From positions 12,648,001 through 12,712,000 of the forward strand of contig CM059432.1 in assembly GCA_030390025.1 (NCBI GenBank): DNA of 64,000 nt, given 5' to 3'. The notes below the pieces were generated by a model that was given only the letters and a program-made list of their open reading frames with translations, ran no database searches and was not told where the DNA came from. A program made the translations under genes and the position numbers. Of the stretch, positions 1 through 64,000 are shown piece after piece. The DNA comes from Squalus acanthias (Eukaryota). Every line of letters starts with the position of its first letter. Position 1 is the stretch's first letter.

Positions 1-1698
1 TTTGCGTCTGTTTTCACAAAGGAGAGGGGTGAAGCAGACATTGCTATCGGGGGGGAGGAGTGCGAAATATTAGATGAAATAAACATAGTGAGGGAGGAAG
101 TATTAAGGGGTTTAGCAGCTTTAAAAGTGGATAAATCCCCAGGCCTGGATGAAATGTATCCCAGGCTGCTAAGCGAAGCAAAAGAGGAAATAGCAGAGGC
201 ACTGACCATCATTTTTCAATCCTCTCTGGCTTCAGGTGTGGTGCTGGAGGACTGCTAATGTGGTGCCCTTGTTTAAAAAGGGAGAAAAGGATAGACCGAG
301 TAATTACAGGCCAGTCAGCCTAACCTCGGTGGTGGGAAAATTATTGGAAAGAATTCTGAAGGACAGGATAAATCTTCATTTAGAAAGACACGGATTAATC
401 AAGGATAGTCAGCACGGATTTGTTAAGGGAAGGTCGTGTCTGACAAACTTGATTGAATTTTTTGAGGAGGTAACAAGGAGGGTAGATGAGGGTAGTGCAT
501 TTGATGTAGTTTATATGGACTTCAGCAAGGCTTTTGACAAGGTTCCACATGGCAGACTGGTCACGAAGTTAAAAGCCCATGGGATCCAGGGCAAAGTGTC
601 AAGTTGGATTCAAAACTGGCTCGGAGACAGGAAGCAGAGGGTAATGGTTGATGGGTGTTTTTGTGACTGGAAGGCTGTTTCCAGTGGGGTTCCGCAGGGC
701 ACAGTACTAGGTCCCTTGCTTTTTGTGGTATATATCAATGATCTAGACTTGAATATAGGGGGTATGATTAATAAGTTTGCAGATGATACTAAAATCGGCT
801 GTGTGGTTGATACTGAAGAAGGAAGCTGTAGACTGCAGGAAGATATCAATAAATTGGTCAGGTGGGCAGAACAGTGGCAAATGGAATTCAATCTGGAGAA
901 GTGTGAGATAATACATTTGGGGAGGGCTAACAAGGAAAGGGAATACACATTAAATGGTAGGACACTGAGTAGTGTAGAGGAACAAAGGGACCTTGGAGTG
1001 CATGTCCACAGATCCCTGAAGGTAGCAGGCCAAGTAGATAAGGTGGTTAAGAAGGCATACAGAATGCTTGCCTTTATTAGCCGTGGCATAGAATACAAGA
1101 GCAGGGGGGTTATGCTTCAACTGTATAAAACACTAGTTAGGCCTCAGCTAGAGTACTGCGTGCAGTTCTGGTCACCACATTACAGGAAAGATGTGATTGC
1201 ACTTGAGAGGGTACAGAGGAGCTTTACAAGGATGTTGCCGGGAGTAGAGATTCTTAGCTATGAGGAAAGACTGGATAGGCTGGGTCTGTTTTCCTTGGAA
1301 CAGAGAAAGCTGAGGGGAGACCTTATTGAGGTGTATAAAATTATGAGGGGCGTAGATAAAGTGGATAGAAAGGACCTATTTCCCTTAGCAGAGGGGTCAA
1401 AAATTTGATTTAAAGTAATTAGTGCAAGGTTTAGAGGGGATTTGAAGGGAAATTTCTTCACCCAGAGGGTGGTGGGGGTCTGGAACTCACTGCCTGAAAG
1501 GGTGGTAGAGGCAGGAACCCTAACCACATTTAAAAAGTACTTGGATGTGCACTTGGGATGCTCTAACCTGCAGGGCTACGGACCAAGAGCTGGGAAGTGG
1601 GATTAGGCTGGATAGCTCTTTGTTGGCCGGCGCGGACACAATGGGCCGAAATGGCCTCCTTCCGTGCTGTAACTTTCTATGATTCTATATATGATTCT
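1..1698 (+). mobile_element. CR1-clade LINE (lineage A), 3' part of ORF2 reverse transcriptase plus 3' UTR and tail
   Basis: ORF 236-1408 has CR1 RT motifs (NYRPVSLTS, QHGFVKGRSCLTNL, YMDFSKAFDKVPH, GVPQG, KFADD). It ends in the CR1 3' UTR ggccgaaatggcctccttccgtgctg and an (attctat)-like tail. Frameshifted. Confidence 0.95.
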
Positions 1699-1920
1699 GT
1701 CAAACGCTGATATTTCTTCTTTCAAGAAGTCTTGACCGATAGCACGTCAGACGTTGATGTGCTCTGTCAGTGACTTCCCCCCTAATTGGCCTGCTGAGCC
1801 CGCAGGGCGGGCTTAACAAGGTCAATCAGGGGAAAATCCCTCTGGTTGGCCAGAAGTTGATGGAGGCGGGACATTGACCCGACAAGCAGCAGTCCCGCCT
1901 CCATTGAGAAAATCCAGCCC
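1699..1920 (+). mobile_element. 3' portion of a Harbinger-type MITE (same family as 2120-2895), cut by the upstream CR1
   Basis: Similar to 2680-2895 (gggcttaacaa.gtcaatca.gggaaaat, ggccagaagttgatggaggcgggac); ends in AAAATCCAGCCC followed by ata. Confidence 0.75.
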
Positions 1921-2119
1921 ATAGTGTGAGGATCAAAACAGTCTCAATGCAACAAAGTGGCTAAACTTTGCCAAAGGCTGGTAACAATTACTGTATTTGG
2001 GAAGTCTTTATGAGAATTCCGGTCAGTGACAATAAAGAAGAGATGAACACGTTTAACATACTCTTTGTGTACTTGGCTTTTGTTTTAGGAGTTGAACTGC
2101 CCACAGCCTTTGACATTAT

Positions 2120-2895
2120 GGGGGCGATTTTGCCAGCCCTGGAGAGGCGGGTTTGGAGGCGGGACAGCCGGGAAAATGGCAGAAGGCGGGTAGCCGTCCC
2201 ACACCGGGTCCCGTCTCTTTGGAGGCGGGAAGGAAATAAAGCCACTTAACTGCCTGTTAACAGGTAGTTAACAGGCAGAAAAAAGGCTTATCACCATTTT
2301 GCCCGCACAAGTGCAGGGCTTCCCGAAGGTTCCGAAACTCGCCAGGGTCACCGAGGTGAGTAGTGGGTCTGCGGGGGTCGGAGGGGTCCAAAAGTGCGCT
2401 GTGGAGGTGAGTGATGGGTGCAAGTGTGGAGAGGTGAGTATCTGAGGTAAGTGCAAAGTGTTAGAAAAAATTTACTTACCTTTGTTTCTTCCTGCAGGCT
2501 TCAATCGGTGGGTATGCGGAGAGTCTCGCACCTCCGTGGTAGAGATGACAGATGGCCGTTGCATTCTCCAATGCAGCAACCATCTAATTTCTCCAAAAGA
2601 AAGATGTTTGATAAGGTCTTGAATTCAAGACCTCATCAAACTACAGAGAATGTCACTGTTTGACAGCTTCACAGAGCTGTCAAACGATGACAATTCATCT
2701 GTCAAAAAACGTCATACATTGACATTCTCTGTAACCGGCTTCCCCTTAATTTTCCTGCTAAGCCCGCTGAGCGGGCTTAACAAAGTCAATCAAGGGAAAA
2801 TAGCGTGGGTTGGCCAGAAGTTGATGGAGGCGGGACTGAAACCCGACAAGTGGGAGTCCTGCCTCCAAAAGCTCCCCATTGGCAAAATCCAGCCC
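2120..2895 (+). mobile_element. Non-autonomous DNA transposon (MITE), probably PIF/Harbinger
   Basis: TIRs GGGGGCGATTTTGCCA / TGGCAAAATCCAGCCC; flanks tat/tta; a second full copy lies in reverse orientation at 56978-57822. Confidence 0.85.
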
Positions 2896-3257
2896 TTACT
2901 AAAACCTCTTACCTTACTGCTTTCCAGCACATTATAAAAGCAAAAAAATAAACTCTCTTGTGGCCCCATTTGTACTAATTCCACGTTTATGCTAATAGTT
3001 CAATTCAGATGCATATTTTCATCTTCAGTGCACGGGTAGGAGTTTGGTGGCCTGTTATGGAATCCATCCGATTTTCATGAACGGGTGAGTGATCTGCTCC
3101 ACCAGCTTATCACCCGTGTGATGAAGACATAAATTACCCCATAGTCTTTGACTGTGCACAAGATCACAAGTTAGATATAGATTATGCTATATGTGAATGC
3201 ACAAGTGGTACAATAAAGATTAGGAAGAATAAAGAAGAAAAAAATTCAAAGTACGAA

Positions 3258-3840
3258 TTACAAAGTAGGGAGATAAACGATTAGGTCTACATAGTCAGAA
3301 GTGCCAAGGGGCTTAGGTGGGCACCACGCATGCATCAGCCATTCAGTAGCTTCAGGGTCAACATTGTGGAGTCGGGAGAGTCCTCCTGGTAGACCAACAT
3401 GAAATAAGCAGCCATTCAGTAAACGTACGGCATCCTCAGCTGCACCGACAGCGACACCGAGGGCTGTTTCTGAGTCCCCACGTGTGGTCATTTACCGCAC
3501 CCCTTACCTCCCCATATCAAAATGGTTGAGCTTGCATCGGAGATGGCGCTGCAGCTCAAAGCCAGGCAGTCTCTCATCAGGCAGGGTGATGAGGAAAGAG
3601 TTTCTTACAGAGGTGCGGGAGCTGCTTCCCCGTTCCGTTCAACATATTGAGGCAGCGTCCGCCATGAGGATAGTTGGCAGCACCGTCCGGATTGGACTTC
3701 TGCTGATGAATTGGTGGTGAGGCACCTCCCATATATCTTTGAAAAGTGTCTGTTGTGGCATCTCCTGGATTTTCTCAAGGAGGCCCTTTACCGTAATATG
3801 ACGCCTGATGTTAGGAGGTCACATATTTGAGAGGACAGGT
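3258..3840 (-). mobile_element. Degenerate 3' fragment of a Vingi/Ingi-like LINE ORF
   Basis: Minus-strand translation across stops and frameshifts gives PVLSNM*PPNIRRH...PGFELQRHLRCKLNHF / GAVNDHTWGLRNSPRCRC / LLNGC..LPGGLSRLHNVDPEATEWL, resembling the C-terminus (CCHC knuckle region) of Vingi/Ingi ORFs. Confidence 0.6.
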
Positions 3841-4056
3841 AGCCATTCGATGATCTAGACGAGGAAGGTCATTCAACTCATCTTGGCTCATCTATTGAGA
3901 GCGGCCGCCACAATCTCCCATTCACAACATCCAGTTGTTCCTTAAGTGATTCCATGGTTTTCACCTCCACTATTCTAGCATTTCATGTGTTGATCACTCT
4001 GTGTGGAGAAGAACTCAGCGACACTTGTCCTAAATGTGAGCAAATGGTGCTTTCGG

Positions 4057-4505
4057 TGTCAGTTGGCTCAGTAGTAGCACTCCCAACTTTGAGTCAGAAG
4101 GTTGTGTGCTCAAGCCCCAGTGCAGGACTTGAGCATTTAGTTTAGGTTGACTCATCCGTGCAGTATTGAGGGAGTGCTGTATTGTTGAAGGTGCTGCCTT
4201 TTGGAGGAGAAGTTAAAGATAGGACCCATCCAGATGAACCTAAAAAATCTCATGCCACTTTTTGAGCAACATGAGGAAGCTCTCCTCGTGTTCTGGTCAA
4301 TATTCCTCCCTCAAATAAGATTAGTCGGAAGAAATGATAATTGATCTAATTGGCTGTTTGTGGGACCTTGCTGTGCATAAATTGTTTGCCATGTTCACGT
4401 ATATAAAAGTGACTGTATTCTGAAAGTAATTCATTAGCTGTGAAGCACTTTGGGACATCCTAAGGATGTAAAAGACCGTATATAAGTGTACATTCCTTCT
4501 TTTCT
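4057..4505 (+). mobile_element. Diverged tRNA-derived DeuSINE (SacSINE1-like)
   Basis: Head ggctcagtagtagcact...gagtcagaaggttgtg, central Deu-like domain and L2-like tail; collinear with younger copies in the window. Confidence 0.8.
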
Positions 4506-4614
4506 TTTAAATTTGCCTTTCACGAGTTTGAACCTTTTGTCCTTTTGCCCTACTTGTGTTCAGATTAAAGTAATTTTCCAGATCTGCCTTTTCCATACTG
4601 TTTATTATCTTACA

Positions 4615-5090
4615 AGAAAGAAAGAAAGACTTGCATTTCTATAGTGCCTTTCACGACCACTGGACGTCCCAAAGCACTTTCCAGCCAGTGAAGTACTTGT
4701 TTGAGTGGAGTCACTGTTGTAATGTGGGAAACGCGGCAGCCAATTTGCACACAGCAAGCTCCCACAAACAGCAATGTGATAATGACCAGATAATCTGTTT
4801 TTTTTCAGTGATGTTGATTGAGGGATAAATATTGGCCCAGGACACCGGGGAGAACTCCCCTGCTGTTCTTCAAAATAGTGCTGTGGGATCTTTTACGTCC
4901 ACCTGAGAGAGCAGACGGGGCCTCGGTTTAACGTCTCATCCGAAAGGCGGCACCGTCTGACAGTGTAGCACTCCCTCAGCACTGTATAAGGAGTATCAGC
5001 CTAGATTTTTGTACTCAAGTCCCTGGAGTTTGAACCCACAACCTTCTAGACTCAGAAGGCAAGGGTGCTACCCACTGAGCCACAGCTGAT
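4615..5090 (-). mobile_element. Full-length SacSINE1-like DeuSINE
   Basis: tRNA-like A/B-box head (tggctcagtgggtag...gggttcaaac), conserved body and tataga/tataaatgcaagtctttctt tail; closely similar to the copies at 22025 and 24720. Confidence 0.9.
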
Positions 5091-6175
5091 ACTCCTCTAT
5101 AAGCTTGCCTGTCAGTTACCTCCATTCAAGGATGAAAAGAAAGAAAGGAGAAAGCAGGAACTTGTATTTATTCAATACCTTCTCATTTCCTCAGCACATT
5201 CCAAAGTGCTTCACAGCTAGTAAGTTATTTTTGAACTGTCGTCACATGTAAAAGAAAGAAAGGCTTGCATTTATATAGCGTCTTTCACGACCTCAGAACG
5301 TCCCAAAGCATTTTACAGCCAATGAACGGAACTGGACAGAGTGCTCAAGGGCAAAGGCAAAATACTGCAGATGTGGGAAATCGGAAATAAAAAACAGAAA
5401 ATGCTGGAAATATTCAGCAGGTCAGGCATCAGCTGTGCAGAGAGTAACAGAGTTAACTTTTCGGGTCGGTGATCTTTCATCAGCACTGGAAAATGTGACA
5501 GATGTCACAGGTTTTAAGCAAGTACAGAGGCAGGGAATTGGGGGGAGGAAAGAACAAAAGGGGAGGTCTGTGATAGGGTGGAAGGCAGGAGAGATTGAAT
5601 GACAAAAGGGATGATGGTGCGAGGCAAAAGGGGGGTGGCAATGGGACAAGTAAAGAAACAAAAGATGGGTCTAGAGGATGCTGTAAATGGCAAGAGCAGC
5701 ATCATTACCAGCACCTACAGCCCGAAAAAAAGTGAGCAGTGGTTATAATCTGAAATTGTTGAACTGAATGTTGGGTCCGGAAGGTTGAAAAGTGCCTAAT
5801 CGAAAGATGAGGTGCTGTTCCTCGAGCCTCCGCTGAGCTTCATTGGAAAAGTCGAGCAGGTTGAGGACAGAGAGGTCAGAGTGGGAGTGGGATGGAGGAT
5901 TAAAATGGCAAGCGAAAGGAAGCTTAGGGTCTCGCTCGAATATTGAATGGAAGTGTTCAGCAAAGCGATCACCCAATCTGTGTTTGGTCTCCCCTGTGTA
6001 GAGGAGGCCACATCGTGATCAGTGACTGCAATATACTAAATTGAAAGAAGTACAAGTAAATCGCTGTTTCACCATGGAAGGAGTATTTGGGGCCCTGGAC
6101 GGTGGGAGGTGAAAGGGCAGGTGTTGCATCTCCTGCACTTGCACGGAAAGGTGAGTGGACCAGGGTGTCGGGGAA

Positions 6176-6526
6176 AGAAAGACTTTCATGACCTCAGGAC
6201 ATCCCAAAGCGCTTTACAGCCAATGAAGTACGTTTGAAGTGCAGCTAATTTGCACACAGCAAGCTCCCACAAACAACAATGTGATAATGACCAAATAATC
6301 TGTTTTTAGTGATGTTGATTGAGGGATAAATATTGGCCAGGACACCGGGAATAACTCCCCTGCTCTTTTTCGAAATAGTGCTATGGGATCTTTTACGTCC
6401 ACCTGGGAGAGCAGACAGGGCCTCAGTTTAATGCACCTCTGGCAGCCCAACATTCCCTCAGCACTGCCCTGGAGTGTCAGGCTAGATTTTTGTGCTCAAG
6501 TCCCTGGAGTGGGACTATGAACCCAC

Positions 6527-6557
<31 letters not shown>

Positions 6558-6578
6558 AACTGAGCCACTGGCTGACAG
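6176..6578 (-). mobile_element. SacSINE1-like SINE inserted in the PLE
   Basis: Same body and head as the other copies; PLE sequence resumes on both sides. Confidence 0.88.
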
Positions 6579-6756
6579 TGACGGAGGGAACAGTCCCTTC
6601 AGAATAAGGAAAGGGGAGGGGAAGATGTGTTTGGTGGTGGCATCGCGCTGGAGATGGTGAAAATGGTGGAAGATGATCTGTTGAATGTGGAGACTGGTGG
6701 GGTGGAAGATGAGGACAAGGGGATCCCTATTGTGGTTCTGGGAGGAAGGGTAAGGT

Positions 6757-8180
6757 TTTTTTTAAATTAGTTCCTGGGATGTGGGCGTCGCTGGCAAGGC
6801 CAGCAATTATTACCCATCCCTAATTGCCTTTGAGAAGGTGGTGGTGAGCCGCCTTCTTGAACCGCTGCAGTCCATGTGGTGAAGGTACTCCCACAGTGCT
6901 GTAAGGGAGGGAGATCCAAGATTTTGACCCAGTGACAATGAAGGAACGGCGATATATTTCCAAGTCAGGATGGTGTGTGACGTGGAGGGTAACTTGGAGG
7001 TGATGGTGTTCCCATGCGCCTGCTGCCCTTGTCCTTCTAGGTGGTAGAGGTCATGGGTTTGGGAGGTGCTGTCGAAGAAGCCTTGGCAAGTTGCTGCAGT
7101 GCATCTTGTAGGTGGTGCACACTGCAGCCACGGTGTGCCGGTGGTGGAGGGAGTGAACGTTTAAGATGGTGGATGGGATGCCAATCAAGCGGGCTGCTTT
7201 GTCCTGGATGGTGTCAAGCTTTTTGAGTATTGTTGGAACTGCACTCATCCAGACAAGTGGAGAGTATTCCATCATACTCCTGACTTGTGCCTTGTAGATG
7301 GTAGAAAGGCTTTGAGGAGTCAGGAGGTGAGACACTTGACGCAGAATACCCAGCCTCTGACCTGCTCTTGTAGCCACAGTATTTATGTGGCTGGTCTAGT
7401 TAAGTTTCTGGTCAATGGTGACCCCCAGGATGTTGATGGTGGGGGATTCGACAATGGTAATGCCATTGAATGTCAAGGGGCAGTGGTTAGACACTCGCTT
7501 GTTGGAGATAGTCATTGCCTGGCACTTGTGTGGCATGAATGTTACTTGCCACTTATCAGCCCAAGCCTAAATGTTGTCCAGGTCTTGCTGCTTGCGGGCA
7601 TGGATGGCTTCATTATCTGGGGAGTTGTGAATGGAACTGAACATTGTGCAATCATCAGCGAACATCCCCACTTCTGACCTCATGAGGGAGGGAAGATCAT
7701 TGATGAAGCAGCTGAAGATGGTTGGGCCGAGGAAACTGCCCTAAGGAACTCCTGCAGCGATGTCCTGGGGCTGAGATGATTGACCTCCAATAACCACAAC
7801 CATCTTCCTTTGTGCTAGGTATGACTCCAGCCAGTGGAGAGTTTTCCCCCAATTCCCATTGACTTCAGTTTTACTAGGGCTCCTTGATGCCACACTCGGT
7901 CAAATGTTGCCTTGATGTCAAGGGCAGTTACTTTCGCCTCACCTCTGGAATTCAGCTCGTTTGTCCATGTTTGGACCAAGGCTGTAATTAAGTCAGTAGC
8001 CGAGTGGTCCGGGCGGATCCCAAACTGAGCATCGGTGAGCAGGTTATTGATGCATAAGTGCCGCTTGATAGCACTGTCGATGACACCTTCCATCACTTTG
8101 CTGATAATTGAGAGTAGACTGATGGTGCGGTAATTGGCCAGATTTGATTTGTCCTGCTTTTTGTGGACAGGATATACCTG
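6757..8180 (-). mobile_element. CR1-type LINE, lineage B, 5'-truncated, inserted in the PLE
   Basis: ORF fragments ALDIKATFDRVWH and IYKAQVRSMMEYSPLVW; 3' end gggcaattaggg..tgctggccttgccagcgacgcccacatccc + A tail; flanks agggtaagg/agggtgagg resemble a TSD. Confidence 0.9.
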
Positions 8181-9859
8181 GGCAGGGTGAGGGCAGAAGT
8201 ACGGGAAATGGGACGGATACAGTTGAGAGCCCTGTCAACCGTGGTGGAAGGGAATCCTCGGTTGAGGAAAAGGGAAGACATATCGGAAGCACTGGTGTGG
8301 AAGGTGGCGTCGTCAGAACAGATGCGACGGAGCCGGAGAATTTGGGAGAATGGAATAGAGATCTTACAGCAAGTGGGGTGGGAGGAAGTGTAATCAAGGT
8401 AGCTGTGGGAGTCAGTTGGCTTGTAGTAGATATTGGTTGACAGCCTATCCCCAAAAATGGTGATAGAGAAGTCGAGGAATGGGAGGGAAGAATCAAAGAT
8501 GGACCATGTGTAGGTGAGGGAGGGATTGAAATTTGAAGCAAAGTTGATGACATTTACCAGTTTGGGGAGAGAGCAGGAAGCGGCACCGATACAGTCATCA
8601 ATGTAGCGGAAAAAGAGGTGAAGGAGGGGACCTGAGTAGGACTGGAGCAACAGTACTCAAGGTGTGGTCTAACCACTATAAGGTTTGAGCACGACTTCCA
8701 TCCCATCTGCATTCTACTCTTATCTTCCTTGAATTCCTAAATTCCTTGAATCTGTACTGTTGGCAGCCACATTTTTTGCGAGTCTCGTTTTAGTGCGTCT
8801 GCAGCGACTTCTAACAAGACGCTCCACGTATTTTGAAATCACTTTGCCCCCACCCCCCCAGGTCATTTGTCTGGAATTAAACAGACAATCTCTGTGCAAA
8901 GTAAGGAGAACAAGTACTCAATGGTGCCTGGAAAGCCACTGTACACTCATGCGGAACCTGTGTGTGAAGATGCTTCGTGGCTCAGAGTGCTGACATTTCA
9001 TTTTTATACTGCGATTGTACTGGTTTGCATAATACGGGTGGTCTTTGTTGGCAGCTTGACATAGGCACGGGTTCAATGCTGCTTTTATATCAGTGTAAAG
9101 TTGCAAGAATGAAAGGGGTATAATTATCCATATAACGCTCCTTTGAACATTACTAGGATTACTTACAATATAAAACTGAAAAATGTGGAACTACTTTGAC
9201 AAACTATTTGTATACTATTTGTATGCAGACCTGGCAACTCTTAACCCACCAGAGTAGCTGAAACCTATTATCACACGAATTACAGGGGTCATTTCAAGTC
9301 TGTCTGCTTGCCATGTTAATATCTTGGTAACCTCTGGCTAAATGATCATGACTACTGGTGGCTATTCCCATAAGTTTTTAGATGTTGGTTTTTTTCTCTC
9401 TCTCTTTCTTGCTGGCTGGCTTTCAACAATGAGATGTGCGCTTACTCCCTCTTTAATATAATGCAGAAGTTTAATTTAGCAGACCCCAGTTTATTATTAC
9501 TGGCTCGCTGTGACCATCTAACATTGCCAAGTTTGGTTGGTTTTGCTATTTATTGTTCCCTAACATTTTCAAATATTTATTTGCTGTGATGTCCACAACT
9601 CAAATTGAAGTGACCTATTGCTTGGGTAAACTGAGAGAGGCAAGATTCAATAACGGGCATCAAGGCTGATTTTTTTTTTCCAAAAAGGTTGTGATTCTTC
9701 AGAGTATTGTCTACAGCTTTCCCATCTGCCTACTATTGTCAGTCAAGAGATTTGGGGAAAGAAGATGCAACATATTTTCGTGAGCTATGAAGTGTTTCTC
9801 TGCAAATATCTTCCTCCACGTGCAATTTTCAGCGGCAAATTGTGTCGCAAGTTGCAAAT

Positions 9860-9978
9860 ATGATTTCCCACATTACAACAGTGACTACACTCCAAAAAGT
9901 ACTTCATTGGCTGTAAAGCGCTTTGAGAGGTCCGGTGGTCGTGAAAGGCGCTATATAAATGCAAGTCTTCCTTTTTTA
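9860..9978 (+). mobile_element. SacSINE1-like 3' fragment
   Basis: cattacaacagtgactacact...ggcgctatataaatgcaagtct tail. Confidence 0.85.
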
Positions 9979-12587
9979 TGATGGAAAATGGATTCCATCT
10001 GTTTTAACTTCTTTAAAAATAATCTACAAAGAGGCTTTAAAAAGTCTGGTGAATGAGAAAACACAGACTTTCCTACAAGGCATTCCAGTTATATTTTATA
10101 TGGCATGGATAAGGGAAAGATATTATCCTGATGCAAGGATGTATCACCCTAGGAGAACTATCATGAACCAGACAGGCTACAGTTGCGGTGCCTAGTTCTG
10201 AAAGGATCTGGAGAGAGCAACATGGCCCACCCTCTGGTACTCAAACTAGCTGCCGCCCTCACCTGCTACACCATTGGCACCTTGCAAATTCCGCCTGGTA
10301 ATATTTCTGGGATAGACCCAGCTCCTGTGTTGAAACGTGTCAGTTGGGTAACATTGCACTGGTATCTTCATTCTCAGATCCGAGACACGTCAACTGTAGC
10401 TCAAACATAAAATGATGCTCTTTAGAACGTTCTCTTAAAAAAATATTGTGGCGGAATGTAAATGTACCGTGAAATTGGAAAAAGTGAACACATGTATTCA
10501 ATAGAAAAGGGTTTTAAATAATATGAACATCCAGGTGGCGTGAGATGCAAAAGGGTTGGAATTTGCTCTGAGTCCAACCCCCTTGTTAGGACAATAAGCA
10601 GAGTACAAAAATAAGCAGACATCAGTAAGGACATAATGAAGAAAGTGAATTGTGCAAAAAGTATACAAGAATGAGACATTGAAAGGGTGTTTTAACGTAA
10701 ATATTTATAACTGCAAGAACACTACACTAGTGTAGGCCAAGATAAGCAAGCTTAATAACTCTCTTGCATCTGGCAAGATTGTGATCTCCTGGCTCAGGAT
10801 CATAATCATAAACTTGTGTGGTAAATCTCACAACATCTGCCTTCCACGAGTGAGAGTGAATAAGAGGACGCTATGGAGGCATGGACTGTCCCAGTCTTCA
10901 TATTAGTACTGAATACACTCTAGTAAAACTAGAGGGGTTTCTCTACCACTATGGATACTGGGGTAATAACAGCAACACTGAACTTACATTACCCTGTCTT
11001 TAATGTAGCAAAATATTCCAATGTCCAGAGGGAGGCTGGACGCAATGTATATGGTATCAAGTATATGGCCCGTGACGTAAAATCTCACACCTGATTTGGC
11101 AGCTCTGGGCAAGGAGAAGGATACAATCATCACCATCTTGTTTGGCTTGTTCCTGGTTCTGCTGGAACTGATTCTGTGGCATTGCAGAGCAATGATCGGA
11201 TCCACCGTTGGTTCATCTGCGGTTCAGTGGCATTGTGTGACCCCCTTCCAAAACTGACCGCCTCCCTCCCTCAGCTAACTCTGTGGAATTCTATCCTCCA
11301 GTCCAGCGTGAAGATCCCTTGCTTTCAGTTACATGTGCAAACTAGATTTTCTAATCAGGCATTTGTTGACCTTTAGCTTTAGGTTTTCATTTCTTTATTT
11401 GAGGCTACTATGTGCCTCTGCACCGAGTTACATTTGTCTTATTTCCAATTTCCTATGAAATGTTCCTTATAGCCCTTGGGTAAGGTTAGCCTTCCTGCTA
11501 ATAAATACCTTGTTTTCATTCTTAAATATGTCTGTTTCCTCCTTCAAAAAATAAGCCTTGTGGTGATATGGAGAATTTTTGCCGGAATGACTCAGCATCT
11601 GTGGTTATAAACAGTCTTAAAATGCTTGGCTTGTATTTATACTGTGCATCAAAATATTGGCTTGCTTTAATATTAAACATTGCGCAATTTTCATCTGTCT
11701 TTTGACGATTCTGGCCGTGACCAAAATCACCCTTATTACTTTCTATTTTGATTATTTAAAAACAAATAACTGTATCTCTCAGGTTTTGCTGCATCATACA
11801 ACACTTCCCAGTTAAAAGAGCAGGACTATTCAAAGTCTGCGGGTTCAACAGCAATCAAAGTTGATCCATTAACTGATTTTCCTCCTACTCCAGCCTTCTT
11901 CTGCCCTTCCTTCCCACCTCTGCTCTGTGCCTGATGGCAAGACTGAGATAGGGAACTCAACATCTGAGGAATCATGACTATGACCCTGACTCCCAACACT
12001 TAATGAGTAAGAGAGCCAAGCTGTTGCACTACCATGGAGTGAAGTGGATAGATTTTAACCTTCACCACCGGGCAGAAACTGGCAGTAACAGATGGGCTGC
12101 CCATTATACACCCCACAAAATTTTCCTTACCTTTTCCTGGTGCTGAAAGTTAAAATATACTCCAAGATCTTTTAAAATTCTAACATATACTTAACAACTG
12201 ATAGAAATGGAAACAATAAATTATAAAGTGGAAAATTGAGGGAAATAAACTTGCAGGGCTACGGGAATAGAGCGGGGGAACGGGACTGACTGGATTGCTC
12301 TGCAGTGAGCTGGCACGGACTAGATGGGCCGAATGGCCTCCTTCTGTGCCGTTATGACTCTATATGACTCTATGAAGTGTAGTCACAGTTGCAATGTAGG
12401 AAAATATGTTCCTAACTGCTTCTTCAATGACTAGTTTTTTGCCAGTAGTGTATGGAAAATGATAATTCGTAATTTTAAACGTAATCACAGGTCTGTTGGA
12501 CCCACAAGGTTGTTATTAAAGAATGTCATTGTGTTGTGAAAAAATAATTTTCTTCATTAAGTGATGTAAGCAGTTAGAGAAGATATA

Positions 12588-12732
12588 GGAGTAAATTTTC
12601 ACCTTAAACGCCTGGGTAGGTATCTGGCCCGCTAATTGAAGAATCTGCCTGATGTTCATTCCATTTCTACAATGGGTGGCCAATTCGCTATGCCAGATTA
12701 CTGCCCAGATGGTGAAGGTGAAAAATTACCCC
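12588..12732. mobile_element. Small old hairpin MITE (similar elements near 3005-3140, 12045-12162 and 54597-54788)
   Basis: Imperfect TIRs ggagtaaattttcacctt / aaggtgaaaaattacccc followed by ata. Confidence 0.6.
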
Positions 12733-12904
12733 ATACTCTTTCATTTGGATCTCACTTAAAGCTTTTTAAGGTAACGCATATGTCTGTTCCTGTTTCGGCA
12801 ACATGCATTTATTTTGGTTTCTTTTCAGTTTACTCACCTCCTCTCCTGAAGGGGGCTGACTCATGTGGGGTATGGTTCCAAGGGTTCCTTGGCTAAGTGA
12901 CTTC

Positions 12905-13340
12905 ATTTTTTAAAATTCATTCATGGGATGCGGGTGTCACTGGCAAGGCCAGCATTTATTGCCCATCCCTAATTGCCCTTGAAAAGGTGGTGGTGAGCTA
13001 CCTTCTTGAACTGCTACAGTCTGTGAGGTGAGGGGACTGTGCTGTTCGGGAGGGAGTTCCAGGATTTTGACATAGCGACGATGAAGGAATGGCAATATAT
13101 TTCCAATTCAGGATGATGTGTGACTTGGAGGGGAACTTGCAGGTGGTGGTGTTCCCATGCACCTTCTGCCCTTGTCCTTCTAGGTGGTAGAGGTTGCGGG
13201 TTTGGGAGGTGCGGTCAAAGAAGCCTTGGCGAGTTGCTGCAGTGCATCTTGTAGATGCTGCACACTGCAGCCACGGTATGCCGGTGGTGGAGGGAGTGAA
13301 TGTTTAAGGTGGTGGATGGGGGGGCCAATCAAGCAGGCTG
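12905..13340 (-). mobile_element. CR1-type lineage B 3' fragment
   Basis: Matches 6757-7200, including the ggcaaggccagcatttattgcccatccctaattgccctt tail. Confidence 0.88.
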
Positions 13341-14704
13341 AAACAGATGTTAGCCCTCCACATGGACGCACTTCAGAGCTTGGTAGCGTACAGACTATTT
13401 TAGGGGCAGATAACATCAGATTTTATGATACAAATAGGATTTAAGGGTCGAAAACGGAGCGCAGTACGTGCCATTTTCGGGGAGCAATGTCCCACACCTG
13501 AACAGCGCTAAGGGCACATAAGCGACTGCCCTGGCACCTGCAGTGCCTGCCTGAAACAGGCGGTGGCCCCTTACGTTATGTAAATTGAGGGACGTAACGC
13601 CTGTTTCAGGACCGCTGCACTGAATTGCTGAGTGATGAGCCTGCTCTGCTCACGCTTCTTGAGCGGTCGCTGCGGCCTAAGTAGCGACCACCACCAAAAA
13701 GTACACTTTTTAAAAAACGTTCCCGTGGATCCAGGGGGAGGAGGAGTGCTCCTCCTGGCTCTACAGCACTCGTGAAGGCCATTGCTGGCCCACGCTCGGC
13801 CCCCTCCTACCACTGTTCTTTGGGGAGCTGGCCCGAAATTGTAATGCCTTTTGGAAGTCTAGATTGTTCATTCTGGCTCCATGTCAAGTTAACGCATATT
13901 CTATGATTGATCTTGGCAATGTCACCTCATTTACCTTAAGGACTGCTGACAAAGTCAGGACTACTGTTGGTGGTAACGCTATACTAGAAATGCATTATAA
14001 ATATTTCTTAACTCATTATCTCATCCTTCCATAGAATCATGGAATGATACAGCACAAAAGGAGGCCATTCGGTAGAGCTATCCAATTAATCCACTCCCCT
14101 GCTCTTTCCCCTTAGCCCTGTAATTTTCGTTCCTTCAAGTATTTATCCAATTCCCATCTGGGAACAAAGAGTACATCTGCATTCCAAAAACAAAGTAAGA
14201 TTTGAGCCTGTGTTATTTAAGCAATGTTCTTTTTATTCGTGAGTCTCTAATTTAACATCTACAGCCTTTGTGCATGAGAAAGAGCAGTATCGGATCTGTC
14301 TACATTGCAGGAATTATTCCCTTTAGTCTATGTAGGAAGTCCCTGAACCTTTGATGTGATCCAGGCCGGCTCTTTGCCTGTTTGCAGCTGCTGCACCAGC
14401 GACTGTGCTATCACAGCTATTGTACTTTCCACGTGTCTAGCTGCTCCAGCTATTATTGGCTTTCCATCAAGAAAAGTTTTCTCACATTTCAAATGAACCC
14501 ATTAGAGCTACCTTGGTTAACATCTGTGCTGCATCAATAGACAGTTGTTATAATAATTGTTTTTTTTAAGCAAACTGGTAATTCATTAATGATTAGGAAT
14601 AGAACCCTTTTACATTGAAAAGTTACTGAGTTCTTCTTCAGTAGAAAGCTTATATTGGCTTCAAGTGCCATGTTATGTTTTTAGAAAATTAGCAATCGTG
14701 TCAT

Positions 14705-15132
14705 CATCCAGGACAAAGCAGCCCGCTTGATTGGCACCCCATCCACCACCTTAAACATTCACTCCCTCCACCACCGGCGTACCGTGGCTGCAGTGTGTAC
14801 CATCTACAAGATGCACTGCAGCAACTCGCCAAACCCGCGACCTCTTCCACCTAGAAGGACAAGGGCAGCAGGCGCATGGGAACACCACCACCTCCAAATT
14901 CCCCTCCAAGTCACACATCATCCTGACTTAGAAGTATATCGCCAATCCTTCATCGTCACTGGGTCAAAATCCGGAACTCCCTACCTAACAGCACTGTGGG
15001 AGTACCTTCACCGCACGGACTGCAGCGGTTCAAGAAGGCGGCTCACCACCACCTTCTCAAGGGCAACTAGGGATGGGCAATAAATGCTGGCCTTGCCAGC
15101 GACGCCCACATCCCACAAGCGAATAAAAAAAA
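14705..15132 (+). mobile_element. CR1-type lineage B 3' fragment
   Basis: ORF IGTPSTTLNIHSLHHRRTVAAVCTIYKMH, same 3' UTR and poly(A). Confidence 0.9.
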
Positions 15133-15884
15133 AGTGAGGCAAGGAGGGGAGGAAAGATGGGAGAGGAAGGATAACCATTCAGGGTTTTCCCTTGTAACTT
15201 CTATTCAGTGAACCCTGCTGGAAAGGCTAGATACTTATGGCTAGATTTTCCCCTCCCGTTGAGTCCAATTTCTAGTGGATCTGTGTGGGCAGGGTGGGAA
15301 ATCGGGCAAGGATCCATTCGGTCAGCTCCCCACCGATTGCAGTCACTTCCAGGATTTTCCACCAGAAGCAACCATCGCGAACAATGAATATATCTGCCCA
15401 AATATGGTATGGTATGATATGGTAGCCTAGTGGTTATTGTACTGGACTAGTAACCCAGAAGTTCAATTGCCCCACACATGGTATTTGCATGTAGATGGGT
15501 GAGGATAAAGCAGGTTCGGCTCTCATGCCGTCCAGTGTCCAACAACCTGCTGACACTCAATGCCAGAGTTTTTGCTTCGGCACCAAACCAGTGGAAACTC
15601 ATCATGGTGGACTTTGTGCCTGCATGACTTTCTCCTCTGACCCCCAACAAATTTTCTGGGGTCAGCCTAATTGGCACAAAGTTGGTGGGCTTCTGATGGG
15701 ATTTATCCATGCACTAGGGAAACGCACCTTCAGGGTAAGAGGGGTGATGAAAAATGGCTGCTCCAGCCTTGAGCAACTGCAACCGCAGAGGAGGGATCGT
15801 TTTATTTAAATGATATTTGCGGGGCATGGTACAATCGATCACCCCGCAATCAATTGCACCCCTTTATGGGCCTTTAAACTTTTA

Positions 15885-16769
15885 GGGGGAGAAATTCGGT
15901 ATCGCCCCGTTTGGGGCAATTATCGGCTGGGCGCAAAGTTTAGCGCCTGGTGCTAATTATCGCCTCCGACTGTAAACTTGGCTTCTATCGCCCCTGGAGG
16001 TGATTGGAGCACTAAATCAGGCGCTACACACCTCTCTTAAGGCGCTAACGCCGAGGAGCGAGGCGCTACCTCAGAGCGCTGGCGAAGCTCATGTGATGTC
16101 AGTCAGCAATGGAACACAGACACACTGGCGCCAGCCAGTTCTTAAAGGGGAGGGTTGATCTTGCTCTCCATCCACACCCTGCTCATTGCAGCCTTGAATC
16201 TTGGCCTGGAGAGACCTATACATCAAATCTGCTGGAAAGAACAATGGAGAGGCCCAGAGAAAGAGCTCAGAGTGCAGCCCCCAAAGTCTCTTCTAAATCG
16301 ATGCAAGGAAAGTCAAATCAAAATGAAACTGCAAAGTACTGCTCAGTACCCAAAACTCCTTCACACAGCGTTGAATATCTCCAGAAGTCTCTCTCTCTCA
16401 GAATGCGTGGTGCAAAAATGTCGCCGATAAAAAAAGGCAGGAAGCGGTCACCTTTAAATAGCACTCCCCTAGTCCCTTCCCGACTGCAAAACGCTCCCCT
16501 CAACCTGTCGTTGCTAGCGGCAGGCGGTAAGGCAGGTGGCGCCACTCAATATCCAGTCCGGGGCGCTACTGGGGCGTTGCACGCTCGACTGACGTCACGA
16601 TCTGCCGGCGCAGGAGATCATGGCGGTAGTGTTTAGCGCCCCCGTTAAATGTCTGGTCAATTTCGCGAGCGGCGCAAACATCGCCGTGCCCGGGCGCTAG
16701 TTGCTTTGCACCCCATTAGCGCCCTCTTAAGGCGCTAATGGGAGGCGCAACCAACTGAATTTTTCCCCC
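15885..16769 (+). mobile_element. PIF/Harbinger-type non-autonomous element
   Basis: TIRs GGGGGAGAAATTCGGT / ACTGAATTTTTCCCCC; exact TTA target-site duplication (15882-84 and 16770-72); CpG-rich subterminal regions. Confidence 0.88.
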
Positions 16770-16924
16770 TTAATCTCCTGCACGTCCTGGCAGCCCGGGA
16801 AGCCAGGAACATGGTGGTGTGCTTTGTGTCCAGCTTCACTATGTCAGTAATGATGGAAACTCTGAAGTACAATGTCACTCAGTCATTACCGCCCACTTTG
16901 AGTATGCTGACTCATGTTTTTAAA

Positions 16925-17235
16925 AAAAAATTATTATTTGTTCTTGGGACGTAAGCAAGGCCCCATTTGCTAATAATCCTTAGTTGCCCTGAGGGCAGTG
17001 TGGGACTGGAGTCACATGTAGGCTACACCAGGTAGTGGTGGCAAGCTCCCTTACTTTAAGGACATTAATTAACCAGTAGGGTTTTTTACAACAATCCCAT
17101 AAATTTCATCGGTTTTTTTTGGTGCTAGCCGCCAGATATATTGAATTCAGTTTTACAATATACCACGGGGGTAATTGAATTCACAACCTATGGATTACTA
17201 GTCCAGCACCATAACCACTAGGCTACCAAACCATG
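16925..17235 (-). mobile_element. Second tRNA-derived SINE family with a CR1-lineage-B-like tail
   Basis: Minus-strand head ggtagcctagtggttatggtgctggactagtaatcc; tail cagggcaactaagg..ggggccttgc..gtcccaagaac resembles the lineage B LINE 3' end. Confidence 0.7.
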
Positions 17236-17959
17236 CCATGTTTGGGCAGATGTGGTCATTATTGATTGTCACTTCTGCTGGAACGTCGGTGGGGAGCTGG
17301 CATAATTCCTCCCCGCCCGATTTCCCACCCTGCCCGCACAGATCCGCTTGGCATCGGGCAGAGCAAGAGGGGCATATCTAGCTTTCAGGATGTAGGCTCA
17401 CACATGAGGAATGCTGCTCTGAGTGAGGTACTGGAAGAGCTGTGCCTGAGCCTTTCAAGAGAATCTGCCCTATCAAATCCTTCCAACAATTCAAACCTTC
17501 GATCAGATCATCTCTCCATCTTCTATACTCAAGGGTCAACAACCCAAATTTATGCAAACTGCCCTCATAATTTAACTCCCTCAGCCTCTAAAAAACCAGA
17601 ATGGGTATGCTATCATATGAAAAAAGAAATGTTTTATCTTGCATTACTCTTAGATCGTCTAACGAATTTCAATTACTTTGGGCTAGATTTTAGTTTGCAA
17701 CCTGAAGACACACTAACTGCCCTTGTAGTGCTACAGAGCATCAGAGGAAAGATTGTGGAATCATAACTCCAGTCTCCTTCTCTCTCTCACACTCTCTCAT
17801 TGTTTTCCATCTTCTGTTCCTAGCATGCAACACAATTTATTCCTCCCATTGGTTGAAGTGAATAATGGGCTATATTACGCACGCTCTCCATTCAGTATCT
17901 GCTTTAGCTCACGTCCTGTCCACTCTTTCTTGCAATCACCGAGCTGCTATCCGTCTTAT

Positions 17960-18262
17960 AGATGAGATGTTAAACCGAGGCCCCGTCTGCTCTCTCAGGT
18001 GGACGTAAAAGATCCCATGGCCACTATTATCTCTGGTGTCCTGGCCAGTATTTATCCCTCAATCAACATAACAAAAACAGATTATCTGGTCATTATCACA
18101 TTGCTGTTTGTGGGAGCTTGCTGTGCACAAATTGGCTGTCGCGTTTCCTACATTACAACAGTGACTCCACTTCAAAAGTGCTTCATTGGCTGTAAAGCGC
18201 TTTGGGACATCCGGCGGTCGTGAAAGGAGCTATATAAATGCAAGTTTTCTTCTTTCTTTCTT
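17960..18262 (+). mobile_element. SacSINE1-like SINE, 5'-truncated
   Basis: Deu-like domain (gttaaaccgaggccccgtctgctctctcaggtggacgtaaaagatcccatgg) plus tail. Confidence 0.88.
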
Positions 18263-19257
18263 TACTCTTCTGCTGTTCCTAGCTTACAACTATGGTTTTT
18301 GAACTTAGAGCTGTTACAAGCCATGAGATGAATCTATTGCAGAAATTGATACGATTCCGCACATAGTTAAGTATTGCAGCTGATGGCTGGGCAAAGCACT
18401 TGTTGTATCCCTTTCTCATTACAATCAGAGGAGTCTACCCCTTGCCTCTGAAAAGTCTCGATTCCTCTATTCTCCCTCCTTGGCCTCCTGTTTTTTGACC
18501 CTAATATTTTGTACAATGCTCTTTACTTCTTCTTTGAAATGATCACTTCCCAAAATACAGTAAACCTGACTTGGCATCTTCATTTAACTCTGAAATGTTG
18601 ACGAGGTAGATAGTTATTTTGAACCCTTGTACGTCTTTATAGGATGTGATCAGGTTCAATGAAGATTGCTGCATTACTGGCAGCTTTTCTCCACACAGTG
18701 TCTGCAGTTCCAACATTGCCCTAACTTGACTCTTATTACTTATTCTGAAGTTATATTAAACTTAGGTCTCCAGACATTAGGGGAAATACCTTGGATTATT
18801 CCCATAGTCCACTGTGCCTCTGAGCTTCATGCGAGGTATGCGTGTAAGCAAAGAGCGGATATTAATCATTTAAAAGAGTTTTCTATAGCCAAGTTATTTT
18901 CCTATTCAGCCACTTATTAATTTTAATTGCTTACTTACATAACAACAAATTTGCTTGGTGAATGGATTTATTATCTGTTAATATAGAAAAATATGGAACT
19001 ATAATTTTTAAGTGCCCTGACTTCCACGTTATGGGACATTATTAAATCTGAAGTAACTCAATATTGAACAACAGAGTATTGAATATGTTTTTAATATGAG
19101 CGGTTCTGATGAGATTCTAAATTACATAAGAGCAGTCCCGAGGAGTCTGAACTCACATATGGGGTCACAGCCTCCACTATCCTTCCTTTTTCTGAATTTT
19201 GTGCTCATGAAGGTGAGTGTTGGTGAATGGAACATTTTCCCTTGTCAAGCACCTTTC

Positions 19258-19830
19258 GTGGGAATTTTAAACGGGCCTGACAGGGAGCAGCAGTGGGAGG
19301 GCCCAGCCGTTTTTAACGGCCCAGCCTCATTAACATGCTGCTGGCCGGTTCCCCGACCAAAATGGCCGGCAAGATGGCCGGAAGCAGCAGGAAGTCGGGC
19401 AGCTCAAAGGTCACCCGCCAGGTCCAAGGTAAGTACGGGGATGGATGGGGGCGAACGGGGGTTCCTGGGCAACCAGCGGTTAAAGAAGGGGTGGGGTGGG
19501 GGAGGAGTCTGGGCAGTAAAGGCCTACAACTACCCTCTCGGGCCCGGTGAAGTATTCCTGCTGCTCTGGGCTCCGCAAAGATAAGTTTTAAACTTGCCCC
19601 TTCGATGGTCTGAGCAGGTTCTTGCCGTCAGGGCAGCCACTGTGGGCGCCTCACCGACTTCCTGATTACGATGACCTTGGGGTCGTATTGACATAATTGT
19701 ATGAGGCTCCCGCCTGACTCGCACTTTGTAGAAGCAGCGGAATGAGGACGGAGAATGTAATTCACCCGCTTCATTTTAACTGCCCCCAACCCACGCGATT
19801 TCCGCTGGGCGGGGAAGTTAAAATCCCCCC
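19258..19830. mobile_element. GC-rich MITE, probably Harbinger-type
   Basis: Ends gggaattttaa / ttaaaatcccc; GC-rich interior with an architecture like the other MITEs. Confidence 0.6.
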
Positions 19831-20358
19831 CCCCCCTCTCGTGTCAGTATCAAATACTACCAGTTCTAATCTGGCAAAGTGCCCTTTATTCCACCTCAGT
19901 AATGACTCTGCAATTTTGTGCCATTTTTTCCAATTTCCCACAGCACTGCTCCTGTGTCAATCAGTGTGCATTCAGTACAAGGTTGAGGCTGTCCAAACAC
20001 ATTTCACATAGAAAGAAAGAAAGAGAGACTTGCATTTACATAGCGCCTTTCACAACCTCAGGACGTCCCAAAGCGCTTTACCGCCAATGAAGTACTTTTG
20101 AAGTGTAGTCACTGTTGTAATGTTAGCATCCTTATTTGCTTTAATCAGAGAAACCTCTCATCCCATCAGTCCGGGTCCCCGTGATGAAAGACCAACATCT
20201 AATCCACTGCATCACCCAGTCCCACAGTTTGCTTCATCAACACAACAGCTACTTTATATACGATAGCAAAATACTGCGGATGCTGGAAATCTGAAATAAC
20301 AACAGAAAACGCTGGAAAAACTCAGCAGGCCAGGCAGCATCCGTGGAGAGAGAAAGAA

Positions 20359-20395
20359 AGTTAACGTTTCAGGTCGATGACCTTTCGTCAGAACT
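20359..20395 (-). ncRNA. Minimal type I hammerhead ribozyme motif, copy 1
   Basis: Minus strand reads agtt-CTGACGA-a-aggtc-atc-gacct-GAAA-C-GTT-aact: intact core, stem I agtt/aact, stem II aggtc/gacct, loopless palindromic stem III, GUU cleavage triplet. Confidence 0.8.
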
Positions 20396-20726
20396 GTGAA
20401 GAGCCGGAAATCAAATAGATTTAAGGCCAGAGTAAAGCTGGGAAAAGGGGGAGGGGATAAAAGAACAAAGGGGGAGATGAAGAGACATTAAGAGATATGC
20501 AAGGCTAGAGGTGGTGTAAATGTGAACAAGGTTGAAGAGCCAAATGGAAATCCCGTCGAAGAGAAGAGCAGAACTTCTTCAAGGTAGGCATTCCTAGAAG
20601 AGAGGTGGCAGTGAACCAAACACTAATACGATAGCAAAATACTGCGGATGCTGGAAATCTGAAATAACAACAGAAAACGCTGGAAAAACTCAGCAGGCCA
20701 GGCAGCATCCGTGGAGAGAGAAAGAA

Positions 20727-20763
20727 AGTTAACGTTTCAGGTCGATGACCTTTCGTCAGAACT
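20727..20763 (-). ncRNA. Minimal type I hammerhead ribozyme motif, copy 2
   Basis: Identical to 20359-20395, 368 bp away. Confidence 0.8.
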
Positions 20764-21117
20764 GTGAAGAGCCGGAAATCAAATAGATTTAAGGCCAGAG
20801 TAAAGCTACTTTATATAATAGTACGTCATGGTTATGTTATTTACTGATGGTTACAGAATTTAAAGACCGCTGGTACATATGAACATAGGAATTGCTTGAC
20901 GAGAAAAGACCACGGTCCTTCTACCTACCTGGTAGTCACATGATACAATGATAATGGAGTTGTTGAGTAATCAGGGGAATCAATCTCTACCAATTAGTCT
21001 GCAACAGACCCATACACGACCTCAGGAAAATCCCAGTGTTGGAGAGCTTTGGGAACTATAGGTCCAAAGTCACTTGTTCCTCCCAAGCATGCTACACTTA
21101 CCACATGTCACGTCTCA

Positions 21118-21472
21118 ATTTTTAAAAATTTGTTTATGGGATCTGGGCGTCGCTGGCAAGGCCAGCATTTATTGCTCATCCCTAATTGCCCTTGAAAAGG
21201 TGGTGGTGAGCCGCCTTCTTGAACCGCTGCAGTCCGTGTGGTGAAGGTACTCCCACAGTGCTGTTAGGGAGGGAGTCCCAGGATTTTGACCCAGCGACGA
21301 TGAAGGATTGGCGATATACTTCTAAGTCAGGATGGTGTGTGACTTGGAGGGGAACTTGGAGGTGGTGGTGTTCCCATGCGCCTGCTGCCCTTGTCCTTCT
21401 AGGGGGAAGAGGTCACGGGTTTGGGAGGTGCTGTCGAAGAAGCCTTGGCGAGTTGCTGCAGTGCACCTTGTA
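21118..21472 (-). mobile_element. CR1-type lineage B 3' fragment
   Basis: Same 3' UTR as the other lineage B copies. Confidence 0.88.
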
Positions 21473-22024
21473 CTCATATACTGCATCGCAAAATGTTATT
21501 TTCTGAAAGAAATCTACTTAGGATATACGGCACAGAAACAGGCCATTCGGCCCAACCAGTCCATGCCGGCGTTTATGCTCTACTCGAGCCTCCTCCCGTC
21601 TTTCCTCATCTCACTCTATCAGTGTAACCCTCTATTCCCTTCTCCCTTCTCCCTCATATGCTTGTCATTATCTCATTTGCATTTGAATGTATGCTACAGT
21701 TGACCGCCATCATAAGGGCACAAATGATTTGTATTCATGTGACGGGATACATTGAGGGCATGGGGTGGGACAACTGCAGTTAGGACAGATGACCTGAAGT
21801 TAGATATTCTTGAAGTAGAGAAATATCAAGCTCATATCTACAATTGTGTCCACCATATTTTCATAAATTTTATGCCAAAAATTTGCTTATGCTGAGTGGA
21901 ATGCTAATGCTTGATTTTCAGCCTGGTGTTGCAAATGAACTATGAATACTACTATATAAAAAAAATATGAAAAAGGTCTAGTTTACTCCATATGCCACAA
22001 AAAAATTGATTTCCATGTACATTA

Positions 22025-22490
22025 AGAAAGGCTTGCATTTATATAGCGCCTTTCACAACCACCAGACATCTCAAAGCGCTTTACAGCCAATGAAGTACTT
22101 TTTGAAGTGTAGTCACTGTTGTAATGTAGGAAACACAGCAGTCAATTTGCACACATCAAGGTCCCACAAGCAGCAATGTGATAATGACCAGATAATCTGT
22201 TTTTGTTATGTTGATTGGGGGATAAATATTGGCCAGGACACCGGGGAGAACTCCCCTGCTCTTCTTCGAAATAGTGCCATGGGATCTTTTACGTCCACCT
22301 GAGAGAGCAGACGGGGCCTCGGTTTAACGTCTCATCCGAAAGACAGCACCTCCGGCAGTGCAGCACTCCCACAGTACTGCACTGGAGTGTCAGCCTAGAT
22401 TTATATGATCAAGTCTCTGGAGTGGGACTTGAACCCACAACCTTCTGACTCAGAGGCAAGTGTGCTATCCACTGAGCCACTGGCTGACAC
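22025..22490 (-). mobile_element. Full-length SacSINE1-like DeuSINE
   Basis: Complete head, body and tail. Confidence 0.92.
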
Positions 22491-23083
22491 ATCAGAGGAC
22501 ATTGTCTGCATGGCTTGGGAATTCCATGGGATTCTCCCGATCCCTCACTGTAATTTTAGTGGTGATTGGCGGAGCCTCCAGCAAAATTTTGTAAACGTCT
22601 GTTTTCAGCAGTTTCTCTGGGGTTTCCATCAATCTCCTGTGATACGGCAGCAGTTCGGGAGAACCACTATGAGATGTCCAAGCCTGGGCGTTTGGAAAAC
22701 TCTCTGTATGTTAGCAGAGGCCACAAAAGCTGTGCATTATTTTTGTCACAATGACCTCACACAAAGGAGGGAGATTTTTTCTGTGCGCTATGTGTAATGA
22801 ACTTGTTGAGCGGCTTATACATGTTACATGTAGGGCACCAGGAAATCTTCCCTTTCGCCTTGATGCATTCCAACATGACTTTTGTAATCATGTGATTTGT
22901 TTGAAACAAACAAAAGATTCGCGAATTGCTTTTCATGAGGACAGAAGGAGATGTGAGGACCAACAGATATTCTGTCGTTTTATATGATTACTTTTGGGGA
23001 TCAGGAAATATTTAAGCAGAATGTTCCCTCAGGTGATTAAATAGGTGGGTAGGGTTTGTGACAGATTATATGTGACTTCAGTT

Positions 23084-23308
23084 GGTCCTGGCCAATATTT
23101 ATCCCTCAATCAACATAACGAAAACAGATTATCTGGTCATTATCACATTGCTCTTTGTGGGACCTTGCTGTGCGCAGATTGGCTGCCGCGTTTCCCACAT
23201 TACAACAGTGACTCCACTTCAAAAAGTACTTCATTGGCTGTAAAGCGCTTTGAGACGTCCGGTGGTCATGAAAGGCGCTATATAAATGCAAGTCTCTTTC
23301 TTTCTTTC
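23084..23308 (+). mobile_element. SacSINE1-like 3' half
   Basis: ggccaatatttatccctcaatcaacat...ggcgctatataaatgcaagtctctttc. Confidence 0.88.
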
Positions 23309-24719
23309 AGTAAGCAGCAGGCTTGATGGGCTATAATGATCTTTTTACATTCCTTAAGATAGGGACACAAGAATTAAACTTGATTAAAATTCAGAAGGAA
23401 AAACTTAAGGCTAGACCCTTAATTGCCCAGGATATCTTCCATCATGTACACAACTCATATTAAAACTAAAAATGGAGTTGAGGTACAGATCAGCCATGAT
23501 CTAATTGAATGGCGGAACAGGCTCGAGGGGACGAATGGCCTACTCCTGTTCCTATGTTCCTACTTCATGAGTTGTGCCTGATATACGTGAGGTGAAAATA
23601 CAACTTCGATAAACAAGCACAAATGTTCCCATGTTTATGACCCTGAATACCCCATGTAACTGTGCAGGAGAGCATTTAGTCTGCGGGGTACATATATACT
23701 GTAAAGTAACACAGGAATTATATATTGTATATTGTTGTAGCAATAACCATGATGGCAATTAAATAGTTTGTAGGTAAAAATCCGTCAGCATCACAATCAT
23801 TTTGTAAATATCTCCGTGTTCTCTTTACAAATTGAAAATACAAATGGCTTGATGGGTGTTGAATTTGGCTCAGTAAATAGCTCCACTAAAACTGTGCTGA
23901 AAGACAAGAAAAGTTTGACAACTGTAATGGTTTATAATAAGAGATCAAAGAAAATGAGGTTGCAGTGTTCTTTTTCCACATTAAAAACATGCCATATCAC
24001 AAAGCCCTCAGGCCTTCTCCATTCCCAGCTGCTTGCCTGAAGGGACTGCAATTGCGATTTTTCCCTGGTATGGTCCTTATCACTGCAGTCAAGAGGTCTT
24101 GGCTGTGCCTGAATTTTCTGTGATATTGCTATCTTTGTTTTTGAAACTCTGCGCAGATTGTGTGTCATTAGTACAATATTTTCTTTCCATATGCCCTTGA
24201 CAAGATTGCCGTATCTTGACGCTTGGAAGATATTTGGGCCTTTTGTCTTTTCATTCTTTATTTTTTCCCACACAGCGAACGATAAAGTAACAGCGCATCA
24301 TATCAGAATAATTCAGATCAAGCTATTCCAAAGAGTATATCTGACCCCAGGAAATCTTTTACAGAGAAAACTATCGGCACTAGAGGCAAGATAGGGAGGA
24401 TGTGAATGTATGCCACATAATGCAGACTTGTGACAGAGGACTAATTCAGATGTCACAAGAGAGTGCAATCCTATCTCATGTACACTGCAGGAAAATGCAT
24501 TTGATGTATATTCATGGTATAAGTGCCTGTTGCCATAATACGCACATTGGGTCATATTCTGCCACCCTCATTCGTCATGGTGCATTAGGATTGTTATGCA
24601 CTGCTAAAGAGGGAATAGATAGGGTACTAATGTGGCTCTAGAGGCCAATGGAATGTCTTTTTACATTTTGGGTGCTGTTTCTGTTACGTGTACTGGGGGA
24701 ACACAATGGGGTGAAATTA

Positions 24720-25183
24720 AAAAAGAAAAAGAAAGACTTGCATTTATATAGCGCCTTTCACAACCACCGGACGTCTACAAAGCACTTTACAGCCAATTAA
24801 GTACTTTTTGAAGGGGAGTCATTGTTGTAATGTGGGAAACACAGCAGCCAATTTGCGCACAGCAAGCTCCCACAAACAGCAATGTGATAATGACCCCACA
24901 TAATCTGTTTTTGTTATGTTGGTTGAGGGATAAATATTGGCCAGGACACCAGGGATAACTCCCCTGCTCTTCTTTGAAATAGTGCCATGGGATCTTTTAT
25001 GTCTACCTGAGAGAGCAGACGGTTTAACATCTCATCCGAAAGACGGCACCTCCGACAGTGCAGCGCTCCCTCAGACACTGCACTGGAGTGTCAGCCTAGC
25101 TTTATGTGCTCAAGTCCCTGGAGTGTGACTTGAACCCACAACCTTCTCGACTCAGAGGCGAGTGTGCTACCAACTGAGCCACT
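24720..25183 (-). mobile_element. Full-length SacSINE1-like DeuSINE
   Basis: Complete head, body and tail. Confidence 0.92.
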
Positions 25184-25719
25184 GCCTACCGTCACTGGTG
25201 ACCGTTACTGGTGATCTTTGGTAGTAAAGCCATAGTTACATCGTTATAGCACCGAAAAGATTTACATTTTTAGCATATCACTCTGCTTTTGCGTCATTGT
25301 TGTGCTAAACGCAAATTTCCTTTTCTCTTTTTCGCATCTTCGAGAATCCGCTCGTTCAAGCCGAGGCTCATTTGCATAAGATGATCACCTGGTGGCGCTG
25401 TGCATGAGAATTTCCTGCTTACTGCACTTTGGGCAAATGGACCCGTCTAAACCAGGCACGGCTGCTCTCAGTCACCTAATGCAAGCGATAGTCAGGAGTT
25501 TGACAGCTTTGAAGAGTCCCCAAACCTTCCTTGCTGATTTCTGCTCAACAAACATTTTCAAACCCGTTTTTTTCAGTTTTACTCTGTTTTGGACTTGCAA
25601 ATCCTCTCTCCACCGCCCCCCCCCCCACCCCAACCACACAGTCCTACAATCTAACCGCACCCCTACATTCTTGACCCCCCCCACTCCCCCGGACTCTCAC
25701 ATACTCAGAACAACTTAGG

Positions 25720-26260
25720 AGCAGGTATGAGATTCTCCTTGGGCAGACCTCTCTATGCCAACATTACGGAGGAGGAGAAGCAACACGAGCATGTGGAGCT
25801 GAGGAGAATAGGGCAACAAGGCAGGAGACACCAGCCCAACCCTTGACCACGTGTCTATGGGCGGCACAGATTCTTCAAGGATCTCACGGAGGAGCTCTGC
25901 GTTTGAAGGTTGCAATTGCCCAAGGCTGTCATTATACATCTCTCCAAGCCACTTCATGAAGATCTACAGCTTCGCTCCACTGACAGAATAACTCTGTCTG
26001 TTTCAATGAAAGCAAATGTTTTTTTGGCACTGAATCTTTTTTCCAGGTTCCACATCGGATCTGAGCAGCATCAGCCAGGCAGGGGTCATGACAGCCTTTC
26101 GACAGGCCACACACACATGCTCTTCAGCAGAGCTGCAGAGTTCATCTACATTGTCATCACGCCCAGGCAGCACAGGGAGACAGCCAGGAACTTCTCACAC
26201 TTTGCTGGATTCACCAACCAGGGGCAGGCCACTGTCTGGAAGTCACAATCAACACTGTGC
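25720..26260 (+). pseudogene. PIF/Harbinger transposase remnant (HARBI1-like N-terminal half)
   Basis: Translation PRVYGRHRFFKDLTEELCV*RLQLPKAVIIHLSKPLHEDLQLRSTDRITLSVSMK..ALNLF...ETARNFSHFAGF follows the Harbinger transposase pattern; contains stops and frameshifts. Confidence 0.8.
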
Positions 26261-26299
26261 TCCAATCTGTCCCAAATTACCTCCAGAACTGCAGTCTGT

Positions 26300-27690
26300 G
26301 CTTTCCTGGTGTTGGAGGCCCCGACTGGTCACTGGCTGCCTCTCATCCAAGGCTTTGCTGCACATTGCAATGTAGCTGCTGCTTGCTGCATTGTTGCCTG
26401 CAAGGAAGAGAAACCTTCCAAGATGTTGTGGAAAAGAGAGATGTAGACTCCTCAGTCACCCCTTCCAATTGCTGCACATCTTGGAAGATTGTCCTCAGAG
26501 CCTACACTTATGAAAGACGTTCCTTGAACATCCTTTTTTTCAGGCGAGAGTCCATGAGGTCTGAGTCCCAGGACTCTGAAGCCATCAGCAGCCATCTCCT
26601 CAGCTCTGCTGGGAAGAAGACACATCCTCGCTCATCTCCGGGCTGGAAGATTCTGCCAGTGACACTTCCTGAACCTCACTATGTGCATTTTCCTGGGTGA
26701 AACTCCCCAGGCTGGTGCCTAGGAGAGAGGACACAACTTCCATGGCTCACAAATTAGGCCGGGTTGGGAATGAGGTACGTAGGGTGGACTAAGTCCGCTG
26801 GCTCTGTGCCGTGACAGGTTGTCTGCTCGCCTTCTCCTTCTCCTTCTCCGTCTCCTCCTCCTCCTCCACTAGAACTATCACTTCCTGCTCTATTGCTGAG
26901 GATGGGCTCCACTTCACCTCCTCCTCTTCCTCAGAGTGCACTTCTGCTATTAAGGCCCCCATGGGTGCAGTGCATCTGCAAGAGAGGCATGGCAGAAGGT
27001 GGGAAAAAGCAAACATGCCCCCTTTGGGATGAACAACAGATGGAAAAGAGGGTGGAAGGTTGAGTGTGAGTAGCAATACTCTGCTTTGCTAGGGCGAGAT
27101 TGTTGAGATACTCACCTGACACTCACAATTTTTTGCCAGCCTCAGCGTCACCTGTAATGATGTGGCTACACATGCCCAGGATGTCCAAGGCCTTCTGCTG
27201 CTTGGGGGGTGGGGGGTGGGGGGGGGGGGGGGGGGGGGGTCAGGAGTCTGTAGTTGGGGACGGTTCTGCTGGTGCTAAGCCTCTTCTGGGCATTATATGT
27301 TAGGTGAGGTGTATGGCCATTGTGCATGATAGGGTGTTGTTTTTGCTCTAAAATAGAATGGCAATTCTAGTAGTGTAGGGTTAGTGAAGGGTTAGTAGTG
27401 TAAGTATTGCTTTTAAGAGGACCAAGAGTGTGGTGGTGCCCAGGGTGGGCAAGTAAGAAAGCAACAAAAAGCATTGGACCTTACCTTGATTGCCCTGGTC
27501 AAGCCGTGCGGTCCTCGGTGCGAGGGAGCTGGCATTGAGTGACAGTACCACCTCCCTCCAAGGCTGACACTCCTGGATGGCTTGCTGCCTGGCACACCGA
27601 GGAGTCTGCCCCTCCTGTCTCACCACCAGGAGAGCTTGTCGGTCTTCTTGTGAAAGATGCACAGCTTTTGGTGACTTGCTGCTCTGTCAT
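26300..27690 (-). pseudogene. Remnant of the Harbinger accessory Myb/SANT-like DNA-binding protein gene, with introns
   Basis: SQEDRQALLVVRQ...WREVVLSLNASSLAPRT...LTRAIK|gtaagg resembles a Myb/SANT (trihelix-like) domain. Downstream are an AG/GT-bounded 36-bp exon (27116-27151) and an acidic exon (about 26790-27020). Convergent with the transposase remnant. Confidence 0.7.
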
Positions 27691-28950
27691 GGTACCCCGT
27701 GGCCCGTGACTGGGCATGGTTCTGGCAAGAGGCACTTCTGAGGAAGGTGAGAGACACCCAGTGTGGATGGAGGAACGAATCTCTGCAGCCTCCCCTTGCT
27801 GTCCCCGAGATGAAGTATGTAGTCTTTACAGAGGTTGCGCCACTTCTGCGCTGTAACCTCCTGGAGCCTACACTGCTCACAGCGCCTTTACAAGGCAATT
27901 ACACCACAATTAATGCTACTTCATATGCAAATGGAAACTTATCCAGGAAATTTCCCGTGCTACTCTCCCTGCTGGTGAACGACAATGTAACAGCGCCACG
28001 CACCTCGAGGGAATTCTGGGCCAACATTTCTAAAAAACACGTTAAACTTTACCCTAGCTTAACTAACCCTGCCTGGGCCCAGACACGACAACTGTTCCAA
28101 ATCGCCTTGCTGTGGTTTTTGTTTTATTGTTATATTGTGCCCTTTTATAAGCAGTGATCTGGTGTTGAACCACATACTGAGACTAAAGGGGTTAATGCTC
28201 ACTAATACCTCAGACTGTATTGGAGAGGGTGTCGCAGACGGGGTCAGGCTTAACGCAGCTCAGTTTCGCTGCATGTAACCCGGCACTATAATGGTTTCTT
28301 CCCGAGGACTGTGTTCTATGAATAGTAAATGCGTGCATTTCAATCAACGTTAACAGTACCCTGACCCCTTCTTGGCTGGGCCTTTTCTGTTACTCTTACT
28401 CAGCAACCGGAATGCACTGACGGAGAGACTTCTACGCGAACACTTGGGCGAAGGACCCGATAAGAACTTGAGCTAACACAACAAACACAGCTCTCTTTTT
28501 TTTTAGACACTCAATAGGATCAAACGAATAATTCAATACAAAAGTCTTATTAGCAGAAACTCTAGCCTGACAGTCTAGGCATGCAAAGTAGGAGTCATGC
28601 TTTTATTTGGCTGCTTCGATATTTTCTTGAGCGCTGAGAGCTTAGCGTGATCGACATACTGCACATTATCCAAAAGTTAAAAGGAAGCAGATATCTTAAT
28701 ATAAAAGTTACTAATCCTGTACACACAACTGGAAAATAATCTAATTTTCATTAAGCGACACTATGATCATTTATCTTTATAATCCAATCAAGCAATGCAC
28801 ATTACAAGGGAAGGTGGATGTTGTCGCAGTTTTAGGATGCTCCATGATTCTGCATGTTTATCTGTGTGGCGATTTCTAAAGGCACTTCTGAGGAAACTTT
28901 TGCTGCTCTGAGAGAGGGGGATCAAACTCTACAAACACAGTTAAAAGAAA

Positions 28951-29151
28951 TGATGTGGAGATGCCGGTGTTGGACTGGGGTGGACAAATGTGAGAAGTCG
29001 CACAACACCAGGTTATAGTCCAACAGTTTTATTTGAAATCACAAGCTTTCCGAGCGCTGCTCCTTCTTCACCTGAGGAAGGAGCAGCCGCTCAGAAAGCT
29101 TGTGATTTCAAATAAAACTGTTGGACTATAACCTGGTGTTGTGCGACTTCT
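28951..29151. mobile_element. Fold-back PLE terminal-repeat fragment (second PLE family) with hammerhead-like cores
   Basis: Inverted arms of about 80 bp (28989-29069 and 29073-29155); cac-CTGAGGA-aggagc-agcc-gctca-GAAA-GCTT-gtg at 29069-29104; 15-bp TSD cacagttaaaagaaa. Confidence 0.8.
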
Positions 29152-29160
29152 CACAGTTAA

Positions 29161-30316
29161 AAGAAAGACTTGCATTTATGTAGCGCCTTTCACGGCCTCA
29201 GGACGTCCCAAAGCGCTTTACAGCCAACAAAGTACTTTTGACAAAAGCAAAATACTGCAGATGCTGGAAATCTGAAATAAAAACAGAAAATGCTGGAGAT
29301 ACTCAGCAGGTCAGGCAGCATCTGTGGAGAGAGAGAAACAGAGTTAACGTTTCAGGTCAATGACCTTTCGTCAGAACTGGAAAAAATTAGTGATGTAACA
29401 GATTGTATCAAGTGCAGGGGCAGGGAAAGGGGGAAGGGGAGGAAAGGAAAAAAGGGAAAATAGAAACATAGAAAAATAGGAGCAGGAGTAGGCCATTCGG
29501 CCCTTCAAGCCTGCTTCGCCATTCAATATGATCATGGCTGATCCTCTATCTCAATACCATATTCCCGCTCTCTCCCCATACCCCTTGATGCCTTTTGTGT
29601 CTAGAAATCTATCTATCTCCTTCTTAAATATATTCAGTGACTTGGCCTCCACAGCCTTCTGTGGTAGAGAATTCCACAGGTTCACCACCCTCTGAGTGAA
29701 GAAATTTCTCCTCATCTCAGTCCTAAATGTCCTACCCCGTATCCTGAGATTGTGATAGGGTGGAAGGCAGGGGAGATTAAATAACAAAAGGTATGACAGT
29801 ACAAAGCAAAGGGAGATGGTAATGGGACAAGTAAAGAAACAAAAGATGAGTCTAGAAGAGGTGTAAATGGGCATGGCAGAATCATCAACAGCTGCCATGT
29901 GAAAAAATGGGGGGATGAGGTTATGGTCTGAAATTTTGAAGTGTAGTCACTGTTGTAGTATAGGAAACATTAGGCCGCAGCAAGCTCCCACAAACAGCAC
30001 TGTGATAATGAGCAGATAATCAATTTTAGTGATGTTGATTGAGAGATAAATCTTGGCCAGGATACCAGGGATAACTCCCCTGCTCTTCTTTGAAATAGTG
30101 CCATGGGATCATTTACGTCCACCTGAGAGAGCAGACAGGGCCTTGGTTTAACATTTCATCCGAAAGATGGCGCCTTCACAACAATGTAGCACTCCCTCAG
30201 TACTACACTGGAGTGTCAACATGGATTTTTGTGCTGAAGTCTCTGGAGTGGGAGTATGAACCCACAACCCTCCGACCCAGAGGTGAGAGTGCTACCCACT
30301 GAGCCACGGCTAGCAC
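29161..30316 (-). mobile_element. SacSINE1-like SINE split by a PLE fragment (29241-29935), which is itself split by a CR1 3' end (29460-29749)
   Basis: SINE tail at 29161-29240 continues at 29935 (ttttgaagtgtagtcac). The intervening PLE matches 5355-5760. The CR1 shows ORF LRIRGRTFRTEMRRNFFTQRVVNLWN. Confidence 0.88.
29342..29378 (-). ncRNA. Minimal hammerhead ribozyme motif in a PLE terminal repeat
   Basis: Minus strand reads agtt-CTGACGA-aaggtcattgacct-GAAACGTT-aact; the loop differs from the 20.3-kb copies but the stems are intact. Confidence 0.78.
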
Positions 30317-31399
30317 CATATCAGTGATGAGAAGTATGCTACTGACATTCATCTCACTGCAATACTAGCAAAGTCCATCAAGAATAGCATCAGTCCATCA
30401 AGACTTTAGCCAGTTGAAAGACAGATGAAACTTTGTGCCTGTGTACCATCATAAAATCAGTTTGGAGAGCTGCAGTTGTAAAGTTTTCTCAACTGGGCCG
30501 TCAAAGAGTGAATTAAATTACAGGGGATCTGCCTCTCAGGTAGGTCGATTGAGCTGTCAATTCCCAATTCCAACGGAGTTTCATAAAAAGCAGGGAACAA
30601 AGTAGGGAGAAATTTGATTTGTGCTCAAAAAGGACGCAAAGTTTGGCAGAGTGACCGCTCCACGCTCGGGTCAGCCTGAGATCCGAGCCAAACTCTGCTT
30701 CGGGCCTCATTCAAATGCCATTGGCGAGCTTGCGGGCGCCAAACAGGGCTGCAGCTTGCCACTCGGGGAGGACCGGAAATCAGCCAGCTTCGATGCTGAG
30801 CCTGCCAGCAGGTTGGGTCTGGGGGGGCGAGGCAGGGGGAGAAATCCCGAATGGGCCGGAGGTTTTTTTGAGCACTCCTGGGCCTCTTTCCACTCATTTG
30901 TAACTGAAATTTGCAACTGAAGCCCTACAACCAACGTAGGACCCCAATTTGCAAGTTTAAGCAGCCTTATTCCCGTTCCAGGTGGGCGGGCTTCTCGCCC
31001 ATTTACAGGCCTACCTGAAATTGGCATTAGACGGACTTTGGGCATCAATGGGCAGCTGAGATGACCCCATACACACCCCCCCCCCCCCCAATATTCAACT
31101 GCTGGTCATCTATTTTTCAGGTGCAAAACAGGCGGCCGTGAGTTTAATTTCTCTCCCAATTTCTCTTTTTAAGAAGGTGTTTAAATATTTTTTTTTTGCC
31201 CAGATCATAACTTCCTCCCATTTTAACTTCTGGCTTGACTTTGAATGCTGTGGAGACAAATCAAAGTGCCAAGCCCCCAACTTGATGGGTCTAACGTGTC
31301 CAGATGAGCACTGCAATGTGACAGCTCAGTTCTTGAACTCCCAAGTGTGTTTGTCACCAGTGGATCCAGAACCTGGTATTGGACATCCTATTGCTAAAA

Positions 31400-31995
31400 A
31401 AAAATAAAAGTATACTTTGAATGGGGAAATCTGGGTGATGTGAAGGAGCAGAGAGATTTGGGGGTTCTGATGCACAAGACCTTCAAAGCAGCACCTCAAG
31501 TGGATAAAGCCATAAAAAAAGCTAATAGAATTATGGCAAGAGGTATAGAATATCACATTTTAGATGTAACCTATATACAATCTTAGTGAAATCACAGTTG
31601 GAATACTGTGTGCCGTTTTAAGCTCCACTGGGAAGACGCTGAAACCATAGAGATGGTGCAACGCAGATTCATTAGGATGATGCCTGGTATGAGAAAACAC
31701 AAATAAACGAAGGACTTGAAAAATTGGGGTTGTTTTCGTAAGAACTGAGGACATGAAAAGGTGATTTAATCAAGATGTGTAAAATTTTAAGAAATAGGAC
31801 GAAGTAAATAGGAACAGAAACCGATTGTTTCCAGTGGTTGAGGGGGTCTAGAACAAGAGGACATAAATATAAGATTAAATGTGAGAGATTTGGGACAGGA
31901 AGCAGAACAAAACTTTTTACACAGAAGGTGGTGAGGCTGTGGGACGTAGCACAAGAGGTAGTGATTCAATAAAGAGCTGATTCCAACATTTAAGA
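31400..31995 (+). mobile_element. Old degenerate CR1 lineage A fragment
   Basis: Decayed CR1 ORF2 3' motifs (gaggagcagagagatttgggg, cacagttggaatactgtgtg, tctagaacaagaggacataaatataag). Confidence 0.75.
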
Positions 31996-31997
31996 AT

Positions 31998-32120
31998 GGC
32001 CGGGAAATTCCTCAGAGCTGCTCCCAGTCCACCAGCGTTACTTTGCCGGAAGTGGAACGGAAACCCCTTTTACGTGTGAGGGGGAGCAGAGCGGGAGCAG
32101 CTCCGAGGAATTTCCCAGCC
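31998..32120. mobile_element. 123-bp MITE
   Basis: TIRs of about 28 bp: ggccgggaaattcctcagagctgctccc / gggagcagctccgaggaatttcccagcc. Confidence 0.75.
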
Positions 32121-33989
32121 TGATACAAGTCCACATGGGCAAATTGCATGTGAATTTCGCTCATTTTTTTTTGCCTTTGAGGTTTCAGACGCTTGCGGCT
32201 GTTGTAAAAAAAAACGTTTTGGGAGACTTCTAACACACCTACAGCACTGGAAACATAAATAAATTATATGGTAACTCTCGCCACAAGAAAGTGTTTATTT
32301 AATAGATGAGTGTCAATATAGCTAATTAGGAGTTGAGAGAAGACTGTAATGTTATAGGAAGTCGTTTACTGTGTACATAATATTTACCAGTGAGGTAAAA
32401 TTGTACTGCGTGGTATTAGCTTACAAACGCCCAGCATGTTTGTGTCAAATCCCTTTGTACTTTATTTTAATGGACTATTTCAATAACCTCTTTGAGTATG
32501 CCTGTATATTTTTAAACAGTTAATGTTGATCATCCATAAATAAAATATCTGCCGTGCCAACATGAAGTCCGAGTTGAAGATTCGACAGCAAAGCAAATTT
32601 CCATCCAACAGCTAGCACCAAAAATGATCCATTTCCTCAGAGTGTCGCACTTAAAAGAAGTTCAAGGCCAGCCTCTGGGATCACAAACATAAGCCCCGTG
32701 ACGAATTATGGCCCCACTAGGGAGCAATTTTGAACCAAAGTAAACACGCTGTCGCTAATTTTACACTACTGCTACTAACAATATTTTTGCAGACTGAAAA
32801 CCAACATGCTCCCCGACTGCAGGAGAACTTTTAAAAGGTTCACTGCACCCGATCCACGGCAGTCACTTCCTGTATCTGCTAAAAGCTGTCTCATGCTCGG
32901 GGCAAGTGTGCAAGAGCTCAAAGACTTGGCTAACTGATGAGCTCACTGTAATTGCAGAAACTTGGACAGAAGTAGCATTAACAACGCTGGACAATAATTC
33001 TATTCTTTTGTTGACAGAAGTAGATTTCCTTTGTAAACATGCGAAAAATATTTGGATTATTTATTTTATATTTTCTGGTCAGGAAGTGTGTTTAGAATGT
33101 GGGTGAACAAGAATTCATAGTATAAGATGGATATTATGCCGATCTTAACCATATGTTTGAAGCCAACTTTTTTTTGCTATAATAAGTAACAGAGCAAAGA
33201 CATTCTGAGGAATAACTTTTGGGTTGTTCCCTTGTACATTAAATCCATTTATTTTTATTTGGTTAAACATCTGTCAAAGATACAGAAGATTAATTTATAT
33301 GAAGACTGAGATGAGAATACTTTCCATCCAAAGAGTGGCATTAGCACACACACAAAATGAGATCATTTTTTGGACGTGTCAGGGAAAACACATAAGTTAA
33401 GTACTTTGCTTCACTGATACCATGTAGATATTTTGAGGATCTGTACCTCTTATGTTTATATAATGTGCACAAAGTACTGAACTTTCCTCTGACTGTGAAA
33501 AAAAAAACAGCTTGATGGTAATGTAGGTCCGACATCAGTTTGGCACAGGGTCAACATTCTTAAGTGCACTAGAGTTAATACTTGCACAAACTGGCTGAGC
33601 GTTTTTTCATGTGTGAGTCAATGCAGCCTTGGTGTTCCATGCTGCACTTCCCAGGAACTTGCTATGTGGCATTCTTAGCTACAACACAGATTGATACATT
33701 TTCCTCGCACGAGTTTAGTTTTGCTAAATGTTAAAAAGCAATTGAGTACCTCATGCTTTTGGGTTGGGTTGAAAGCTGCGCAACTTTTCACGTCCCCTGC
33801 ATTAGGCGCACATCATTGCCAGATAATAGCTGCAGTCGGAGTCAGAGAGTGCTGGTACTGTGTGGAACGGATAACTTATTTTTGTTGGATTGATAGCAAG
33901 CATTGAATCTAGTGCCATTTTGATGAACAACTGGGAGGAGGAGGAGGAGGATCTACAGGAGCAGGAGAGGGTGGACTTCAGATGCGCCC

Positions 33990-36790
33990 GAGAGCAGGAG
34001 TAGGGCATTAAGCCCCTTAAGTCTGTTCCACCATTCAGTTAGATCATGGCTGATCTGTACCTCAACTCCATTTACCTGCCTTTAATCCATATCCCTTGAT
34101 ATCATTACCAGACACAAATCTATCAATCTCAGTCTTGAATATTTCAATTCTCCACAGCATCCACAGCCTTTTGCGGCAGACAGTTCCAGATTTCTGTAAC
34201 CCTTTTTGTGAAATTGTGTATCCTGATTTGGCTCCTAAATGGCATAGCTCTAATTTTAAGATGATACCTCCTTGTTCTGCAATTCGCCACCACAGGAAAT
34301 AGTTTCTCTGTATCGAATCCCTTTATCATTTAATCACGTGGATCAGATCAGCCCTCAACCTTCTAAGCTCGAGGGAATACCAGGCAAGTTTATGCAAATT
34401 GTCCTCATAATTTTACCCTTTAAGCCCTGATATAATTCTGATGAATCTGCTTTCTATCCTCTCCACAGCTGAATGGTGGTGGACCATTAAACAACTGATG
34501 GGAGGAGGAGGAGGCTCCACGAACATCCCCATCCTCAATGATGGTGGAGACCAGCCCGCGAGTGCAAAAGACATGGCTGAAGCATTCACAACCATCTTCA
34601 GCCAGAAGTGCCGAGTGGATGATCCATCTCGGCCTCCTCCTGAGGTCCCCACCATCACAGAAGCCAGTCTTCAGCCAATTCGATTCACTCCACGTGATAT
34701 CAAGAAACGGCTGAGCGCACTGGATACAGCAAAGGCTGTGGGCCCCGACAATATCCCAGCTGTCGTGCTGAAGACTTGTTCTCCAGAACTAACCGCGCCT
34801 CTAGCCAAGCTGTTCCAGTACAGCTACAACGCTGGCATCTACCTGAAAATGCTGAAAACTGCCCAGGTATGTCCTGTCCACAAAAATGAGGACAAATCCA
34901 ATCTGTCCAATTACCGCCCCATCAGTCTACTCTCAATCATCAGCAAAGTGATGGAAGGTGTCATCAACAGTGCTATCAACCGGCACTTACTCATCAATAA
35001 CATGCTCATCGATGCTCAGTTCAGGTTCCGCCAGGACCACTCGGCTCCAGACCTCATTACAGCCTTGGCCCAACATGGACAAAAGAACTGAAATCCAGAG
35101 GTGAGGTGAGAGTGACTGCCCTTGTCATCAAGGCAGCATTTGACCGAGTGTGGCATGAAGGAGCCATAGTAAAATTGAAGTCAGTGGGAATCAGGGGAAA
35201 GACGAGTCATACCTAGCACAAAGGAGGATGGTGGTGGTTGGTGGAGGCCAATCATCTCAGCCCCAGGACATTGCTGCAGGAGTTCCTCAGGGCTGTGTCC
35301 TAGGCCCAACCATCTTTAGTTGCTTCATCAATGACCTTCCCTCTATCATAAGGTCAGAAATCGAGATGTTCGCTGATGATTGCACAAGATTCAGATCAAT
35401 TCGCAAATCCTCAGATAATGAAGCAGTCCATGCCCGCATGCAGCAAGACCTGGATGACATTCAGGCTTGGGCTCATAAGTGGCAGGTAACATTCGCGCCA
35501 CACAAGTGGCAGGCAATGACTATCTCCAATAAGAGAGCGTCTAACCACCGCCCCTTGACATTCAATGGCATTACCATTGCCGAATCCCCCAACATCAACA
35601 TCCTGGGGGCCACCATTAACCAGAAACTTAACTGGACCAGCCACATAAATACTGTGGTACAAGAGCACTTCAGAGGCTAGGAATTCTGCGGCGAGTGTCT
35701 CACCTCCTGACTCCCCAAAGCCTTTCCACTAGCTACAAGGCACAAGTAAGGAGTGTGATGGAATACTCTCCACTTGCCTGGATGAGTGGAGCTCCAACAA
35801 CACTCAAGAAGCGCGACAACATCCAGGACAAAGCAACCCGCTTGATTGGCACCCAATCCACCACCTTAAACATTCACTTCCTCCACCACCGGTGCACTGT
35901 GGCTGCAGTATGTACCATCTACAAGATGCACTGCAGCAACTTGCCAAGGCTTCTTCAACAGCACCTCCCAAACCCACAACCTCTACCACATAGAAGGACA
36001 AGGGCAGCAGGCGCATGGGAACACCATCACCTCCAAGTTCCCCTCCAAGTCACACACCATCCTGACTTGGAAATATATCACCGTTCCTTCATCGTCACTG
36101 GGTCAAAATCCTGGAACTCCCTCCCTAACAGCACTGTGGGAGTACCTTCACCGCACGGACTGCAGCGAATCAAGAAGGCGGCTCACCACCACCTTCTCGA
36201 GGGCAATTAGGGATGGGCAATAAATGCTGGCCTTGCCAGCAATGCCAACAGTCCAGGAACGAGCAAAATAAACTGAATGCAGTCCACCAGTTGGGGTCTG
36301 ACCAAGGCTCTGTACAACTGAAGCATCACTTCTTCACTCTTGTATTCCAACCCCCTGAGATAAAGGCTAACATTCCATTAGTCTTTTTGGTTACTTTTTG
36401 TACCTGTGCACTAGCTTTTAGTGATTTGTGCACATGGACACCAAAATCCCTTTGCTCCTCCACAGGTCCTAGTCTCTTGGATCCAAAGTGGATGATCTCA
36501 CAATTCCCCACACTGAACTCCATCTGCCACAGTTTGGCGCACTCACTTAACCTGTCTATTTCCATTTGTAACTTCCTGCTCCCATTTGCACAACTTACTG
36601 TGCCTCCTAGCTTGATGCCATCTGCAAAATTGGATATATAACTCTATTCCTTCATCCAAGTCACTGATAAATATGGTGAAAAGCTGAGGCCTCAGTACAG
36701 ATCACCATTTGTCACATATTGCCAATCAGAGCATATTCCCTTTATCCCTACTCTCTGTCTTCTACCTCCTAATGAGTTGCCAACCCATAT
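33990..36790 (-). mobile_element. CR1 lineage A fragment (33990-34465 and 36275-36790) interrupted by a lineage B LINE
   Basis: Minus-strand ORFs WQMEFSVGNCEIIHFG and FTKRVTEIWNCLPQKAV flank the insert. Confidence 0.82.
34465..36270 (+). mobile_element. CR1-type LINE lineage B, longest copy (RT domain, frameshifted)
   Basis: ORFs 34441-35091 (KAVGPDNIP, NYRPISLLSIISKVME), 35228-35680 (GVPQGCVLGP, MFADD) and 35695-36210; 3' UTR present. Confidence 0.93.
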
Positions 36791-36909
36791 CACCTCCAAT
36801 TACCTCCAATTCCATGCGCAGTGTACTGTGAGGTGGCGAACTACCGCACTTCTCAGAGGACCCTGTCTGAAAATTCTGCAATTCAGGAGGAGGACTCTGG
36901 ATGAGATTA

Positions 36910-37052
36910 AATGGTCCCACCTGCCTTTCAAAATTGCCATCATCACCCCCCCCCTCCTCAAAAAAACTATCCTCGACCCCTCTGTCCTCTCAAACTACCG
37001 CTCCATCTCCAACCTCCCTTTCCTTTCCAAAATCTTTCAACATGTTGTCACC
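36910..37052 (+). mobile_element. L2-clade LINE RT fragment
   Basis: PFKIAIITPPLLKKTILDPSVLSNYRSISNLPFLSKIFQHVV, a typical L2 pre-RT motif. Confidence 0.8.
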
Positions 37053-37334
37053 ATTGTTCCCCCTAATTTGTTTTGGGTGCGCGGCCCCATTAAATTTCAC
37101 ATTTGAAAAGCTGGTCCCGGGAACATTGGTTGGCACCCCACTACTCTCCTTTTACATGGATTCACATCTTTCTCTCAAGAGAAAAGATGATACATTGGAT
37201 TACAGTGTTCACTTAACTGTAATGTGCAGCTCTGCCAAAATCTGTTGTATTCTTTGCTGTTGACTTTCTAACAAATTCTCAGGAATATGTGACTCCTTAT
37301 AATGCACTCACAGTGAATGAGCCAATGAGAGGTA

Positions 37335-37552
37335 AGGTTGATATGCTAAAACTTTACAAATCGCTGGTTAGACCTCAGCTGGAGTATTGTGTCCAATTCT
37401 CAGCACCACAATTTAGGAAGGATGTCAAGGCCTTGGAGAGGGTGCAGAGGAGATTTACGAGAATGATACCAGGGATGAGGAACTTCAGTTATGTGAAGAG
37501 GATAGAGAAGCTTAGATTGTTCTCCTGAGAGCAGATACGGTTAAGAGGAGAG
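37335..37552 (+). mobile_element. CR1 lineage A internal fragment
   Basis: MLKLYKSLVRPQLEYCVQF..ALERVQRRFTRMIPG. Confidence 0.85.
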
Positions 37553-37599
37553 GCACGTAAACTCACCCCATTTAACTGCTAAAATGTTTTTGTTTATCA

Positions 37600-37951
37600 T
37601 ACAACAACAACAACAACAACAACAACAACAGCAACAACTTGTATTTATATAGCGCCTTTAACATAGTAAAACGTCCTAAGGTGCTTCACAGGAGTATTAT
37701 AAGATAAAAAAAATTGACACCGAGCCACCTAAGGAGGAAATTAGGGCAGGTGATCAAAAGCTTGGTCAAAGAGGTAGGTTTTAAGGAGCGTCTTAAAGGA
37801 GGAGAGCGAGGTAGCGAGGCGGAGAGGTTTAGGGAGGGAATTCCAGAGCTTAGGGCCTAGGCAGCTGAAGGCACGGCCACCAATGGTTGAGTGATTAGCA
37901 TGGTCACCAATGGTTGAGCGATTAGCACGGCCACCAATGATTGAGCGATTA
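37600..37951 (-). mobile_element. L2-clade LINE 3' end with a (TTG)n tail
   Basis: (caa)n, then cttgtatttatatagcgcc (shared with the SINE tail), then aaagcttggtcaaagaggtaggttttaaggagc; second copy at 44630-44848. Confidence 0.82.
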
Positions 37952-38894
37952 TATTTATATTTAAATATTCATTATCTTAAAATAAGTGCTTTAAAGTGGA
38001 GATTAACATCAGGATGTATTATAGTTTGCTTTGAAGGGATCAGATTTTAACTTTGGGACATCTAAAGCCTCTCATTATTTTCTGGTGATATGAAAAAATC
38101 ATTTATTTTTAAAGCCAGTTTGAAACATTCTTACAAATTATTGTATGGAACATCACGCTTTGTTGTATAAATTATTGTACAATTTGTGAAAACAATTCTT
38201 CTAAAATAAGTGCTGAATCTCACAGAATGAATTATAGAAGGCAGACCTTGTGTAATTTATTGCTTCTGATTCTCTGCAGTTCATCTCTCCTGTACTGATT
38301 GTGTCTTTAGTTCTGGACACTCATCCATTTTAGTGGGTGGGTGTGAGGTTTCCTGTTTCACCGCTGTAATTCTTTTAACAAACAAGAACAAAGTTCAGAT
38401 AAATCTTTTGCCATCTACTGAGCTCTCTTGTCAAGAGGTTCCTCCCAGGACCATCTGTTTGGTAATTCGCGGAAAACGATATCTTTAGATTGTAGCGGAG
38501 TGCTGGTGGGGCAGTGCAGTGTGGAACTGCGGCCCTTCAAACACAAAACATCAAGCCAAAAGCTTTTCCACCCTGTTTATCTCAAATAGCCAAGTGCACA
38601 TTACACTTGCAATCAGTTTCAAAGTAAAAGATACCACTTTAGCATTCTCCAGGAAATGATATAGTTCACTTCTGAGTCAACTGCTGGGCAGAAATCCAAC
38701 TGAGGGCTTGGGTGGTACCACAAACTGTGCTAGCACACCTCAATCTGTTGGCGTGCCCTCGGTTTACTGGCTGACTGCCCGTTTCCGTTCTGGAGGCGAA
38801 CTCACACTTACTTCTACTACGAGAGCCTAGAGGACATTGTAATTGAATCACGGTTTTCTTTGGTGTCTTCTCTCCTTCATCATGCACAAATTTC

Positions 38895-39265
38895 CCTGTA
38901 AGGGCTTGACAGGGTAGATGCAGGGAGGATGTTTACCCTGGCTGGGGAGTCTAGAACCAGGGGTCACCGTCTCAGAATAAGGGGTCGACCATTTAGGATT
39001 GAGATGAGGAGAAATTTCTTCACTCAGAGGGTGGTGAATCTTTGGAATTTTCTACCCCAGACGGCTGTGGAGGCTCAGTCATTGAGTATATTCAAGACAG
39101 AGATCGATAGATTTTTGAATATTAAGGGAATCAAGGGATATGGGGATCGTTCAGGAAAGTGGAGATGGGGTAGAAAATCAGCCATGATCTTATTGAATGG
39201 CGGAGCAGGCTCGAACGGCCAAATGGCCTACTCCTGCTCCTATTTCTTATGTTCTTATGTTCTTA
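38895..39265 (+). mobile_element. CR1 lineage A 3' end
   Basis: ORF SRTRGHRLRIRGRPFRIEMRRNFFTQRVVNLWN; (ttcttatg)n tail. Confidence 0.9.
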
Positions 39266-39334
39266 TATCTTATACCACTGAAGAGGCACGCTCACCCATT
39301 AACAAGTGAGAATAACTTCAATGCAAGTGCATGC

Positions 39335-40665
39335 TCATAGAATCATACAGCACAGAAGGAGGCCTTTCAGCCCATCGTGCCTGCGCCGGCTCTTTGGAAG
39401 AACTCTCCAATTAGTCCCACTCCCCCTGCTCTTTCCCCGTAGCCCTGCAATTGTTTCCTTTTCAAGTATTTGTCCAATTCTCTTTTGAAAGTCACGATTG
39501 AATCTGCTTCCACCACTCTTTTAAGCAGTGCATTCCAGATCCTAACAACACGCTGCATAAAAAAATGTCTTTTTTTTAATTTGTTTATGGGATCAGGGCG
39601 TCGCTGGCAATGCTGGCATTTATTGCCCATCCCTAATTGCTCTTGAGAAGGCGGTGGTAAGCCGCCTTCTTGAACCGCTGCAGTCCATGTGGTGAAGGTA
39701 CTCCCACAGTGCTGTTAGAGAGGGAGTTCCAGGATTTTGACCCAGCGACGATGAAGGATCGGCGATATACTTCTAAGTCAGGATGGTGTGTGACTTGGAG
39801 GGGAACTTGGAGGTGGTGGTGTTCCCATGCGCCTGCTGCCCTTGTCCTTCTAGGTGGAAGAGGTCACGGATTTGGGAGGTGCTGCCGAAGAAGACTTGGC
39901 GAGTTGCTGCAGTGCATCTTGTAGATGGTACACACTGCAGCCACGGTACGCCGGTGGTGGAGGGAGTGAATGTTTAAGGTGGTGGATGGGGTGCCAATCA
40001 AGCGGGCTGCTTTGTCCTGGATGGTGTCGAGCTTCTTGACTGTTGTTGGAGCTGCACTCATCCAGGCAAGTGGAGAGTATTCCATCACACTCCTTACTTG
40101 TGCCTTGCAGATAATGGAAAGGCTTTGGGGAGTCAGGAGGTGAGACACTCGCTGCAGAATACCTAGCCTCTGACCTGCTCTTGTTGCCACAGTATTTATG
40201 TGGTTGGTCCAGTTAAGTTTCTGGTTAATGGTGACCCCTAGGATATTGATAGCGGGGGATTCGGCAATGGTAATGCCATTGAATGTCAAGGGGAGATGGT
40301 TAGACTCTCGCTTGTTGGAGATAGTCATTGCCTGGCACTTCTGTGGCACGAATGTTACCTGCCACTTATCAGCCCAAGCCTGAACGTTGTCCAGGTCTTG
40401 TTACATGCGGGCATGGACTGCTTCATTATCTGTGGAGTTGCGAATGGCACTGAACACTGTGCAGTCATCAGCGAACATCCCCATTTCTGACCTTATGTTG
40501 GAGGGAAGGTCATTGATGAATCAGCTGAAGATGGTTGGGCCTAGGACACTGCCCTGAGGAACTCCTGCAGCGATGTCCTGGGGCTGTGATGATTGACCTT
40601 CAATCACCACAACCATCTTCCTTTGTGCTAGGTATGACTCCAGCCAGTGGAGCATTTTCTCCCAA
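39335..40665 (-). mobile_element. Adjacent CR1 lineage A tail (39335-39570) and lineage B fragment (39570-40665)
   Basis: ORF 39864-40349 (ILGVTINQKLNW, KAQVRSVMEYSPLAW) and characteristic 3' UTRs. Confidence 0.88.
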
Positions 40666-40974
40666 TTTTGGTGTATTAATAGTGTGCAAACGGTACAAGA
40701 AAATTTTCATGGCAACAAAATGGGACTGAAATTGTTTCTGCCCATTTTCTGCCATTACATCACATCCCCCAGTTCTGTCACGGCTTTTGGCTCCTCCTGC
40801 AATCCACCTGCCAAGTCCTGAGTGCACTCATTTCCATATCACCTTTCCACCATCTACAAGGCACAAGTCAGAAGTGTGATGGAATACTTTCCACTTGCCT
40901 GGATGAGTGCTGCTCCAACAACACTCAAGAAGCTCGACACCATCCAGGACAAAGCAGCCCGCTTGATCGGCAGT

Positions 40975-41882
40975 GAATGGTGAGACATAACGGAATCCCC
41001 CGCAATGGTGGTGAGTGTGAAAGGAATGGCTTGGGCATTGTAGGGATGCTTTATGGTGTTGGTGTGGGGTGGTGCCAACCTGGCGCATCATGTGGCAGCC
41101 AGGGTGTACAGCGTCAAGTAAAGTAAATCTGGCCATGGTGAGGCCATCCCTGGCCTCCCAGGCAGCAATATGGCCGGGTGCTGATGCCCTGTGTCCTGTG
41201 CAGCATCAGTTGATTGGGGAGAAGGTTGATGTTGTTGTTGGTGCTGCTGGTGTGCCTGGTGCTGCTGGTTTGCCTGGTGATGCTGGTGTTGGGGCTGATC
41301 GTGGTGGGATTCTAAGGACCAAAGTGAGAGAGTATCAAGGGCACCCATACTGATGGAATAGATGGCAGGTGAAGTTGAGATGACAGAAGCAATCTGTCAA
41401 TGGTGGAATTGATAATGAGGTCAGACTGGATGGAGACTTGTGTAAAGACTTGCAGCATCCTGAATCTGTAGTGGGAATACAGTTTAGAGAATCTAGTGGT
41501 TAAGGGAACATTTCTGAATTAGCTTGGAGCTTTGACTTGACATTTGAAGCTGTCAACTCATCAGCTGATTCAATGGCCACTGACCTCCCACCTCAGCTTC
41601 ACAGACGAGGTCTAGGCACAGCGGGAAACCGGTGGGCGACCTGTTAAATCCAAAATGCTGGGAAAAAACCATTGATAAGTGGCGGTAAACAAGCCACTAA
41701 TGATTTTAGTTGCCTCCCCCACCGTTGCATGTCGGGTCTGCTCAGCGCTGACAGACCCGACATTTGGGAAAGGCGGGTGGCGGCGGGTTCACAGCGGGGT
41801 CCCGACCCGCTGGGGAATAAAAACACTTTCCCACCCGACCCGCCACTGATGGTGCCCCCTGACCCCCCGCAAAATCCAGCCC
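40975..41882 (-). mobile_element. One end of a Harbinger-derived non-autonomous element
   Basis: Terminus GCAAAATCCAGCCC + tta, the same TIR class as 2895 and 58707; contains a Q/H-rich ORF start (41088-41348). Confidence 0.6.
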
Positions 41883-42888
41883 TTAGTTTCCTGCTTTTAT
41901 ACTCGCAGTGCACTCTGGGTAACTTAGACTGAGATTGGTAAAGCACAGCCGCTGCCAGGAGACAGGCAGAAGTGAGGAGTTGCTGAGCATCTAGTGTCTG
42001 GAGAGTTGACTCGTGATGTCTGCAGTCACACAACACATTTTGCAGTGATTTCTTTTGTCATTCTTCTGGGCTTTTTTTCTTATTGCTTCTGAAAGAGTCA
42101 GAACACATCCTACCTTCAGTGAGGGCTTCTCAGAAGTAGTTACGACATGCCCTTTGGGCATTCCCTTATATGCTTTTATCATGGAGGAGGAAGAAGAGCA
42201 GCACAGAATGCAGCAAAGGTGAGGTCAGGCAGCATTTAAGGAGGACACAACGCACCAGATATTACCCCTCCCACCATTGAACATACAGACAGCACAGGTC
42301 ATATGAGGGCCTTACTGAGGAGTTGTATATAGGAACAGTGCGCCTTAGCAAAGAGGAAATATGTCGCTTCAGTCATCTACTGCAGGAGGACCTGCAGCCA
42401 CGCTCATTTGCCTGCACAGCTCTTTCAGCGGCTATGGAAGTGACCACGGCCCTCAATTCTATGGCATAAGCTCATTTCAAGTAACCAGAGGCGAGGGAGC
42501 AGTACGGGCACACATTCATCAGGTGACTGACACACTTTACAGCACAACTGGAGAATTCATCGCCTTTGGCATTATAGAAGGCAGCGGCGCGATAGGGCAG
42601 TTCAGCTCCATGGGGTTGCTGGCTGTTCCAAAGTTCAGGTTGGAAGCGATGGCACCCGCACATTGCTTTGCAAGCTCATACAGCTCATACAACTACCTCA
42701 GCGGGAAGGGCTGCCACTCCCTCTATGCACAGATTGTGTGTGACAACATGCACAAGGTCTTCCACGTCAATCACCAGTATTCTGCAGTTGTCACGATGCC
42801 ATCATCCTTCGAAATTCGATCCGCCTCGATCTCTTTTCCCATTAGCAGAAGAAGCCATCCATTAACAACAACAACAACAACAACAACT

Positions 42889-44629
42889 TCCCTAGATGCG
42901 GGGGAGGTGCCTGAGGATTGGAAAGTGGCAAATGTGACACCATTGTTCAAGAAAGGGTGTAAGGACAATTCTAGTAACTACAGGCCGGTCAGTTTAACAT
43001 CAGTGGTGGGTAAAGTTTTAGAAACAATAATCAAGGAAAAATTAATGGGCACTTGAATAAGGGGTCGCCCATTTAAGACGGAGATGAGAAGGAATTTCTT
43101 CTCTCAGAGGGTCGTGAATCTTTGGAATTCTCTACCCCGGAGAGTTGTGGAGGCAGAGTCACTGAATATATTCAAGGCGGAGATTGACAGACATTTGAAC
43201 TACAAGGGAGTCAAGGGGTATGGGGAGTGAGCGGGAAAGTGGTGTTGAGGACAAGATTGGATCAGCCATGATCTTATTGAATGGCGGAGCAGGCTCGAGG
43301 GGCCGATTGGCCTACTCCTGCTCCTGTTTCTTATGTTCTTATGTTTAAGCTAATTAAGGAGAGCCAACATGGATTTGTAAAAGGCAGATCGTGTTCGACT
43401 AATCTAATTGAATTTTTTGATGAAGTAACAGAAATGAAGGGAATGCAATGGATGTTGTCTACATGGATTTTAGGAAGGCATTTGACAAAGTACCACATAG
43501 AAGGCTGGTGAACAAGATTGAGGCTCGTGGAATAGGTGGGTCAGTGGCTGCTTGGATAAGGAATTGGCTTAAGGACAGAAAAATGCTTGTTTTTCAGACT
43601 GGAGGATGGTGGACAGTGGTGTTACCCAAGGGTCAGTGCTGGGGTCACTGCTTTTTTTGATATATATAAATGACCTGGATGTTGGAATACAGAGTAGAAT
43701 TTCTAAATTTGCTGATGACACCAAACTTGGGGGTGTGGCAAACAGTGAGGATGATACCAATCGACTGCAACAGGACATAGAAAGGTTAGCAGAATGGGAA
43801 GACAAGTGGCAGATGGAATTTAATACAGAGAAGTGTGAGGTGATGCATTTTGGTAGAAGGAATAGGGAGAAGCAATATACACTTAATGGCACAGTTTTAA
43901 AGAGTGTGCAGGGACAGAGGGACCTGGGAGTTAATGTGCATAGGTCCCTGAAGGTGGCAGGACATATTGAGAGAGTGGTTAGCAAAGCATATGGGATCTT
44001 GGGTTTCATAAATAGAGGTATTGAGTACAAAAGTAGAGAAGTTATGCTGAACCTTTATAAAGCGCTGGTTGGGCCACAACTGGAGTATTGCGTCCAGTTC
44101 TGGTCACCACACTTTAGGAAGCATGTGAAGGCCCTTGAGAGGGTGCAGAGGAGATTTACCAGAATGGTTCTGGGGATGGGGGATCTTAGCTACAAGGACA
44201 GGTTGGAGAAGCTGGATTTGTTTTCATTAGAGCAAAGGAGGTTGAGGGGTGATTTGATAGAGGTGTACAAGATCATGACGGATTTGGATAGGCTAGACGG
44301 GGTAAGGCTGTTCTCACTAGTTGATGGTACAAGGACTAGGGGGACACAGATTTAAGGTTTTGGGCAAGAGATACAGGGGGGGATGTGAGGAAAACCTTTT
44401 TTACACAGCGAGTGGTGATGACCTGGAATTCGCTGCTGACGGAAGTGGTGGAAGCGGAGGCAGTCAATGTGTTCAAGGGGAGACTGGATAGGCACTTGAG
44501 GGAAATAAACTTGCAGGGCTACGGGGATAGAGCGGGGGAATGGGACTGACTGGATTGCTCTACCGAGAGCCGGCACGGACTCGATGGGCCGAATGGCCTC
44601 CTTCTCTGCTGTTATGACTCTATGACTAT
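42889..44629 (+). mobile_element. CR1 lineage A, 5'-truncated, containing a nested CR1 tail (about 43055-43345)
   Basis: ORFs 43448-43660 and 43606-44355 carry RT motifs; (tatgactc)n tail; sits inside the (caa)n tail of an L2. Confidence 0.92.
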
Positions 44630-44848
44630 GACTTGCATTTATATAGCAACTTTAACATAGTAAAATGTCCCAGTGCAGTTCACAGGAGCGTTATCAATCA
44701 ATATTTGACACTGAGCCACATAAGGAGATATTAGGACAAGTCACAAAAAGCTTGGTCAAAGAGATAGATTTTAAGGAGCATCTTAAAGCAGGAAAGAGAG
44801 GATGCAAGGCGGAGAGGTTTAGGGAGGGAATTCCAGAGCTTAGGGCCT
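44630..44848 (-). mobile_element. L2 3' end (its (caa)n tail lies at 42863-42888)
   Basis: Matches 37637-37860. Confidence 0.8.
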
Positions 44849-45509
44849 TGACAGTTGAAGAAAATCATGTTAATGGACAACTTCTGGGTGACAAAGCCTA
44901 TCTCCCGACTCCCATGGATAATGATCCCAGAAAGTACGACACCAACCAGCTCATAGTAAATTTATTTCTGTGCTGTTTATAATTCAGGTGATGATTGGGC
45001 AGGTTCCATTTTATGTTTGCAAATGGAAAGGTGGTTTTGGAAGCTGGGAAGTTTCATGTGCAGAATCAGGGCTCATTCTATCTAAAAAGCAACAGCTCAA
45101 ACATGACTCAAGCACAGCTCTCCACACAGTCTCAGATTTGACCAACTGGATTAATGCAGAATTAGGCTGGACCAACGACGAGGCAGATTCTTCACCAAGG
45201 CTGCTGGGTGAGGTCACAAGGCTTGTTCCTGTTTTAAACCAGGACTCGTCAGACAGAATCGAGCAGAACTGGAAACCAAAACAAGCGCTCCCTTTTTCAA
45301 CGAGAAGCACCACAAAGATAAAAGAGGTGGGAGTTCAGTCTAAACAAAAATGCAAATTAATACTTAGTGCAAACATAGGGTGAACGGTGCAGTATGCATT
45401 CTATGGTGCCCACTGGTAGCAGAAGGTTTCCAACAAGTCGGTGGACATCAAACATTCATGCTCTAGGCTTATCTGGATGTGGGGTGGACCGTTTGTCAGC
45501 CATCCCATT

Positions 45510-47682
45510 TTCATAGAAATTTACAGCACGGAAGGAGGCCAATTCGGCCCATCGTGTCCGCGCCGGCTGACAAAGAGCTATCCAGCCTAATCCCACTTTC
45601 CAGCTCTTGGTCCGTAGCCCTGTAGGTTCCGGCACTTCAAGTGCACATCCAAGTACTTTTTAAATGTAGTGAGGGTTTCTGCCTCTACCACCCTTTCAGG
45701 CAGTGAGTTCCAGACCCCCACCACCCTCTGGGTGTAGAAATTTCCCCTCAAATCCCCTCTAAACTTCCTACCAATTACTTTAAATCTATGCCCCCTGGTT
45801 GTTGACTCCTCTGCTAAGGGAAATAGGTCCTTCCTGCCCACTCTATCTAGGCCTCTCATAATTTTATAAAGTCTCCCCGCAGCTTCCTCTGTTCCAAAGA
45901 AAACAAACCCAGCCTATCCAATCTTTCCTTGCAGCTAAAATTCTCCAGTCCAGGCAACATCCTTGTAAATCTCCTCTGTACCCTCTCCAGTGCAATCACA
46001 TCCTTCCTGTAACATGGTGACCAGAACTGCACGCAGTACTCTAGCTGTGGCCTAACTAGTGTTTTATATGGTTCAAGCATAACCTCCCTGCTCTTGTATT
46101 CTATGCCTCGGCTAATAAAGGCAAGTATTCCGTATGCCTTCTTAACCACCTTATCTACTTGGCCTGCTACCTTCAGGGATCTGTAGACATGCACTCCAAG
46201 TGTGAAGGAATAAGCCATATTCAGAAAAATACACCATTCTATGAAATAATTCTGGCCTTATTAAAACATGACAAACTGGGCTTGAAAATCTAAAAACCTG
46301 GCTAAGAAAAGCTGTATTGTTAACAGCATTCAGGCTATTAGGATAAGATAAGTTGTTGACACTGAATCAATAACCTTATTGTAACAGGAGGTTGGAGGCT
46401 CCTGAAGTCTGAAGCTTTGGAAAGAACACAATGGTACACCCAGTTAAGGTGTTCTAAATTACACTTCAGAAAGAAACACATAAAATTAAGAAACATATGC
46501 CTTCGTAAAAATGACATCAAATGAAACACAGGAGACACGATTCTGTGTTGCAACCAGCTGAGGTAACTAAGAATTGCATAGATCACCCTGGTTGAGGTGT
46601 TTTAATTCACACGTCGTAAAAAGACACAAACAAAAGACCTTGGTAAAAATTACATCAAATAGATGCACCTGCTGTTACACCGTTTTTTATGATAAGCTTC
46701 GAACACCTAAAGGAAAGACATGAGTCTGCATTGCTACCAGCTGAGGTGACTGTAAGAATTGCAGGGGTCAGCAGAAAAATGACTAGAGATAATTAGCTTA
46801 CATCAGCAGAAAACTTCAAAGGAGATACCACTGAAAAATGGATATAAATATTGAATTTTCAAATGGGATGATAGTCTCGCTGTAAAGGGGCAAAGCGATT
46901 CTCAGGCTTCAGAGGCAGGCTCTGTAAGTCTATAACTCTTTGTACCCCGGGGATCAAGGTATTGTACTGTATTTGATTTTGGTGGATATCCTGGAATAAG
47001 ACTAAGAACTGTAAAACTGTAGAGAAGTTAAGATTTGAGAATAAGGATCTCTGATAAGAATTGTAAGCGTTCTCTTTTTGGAACTGTTAATGTTGCGATT
47101 GAAACACCTACTATAATTACATGTCGGTTCTTTAATAAATCTATATATCTTTAGAATTGTCTCACATAAGACTTCTGTATTAAACTTGCGAACTCAATCT
47201 CTGTACACTCTTTGGTGAGGAGTTGCAGAATTCTGGGGGAGTTTTCCGGACTCTCATAATATCCGGAACGTTACAGTCTAGCTAAACTTATTAAAAGTGC
47301 TATCTGGAGGACGGTAACATCTTCAGGTTGTTCATTTCCTTTAGGGAGAGATGGTCCAGACCTTTAGACCCAGTTAAGTGTCTTTAGGATTCGGCTACCT
47401 CAAACTTTAGTTGAAAGTGAACGTCTGGGGAATACGCCTGATCCGGGGTAGCCCTAAAGGGGCTAGGACTAGTAATAATCCCTTCACAAGGTCCCTTTGT
47501 TCCTCTACACTACTCAATATCCTACCATTTAATGTGTATTCCCTTGCCTTGTTAGCCCTCCCCAAATGCATTACCTCACACTTCTCCAGATTGAATTCCA
47601 TTTGCCACTGTTCTGCCCACCTGACCAATTCATTGATATCTTCCTACAGTCTACAGCTTCCTTCTTCAGTATCAACCACACA
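45510..47682 (-). mobile_element. CR1 lineage A fragment split by a solo LTR
   Basis: ORFs 45587-45859, 45856-46218 and 47407-47628; the host sequence catgcactccaag|gtccctttgttcc rejoins once the LTR is removed. Confidence 0.92.
46201..47486 (+). mobile_element. Solo LTR of 1286 bp (retrovirus or LTR retrotransposon)
   Basis: Termini TGTGAAGG...CCTTCA, 4-bp TSD CAAG (46197-200 and 47487-90), TATAAA at 46843, AATAAA at 47134, internal U3 direct repeats. Confidence 0.85.
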
Positions 47683-47964
47683 GCAAAGGGGCTACATAAC
47701 GAACATAAACCTATCTTTATCTTTCAGTTTCTGACACACCCGCTGTCCATTTCTAGCATTTTCTGTTTTTTTTACCCAATTTCTAGCATTTGCAATCTGC
47801 TCTTTTTGTCTCTTCTGGCTGTGGTAATTGGTTTGATACTGGGAAAAATGAAGGATCGAAGAAACTGTTTTTGAACAGTGGCCCACAATATAAATTTCCA
47901 ATTGAAACAAGCTGAATAGGCCAAATGGTGTTTGTGTTATTCCTGCTATGTTCTTATTAATTAG

Positions 47965-48393
47965 ACTCAGTGGCTCAGTGGGTAGTGCTTTCACCTCTGA
48001 GTCAGAAGGTTGTGGTTTCATAGTCCCACTCCAGAGACTTGAGCACAAATATTTAGGCTGAGGGAGTGCTGCACTGTCTTTTGGATGAGAGATTAAACTG
48101 AGGCTCCGTCTGGTCTCTCAGCTGGACATAAAAGTACCCATGGCACTATTTTGAAGAAGAGCAAAAGAATTCCTTCTCCCGGCCAATATTTATCCCTCAA
48201 CCAACATCACTAAATAGCAGATTAACTGGTCATTATCACAGTGCTGTTTGTGGGACCTTGTGTGTAAATTGGCTGCCGCGTTCCCTACATTACAACAGTG
48301 ACTGCACTTCAAAAAGTACTTCATTGGCTGTAAAGTGCTTTGGGACATCCTGAGGTTGTGAAAGGTGCTATATAAATGCAAGTCTTTCTTTCT
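47965..48393 (+). mobile_element. SacSINE1-like DeuSINE
   Basis: Head gtggctcagtgggtagtg..ctctgagtcagaagg, body and tail. Confidence 0.9.
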
Positions 48394-49164
48394 TACTAAC
48401 ACAATTTATCAACATTTGTACTATAATTTCTAAAGTTAATGGAGGGGAGATTTTTACAGATTAATTTGTACAGACTTGGGAATTCCCAGAAAGGAGATTT
48501 TCCTAATTTTGGTGTTTTTACTTCATGTCAATCATAAATTGTTAAACTGGGGCTCAGGGTTCACAGTGAATTCCAGTGAACCACGAGGTCATCAGATTTC
48601 TCTATTTCTTTAAAGTAAAATGGTACAGCAGTTCATTTTCACCCCTCTGTGAAACTATTAACACATTCTTAGGGTTTTACTTTGTACCTATGAGATTGAT
48701 GTGGTGCATAACAAGACAAATTGCTGCATGAGAACCATATATTGTAGGGGTGCTGCATCTGGGAAAAGGATTTGTAAATGGAATGGTATGTTTTTAGCAG
48801 AAGCATAGCACGATAGAACTGAATGGGGAAGAGTCCACGCTTGAATAAAACTTACTCTTAAGTCGAACCTGCATCTTCTGGAGTATATTTTAGCCCTGTA
48901 CCTAAAATGTTTAATTGTATTGCTTAGTTTGCAACTAAATATGAGTTAACAAAATATTTAATATGCACTATTGTTGCATCTAGTGTGATGAACACAAAAT
49001 TATTCTAGTTACAAGCTGTGTATTGCACTAGGAGGCAAATCATCAAATGAGACTTCTTGAATTTTGCAAATAGGTGATTATTTCAGCCTAGTGTCCTACT
49101 GTAAAAATAAAAATGAAGATAACCACCTTCCTATTGCCTCAGAGGCTAAGTTCACTCTATGGTG

Positions 49165-49500
49165 CGATACATTTGACCCCTGGCCTACTTTGAGTTGGCC
49201 AATCTCAGCCAAGACAGCAGTGGAGGTGCACAATTGACTTCATTGCCCTGAGGCGATGGGGGAAATGAAAAATCAATCAAGATTCCTGCAGTCGATTCAG
49301 TGGTCCCTGCGAGGAGTAGACAGGAATGGAAATCAGGTGAAGACTGGATTGAGCTCAGCGGAAATAGCCCCCATGGAGGAAATAATCAGCAGACACTCAC
49401 TGTTCAGGCTCACACATGAAGAATGGACCCTTGGGACAGGGATACCATTGCTGGCACACCAGAAACATAGCATGAGTCACCAGCATCCAGTGAGGAGCAG
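49165..49500 (+). repeat. Ancient SINE-like interspersed repeat (pieces also near 12830-12905 on the minus strand, and at 15180-15225, 15485-15565 and 17390-17460)
   Basis: Motifs shared between the loci: gacactca.tg, ggctcacacatga.gaatg, catgagtca.c. Confidence 0.55.
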
Positions 49501-50789
49501 TAAAGACAGAACATTCTAACAAAGGAAAAAGCAACTTCGCCGAGCTCTGTTCTCTCCAGCGGCCCTTGCAGTCTGTCTCTGTTTTCCCTCATAAATAGTA
49601 CCGTTGGCAATACTCCAATCTTGGTATGTATAATGGTGCATGTCCTGAAAGTGATCTGAGGTCAATAAGGTTCAACAATCCAATTACTTCTTTTCTAATG
49701 AAACCCGCTTCAGATTGCTGTAATAATCTTAAATGAGCTGTAATCAACTGCCTAACTTTCCCTAACCATTTCTCTTCGGTTCTTTAATCCCTATTAAAAT
49801 CATTTGGAGAAGATTTTGTTCACCATTTAAAGGAACTTTGGAGGGAGATCATCCCGTCTGCGGTAATGTTAATGGTCACCTAGTGGTTATAGCAGAACTA
49901 GAACCTTGCTTTTATTTTGATTACAGTAAACTCGCATTTTTCACATTTATTTACTGACATAATGTATTCTGCACAAGGGCTAAAATACCAACTAAGCCAA
50001 CTGTTATGGGATACGCTTGACTACAAGAAGACAATCATCAATTCTGCAAACTTTTTCATGTTAAGTATATGTGCTGTAATGCGGATTTAAGTTTCTTTTA
50101 AATATATCTTCTAATGCTCATGATTAACACTCCACCAATGCTGATAATGCCCTGCCCCCAACAATTGGCCAAATTGTTGTTTTTAAGCACTCTCTGGTCA
50201 TCCATCACTGAGTTTAAGTGTTTGCCTAAAATCTGATCTGGCAGTAAATGTAGCATTACAACTAAGAGCAACATAAGAATTGAGTCAGAAAAAGGATATT
50301 TGGCCCATTGAGCCAACTCCTGTCGCAGACCGTGTACAACGCATCCCACTTACTCAATGTTATCAATGCTCCTCCCTGACCCGCAAGTGAAACTCCAGAG
50401 CATCTGTCCATTCCCATATCACCACTATTTAATTCCGGCAGGTTGTTTTCCCACAGATTACAGTTCCTTGGCCCCTGAATGTTAGGTTGAGCTCTCTATC
50501 ATATTAGCCTACATTTCCTGTGAGTGATCATTTTTGTGCATTGAATGACATGATATAAAAATGTATAATGTTAAAATTAACCGACCAGAATATGAGTACT
50601 CAGTTATTGTGCTCACCTTGGTCACGAAGTGAGCCAACAAATTTACAGCACAGAAGAAGTCCATTTGGCTGGTCACACCTGGATCAATTCTAGTTCTTCA
50701 TCTGAACTATCTGCTCTAATCCCATTTCCTTGAGCTTCCCCATATCTCTTTTATAAAATGATAGAAAACATGAATACTTTCTTTTCTTC

Positions 50790-51252
50790 TGGGATGAGAG
50801 GGTTGTCCTATGAGAAGAGATTGAGTAGATTGGGCCTATACTCTCTGGAGTTTAGAAGAATGAGAGGTGATCTCATTGAAACGTACAAGATTCTGAAGGG
50901 GATTGACAGGGTAGATGCTGAGAGGTTGTTTCCCCCTGGCTGGAGAGTCTAGAACTAGGGGGCATAGTCTCAGGATAAGGGGTAGGCCATTTAAGACTGA
51001 GATGAGGAGGAATTTCTTCACTCAGAGGGTTGTGAATCTTTGGAATTCTCAACCCAAAGGGCTGTGGATGCTGAGTCATTGAACATATTCAAGGCTGAGA
51101 TAGATAGATTTTTGAACTCGAGGGGAATCAAGAGATATGCAGGAAAGTGGAGTTGAGGTCGAAGATCAGCCATGATCTTATTGAACGGCGGAGCAGGCTC
51201 AAGCTGCCGTATGGCCTACTCCTGCTCCTAATTCTTATGTGCTTATGTTCTT
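50790..51252 (+). mobile_element. CR1 lineage A 3' end
   Basis: GMRGLSYEKRLSRLGLYSLEFRRMRGDLIETYKIL; (cttatgtt) tail. Confidence 0.9.
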
Positions 51253-51321
51253 GTTGAAGTTAATACATTTTTGTGGTACAGTTCCACCCATGGCCTTACT
51301 TCACAGACTCTGACAGTGGGT

Positions 51322-51790
51322 CATAAGAACATAAGAACATAAGAAGTAAGAGCAGGAGTAGGCCATACGGCCCCTCGAGCCTGCTCCGCCATTCAATAAG
51401 ATCATGGCTGATCATTGACCTCAACTGCACTTTCCCGCCCGATCCCCATATCCCTTGATTCCCCTAGTGCCCAAAAATCTATCTATCTCAGCCTTGAATA
51501 TACTCAAAGACTCAGCATTCACAACCCTCTGGGGCAGAGAATTCCAAAGATTCACAACCCTCTGAGTGAAGAAATTCTTCCTCATCTCGGTCTTAAATGG
51601 CCAACCCCTTATCCTGAGACTATGCCCCCTAGTTCTAGACACTCCAGCCAGATGAAGCAGCCTCTCAGCATCTACCCTGTCAATCCTCTTCAGAATCTTG
51701 TAAGTTTCAATGAGATCTCATTCTTCTAAACTCCAGAGTGTATCGGCCCAATCTACACAATCTCTCATCATAGGACAGCCCTCTCACCCT
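51322..51790 (-). mobile_element. CR1 lineage A 3' end, inverted relative to the previous copy
   Basis: (cataagaa)n tail; ORF 51421-51642. Confidence 0.9.
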
Positions 51791-52139
51791 GGCCATGCAA
51801 TTAAGCAGTTGCCTTTTGAAATATTATTTATTGCAGCCCAAGCATTGTGATGTCCACATGCCATGGACAAGTGGCTTTATTTTGGGTCTCTAGTTCGATC
51901 TGAATACATTTTAATGAACCCTTTCACAAAAATATGCAGCTCATGTTCACAGAAGTGTTGCTCGTTTCAGTTTGGTAAGCCGTTTTGTTTCAGTTCTGTC
52001 CCATGCAAAAAAAGTTAGATATGTTAACAAACGTCAAGTGGCACCTTTCTGATTGTTATTTCATTTGTGTTAATGCACCTGATATTCCACTGGGTCAGTA
52101 AATGTACCATTTAATGGTTTATTTACATTAATAAATGCG

Positions 52140-52908
52140 CTAAATTCTCATCTTGGTTTACAAATCATTCCATGCCTCACCCTGCCCTGCCTCTGCAACC
52201 TAACCTCCTCCAGTCCTATCCCAGGCCATGTCCTTTGGTCTTTCTATTTTCGACTCCCGAATATTGACCCCTGTCTCCACTCCACCATTGCTGGCAGAAC
52301 CATGAGCCATTGCACAACCTCTTTGCTTGAGTCTCATCGCCTTGGTACATCTTCCCCAACCTCTTCCCACCCCCATATTCAAAAACCTCTTCAAAACCTG
52401 TCACTTTGACCATTCTTTGGTCATCACCCTAGAGTCTTCGACATTGCTCAGCATCTTAGAATCATGGAAGATTCATAGAATGGTTACCGCACAGAAGGAG
52501 GCCATTCGGCCCGTCAAGCCCGTGCCGGCTCTCTGCAAGAAGCACTTCAGCTAGTCCCACTCCCCCGCCCTTTCCCAGTAGCCCTGCAAATATTTTTCCT
52601 TCAGGTACTTATCCCATTCCTTTTTGAAAGCCACGATTGAATCTGCCTCCACCACCCTCTCAGGCGGTGCATTCCAGATCCGAACCACTCGCTGCGTAAA
52701 AAAGTTTTTCCTCATGTCGCCTTTGGTTCTTCTGCCAATCACCTTAAATCTGTGTCCACTGGTACTCGACCCTTCCGCCAATGGGAACAGTTTCTCTCTC
52801 TCTACTCTGTCTAGACCCCTCGTGATTTTGATCTACTGCTGCTTTTTGAATCACTTTGGGATATTTGCTATGTTAAAAAATGCTATATAAATGCAAGTAG
52901 TTATTGTA
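52140..52908 (+). mobile_element. Old L2 3' fragment interrupted by a minus-strand CR1 3' end (about 52455-52830)
   Basis: Decayed L2 motifs and tgctatataaatgcaagt tail; CR1 ORF 52551-52781. Confidence 0.7.
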
Positions 52909-54169
52909 TAACGTGCAATAAAAAAAAAAGAACTTGTATTTATATAGCACCTTTCATGATCTCAGGATGTCCCAAAGCGCGTTACAGCCAATGAAGTACT
53001 TTTGAAGTGTAGTCACTGTTGTGATGTAGTGAAACCATTTGGATGGTTAGTTAATGCACCTAATTTCAGTCACATTTACCACACAAAAAGTTTTTCCAGA
53101 GGATAATCCTGCTGTACATGCTTTTATTTGATTTATGAAGAGATTTGAGGAATAGGAAACACGAAAAAGTTTAGGAAGGAGTATCTAGCCCAACTGGCTA
53201 GACTCTTATTGATTGATCTCAAACCCGAGCTTCCTGCCTTCTCACCATGTCCTATCCCCTATCTCTCTCTATATAAAATGCAGTCCCATAACATTGTTCA
53301 GCAGCAGGATCTATTTTATTAGCAATGTTAAAAGTCGTAAATTTTTTGACAAAAATTAAAGGTTGCCGAACAGATTCGCTGTTTGGAGAAGTGCCACAGG
53401 CATGGGATTCTTCGCTCAATGAATCACAGGAGAATGCCTTTTTTGCCTCAATAGTTAAAGCCCCTGCTAAGGAGGTTGTGAAAACAAGCAGATTTGAAAT
53501 ATGCCATTTCTGAGAAGCCGATTCCATTAGTGGTGCATTAATTTTGAAGAAAAACAGATATTCTCCCTTTTTTGTGTTAGAAGAGGAATTTCAACCTCCT
53601 CCCATATCCTGGCAAGGCTGGGGAGATTATCTCAAGTCAGTATGATAGATTTTTCTTTTCAAAAGATCTTTAACTAAAGATTGCTCGAGAACGCACTGGA
53701 ATAAAAGTACTAAAATTTTAATTATGGCATTTAATTCTTTTAATATCAATTTTGCAGTAATACAATGCTCCCCGGCCAGTTTAGCTTGAACTCCCCAGAA
53801 TTTGGTTTCATGTTTCTGTTTATATATTTTTTAAATTCCACACTAGCTCTTAACGGGTCCGTCTACACTTAAGTTAGTTAGTTGTTCCTCACAAGTGGTC
53901 ACACTCCCAACAGCTGTAAGGCATCCTAAGTGAAATGAGTGTGGGCTGTCTCGGTCTAATGCGGAGCTGGCACAAGCCTGCAGCACAAAGTGGAATGAAA
54001 AGCAAAATGGAAACACAGTAAAATTTGTCTGAGATCCAGCTGGAATCCAAAGACGAAATGTTTCAACAATTTGATGACTGCTGAAGGGACAGTGATATTG
54101 CTGAAAATGTCTTGCAATATTTCTGTCCAAAGACACGATCCAGAATCCCCTTGTCTAACTGTATCATCA

Positions 54170-54576
54170 TACGAACATACCAATTAGGAGCAGGAGTAGA
54201 CCACTCGGCCCCTCGAGCCTGCTCCGCCATTCAATAAGATCATGGCTGATCTGATTACTCCACATTCCCGCCTACCCCCGATAACTTTTCACCCCCTTGC
54301 TTACCAAGAATCTATCTACCTCTGCCTTAAAAATATTCAAAGACTCTGCTTCCACTGCCCTCTGAGGAAGAGAGTTCCAAAGACTCACAACCCTCTGTGA
54401 GAAAAAAATTCTCCTCATCTCTGTCTTAACTGGGCGACCCCTTATTTTTAAACAGTGACCCCTAGTTCTAGATTCTCCCACAAGAGGAAACATCCTCTCC
54501 ACATCCACCCTGTCCAGACCCCTCAGGATCTTATATGTTTCAATCAAGTCACCTCTTATTCTTCTAAACTCCAGCG
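54170..54576 (-). mobile_element. CR1 lineage A 3' end
   Basis: ORF 54272-54625 LEFRRIRGDLIETYKIL..SRTRGH; (catacgaa) tail. Confidence 0.9.
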
Positions 54577-55077
54577 GTTGCCACACTGAAACACCAAGGG
54601 ATGTCATTTTGACTTTGGCCGACATTTTAAAATATGCGTTATCGGCTCCACCACCCGTTAAACACCTCTCCTGAATTTTGTTTCCAATGAAGTCAATGGA
54701 AATAAAAATCGGAAGAGGTGTTTAATGGGTGGCTGAGCTGACTGATAGGGCATGTTTTACACTTGCGTCTCAAATCCAAATTACCCCCTAGTCACACCGA
54801 AGAAATACGGCTGTTGCCAAAGCACCGTCTACCAGTGTTGTTTTGCATATTTTTGCCTCAGTGACCAGCACGGCAAATTTTCTGAGTGTGGTAAAGCTGG
54901 CTGTTTTGTGATCATCCACTCGGAGATCGACCAAGCATGATGTCTCTACTTCTTGACGAGGTGCTAAGGAAAGAATTTGCACTTATACAGCATCTTATCA
55001 TGTCCCAACTTAAAGCACTTTCACAGCCAAAGGATCACTCTTGAGGTGCAGTCACTGTTACATCCCCATAAAGAGCA

Positions 55078-56882
55078 AATAGAAACATAGAAACATAGAA
55101 ACATAGAAAATAGGTACAGGAGTAGACCATTCGGTCCTTCGAGCCTGCACCGCCATTCAATGCGTTCATGGCTGAACATGCTACCTCAGTACCCCATTCC
55201 TGCTTTCTCGCCATACCCCTTGATCCCCTTAGTTGTGAGTGTTATATCTAACTCCCTTTTGAATATATTTAGCGAACTGGCCTCAACAACCTTCTGTGGA
55301 AGAGAATTCCATAGATTCACCACTCTCTGGGTGAAGAAGTTCCTCCTCAGCTCAGTCCTAAATGGCTTCCCCTTAATCCTTAGACTGTGACCCCTGGTTC
55401 TAGTTTTCCCTACCATTGGGAACATTCTGCCCGCATCTAATTTGTCTAAACCAGTCAGGATTTTAAATGTCTCTATAAGATTCCCCCTCATTCTTCTGAA
55501 CTCCAGAGGATACAAGTTCAGTTGACCCAATCTTTCTTGATATGTCAGTCCGGCCATCCCAGGAATCAATCTAGTGAACCTTCGCTGCACTCCCTCAATA
55601 GCAAGAATGTCCTTCCTTAAGTTAGGAGACCAAAACTGCGCACAATACTCCAGGTGTGGCCTCACCAAGGCCCTGTACAACTGCAGCATCACCTCCCTAC
55701 TCCTGTACTCAAATCCCCTTACTATGAAGGCCATCATTCCGTTTGCTTTCTTGACTGCCTGCTGCACTTGCATTCCCACCTTCAGTGACTGATGTACCAT
55801 GATGCCCAGGTCTCGTTGCACCTCCCCTTTCCCTAATCTGCCACCATTCAGGTAATATTCCGCCTCTCTATTTTTACCACCAAAGTGGATAACCTCACAT
55901 TTATCCACATTGTACTTCATCTGCCATACATTTGCCCATTCACCCAACCTGTCCAAGTCACTCTGTAGCCTCCTAGCATCCTCCTCATTGTTCACACTGC
56001 CTCCCAATTTAGTGTCATCCGCAAATTTGGAGATATTACATTTAATCCCTTCGTCCAAATCATTAATATATAATGTAAACAGCTGGGGTCCCAGCACCGA
56101 ACCCTGCGGTACCCCGCTGGTCACTGCCTGCCATTCTGAAAAGTACCCATTTACTCCTACTCTTTGTTTCCTGTGTGCCAACCAGTTCTCAATCCACGTC
56201 AACACATTACCCCCAATCCCATGTGCTTTAACTTTGCTCACCAATCTCTTGTGTGGGACCTTGTCGAAGGCCTTCTGAAAGTCCAAATACACCACATCTA
56301 CTGGTTCCCCCCCTGTCCACCCTATTGGAAACATCCTCAAAAAATTCCAGAAGATTTGTCAAGCATGATTTCCCTTTCACAAATCCATGCTGACTTGGAC
56401 CTATCATGTCGCCACTTTCCAAATGGTCTGTTATGACATCTTTAATAATTGCTTCCATCATTTTACCCACGACCGATGTCAGGCTGACCGGTCTATAATT
56501 CCCTGCTTTCTCCCTCCCTCCTTTTTTAAAAAGAGGGGTTACATTGGCCACCCTCCACTCCATCGGAACTGATCCAGAGTCTAAGGAATGTTGGAAAATG
56601 ATCGTCAATGCATCCACTATTTCCAAGGCCACCTCCTTAAATACTCTGGGATGCAGACCATCAGGCCCCGGGGATTTTTCAGCCTTCAGTCCCATCAATT
56701 TCACCAATACCTTTTCCCGACTAATAAGGATTTCCCTCAGCTCCTCCCTCTTACCAGATCCTCTGACCCCTTTTATTTCCGGCAGGTTGTGTGTGTCCTC
56801 CACAGTAAACACCGAACCAAAGTACTTGTTCAATTGATCTGCCATTTCCTTGTTCCCCATTACGACTTCCCCTGTTTCCGAC
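55078..56882 (-). mobile_element. CR1 lineage A, 1.8 kb, near-complete RT domain with a frameshift/deletion near 56310
   Basis: ORFs 56228-56956 (KSPGPDGLHPR, NYRPVSLTS) and 55186-56340 (YLDFQKAFDKVPH, GVPQGSVLGP, KFADD); (tagaaaca)n tail. Confidence 0.95.
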
Positions 56883-56977
56883 TGACCAGGCAGATGTTGG
56901 TTAAGAGAAAATTCGGGCACTGGGAACACTCCATGCTTTTCTTCAAATAGTGCCATTGAGTCTTTTATAGAGTCATA

Positions 56978-57822
56978 GGGGGCGATTTTGCCAATGGGGG
57001 CTCATTGGAGGCGGGACTGCTGCTTGTCGGGTCTTAGTTCCACCTCCATCGACTTGTGGCCAACCCACGTTATTTTCCCTTGATTGACCTTGTTAAACCC
57101 GCCCAGCGGGCTGGGCAGGCCAATTAAGGGGAAGCCAGTTACAGGGAACGTCAGCGTATGACGTTTCATCTGTCAAAAATTATTGACAGATGTATTGTAA
57201 TTGTTTGACAGCTCTGTGAAGCTGTCAAACACTGACATTCTCTGTTGTTTGATGAGTCCTTGTAGTCAAGACTCATCAAACCTCTTTTGTGAGCAGAAAT
57301 TAGATGTTTGTTGCATCGGAGAATGCAGCGGCCATCTGTCATCTCTGCCGGTGAGATGCGGGAGTCTCCGCATCCCCAACTGTTGAAGTCTGCAGGAAGA
57401 AACAAAGGTAAGTAAACATTTTCTATCACTTTCCACTCACCTCACATACTTACCTCTCCACACTTGCACCCATCACTCACCTTCACAGCGCACTTTTGCA
57501 CCCCGCAGACCCCCGCAGACCCACTGCTTGCCTCGGTGACCCGGCGGGGTTTCCCGACGTCGGGAAGCCCACGCCTCTGTTGGAAAAATTGGGGATAATC
57601 CTCTTAACTGCCTGTTAACTATCTGTTAACAGGCAGTTAAGTGGCTATAATCCCCTTCCCGCCTCCAGGAGATGGGACCCGGCGCGGGTCGGCTAACCAC
57701 CTCCTGGGAAGATGGCACGGAGGCCAGTTGGGGGCGGGATGGGTATCCACTCCCAGATTCTGCCATTTTCCCGACAATCCCGCCTCCAAACCCGCCTCCC
57801 CAGGACTGGCAAGATCGTGCCT
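56978..57822 (-). mobile_element. Second full copy of the 2120-2895 MITE family
   Basis: TIRs GGGGGCGATTTTGCCA / TGGCAAGATCGTGCCT; exact ATA TSD within a CR1 tail; reverse-complement similarity to 2120-2895 along its length. Confidence 0.88.
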
Positions 57823-57982
57823 ATAGAGTCATAACGGCACAGAAGGAGACCATTCGGCCCATCGAGTCCATGCCGGCTCTCTGTAGAGCAATCCAGTCAG
57901 TACCATCTCCCCGCTCTATCCCTGTAGCCCTGCAAGTTTATTTCCCTCAAGTGCCTATCCAATCTCCCCTTGAAAACATTGT

Positions 57983-58707
57983 GGGCTGGATTTTCAATGA
58001 CCTGTGGAGTCAGGTTTGGAGGCGTGTGGGGGTTTTTAGCTAGTTTAACCCTTTTCTGACGTGAAGTACGCCTGATGTGAAACACTCCAGTGAAACCTGG
58101 CGGGAGCACAAGTGGATAGCTGGCTGCAGATCCACTATTACAACGGAGATGTGATGAAGGTAGTAGAATTATGTCTGAAAGTCGCCTCTGCTGCTGCATT
58201 GTCTTCAGAGACTGCCTGGCCTTGCTGTGAGTGACTGACTGACTGACTAGTCTGACTAGACTGACTGACTAGTCTGACTAGACTGACTAGTCTGACTTGA
58301 CTGACTCACTCACTGACTCACTCACTCACTGACTGACTCACTGACTGACTCGCTCACTGACTGACTCGCTCACTGACTGACTGGCTCACTGACTGACTCA
58401 CTGACTGACTGACTCACTCACTGACTCACTGATTCACACACTCTCTCTCTCTCTTCATTTTGCATCCAGGTCCACTCACAGCAAAAGCCAGGCAATCTCT
58501 GAGACCAGGCAGCCTGCAATGATAACATCATCAGAGGCGACTTTCCCACTGAAACCACTAATTGGTTCATGTGTTCCCACATGCTGGAACTCAATTGCCC
58601 AATTAAGTGAAAATTGCATCCTTCATCCACATTAATCTGGAGTCGGGGGGAGAACACGAAATGCGGGTAACACGACCCCAACCCGACCCCAAGACAAAAT
58701 CCAGCCC
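57983..58707. mobile_element. Harbinger-type MITE with an internal microsatellite
   Basis: Perfect 12-bp TIR GGGCTGGATTTT / AAAATCCAGCCC; flanks tgt/tga; host CR1 rejoins across it. Confidence 0.82.
58228..58455. repeat. Compound (GACT)n/(CACT)n microsatellite followed by (CT)n
   Basis: Directly visible. Confidence 0.95.
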
Positions 58708-60204
58708 TGAGTGTCTCCGCTTCCACCACTTCCGTCGGCAGCGAGTTCCAGGTCTTCACCAATGTATCTCTTGCCCAAAACCTTAATTCTGTGTCCCCTA
58801 GTCCTTGTACCATCAACTAGTGGGAACAGCCTTTCCCCGTCTAGCCTATCCAAACCCGTCATAATCTTGTACACCTCTATCAAATCACCCCTCAACCTCC
58901 TTTGCTCTAATGAAAACAAATCCAGCTTCTCCAACCTGTCATTGTAGCTAAGATCCCCCATCCCCAGAACCATTCTGGTAAATCTCCTCTGCACCCTGTC
59001 AAGGGCCTTCACATCCTTCCTAAAGTGTGGTGACCAGAACTGGACGCAATACTCCAGTTGTGGCCTAACCAGCGCTTTATAAAGGTTCAGCATAGCTTCT
59101 CTACACGTTAGTATACAGATGATGCTTTGCTTTGATATCTTATCCAAACAACAGCACCTTCCAAAGAATGCAGCACTCCTCTGCACTACACCAAAGTGTT
59201 AGCGCTAAATTATATACTCACATCTACAATGGGAGTTGAACCCACAGAACTTCTAAGACTTAAAGGTGAGAGTGCTACCAACAGAGCCAAGCCAACACTG
59301 AGCAAACTGCAGTGACCTGGGGCTGTTGCTGTCTAGAGTCAATGGACACAAGCCAAAGCACAGAACTACTTTTAGATTTGTCACAATAGTCAACAGTTTA
59401 GAAAGGGGGGAAAAAATGCTCGTCAAATATGATGTAATGTTTTTGCATCACTAATCCCCAGGTAGCATTGTATCTCTCGTCACTTTCTCTGTACTACATT
59501 GTTACTGCAGGAAGTTCGATGTTTCTTCACAGTTTAAGTTGTTAGCTTTGCTTTAAATTGCACTGTTGAGTGATGAATTCATCTATTTTCTGTGTGATTT
59601 TCAATTGCTCAGTGTGCTACTGTATTTATTTGTAAACGGCACTGAACATCTGTGCATATTGCAAGTGTACGGTTGTGGTCTGTATTTAACGTTTGGCACA
59701 GCTTAGTGAATTCATGAAGTCTGTTTAGTGATTTCAATGCATTCAAATACCTTGTTCGAAAATAAATAACTCCTTGCTGAGGAGTTGAAAAGTGGACTGG
59801 GTATGACATAAAACAGATCTGTTTTGTTTTTCTGAGGTGTTGAAGCCACAGGTTTTACCAAGAGAATTTTAAACTCTTAGCCCTCGAATGTTTTCTGCCA
59901 GACTCTTTTACCTCCCACCTGAACAGCTAAGCCTGAACTGATCTATCTAAGAAATAAGGAGCACTGGCACATACCCAATTAACAATTTACATACCTCAAG
60001 CCAGTTAAAAAAAACGTACCAATTTACTTCCTGAGTTTATGGAGATTGTTTTCAGGTGCATTTCTTGCACGTAAACCACAATTTACTCCTTAGGTTACAC
60101 CCAGGACGAACACCCTAATGTTGTTCAGTGGCTGCTTTTAAAACGTACCCTAACCTTTAAAACCAGCTGGGCATACATTCGGAAAAGAATCTGCAAATTT
60201 TGAT

Positions 60205-61790
60205 CCTTGTCATGTTTGCCTAATTTAGTTGCATTTTTTGAGGAGGTCACAAACATGGTGGATAAGGGAGTGTCAATGGATGTTATCTACCTGGACTTCC
60301 AGAAGGGGTATGATAAGGTTCCGCATAAGAGATTATTGGCAAAGGTGATGGCGCTCAGAATTGCGAAATGGGTTGGAAATTGGTTGGGAAGTAGAAGGCA
60401 GAGAGTAGGGATAAAGGGAATGTACTCTGATTGGCAAGTGGTGTTCCCCAGCTATCTGTACTGGGGCCTCAGCTTTTCATCATATTTATCAATGACTTGG
60501 ATGAAGGAATGGAGAGTTGTATATCCAAGTTTGCAGATGATACTATGATAGGAGGCACAGTAAGTAGTGCAGATGGGAGCAGGAAGTTAGAAAGGGTCAT
60601 TGACAGATTCAGTGAGTGGGCAAACTGTGGCAAATGGAGTTCAATGTGGGAAGTGTGAGGTCATCCACTTTGGATTCAAGAAAGACAAATCAGACTATTT
60701 TTTAAACGGTGAGAAACTAGGGACTGTGGAGGAGCAGTACACAAATCACTAAAAACTACAGACAGGTCAATCAAAAAGGCCCATGGAAGGCTGGCCTTTA
60801 TCTCATGGGGACTGGAATACAAAGGGAGGAAGTGATGCTTCAGTTGTACAAAGCTTTGGTCAGACCCCATCTGGAGGACTACATTCAGTTTTAGGCACCA
60901 AACCTCAGGATGGATATACAGGAAACTTTTGTTTATCCGGCACCCAAATATCCGGAATTCTCGCTTAACCGGCAAAAATCATCCTCCGAAAACTCCTCTC
61001 AAATAACCGGCAATGTTGCCGAGTCGCAGTCGAGTCTCCGCGAACGCCGAGTACTCCGAAAACTCCTCTCAAATAACCGGCAATGTTGCCGATCCTGAGT
61101 CCGAGTCCGAGTCCGCGAACGCCGATTTAGTCAGCAGGGGTAGTTTTCAAAAGTACCCAAATACTGTATACTGCACATTTCTTGATTTATTTATTTTTCT
61201 TTGTTAAAAATAGCCTCGGTAGATATAACTCTCCGTTATCCGGTACTTTCGATAAACCGGCACCACGCCGGTCCCGTCGGTGCCGGTTAATAAAGAGTTT
61301 TCTGTATTGGCCTTGGAGAGGGTGCAGCACAAAATACCGGGGCTTCAAGGGTTAAATAATGAGGATAGTTTGCATAAACTTGGTTTGTATTCCCTTGATT
61401 ATAGAAGATTGAGGGATGATGTAATCGAGGTGTTTAAGAGGATGAAAGGATTTGATAGGGTAGGTACAGAAAAACTATTTCCTCTGGTGGGGGAATCCAG
61501 AACAAGAGGGTATAATCTAAAAATTTGAGCAAGGCCATTCAGGAGTTAAATCAGGAAACACTTCTTCACACAAAGGGTAGTAGAAGTCTGGAACTTTCTT
61601 CCCGCAGAAGGCTGTGAATGCTGGATCAATTGAAGCTTTCAGACTAAGATCAATAGACTTTTGTTGGGTAAGGGTATCAAGGGCTATGGAGCAAGGGTGG
61701 ATAAAAGGGGCTTAAGGTACAGATCAGCCATGATCTAATTAAATGACGGAACAGGTTCAAGGGGCTGAATGGTATACTCCTGTGCCCATG
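60205..61790 (+). mobile_element. Degenerate CR1 lineage A fragment, split by a Tc1/mariner-type MITE
   Basis: SCLPNLVAFFEEV..YLDFQKGYDKVPH, KFADD; 3' UTR. Confidence 0.9.
60919..61304. mobile_element. Tc1/mariner superfamily (pogo/Tigger-like) MITE
   Basis: TA TSD; 26-bp imperfect TIR CAGGAAACTTTTGTTTATCCGGCACC / GGTGCCGGTTAATAAAGAGTTTTCTG; host ggata|ta|ttggccttggag rejoins. Confidence 0.85.
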
Positions 61791-61894
61791 ATTGTCCTTT
61801 GATCATTTAATGGATTTTTTACTGGCGTACAATATTTAGTTATTTTCGTTGCTGTTTTTGCCATGTTTAACTGTGTATAGCACATCACTCTGAA

Positions 61895-63290
61895 TTTTTT
61901 TTTATTCGTTCCTGGGATGTGGGCATCGTTGGCAAGGCCAGCATTTATTGCCCATCCCTAATGAAGAGGTTAAAAGTTAGATTAGCGGCTTAACTGACTA
62001 GCTGGCTGATATAATAAAGGAGAAGTCTGGCAGAACAAAGACAGTTGGAAAAAGCATATTATATGATGATTGGGGGAGTAAAATAAGGCAAGTAGGCCAT
62101 ACATTGAACAATAGGCCGCCAAGATGTGATTTGCGAAGATGTGGTTAAGCGTACGTAAATTGGATAGCACAATGGCAGATGTGGAAATAGGGCAAATGAG
62201 ATAAACAAGATGTGTTTTGTGGAGATGTGATTAAGTGTATGTGACTTGGACAATTAATTGGCCAAGTCCCGAAGATGTGAAGGAAACAAGATGTAAGATT
62301 GTATAAAAGCCAACTGCTCGAATGTAAAAATTAGACTCCCGTCTCAGCTCAGACTGAGAGGGCCTCTCCCTGCACGTGCTTGAATAAAGATCGCTTGGAA
62401 CCAGTACACGCTCGACTCCATCTGCTTTGGGGCAGAGAGAAATCCCACAACACTAATTACCCTTGGGAAGGTAGTGGTCTGTCGAACAAGCTTTGGCGAG
62501 TTGCTGCAGTGCATCTTGTAGATGGTACACACTGCAGCCACGGTGTGCTGGTGGTGGAGGGAGTGAATGTTTGAAGTGATGGACGGGGTGCCAATCAAGC
62601 GGGCTGCTTTGTCCTGGATAGTGTCGAGCTTCTTGAGTATTGTTGGAGCTGCACTCATCCAGGCAAGTGGAGATTATTCCATCACACTCCTGACTTGTGC
62701 CTTTTATAGATGGTGGAAAGGCTTTGGGGAGTCAGGAGGTGAGTCACTCGCTGCAGAATACTCAGCCTCTGACCTGCTCTTGTAGCCACAATATTTATGT
62801 GGCTGGTCCAGTTAAGTTTCTGGTCAATGGTGACTGCAGGATGTTGATGTTGGGGGCTTCGACGATGGTTATACCGTTGAATGTCAAAGGGCGGTGGTTA
62901 GACGCTCGCTTGTTGGAGATAGTCATTGCCTGGCACTTGTGTGGTGCGAATGTTACTTGCCACTTATCAGCCCAATCCTGAATGTCGTCCAGGTCTTGTT
63001 GCATGCGGGCATAGACTGCTTCATTATCTGAGGAGTTGCAAATGGAACTGAACACTGTGCAGTCATCAGCAAACATCTCCACTTCTGACCTTATGATGGA
63101 GGGAAGGTCTTTGATGAAGCAGCTGAAGATGGTTGGGCCTAGGATACTGCCCTAGGAACTCCTGCAGTGATGTCCTGGGGCTGAGATGATTGGCCTCCAA
63201 CAACCACAACCATCCTCCTTTGTGTTAGGTATGACTCCAGCCAGTGGAAAGTTTTCCCCCTGATTCCCATTGACTTCAATTTTACTTCAA
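61895..63290 (-). mobile_element. CR1-type lineage B fragment with a solo LTR in its 3' UTR
   Basis: ORFs 62795-63082 (MFADDCT) and 62344-62658. Confidence 0.9.
61962..62452 (+). mobile_element. Solo LTR of 491 bp (ERV-like)
   Basis: Termini TGAAGAGG...CAACA, 4-bp TSD CTAA, TATAAAA at about 62302, AATAAA at 62383. Confidence 0.88.
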
Positions 63291-63864
63291 TTGTGGGCAT
63301 TTAATAAGCTATAATCATTGCTACCCACAGTTTTGGGTTTATTGTTTATGGTGAGCCAGTTTTTTTCTCACTCTGAATTAGTGCTAAGATACAGATCTAG
63401 TGTTATGAAATGCTTGCCCTTAATGATACAGGGGGGTCCTGATAAATTCCTGGCACTGTCCTTCAGTATTGGTTTGAGAAGGAGTGCAGGCATTTTGGTT
63501 TTTCTTGTCTTTCTTCAGTGACAATAGAGTTCCAATGACAGTTATTGAGTCTCTCAGGATGACAACATGCCTGTTCCCCTGCCATCCCCTGAACCAATGC
63601 CCACCATGGTGCCAGGAAGCCATCTTGGCCAGTCTGCCCAAGATGCTGCAGTCTGCAGCCAAGCCCCCTGAGCCCAAGCTTCTGGAGGTCAGCCAGGTGG
63701 CACGTACTTGAATGATGATCAGTGGGCTGGAAGTCCTTTATTGGAGGATAGATGGACTGGTTCAAATGATCTAGGAAGGAAACAGGTGGGCATGGTAGGG
63801 GGAAGGAGTCATTTAGGAGAAGCGATGGTAAGCGAATTATTGGCATACAGCTCTGGCTACAGGT

Positions 63865-64000
63865 TTTTTTTATTCATTCATGAGATGTGGGCGTCGCTGG
63901 CAAGGCCAGCATTTATTGCCCATCCCTAATTGCCCTTGGGAAGGTGGTGGTGAGCCGCCTTCTTGAACCGCTGCAGTCCGTGCGGTGAAGGTACTCCCGC
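63865..64000 (-). mobile_element. CR1-type lineage B 3' end, running off the window
   Basis: Characteristic tail sequence. Confidence 0.88.

Follow-up and report, generated by a model that had tools for sequence, protein, structure and literature searches.

In a 64,000-nt window of the Squalus acanthias genome (assembly GCA_030390025.1, contig CM059432.1, positions 12,648,001 to 12,712,000; all coordinates below are those of the window), two hammerhead ribozyme motifs lie 368 nt apart inside a short unit that is flanked by a duplicated target site. The question raised by this locus is whether the unit is a retrozyme, as a first-pass annotation based on the sequence had suggested, or an insertion of a Penelope-like element (PLE) from which most of the coding sequence is missing.

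Direct repeats, target site and empty allele

The core of the element is a 182-nt direct repeat, with segments 20258–20439 and 20626–20807 being 100% identical at a spacing of 368 nt, in exact agreement with the first-pass annotation. With a unit of 368 nt, the array comprises only 1.49 units. TRF (2/5/7, period up to 500, score 30), run with settings that differ from those of preprint 10.64898/2026.07.22.740005, reported no 368-nt array at the element. The features of the element are collected in Table 1. The AT-rich 14-mer that bounds it is an exact duplicate (20247–20260 and 20804–20817), and the chance expectation of such a pair within 20 nt of both element ends is ~7e-6. The target-site duplication (TSD) overlaps the element by 3 nt at the left end and 4 nt at the right end. 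Sharing of a few nucleotides between element ends and target is expected of target-primed synthesis.

An empty site was found in a contig from the DNA run X1 (312 nt, depth 5.66), in which positions 20130–20246 are joined straight to 20804–20951. This contig carries a single copy of the 14-mer, is devoid of any pLTR and contains one mismatch in its left part and none in its right part (1 in 265 aligned bases). It alone covers bin 20820–20849 in X1. Because the X1 contig shows the empty site, the TSD is real and the net insertion of 557 bp is missing from at least one chromosome. The evidence consists of one contig from one run, and run X6 has no cover of the right flank beside the site and is hence uninformative there. 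A presence/absence comparison had been proposed in the first-pass annotation, and the X1 contig provides the absent state: the insertion is young, as an empty allele exists. If the source of X1 is the species of the window, the site is polymorphic; if it is a close relative, the insertion is lineage-specific. The earlier argument for recency had been drawn from repeat identity. Recency stands on account of the empty site, whereas identity by itself only bounds divergence, because both copies were made from the same sequence (0 differences in 182 bp, i.e. <1.6%).

Table 1. Features of the element, in window coordinates
Feature	Position	Strand	Basis
TSD, left copy; AT-rich 14-mer sharing its last 3 nt with the element end	20247..20260		single in empty-site contig
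Downstream pLTR copy, 3' end of the PLE RNA	20258..20439	-	direction taken from ORF polarity
Minimal type I hammerhead B, predicted cut 20363/20362	20359..20395	-	motif
Remnant of 3' UTR of the parent subfamily	20440..20522	-	gapped alignment to PLE 3' UTR at 5495 onward; very deep X1 cover
Deletion junction, codon 23 to 3' UTR; microhomology ≤3 nt	20522..20523	-	probable loss of ~2.7 kb
ATG and first 23 codons of Neptune-type PLE ORF; 5 unrelated codons on to stop	20523..20591	-	P0149 match
Leader between pLTR and ATG, 34 nt, size of a PLE 'tail'	20592..20625	-	putative tail
Upstream pLTR copy, 5'-truncated; extends 73–77 nt beyond hammerhead cut	20626..20807	-	repeat identity
Minimal type I hammerhead A, predicted cut 20731/20730	20727..20763	-	motif
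TSD, right copy; first 4 nt also match element end	20804..20817		exact duplicate, empty site

Origin of the spacer and the parent subfamily

In RNA order, the element is composed of a truncated pLTR, the leader, an ORF start, the junction, 3' UTR and the second pLTR. The spacer on the minus strand contains the 34-nt leader, 23 codons that begin with an ATG at 20591, and 83 nt of 3' UTR; the PLE tail is described as 30–40 bp in size (PMC8557442). Protein P0149 of Heterodontus francisci shares 19 of 23 residues with the ORF start and none of the next five. The search match has an E-value of 9e-4, the other two of the three matches being repetitive proteins, and this part of P0149 in turn matches residues 1–72 of P0039, a full-length PLE protein of 904 aa, with an E-value of 1e-11. 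Pfam gave sub-threshold RT and GIY-YIG matches for P0039 and none for P0149 or the RT piece of the window. A word-index search with the 28-residue peptide returned no match, nor was the peptide recognised by a profile built from PLE N-termini of the invertebrate type (65 of 1000 shuffles scored as well). At least five contigs, from three runs, cease to match at 20523–20524, and in X9 the loose end before 20523 (the consensus of two contigs) extends the ORF without a change of frame on manual translation, P0149 having the same residue at 5 of 10 positions. The P0149 match and this contig evidence from other copies identify the spacer as a PLE ORF start. Because the ORF continues elsewhere, ~2.7 kb were probably lost between codon 23 and the 3' UTR, a size derived from the median homologue of 905 aa. 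A gapped local alignment to the PLE 3' UTR at 5 kb reaches 20547, past the junction; this extension was taken as purine-rich noise, since 20523 is the limit given by both the P0149 match and the contig ends. A 21-nt pattern from the spacer occurred at four metagenome loci and in no viral sequence, as matches of 21–23 nt without a PLE protein, and was attributed to chance.

The spacer is not novel sequence; it is PLE leader, ORF start and 3' UTR, and the element has the common make-up of a PLE partial tandem minus the middle. The only frame from an ATG at the element ends after 28 codons, in line with the earlier remark that no RT is encoded. With neither an intact RT nor a GIY-YIG ORF, the element is not an autonomous PLE.

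Among the 57 long homologues examined, all 56 that were testable, P0039 among them, carry the Neptune-type linker CX2-5CxxC, and so does the PLE at 5355–8650. This linker is common to Neptune and Nematis (PMC8557442), and the link of the parent to Neptune runs through the N-terminus of the homologues, not through the parent's own linker. The PLE at 5355–8650, whose family the first-pass annotation had put forward as the mobiliser, is a decayed Neptune-type element with RT at 8174–8650, the linker motif, an endonuclease at 5740–6069 and a stop at 5745–5743. It is broken by repeats at ~6183–6577 and 6757–8185, is frameshifted and has a mutated hammerhead, and its end at 5357 is 82.6% identical to the element over 132 nt. 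It belongs to the same clade as the parent of the element and to a different subfamily, and this copy cannot be the mobiliser. The best relatives of the RT fragment at 8168–8632 are from rays and sharks, which marks the window as chondrichthyan. A second PLE 3' end lies at 29243–29469 and 29751–29943, interrupted by a LINE-type 3' fragment with further copies in the window. The end at 29246 is 91% identical to the element over 134 nt and has an intact hammerhead (29374–29346, minus strand). Both PLE ends differ from the element on the plus-strand downstream side of the hammerhead, as do most copies in the runs. The element-type 3' UTR is present in X1 at ~1e5 times the contig depth of the empty site. 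As summed depth is no copy number, the parent subfamily is described only as 'very abundant': the parent is another, very abundant PLE subfamily.

Hammerhead motifs and comparison with known systems

Each repeat contains an intact minus-strand motif, as had been noted, and both are of the minimal PLE type, with a 4-bp stem I, CUGACGA, one unpaired A, a 5-bp stem II closed by a 3-nt loop, GAAA and a loopless CG. The predicted cuts follow GUU at 20363 and 20731, 368 nt apart. The unit thus holds two complete type I hammerhead motifs in tandem, whose stems I and II alone have a predicted energy of -5.9 kcal/mol. Rfam gave five matches in the window at E ≤ 1, none of them a hammerhead and none at the element, which says nothing against minimal motifs. 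In the predicted ensemble, stem II forms with a probability of 0.85–0.98, the palindromes are unpaired across the unit and the core tends towards pairing with the strand that is to be cleaved. Relative to the ensemble, the double-hammerhead fold costs 19 kcal/mol and the half-dimers 12.6–13.1 kcal/mol, in a folding model that has no tertiary energy and no positive control. The circular 368-nt monomer (MFE -63.1 kcal/mol, 43% paired, z -1.1) was matched by 14 of 100 shuffles, and the circle is predicted not to be unusually structured. Minimal hammerheads cleaved poorly even in dimer form (PMC4209133), and one of nine Xenopus hammerhead dimers was cleaved (10.64898/2026.07.22.740005); this low published activity points in the same direction as the fold energies. 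Across copies, 2 of 37 positions of the hammerhead motif vary, both as tolerated variants, compared with 16 of 101 in the adjacent pLTR (p 0.09, for contigs preselected at 90% identity). The hammerhead therefore looks better conserved than its surroundings, which would reflect function in the PLE family at large and not in this unit. At 20731, GUC replaces the GUU cleavage triplet in 2.5–4.6% of the summed depth in all four runs. Opposite-strand joints occur at the 5' edge of the hammerheads (20394–20396 and 20762–20764; X1, X9 and X6), as inverted pLTR junctions elsewhere would give.

The motifs resemble the minimal hammerheads of PLEs (PMC4209133), which are of type I without a helix III loop and have an unpaired base after A9, a 4-bp helix I and a palindromic 15.2–16.2, and the arrangement of two copies in direct pLTRs as a partial tandem within a TSD is also that of PLEs. 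The element differs from such PLEs in its ORF of only 23 codons, in the distance between motifs (368 nt versus about 3 kb) and in a basal A-U pair in helix II in place of the conserved G10.1-C11.1. With metazoan non-LTR retrozymes, as described in the available text of PMC7229834 (Cervera and De la Pena 2020) and 10.64898/2026.07.22.740005, it shares unit size, tandem type I hammerheads and PLE pLTR homology. Its 368-nt unit falls within 150–450 bp, its GC content (44.6%) is below 50%, it encodes no protein and its TSD (14 bp) exceeds 4 bp. In contrast, retrozymes have at least two consecutive units (1.49 here), a canonical ribozyme with a 6-bp helix I and loop-loop contacts (minimal PLE type here) and a highly self-paired circular monomer, as in the circles of PMC7229834, which is not predicted for the element. 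The retrozymes of the preprint are attributed, in its available text, to local pLTR amplification, whereas this element would have arisen through an internal deletion, with the product inserted at an empty site. On the other side, pLTRs with a minimal hammerhead, a partial tandem, PLE ORF sequence and an AT-rich target with a TSD are all present, as in a PLE-derived insertion. In mechanism the element resembles a PLE insertion and in outline a retrozyme dimer, and it is not filed as a retrozyme. Of the retrozyme-like character first ascribed to it, the PLE origin, the unit size, the two motifs and the TSD stand; the number of units, the ribozyme type and the predicted lack of structure in a circular monomer speak against it.

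Two groups of non-autonomous elements are related in design. R2 SIDEs (PMC6765202) keep both ends of a ribozyme-bearing retroelement and lose the ORF, and non-autonomous PLEs of Chlamys such as MRC1 (PMC8557442) keep the pLTR-forming ends and lose the ORF. Unlike the element, for which one copy is established, these are multi-copy and moved in trans according to the available text of both sources. The Poseidon PLE of Anolis carolinensis (Frangieh et al. 2024, PMC11167929) likewise has an AT-rich target and a fixed cDNA start downstream of the hammerhead cut. It belongs to another clade and its hammerhead overlaps the ORF start, versus about 135 nt upstream of the ATG here. A derivation of animal retrozymes from PLE ends is proposed in the preprint (Li, Clavereau and Pollet 2026, 10.64898/2026.07.22.740005), which reports such retrozymes from one chondrichthyan, where the consensus length averages 363 bp, and calls its own life-cycle evidence limited. 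In the available text of PMC7229834 and the preprint, the link between retrozymes and PLEs rests on co-occurrence, pLTR similarity and a proposed cycle. Titles on shark Penelope hammerheads and shark retrozymes do not describe the element, which the supplementary family table of the preprint may include.

Junction copy number and origin of the element

The copy number of the junction separates a family from a single event. In X1, depth falls from 565k to 50.6k on entering the junction bin (20520–20549), which has at most 9% of the depth of the adjacent 3' UTR bin. Compared with the depth expected from a 3-nt spill from the 3' UTR side, the bin has 50.6k/56.5k in X1, 378/390 in X9 and 32/47 in X16 (X9 and X16 after removal of the listed ORF-side records), so edge effects account for it in all three runs computed. 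No contig bridging 20522/20523 is among the matches listed (32 records; short junction contigs could stand among 115,207 further rows). As contig depth needs no coverage across the junction, a high-copy family with this junction is unlikely; tens to hundreds of junction copies would not show in X1 summed depth. Word shares of 0.75–0.77 (organism A) were set aside, as contigs lose rare variants. A one-off PLE with a unique junction is more likely than a retrozyme family.

We consider it somewhat probable that the element is a recent target-primed insertion of a Neptune-type PLE lacking ~2.7 kb, generated by a one-off or rare RT jump. The presumed GIY-YIG endonuclease of the parent would have cut an AT-rich site with the 14-nt stagger seen in the TSD. 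RT would have started at the usual 3' end of the family, 20258–20261, probably 102–105 nt downstream of the hammerhead cut, and copied 265 nt; the anatomy of the element is consistent with a jump at this point to ORF codon 23 on the same or a sister RNA. It would then have run through the leader into the upstream pLTR and stopped after 182 nt, 73–77 nt past the upstream cut. The jump may have taken place in the same round or one shortly before, and the junction would therefore be unique or rare. Each hammerhead would be the usual motif of a pLTR in a partial tandem, and the deletion would have reduced the distance between the two to 368 nt. Partial tandems that create pLTRs are a normal PLE product (PMC8557442). 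In vitro, the anole PLE cuts AT-rich DNA, and hammerhead cleavage is protein-assisted and not needed for insertion (PMC11167929). The template would most simply be uncleaved RNA, with neither cleavage nor a circle required. Counting against this account, the seamless 1.49-unit product crosses the cut site twice and also fits a circle; the sequence would be equally seamless whether the RT copied uncleaved RNA, jumped between the ends of cleaved RNA or followed a circle, so these templates are indistinguishable. A unique junction would make the element something that an active PLE produces routinely, and would caution against reading every unit with two hammerheads as a retrozyme.

Tentatively, and with clearly lower probability, the element may belong to a low-copy non-autonomous family, retrozyme or SIDE-like, in which dimeric hammerheads excise a 368-nt RNA, a circle or multimer is copied for more than one round by the parent RT in trans, and the 23 codons are kept as a protein-binding signal. 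The two intact motifs, the unit size, the GC content and the TSD fit the retrozyme outline of PMC7229834, the chondrichthyan consensus is close in length, and the anole PLE requires the ORF start for RNA recognition (PMC11167929). X1 also contains three other joints of the ORF start to pLTR or 3' UTR (20397, 20462 and 20473 to 20524 and 20537), two of them at 20524 and one with 6-nt microhomology. If nothing intervenes, they imply units of 242, 307 and 305 nt; they are present at 3.2–7.8 times the empty-site depth, with short sides of 22–26 nt that are flagged as unreliable. As a lead only, they hint at sister mini-elements that recur and multiply, which would weigh against a one-off jump. Exact matches to the leader and ORF start are present in X9 (20561–20650) and X16 (20554–20634), runs guessed to be RNA; given this guess and contigs only, their depth was not taken as expression, and full-length parents explain these exact pieces equally well. 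The lower variability of the motif than of the adjacent pLTR would fit such a family, but this conservation belongs to the whole PLE family and not to the 368-nt unit. The junction results above, the cost of the double-hammerhead fold in the model used, and the weak dimers of PMC4209133 and of Xenopus also stand against it.

A bolder form of this idea, which we regard as unlikely, is that a shark retrozyme is nascent here and the locus is one of its copies, still segregating: a Neptune PLE deletion in which the ORF start was retained for packaging, inserted in trans from a 368-nt circle. If true, the locus, with its TSD, empty site and seamless 1.49-unit product, would show directly at the genomic level that animal retrozymes are mobilised by PLE proteins, and the minimal cis signal would be marked by joints recurring near codon 23.

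It is improbable that a full-length PLE was inserted and later lost its middle through DNA repair: junction microhomology of up to 3 nt and the intact pLTRs and TSD would suit this course, but the youth of the insertion (empty allele, identical repeats) would require two events in a short time, and no longer allele is among the matches listed. Very improbable is an origin from a high-copy retrozyme satellite, of which the element would be one piece, or from an old pLTR duplicated locally in tandem, since, despite the proposal of local amplification of PLE ends as the origin of retrozymes (10.64898/2026.07.22.740005), the empty site without any pLTR means that all 557 bp arrived at once, the array has only 1.49 units and the X1 junction bin is shallow.

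On the preferred reading of a PLE insertion with an internal deletion, the locus exemplifies one concrete route to a retrozyme-shaped dimer, by deletion and a single empty-site insertion and not by local amplification. It is also a compact natural substrate for asking whether closely spaced minimal hammerheads cleave as cis-dimers.

Elsewhere in the window, an open frame at 44925–45383 (plus strand) may be a host exon, with no PDB match and an unreliable Atlas match. A degenerate tRNA-like stretch at 17166–17232 (minus strand; 27 bits, sub-threshold) is perhaps a SINE head. The long inverted repeat at 51205–51372, whose MIR530 match is far below the gathering score, apparently consists of two LINE 3' ends placed back to back.
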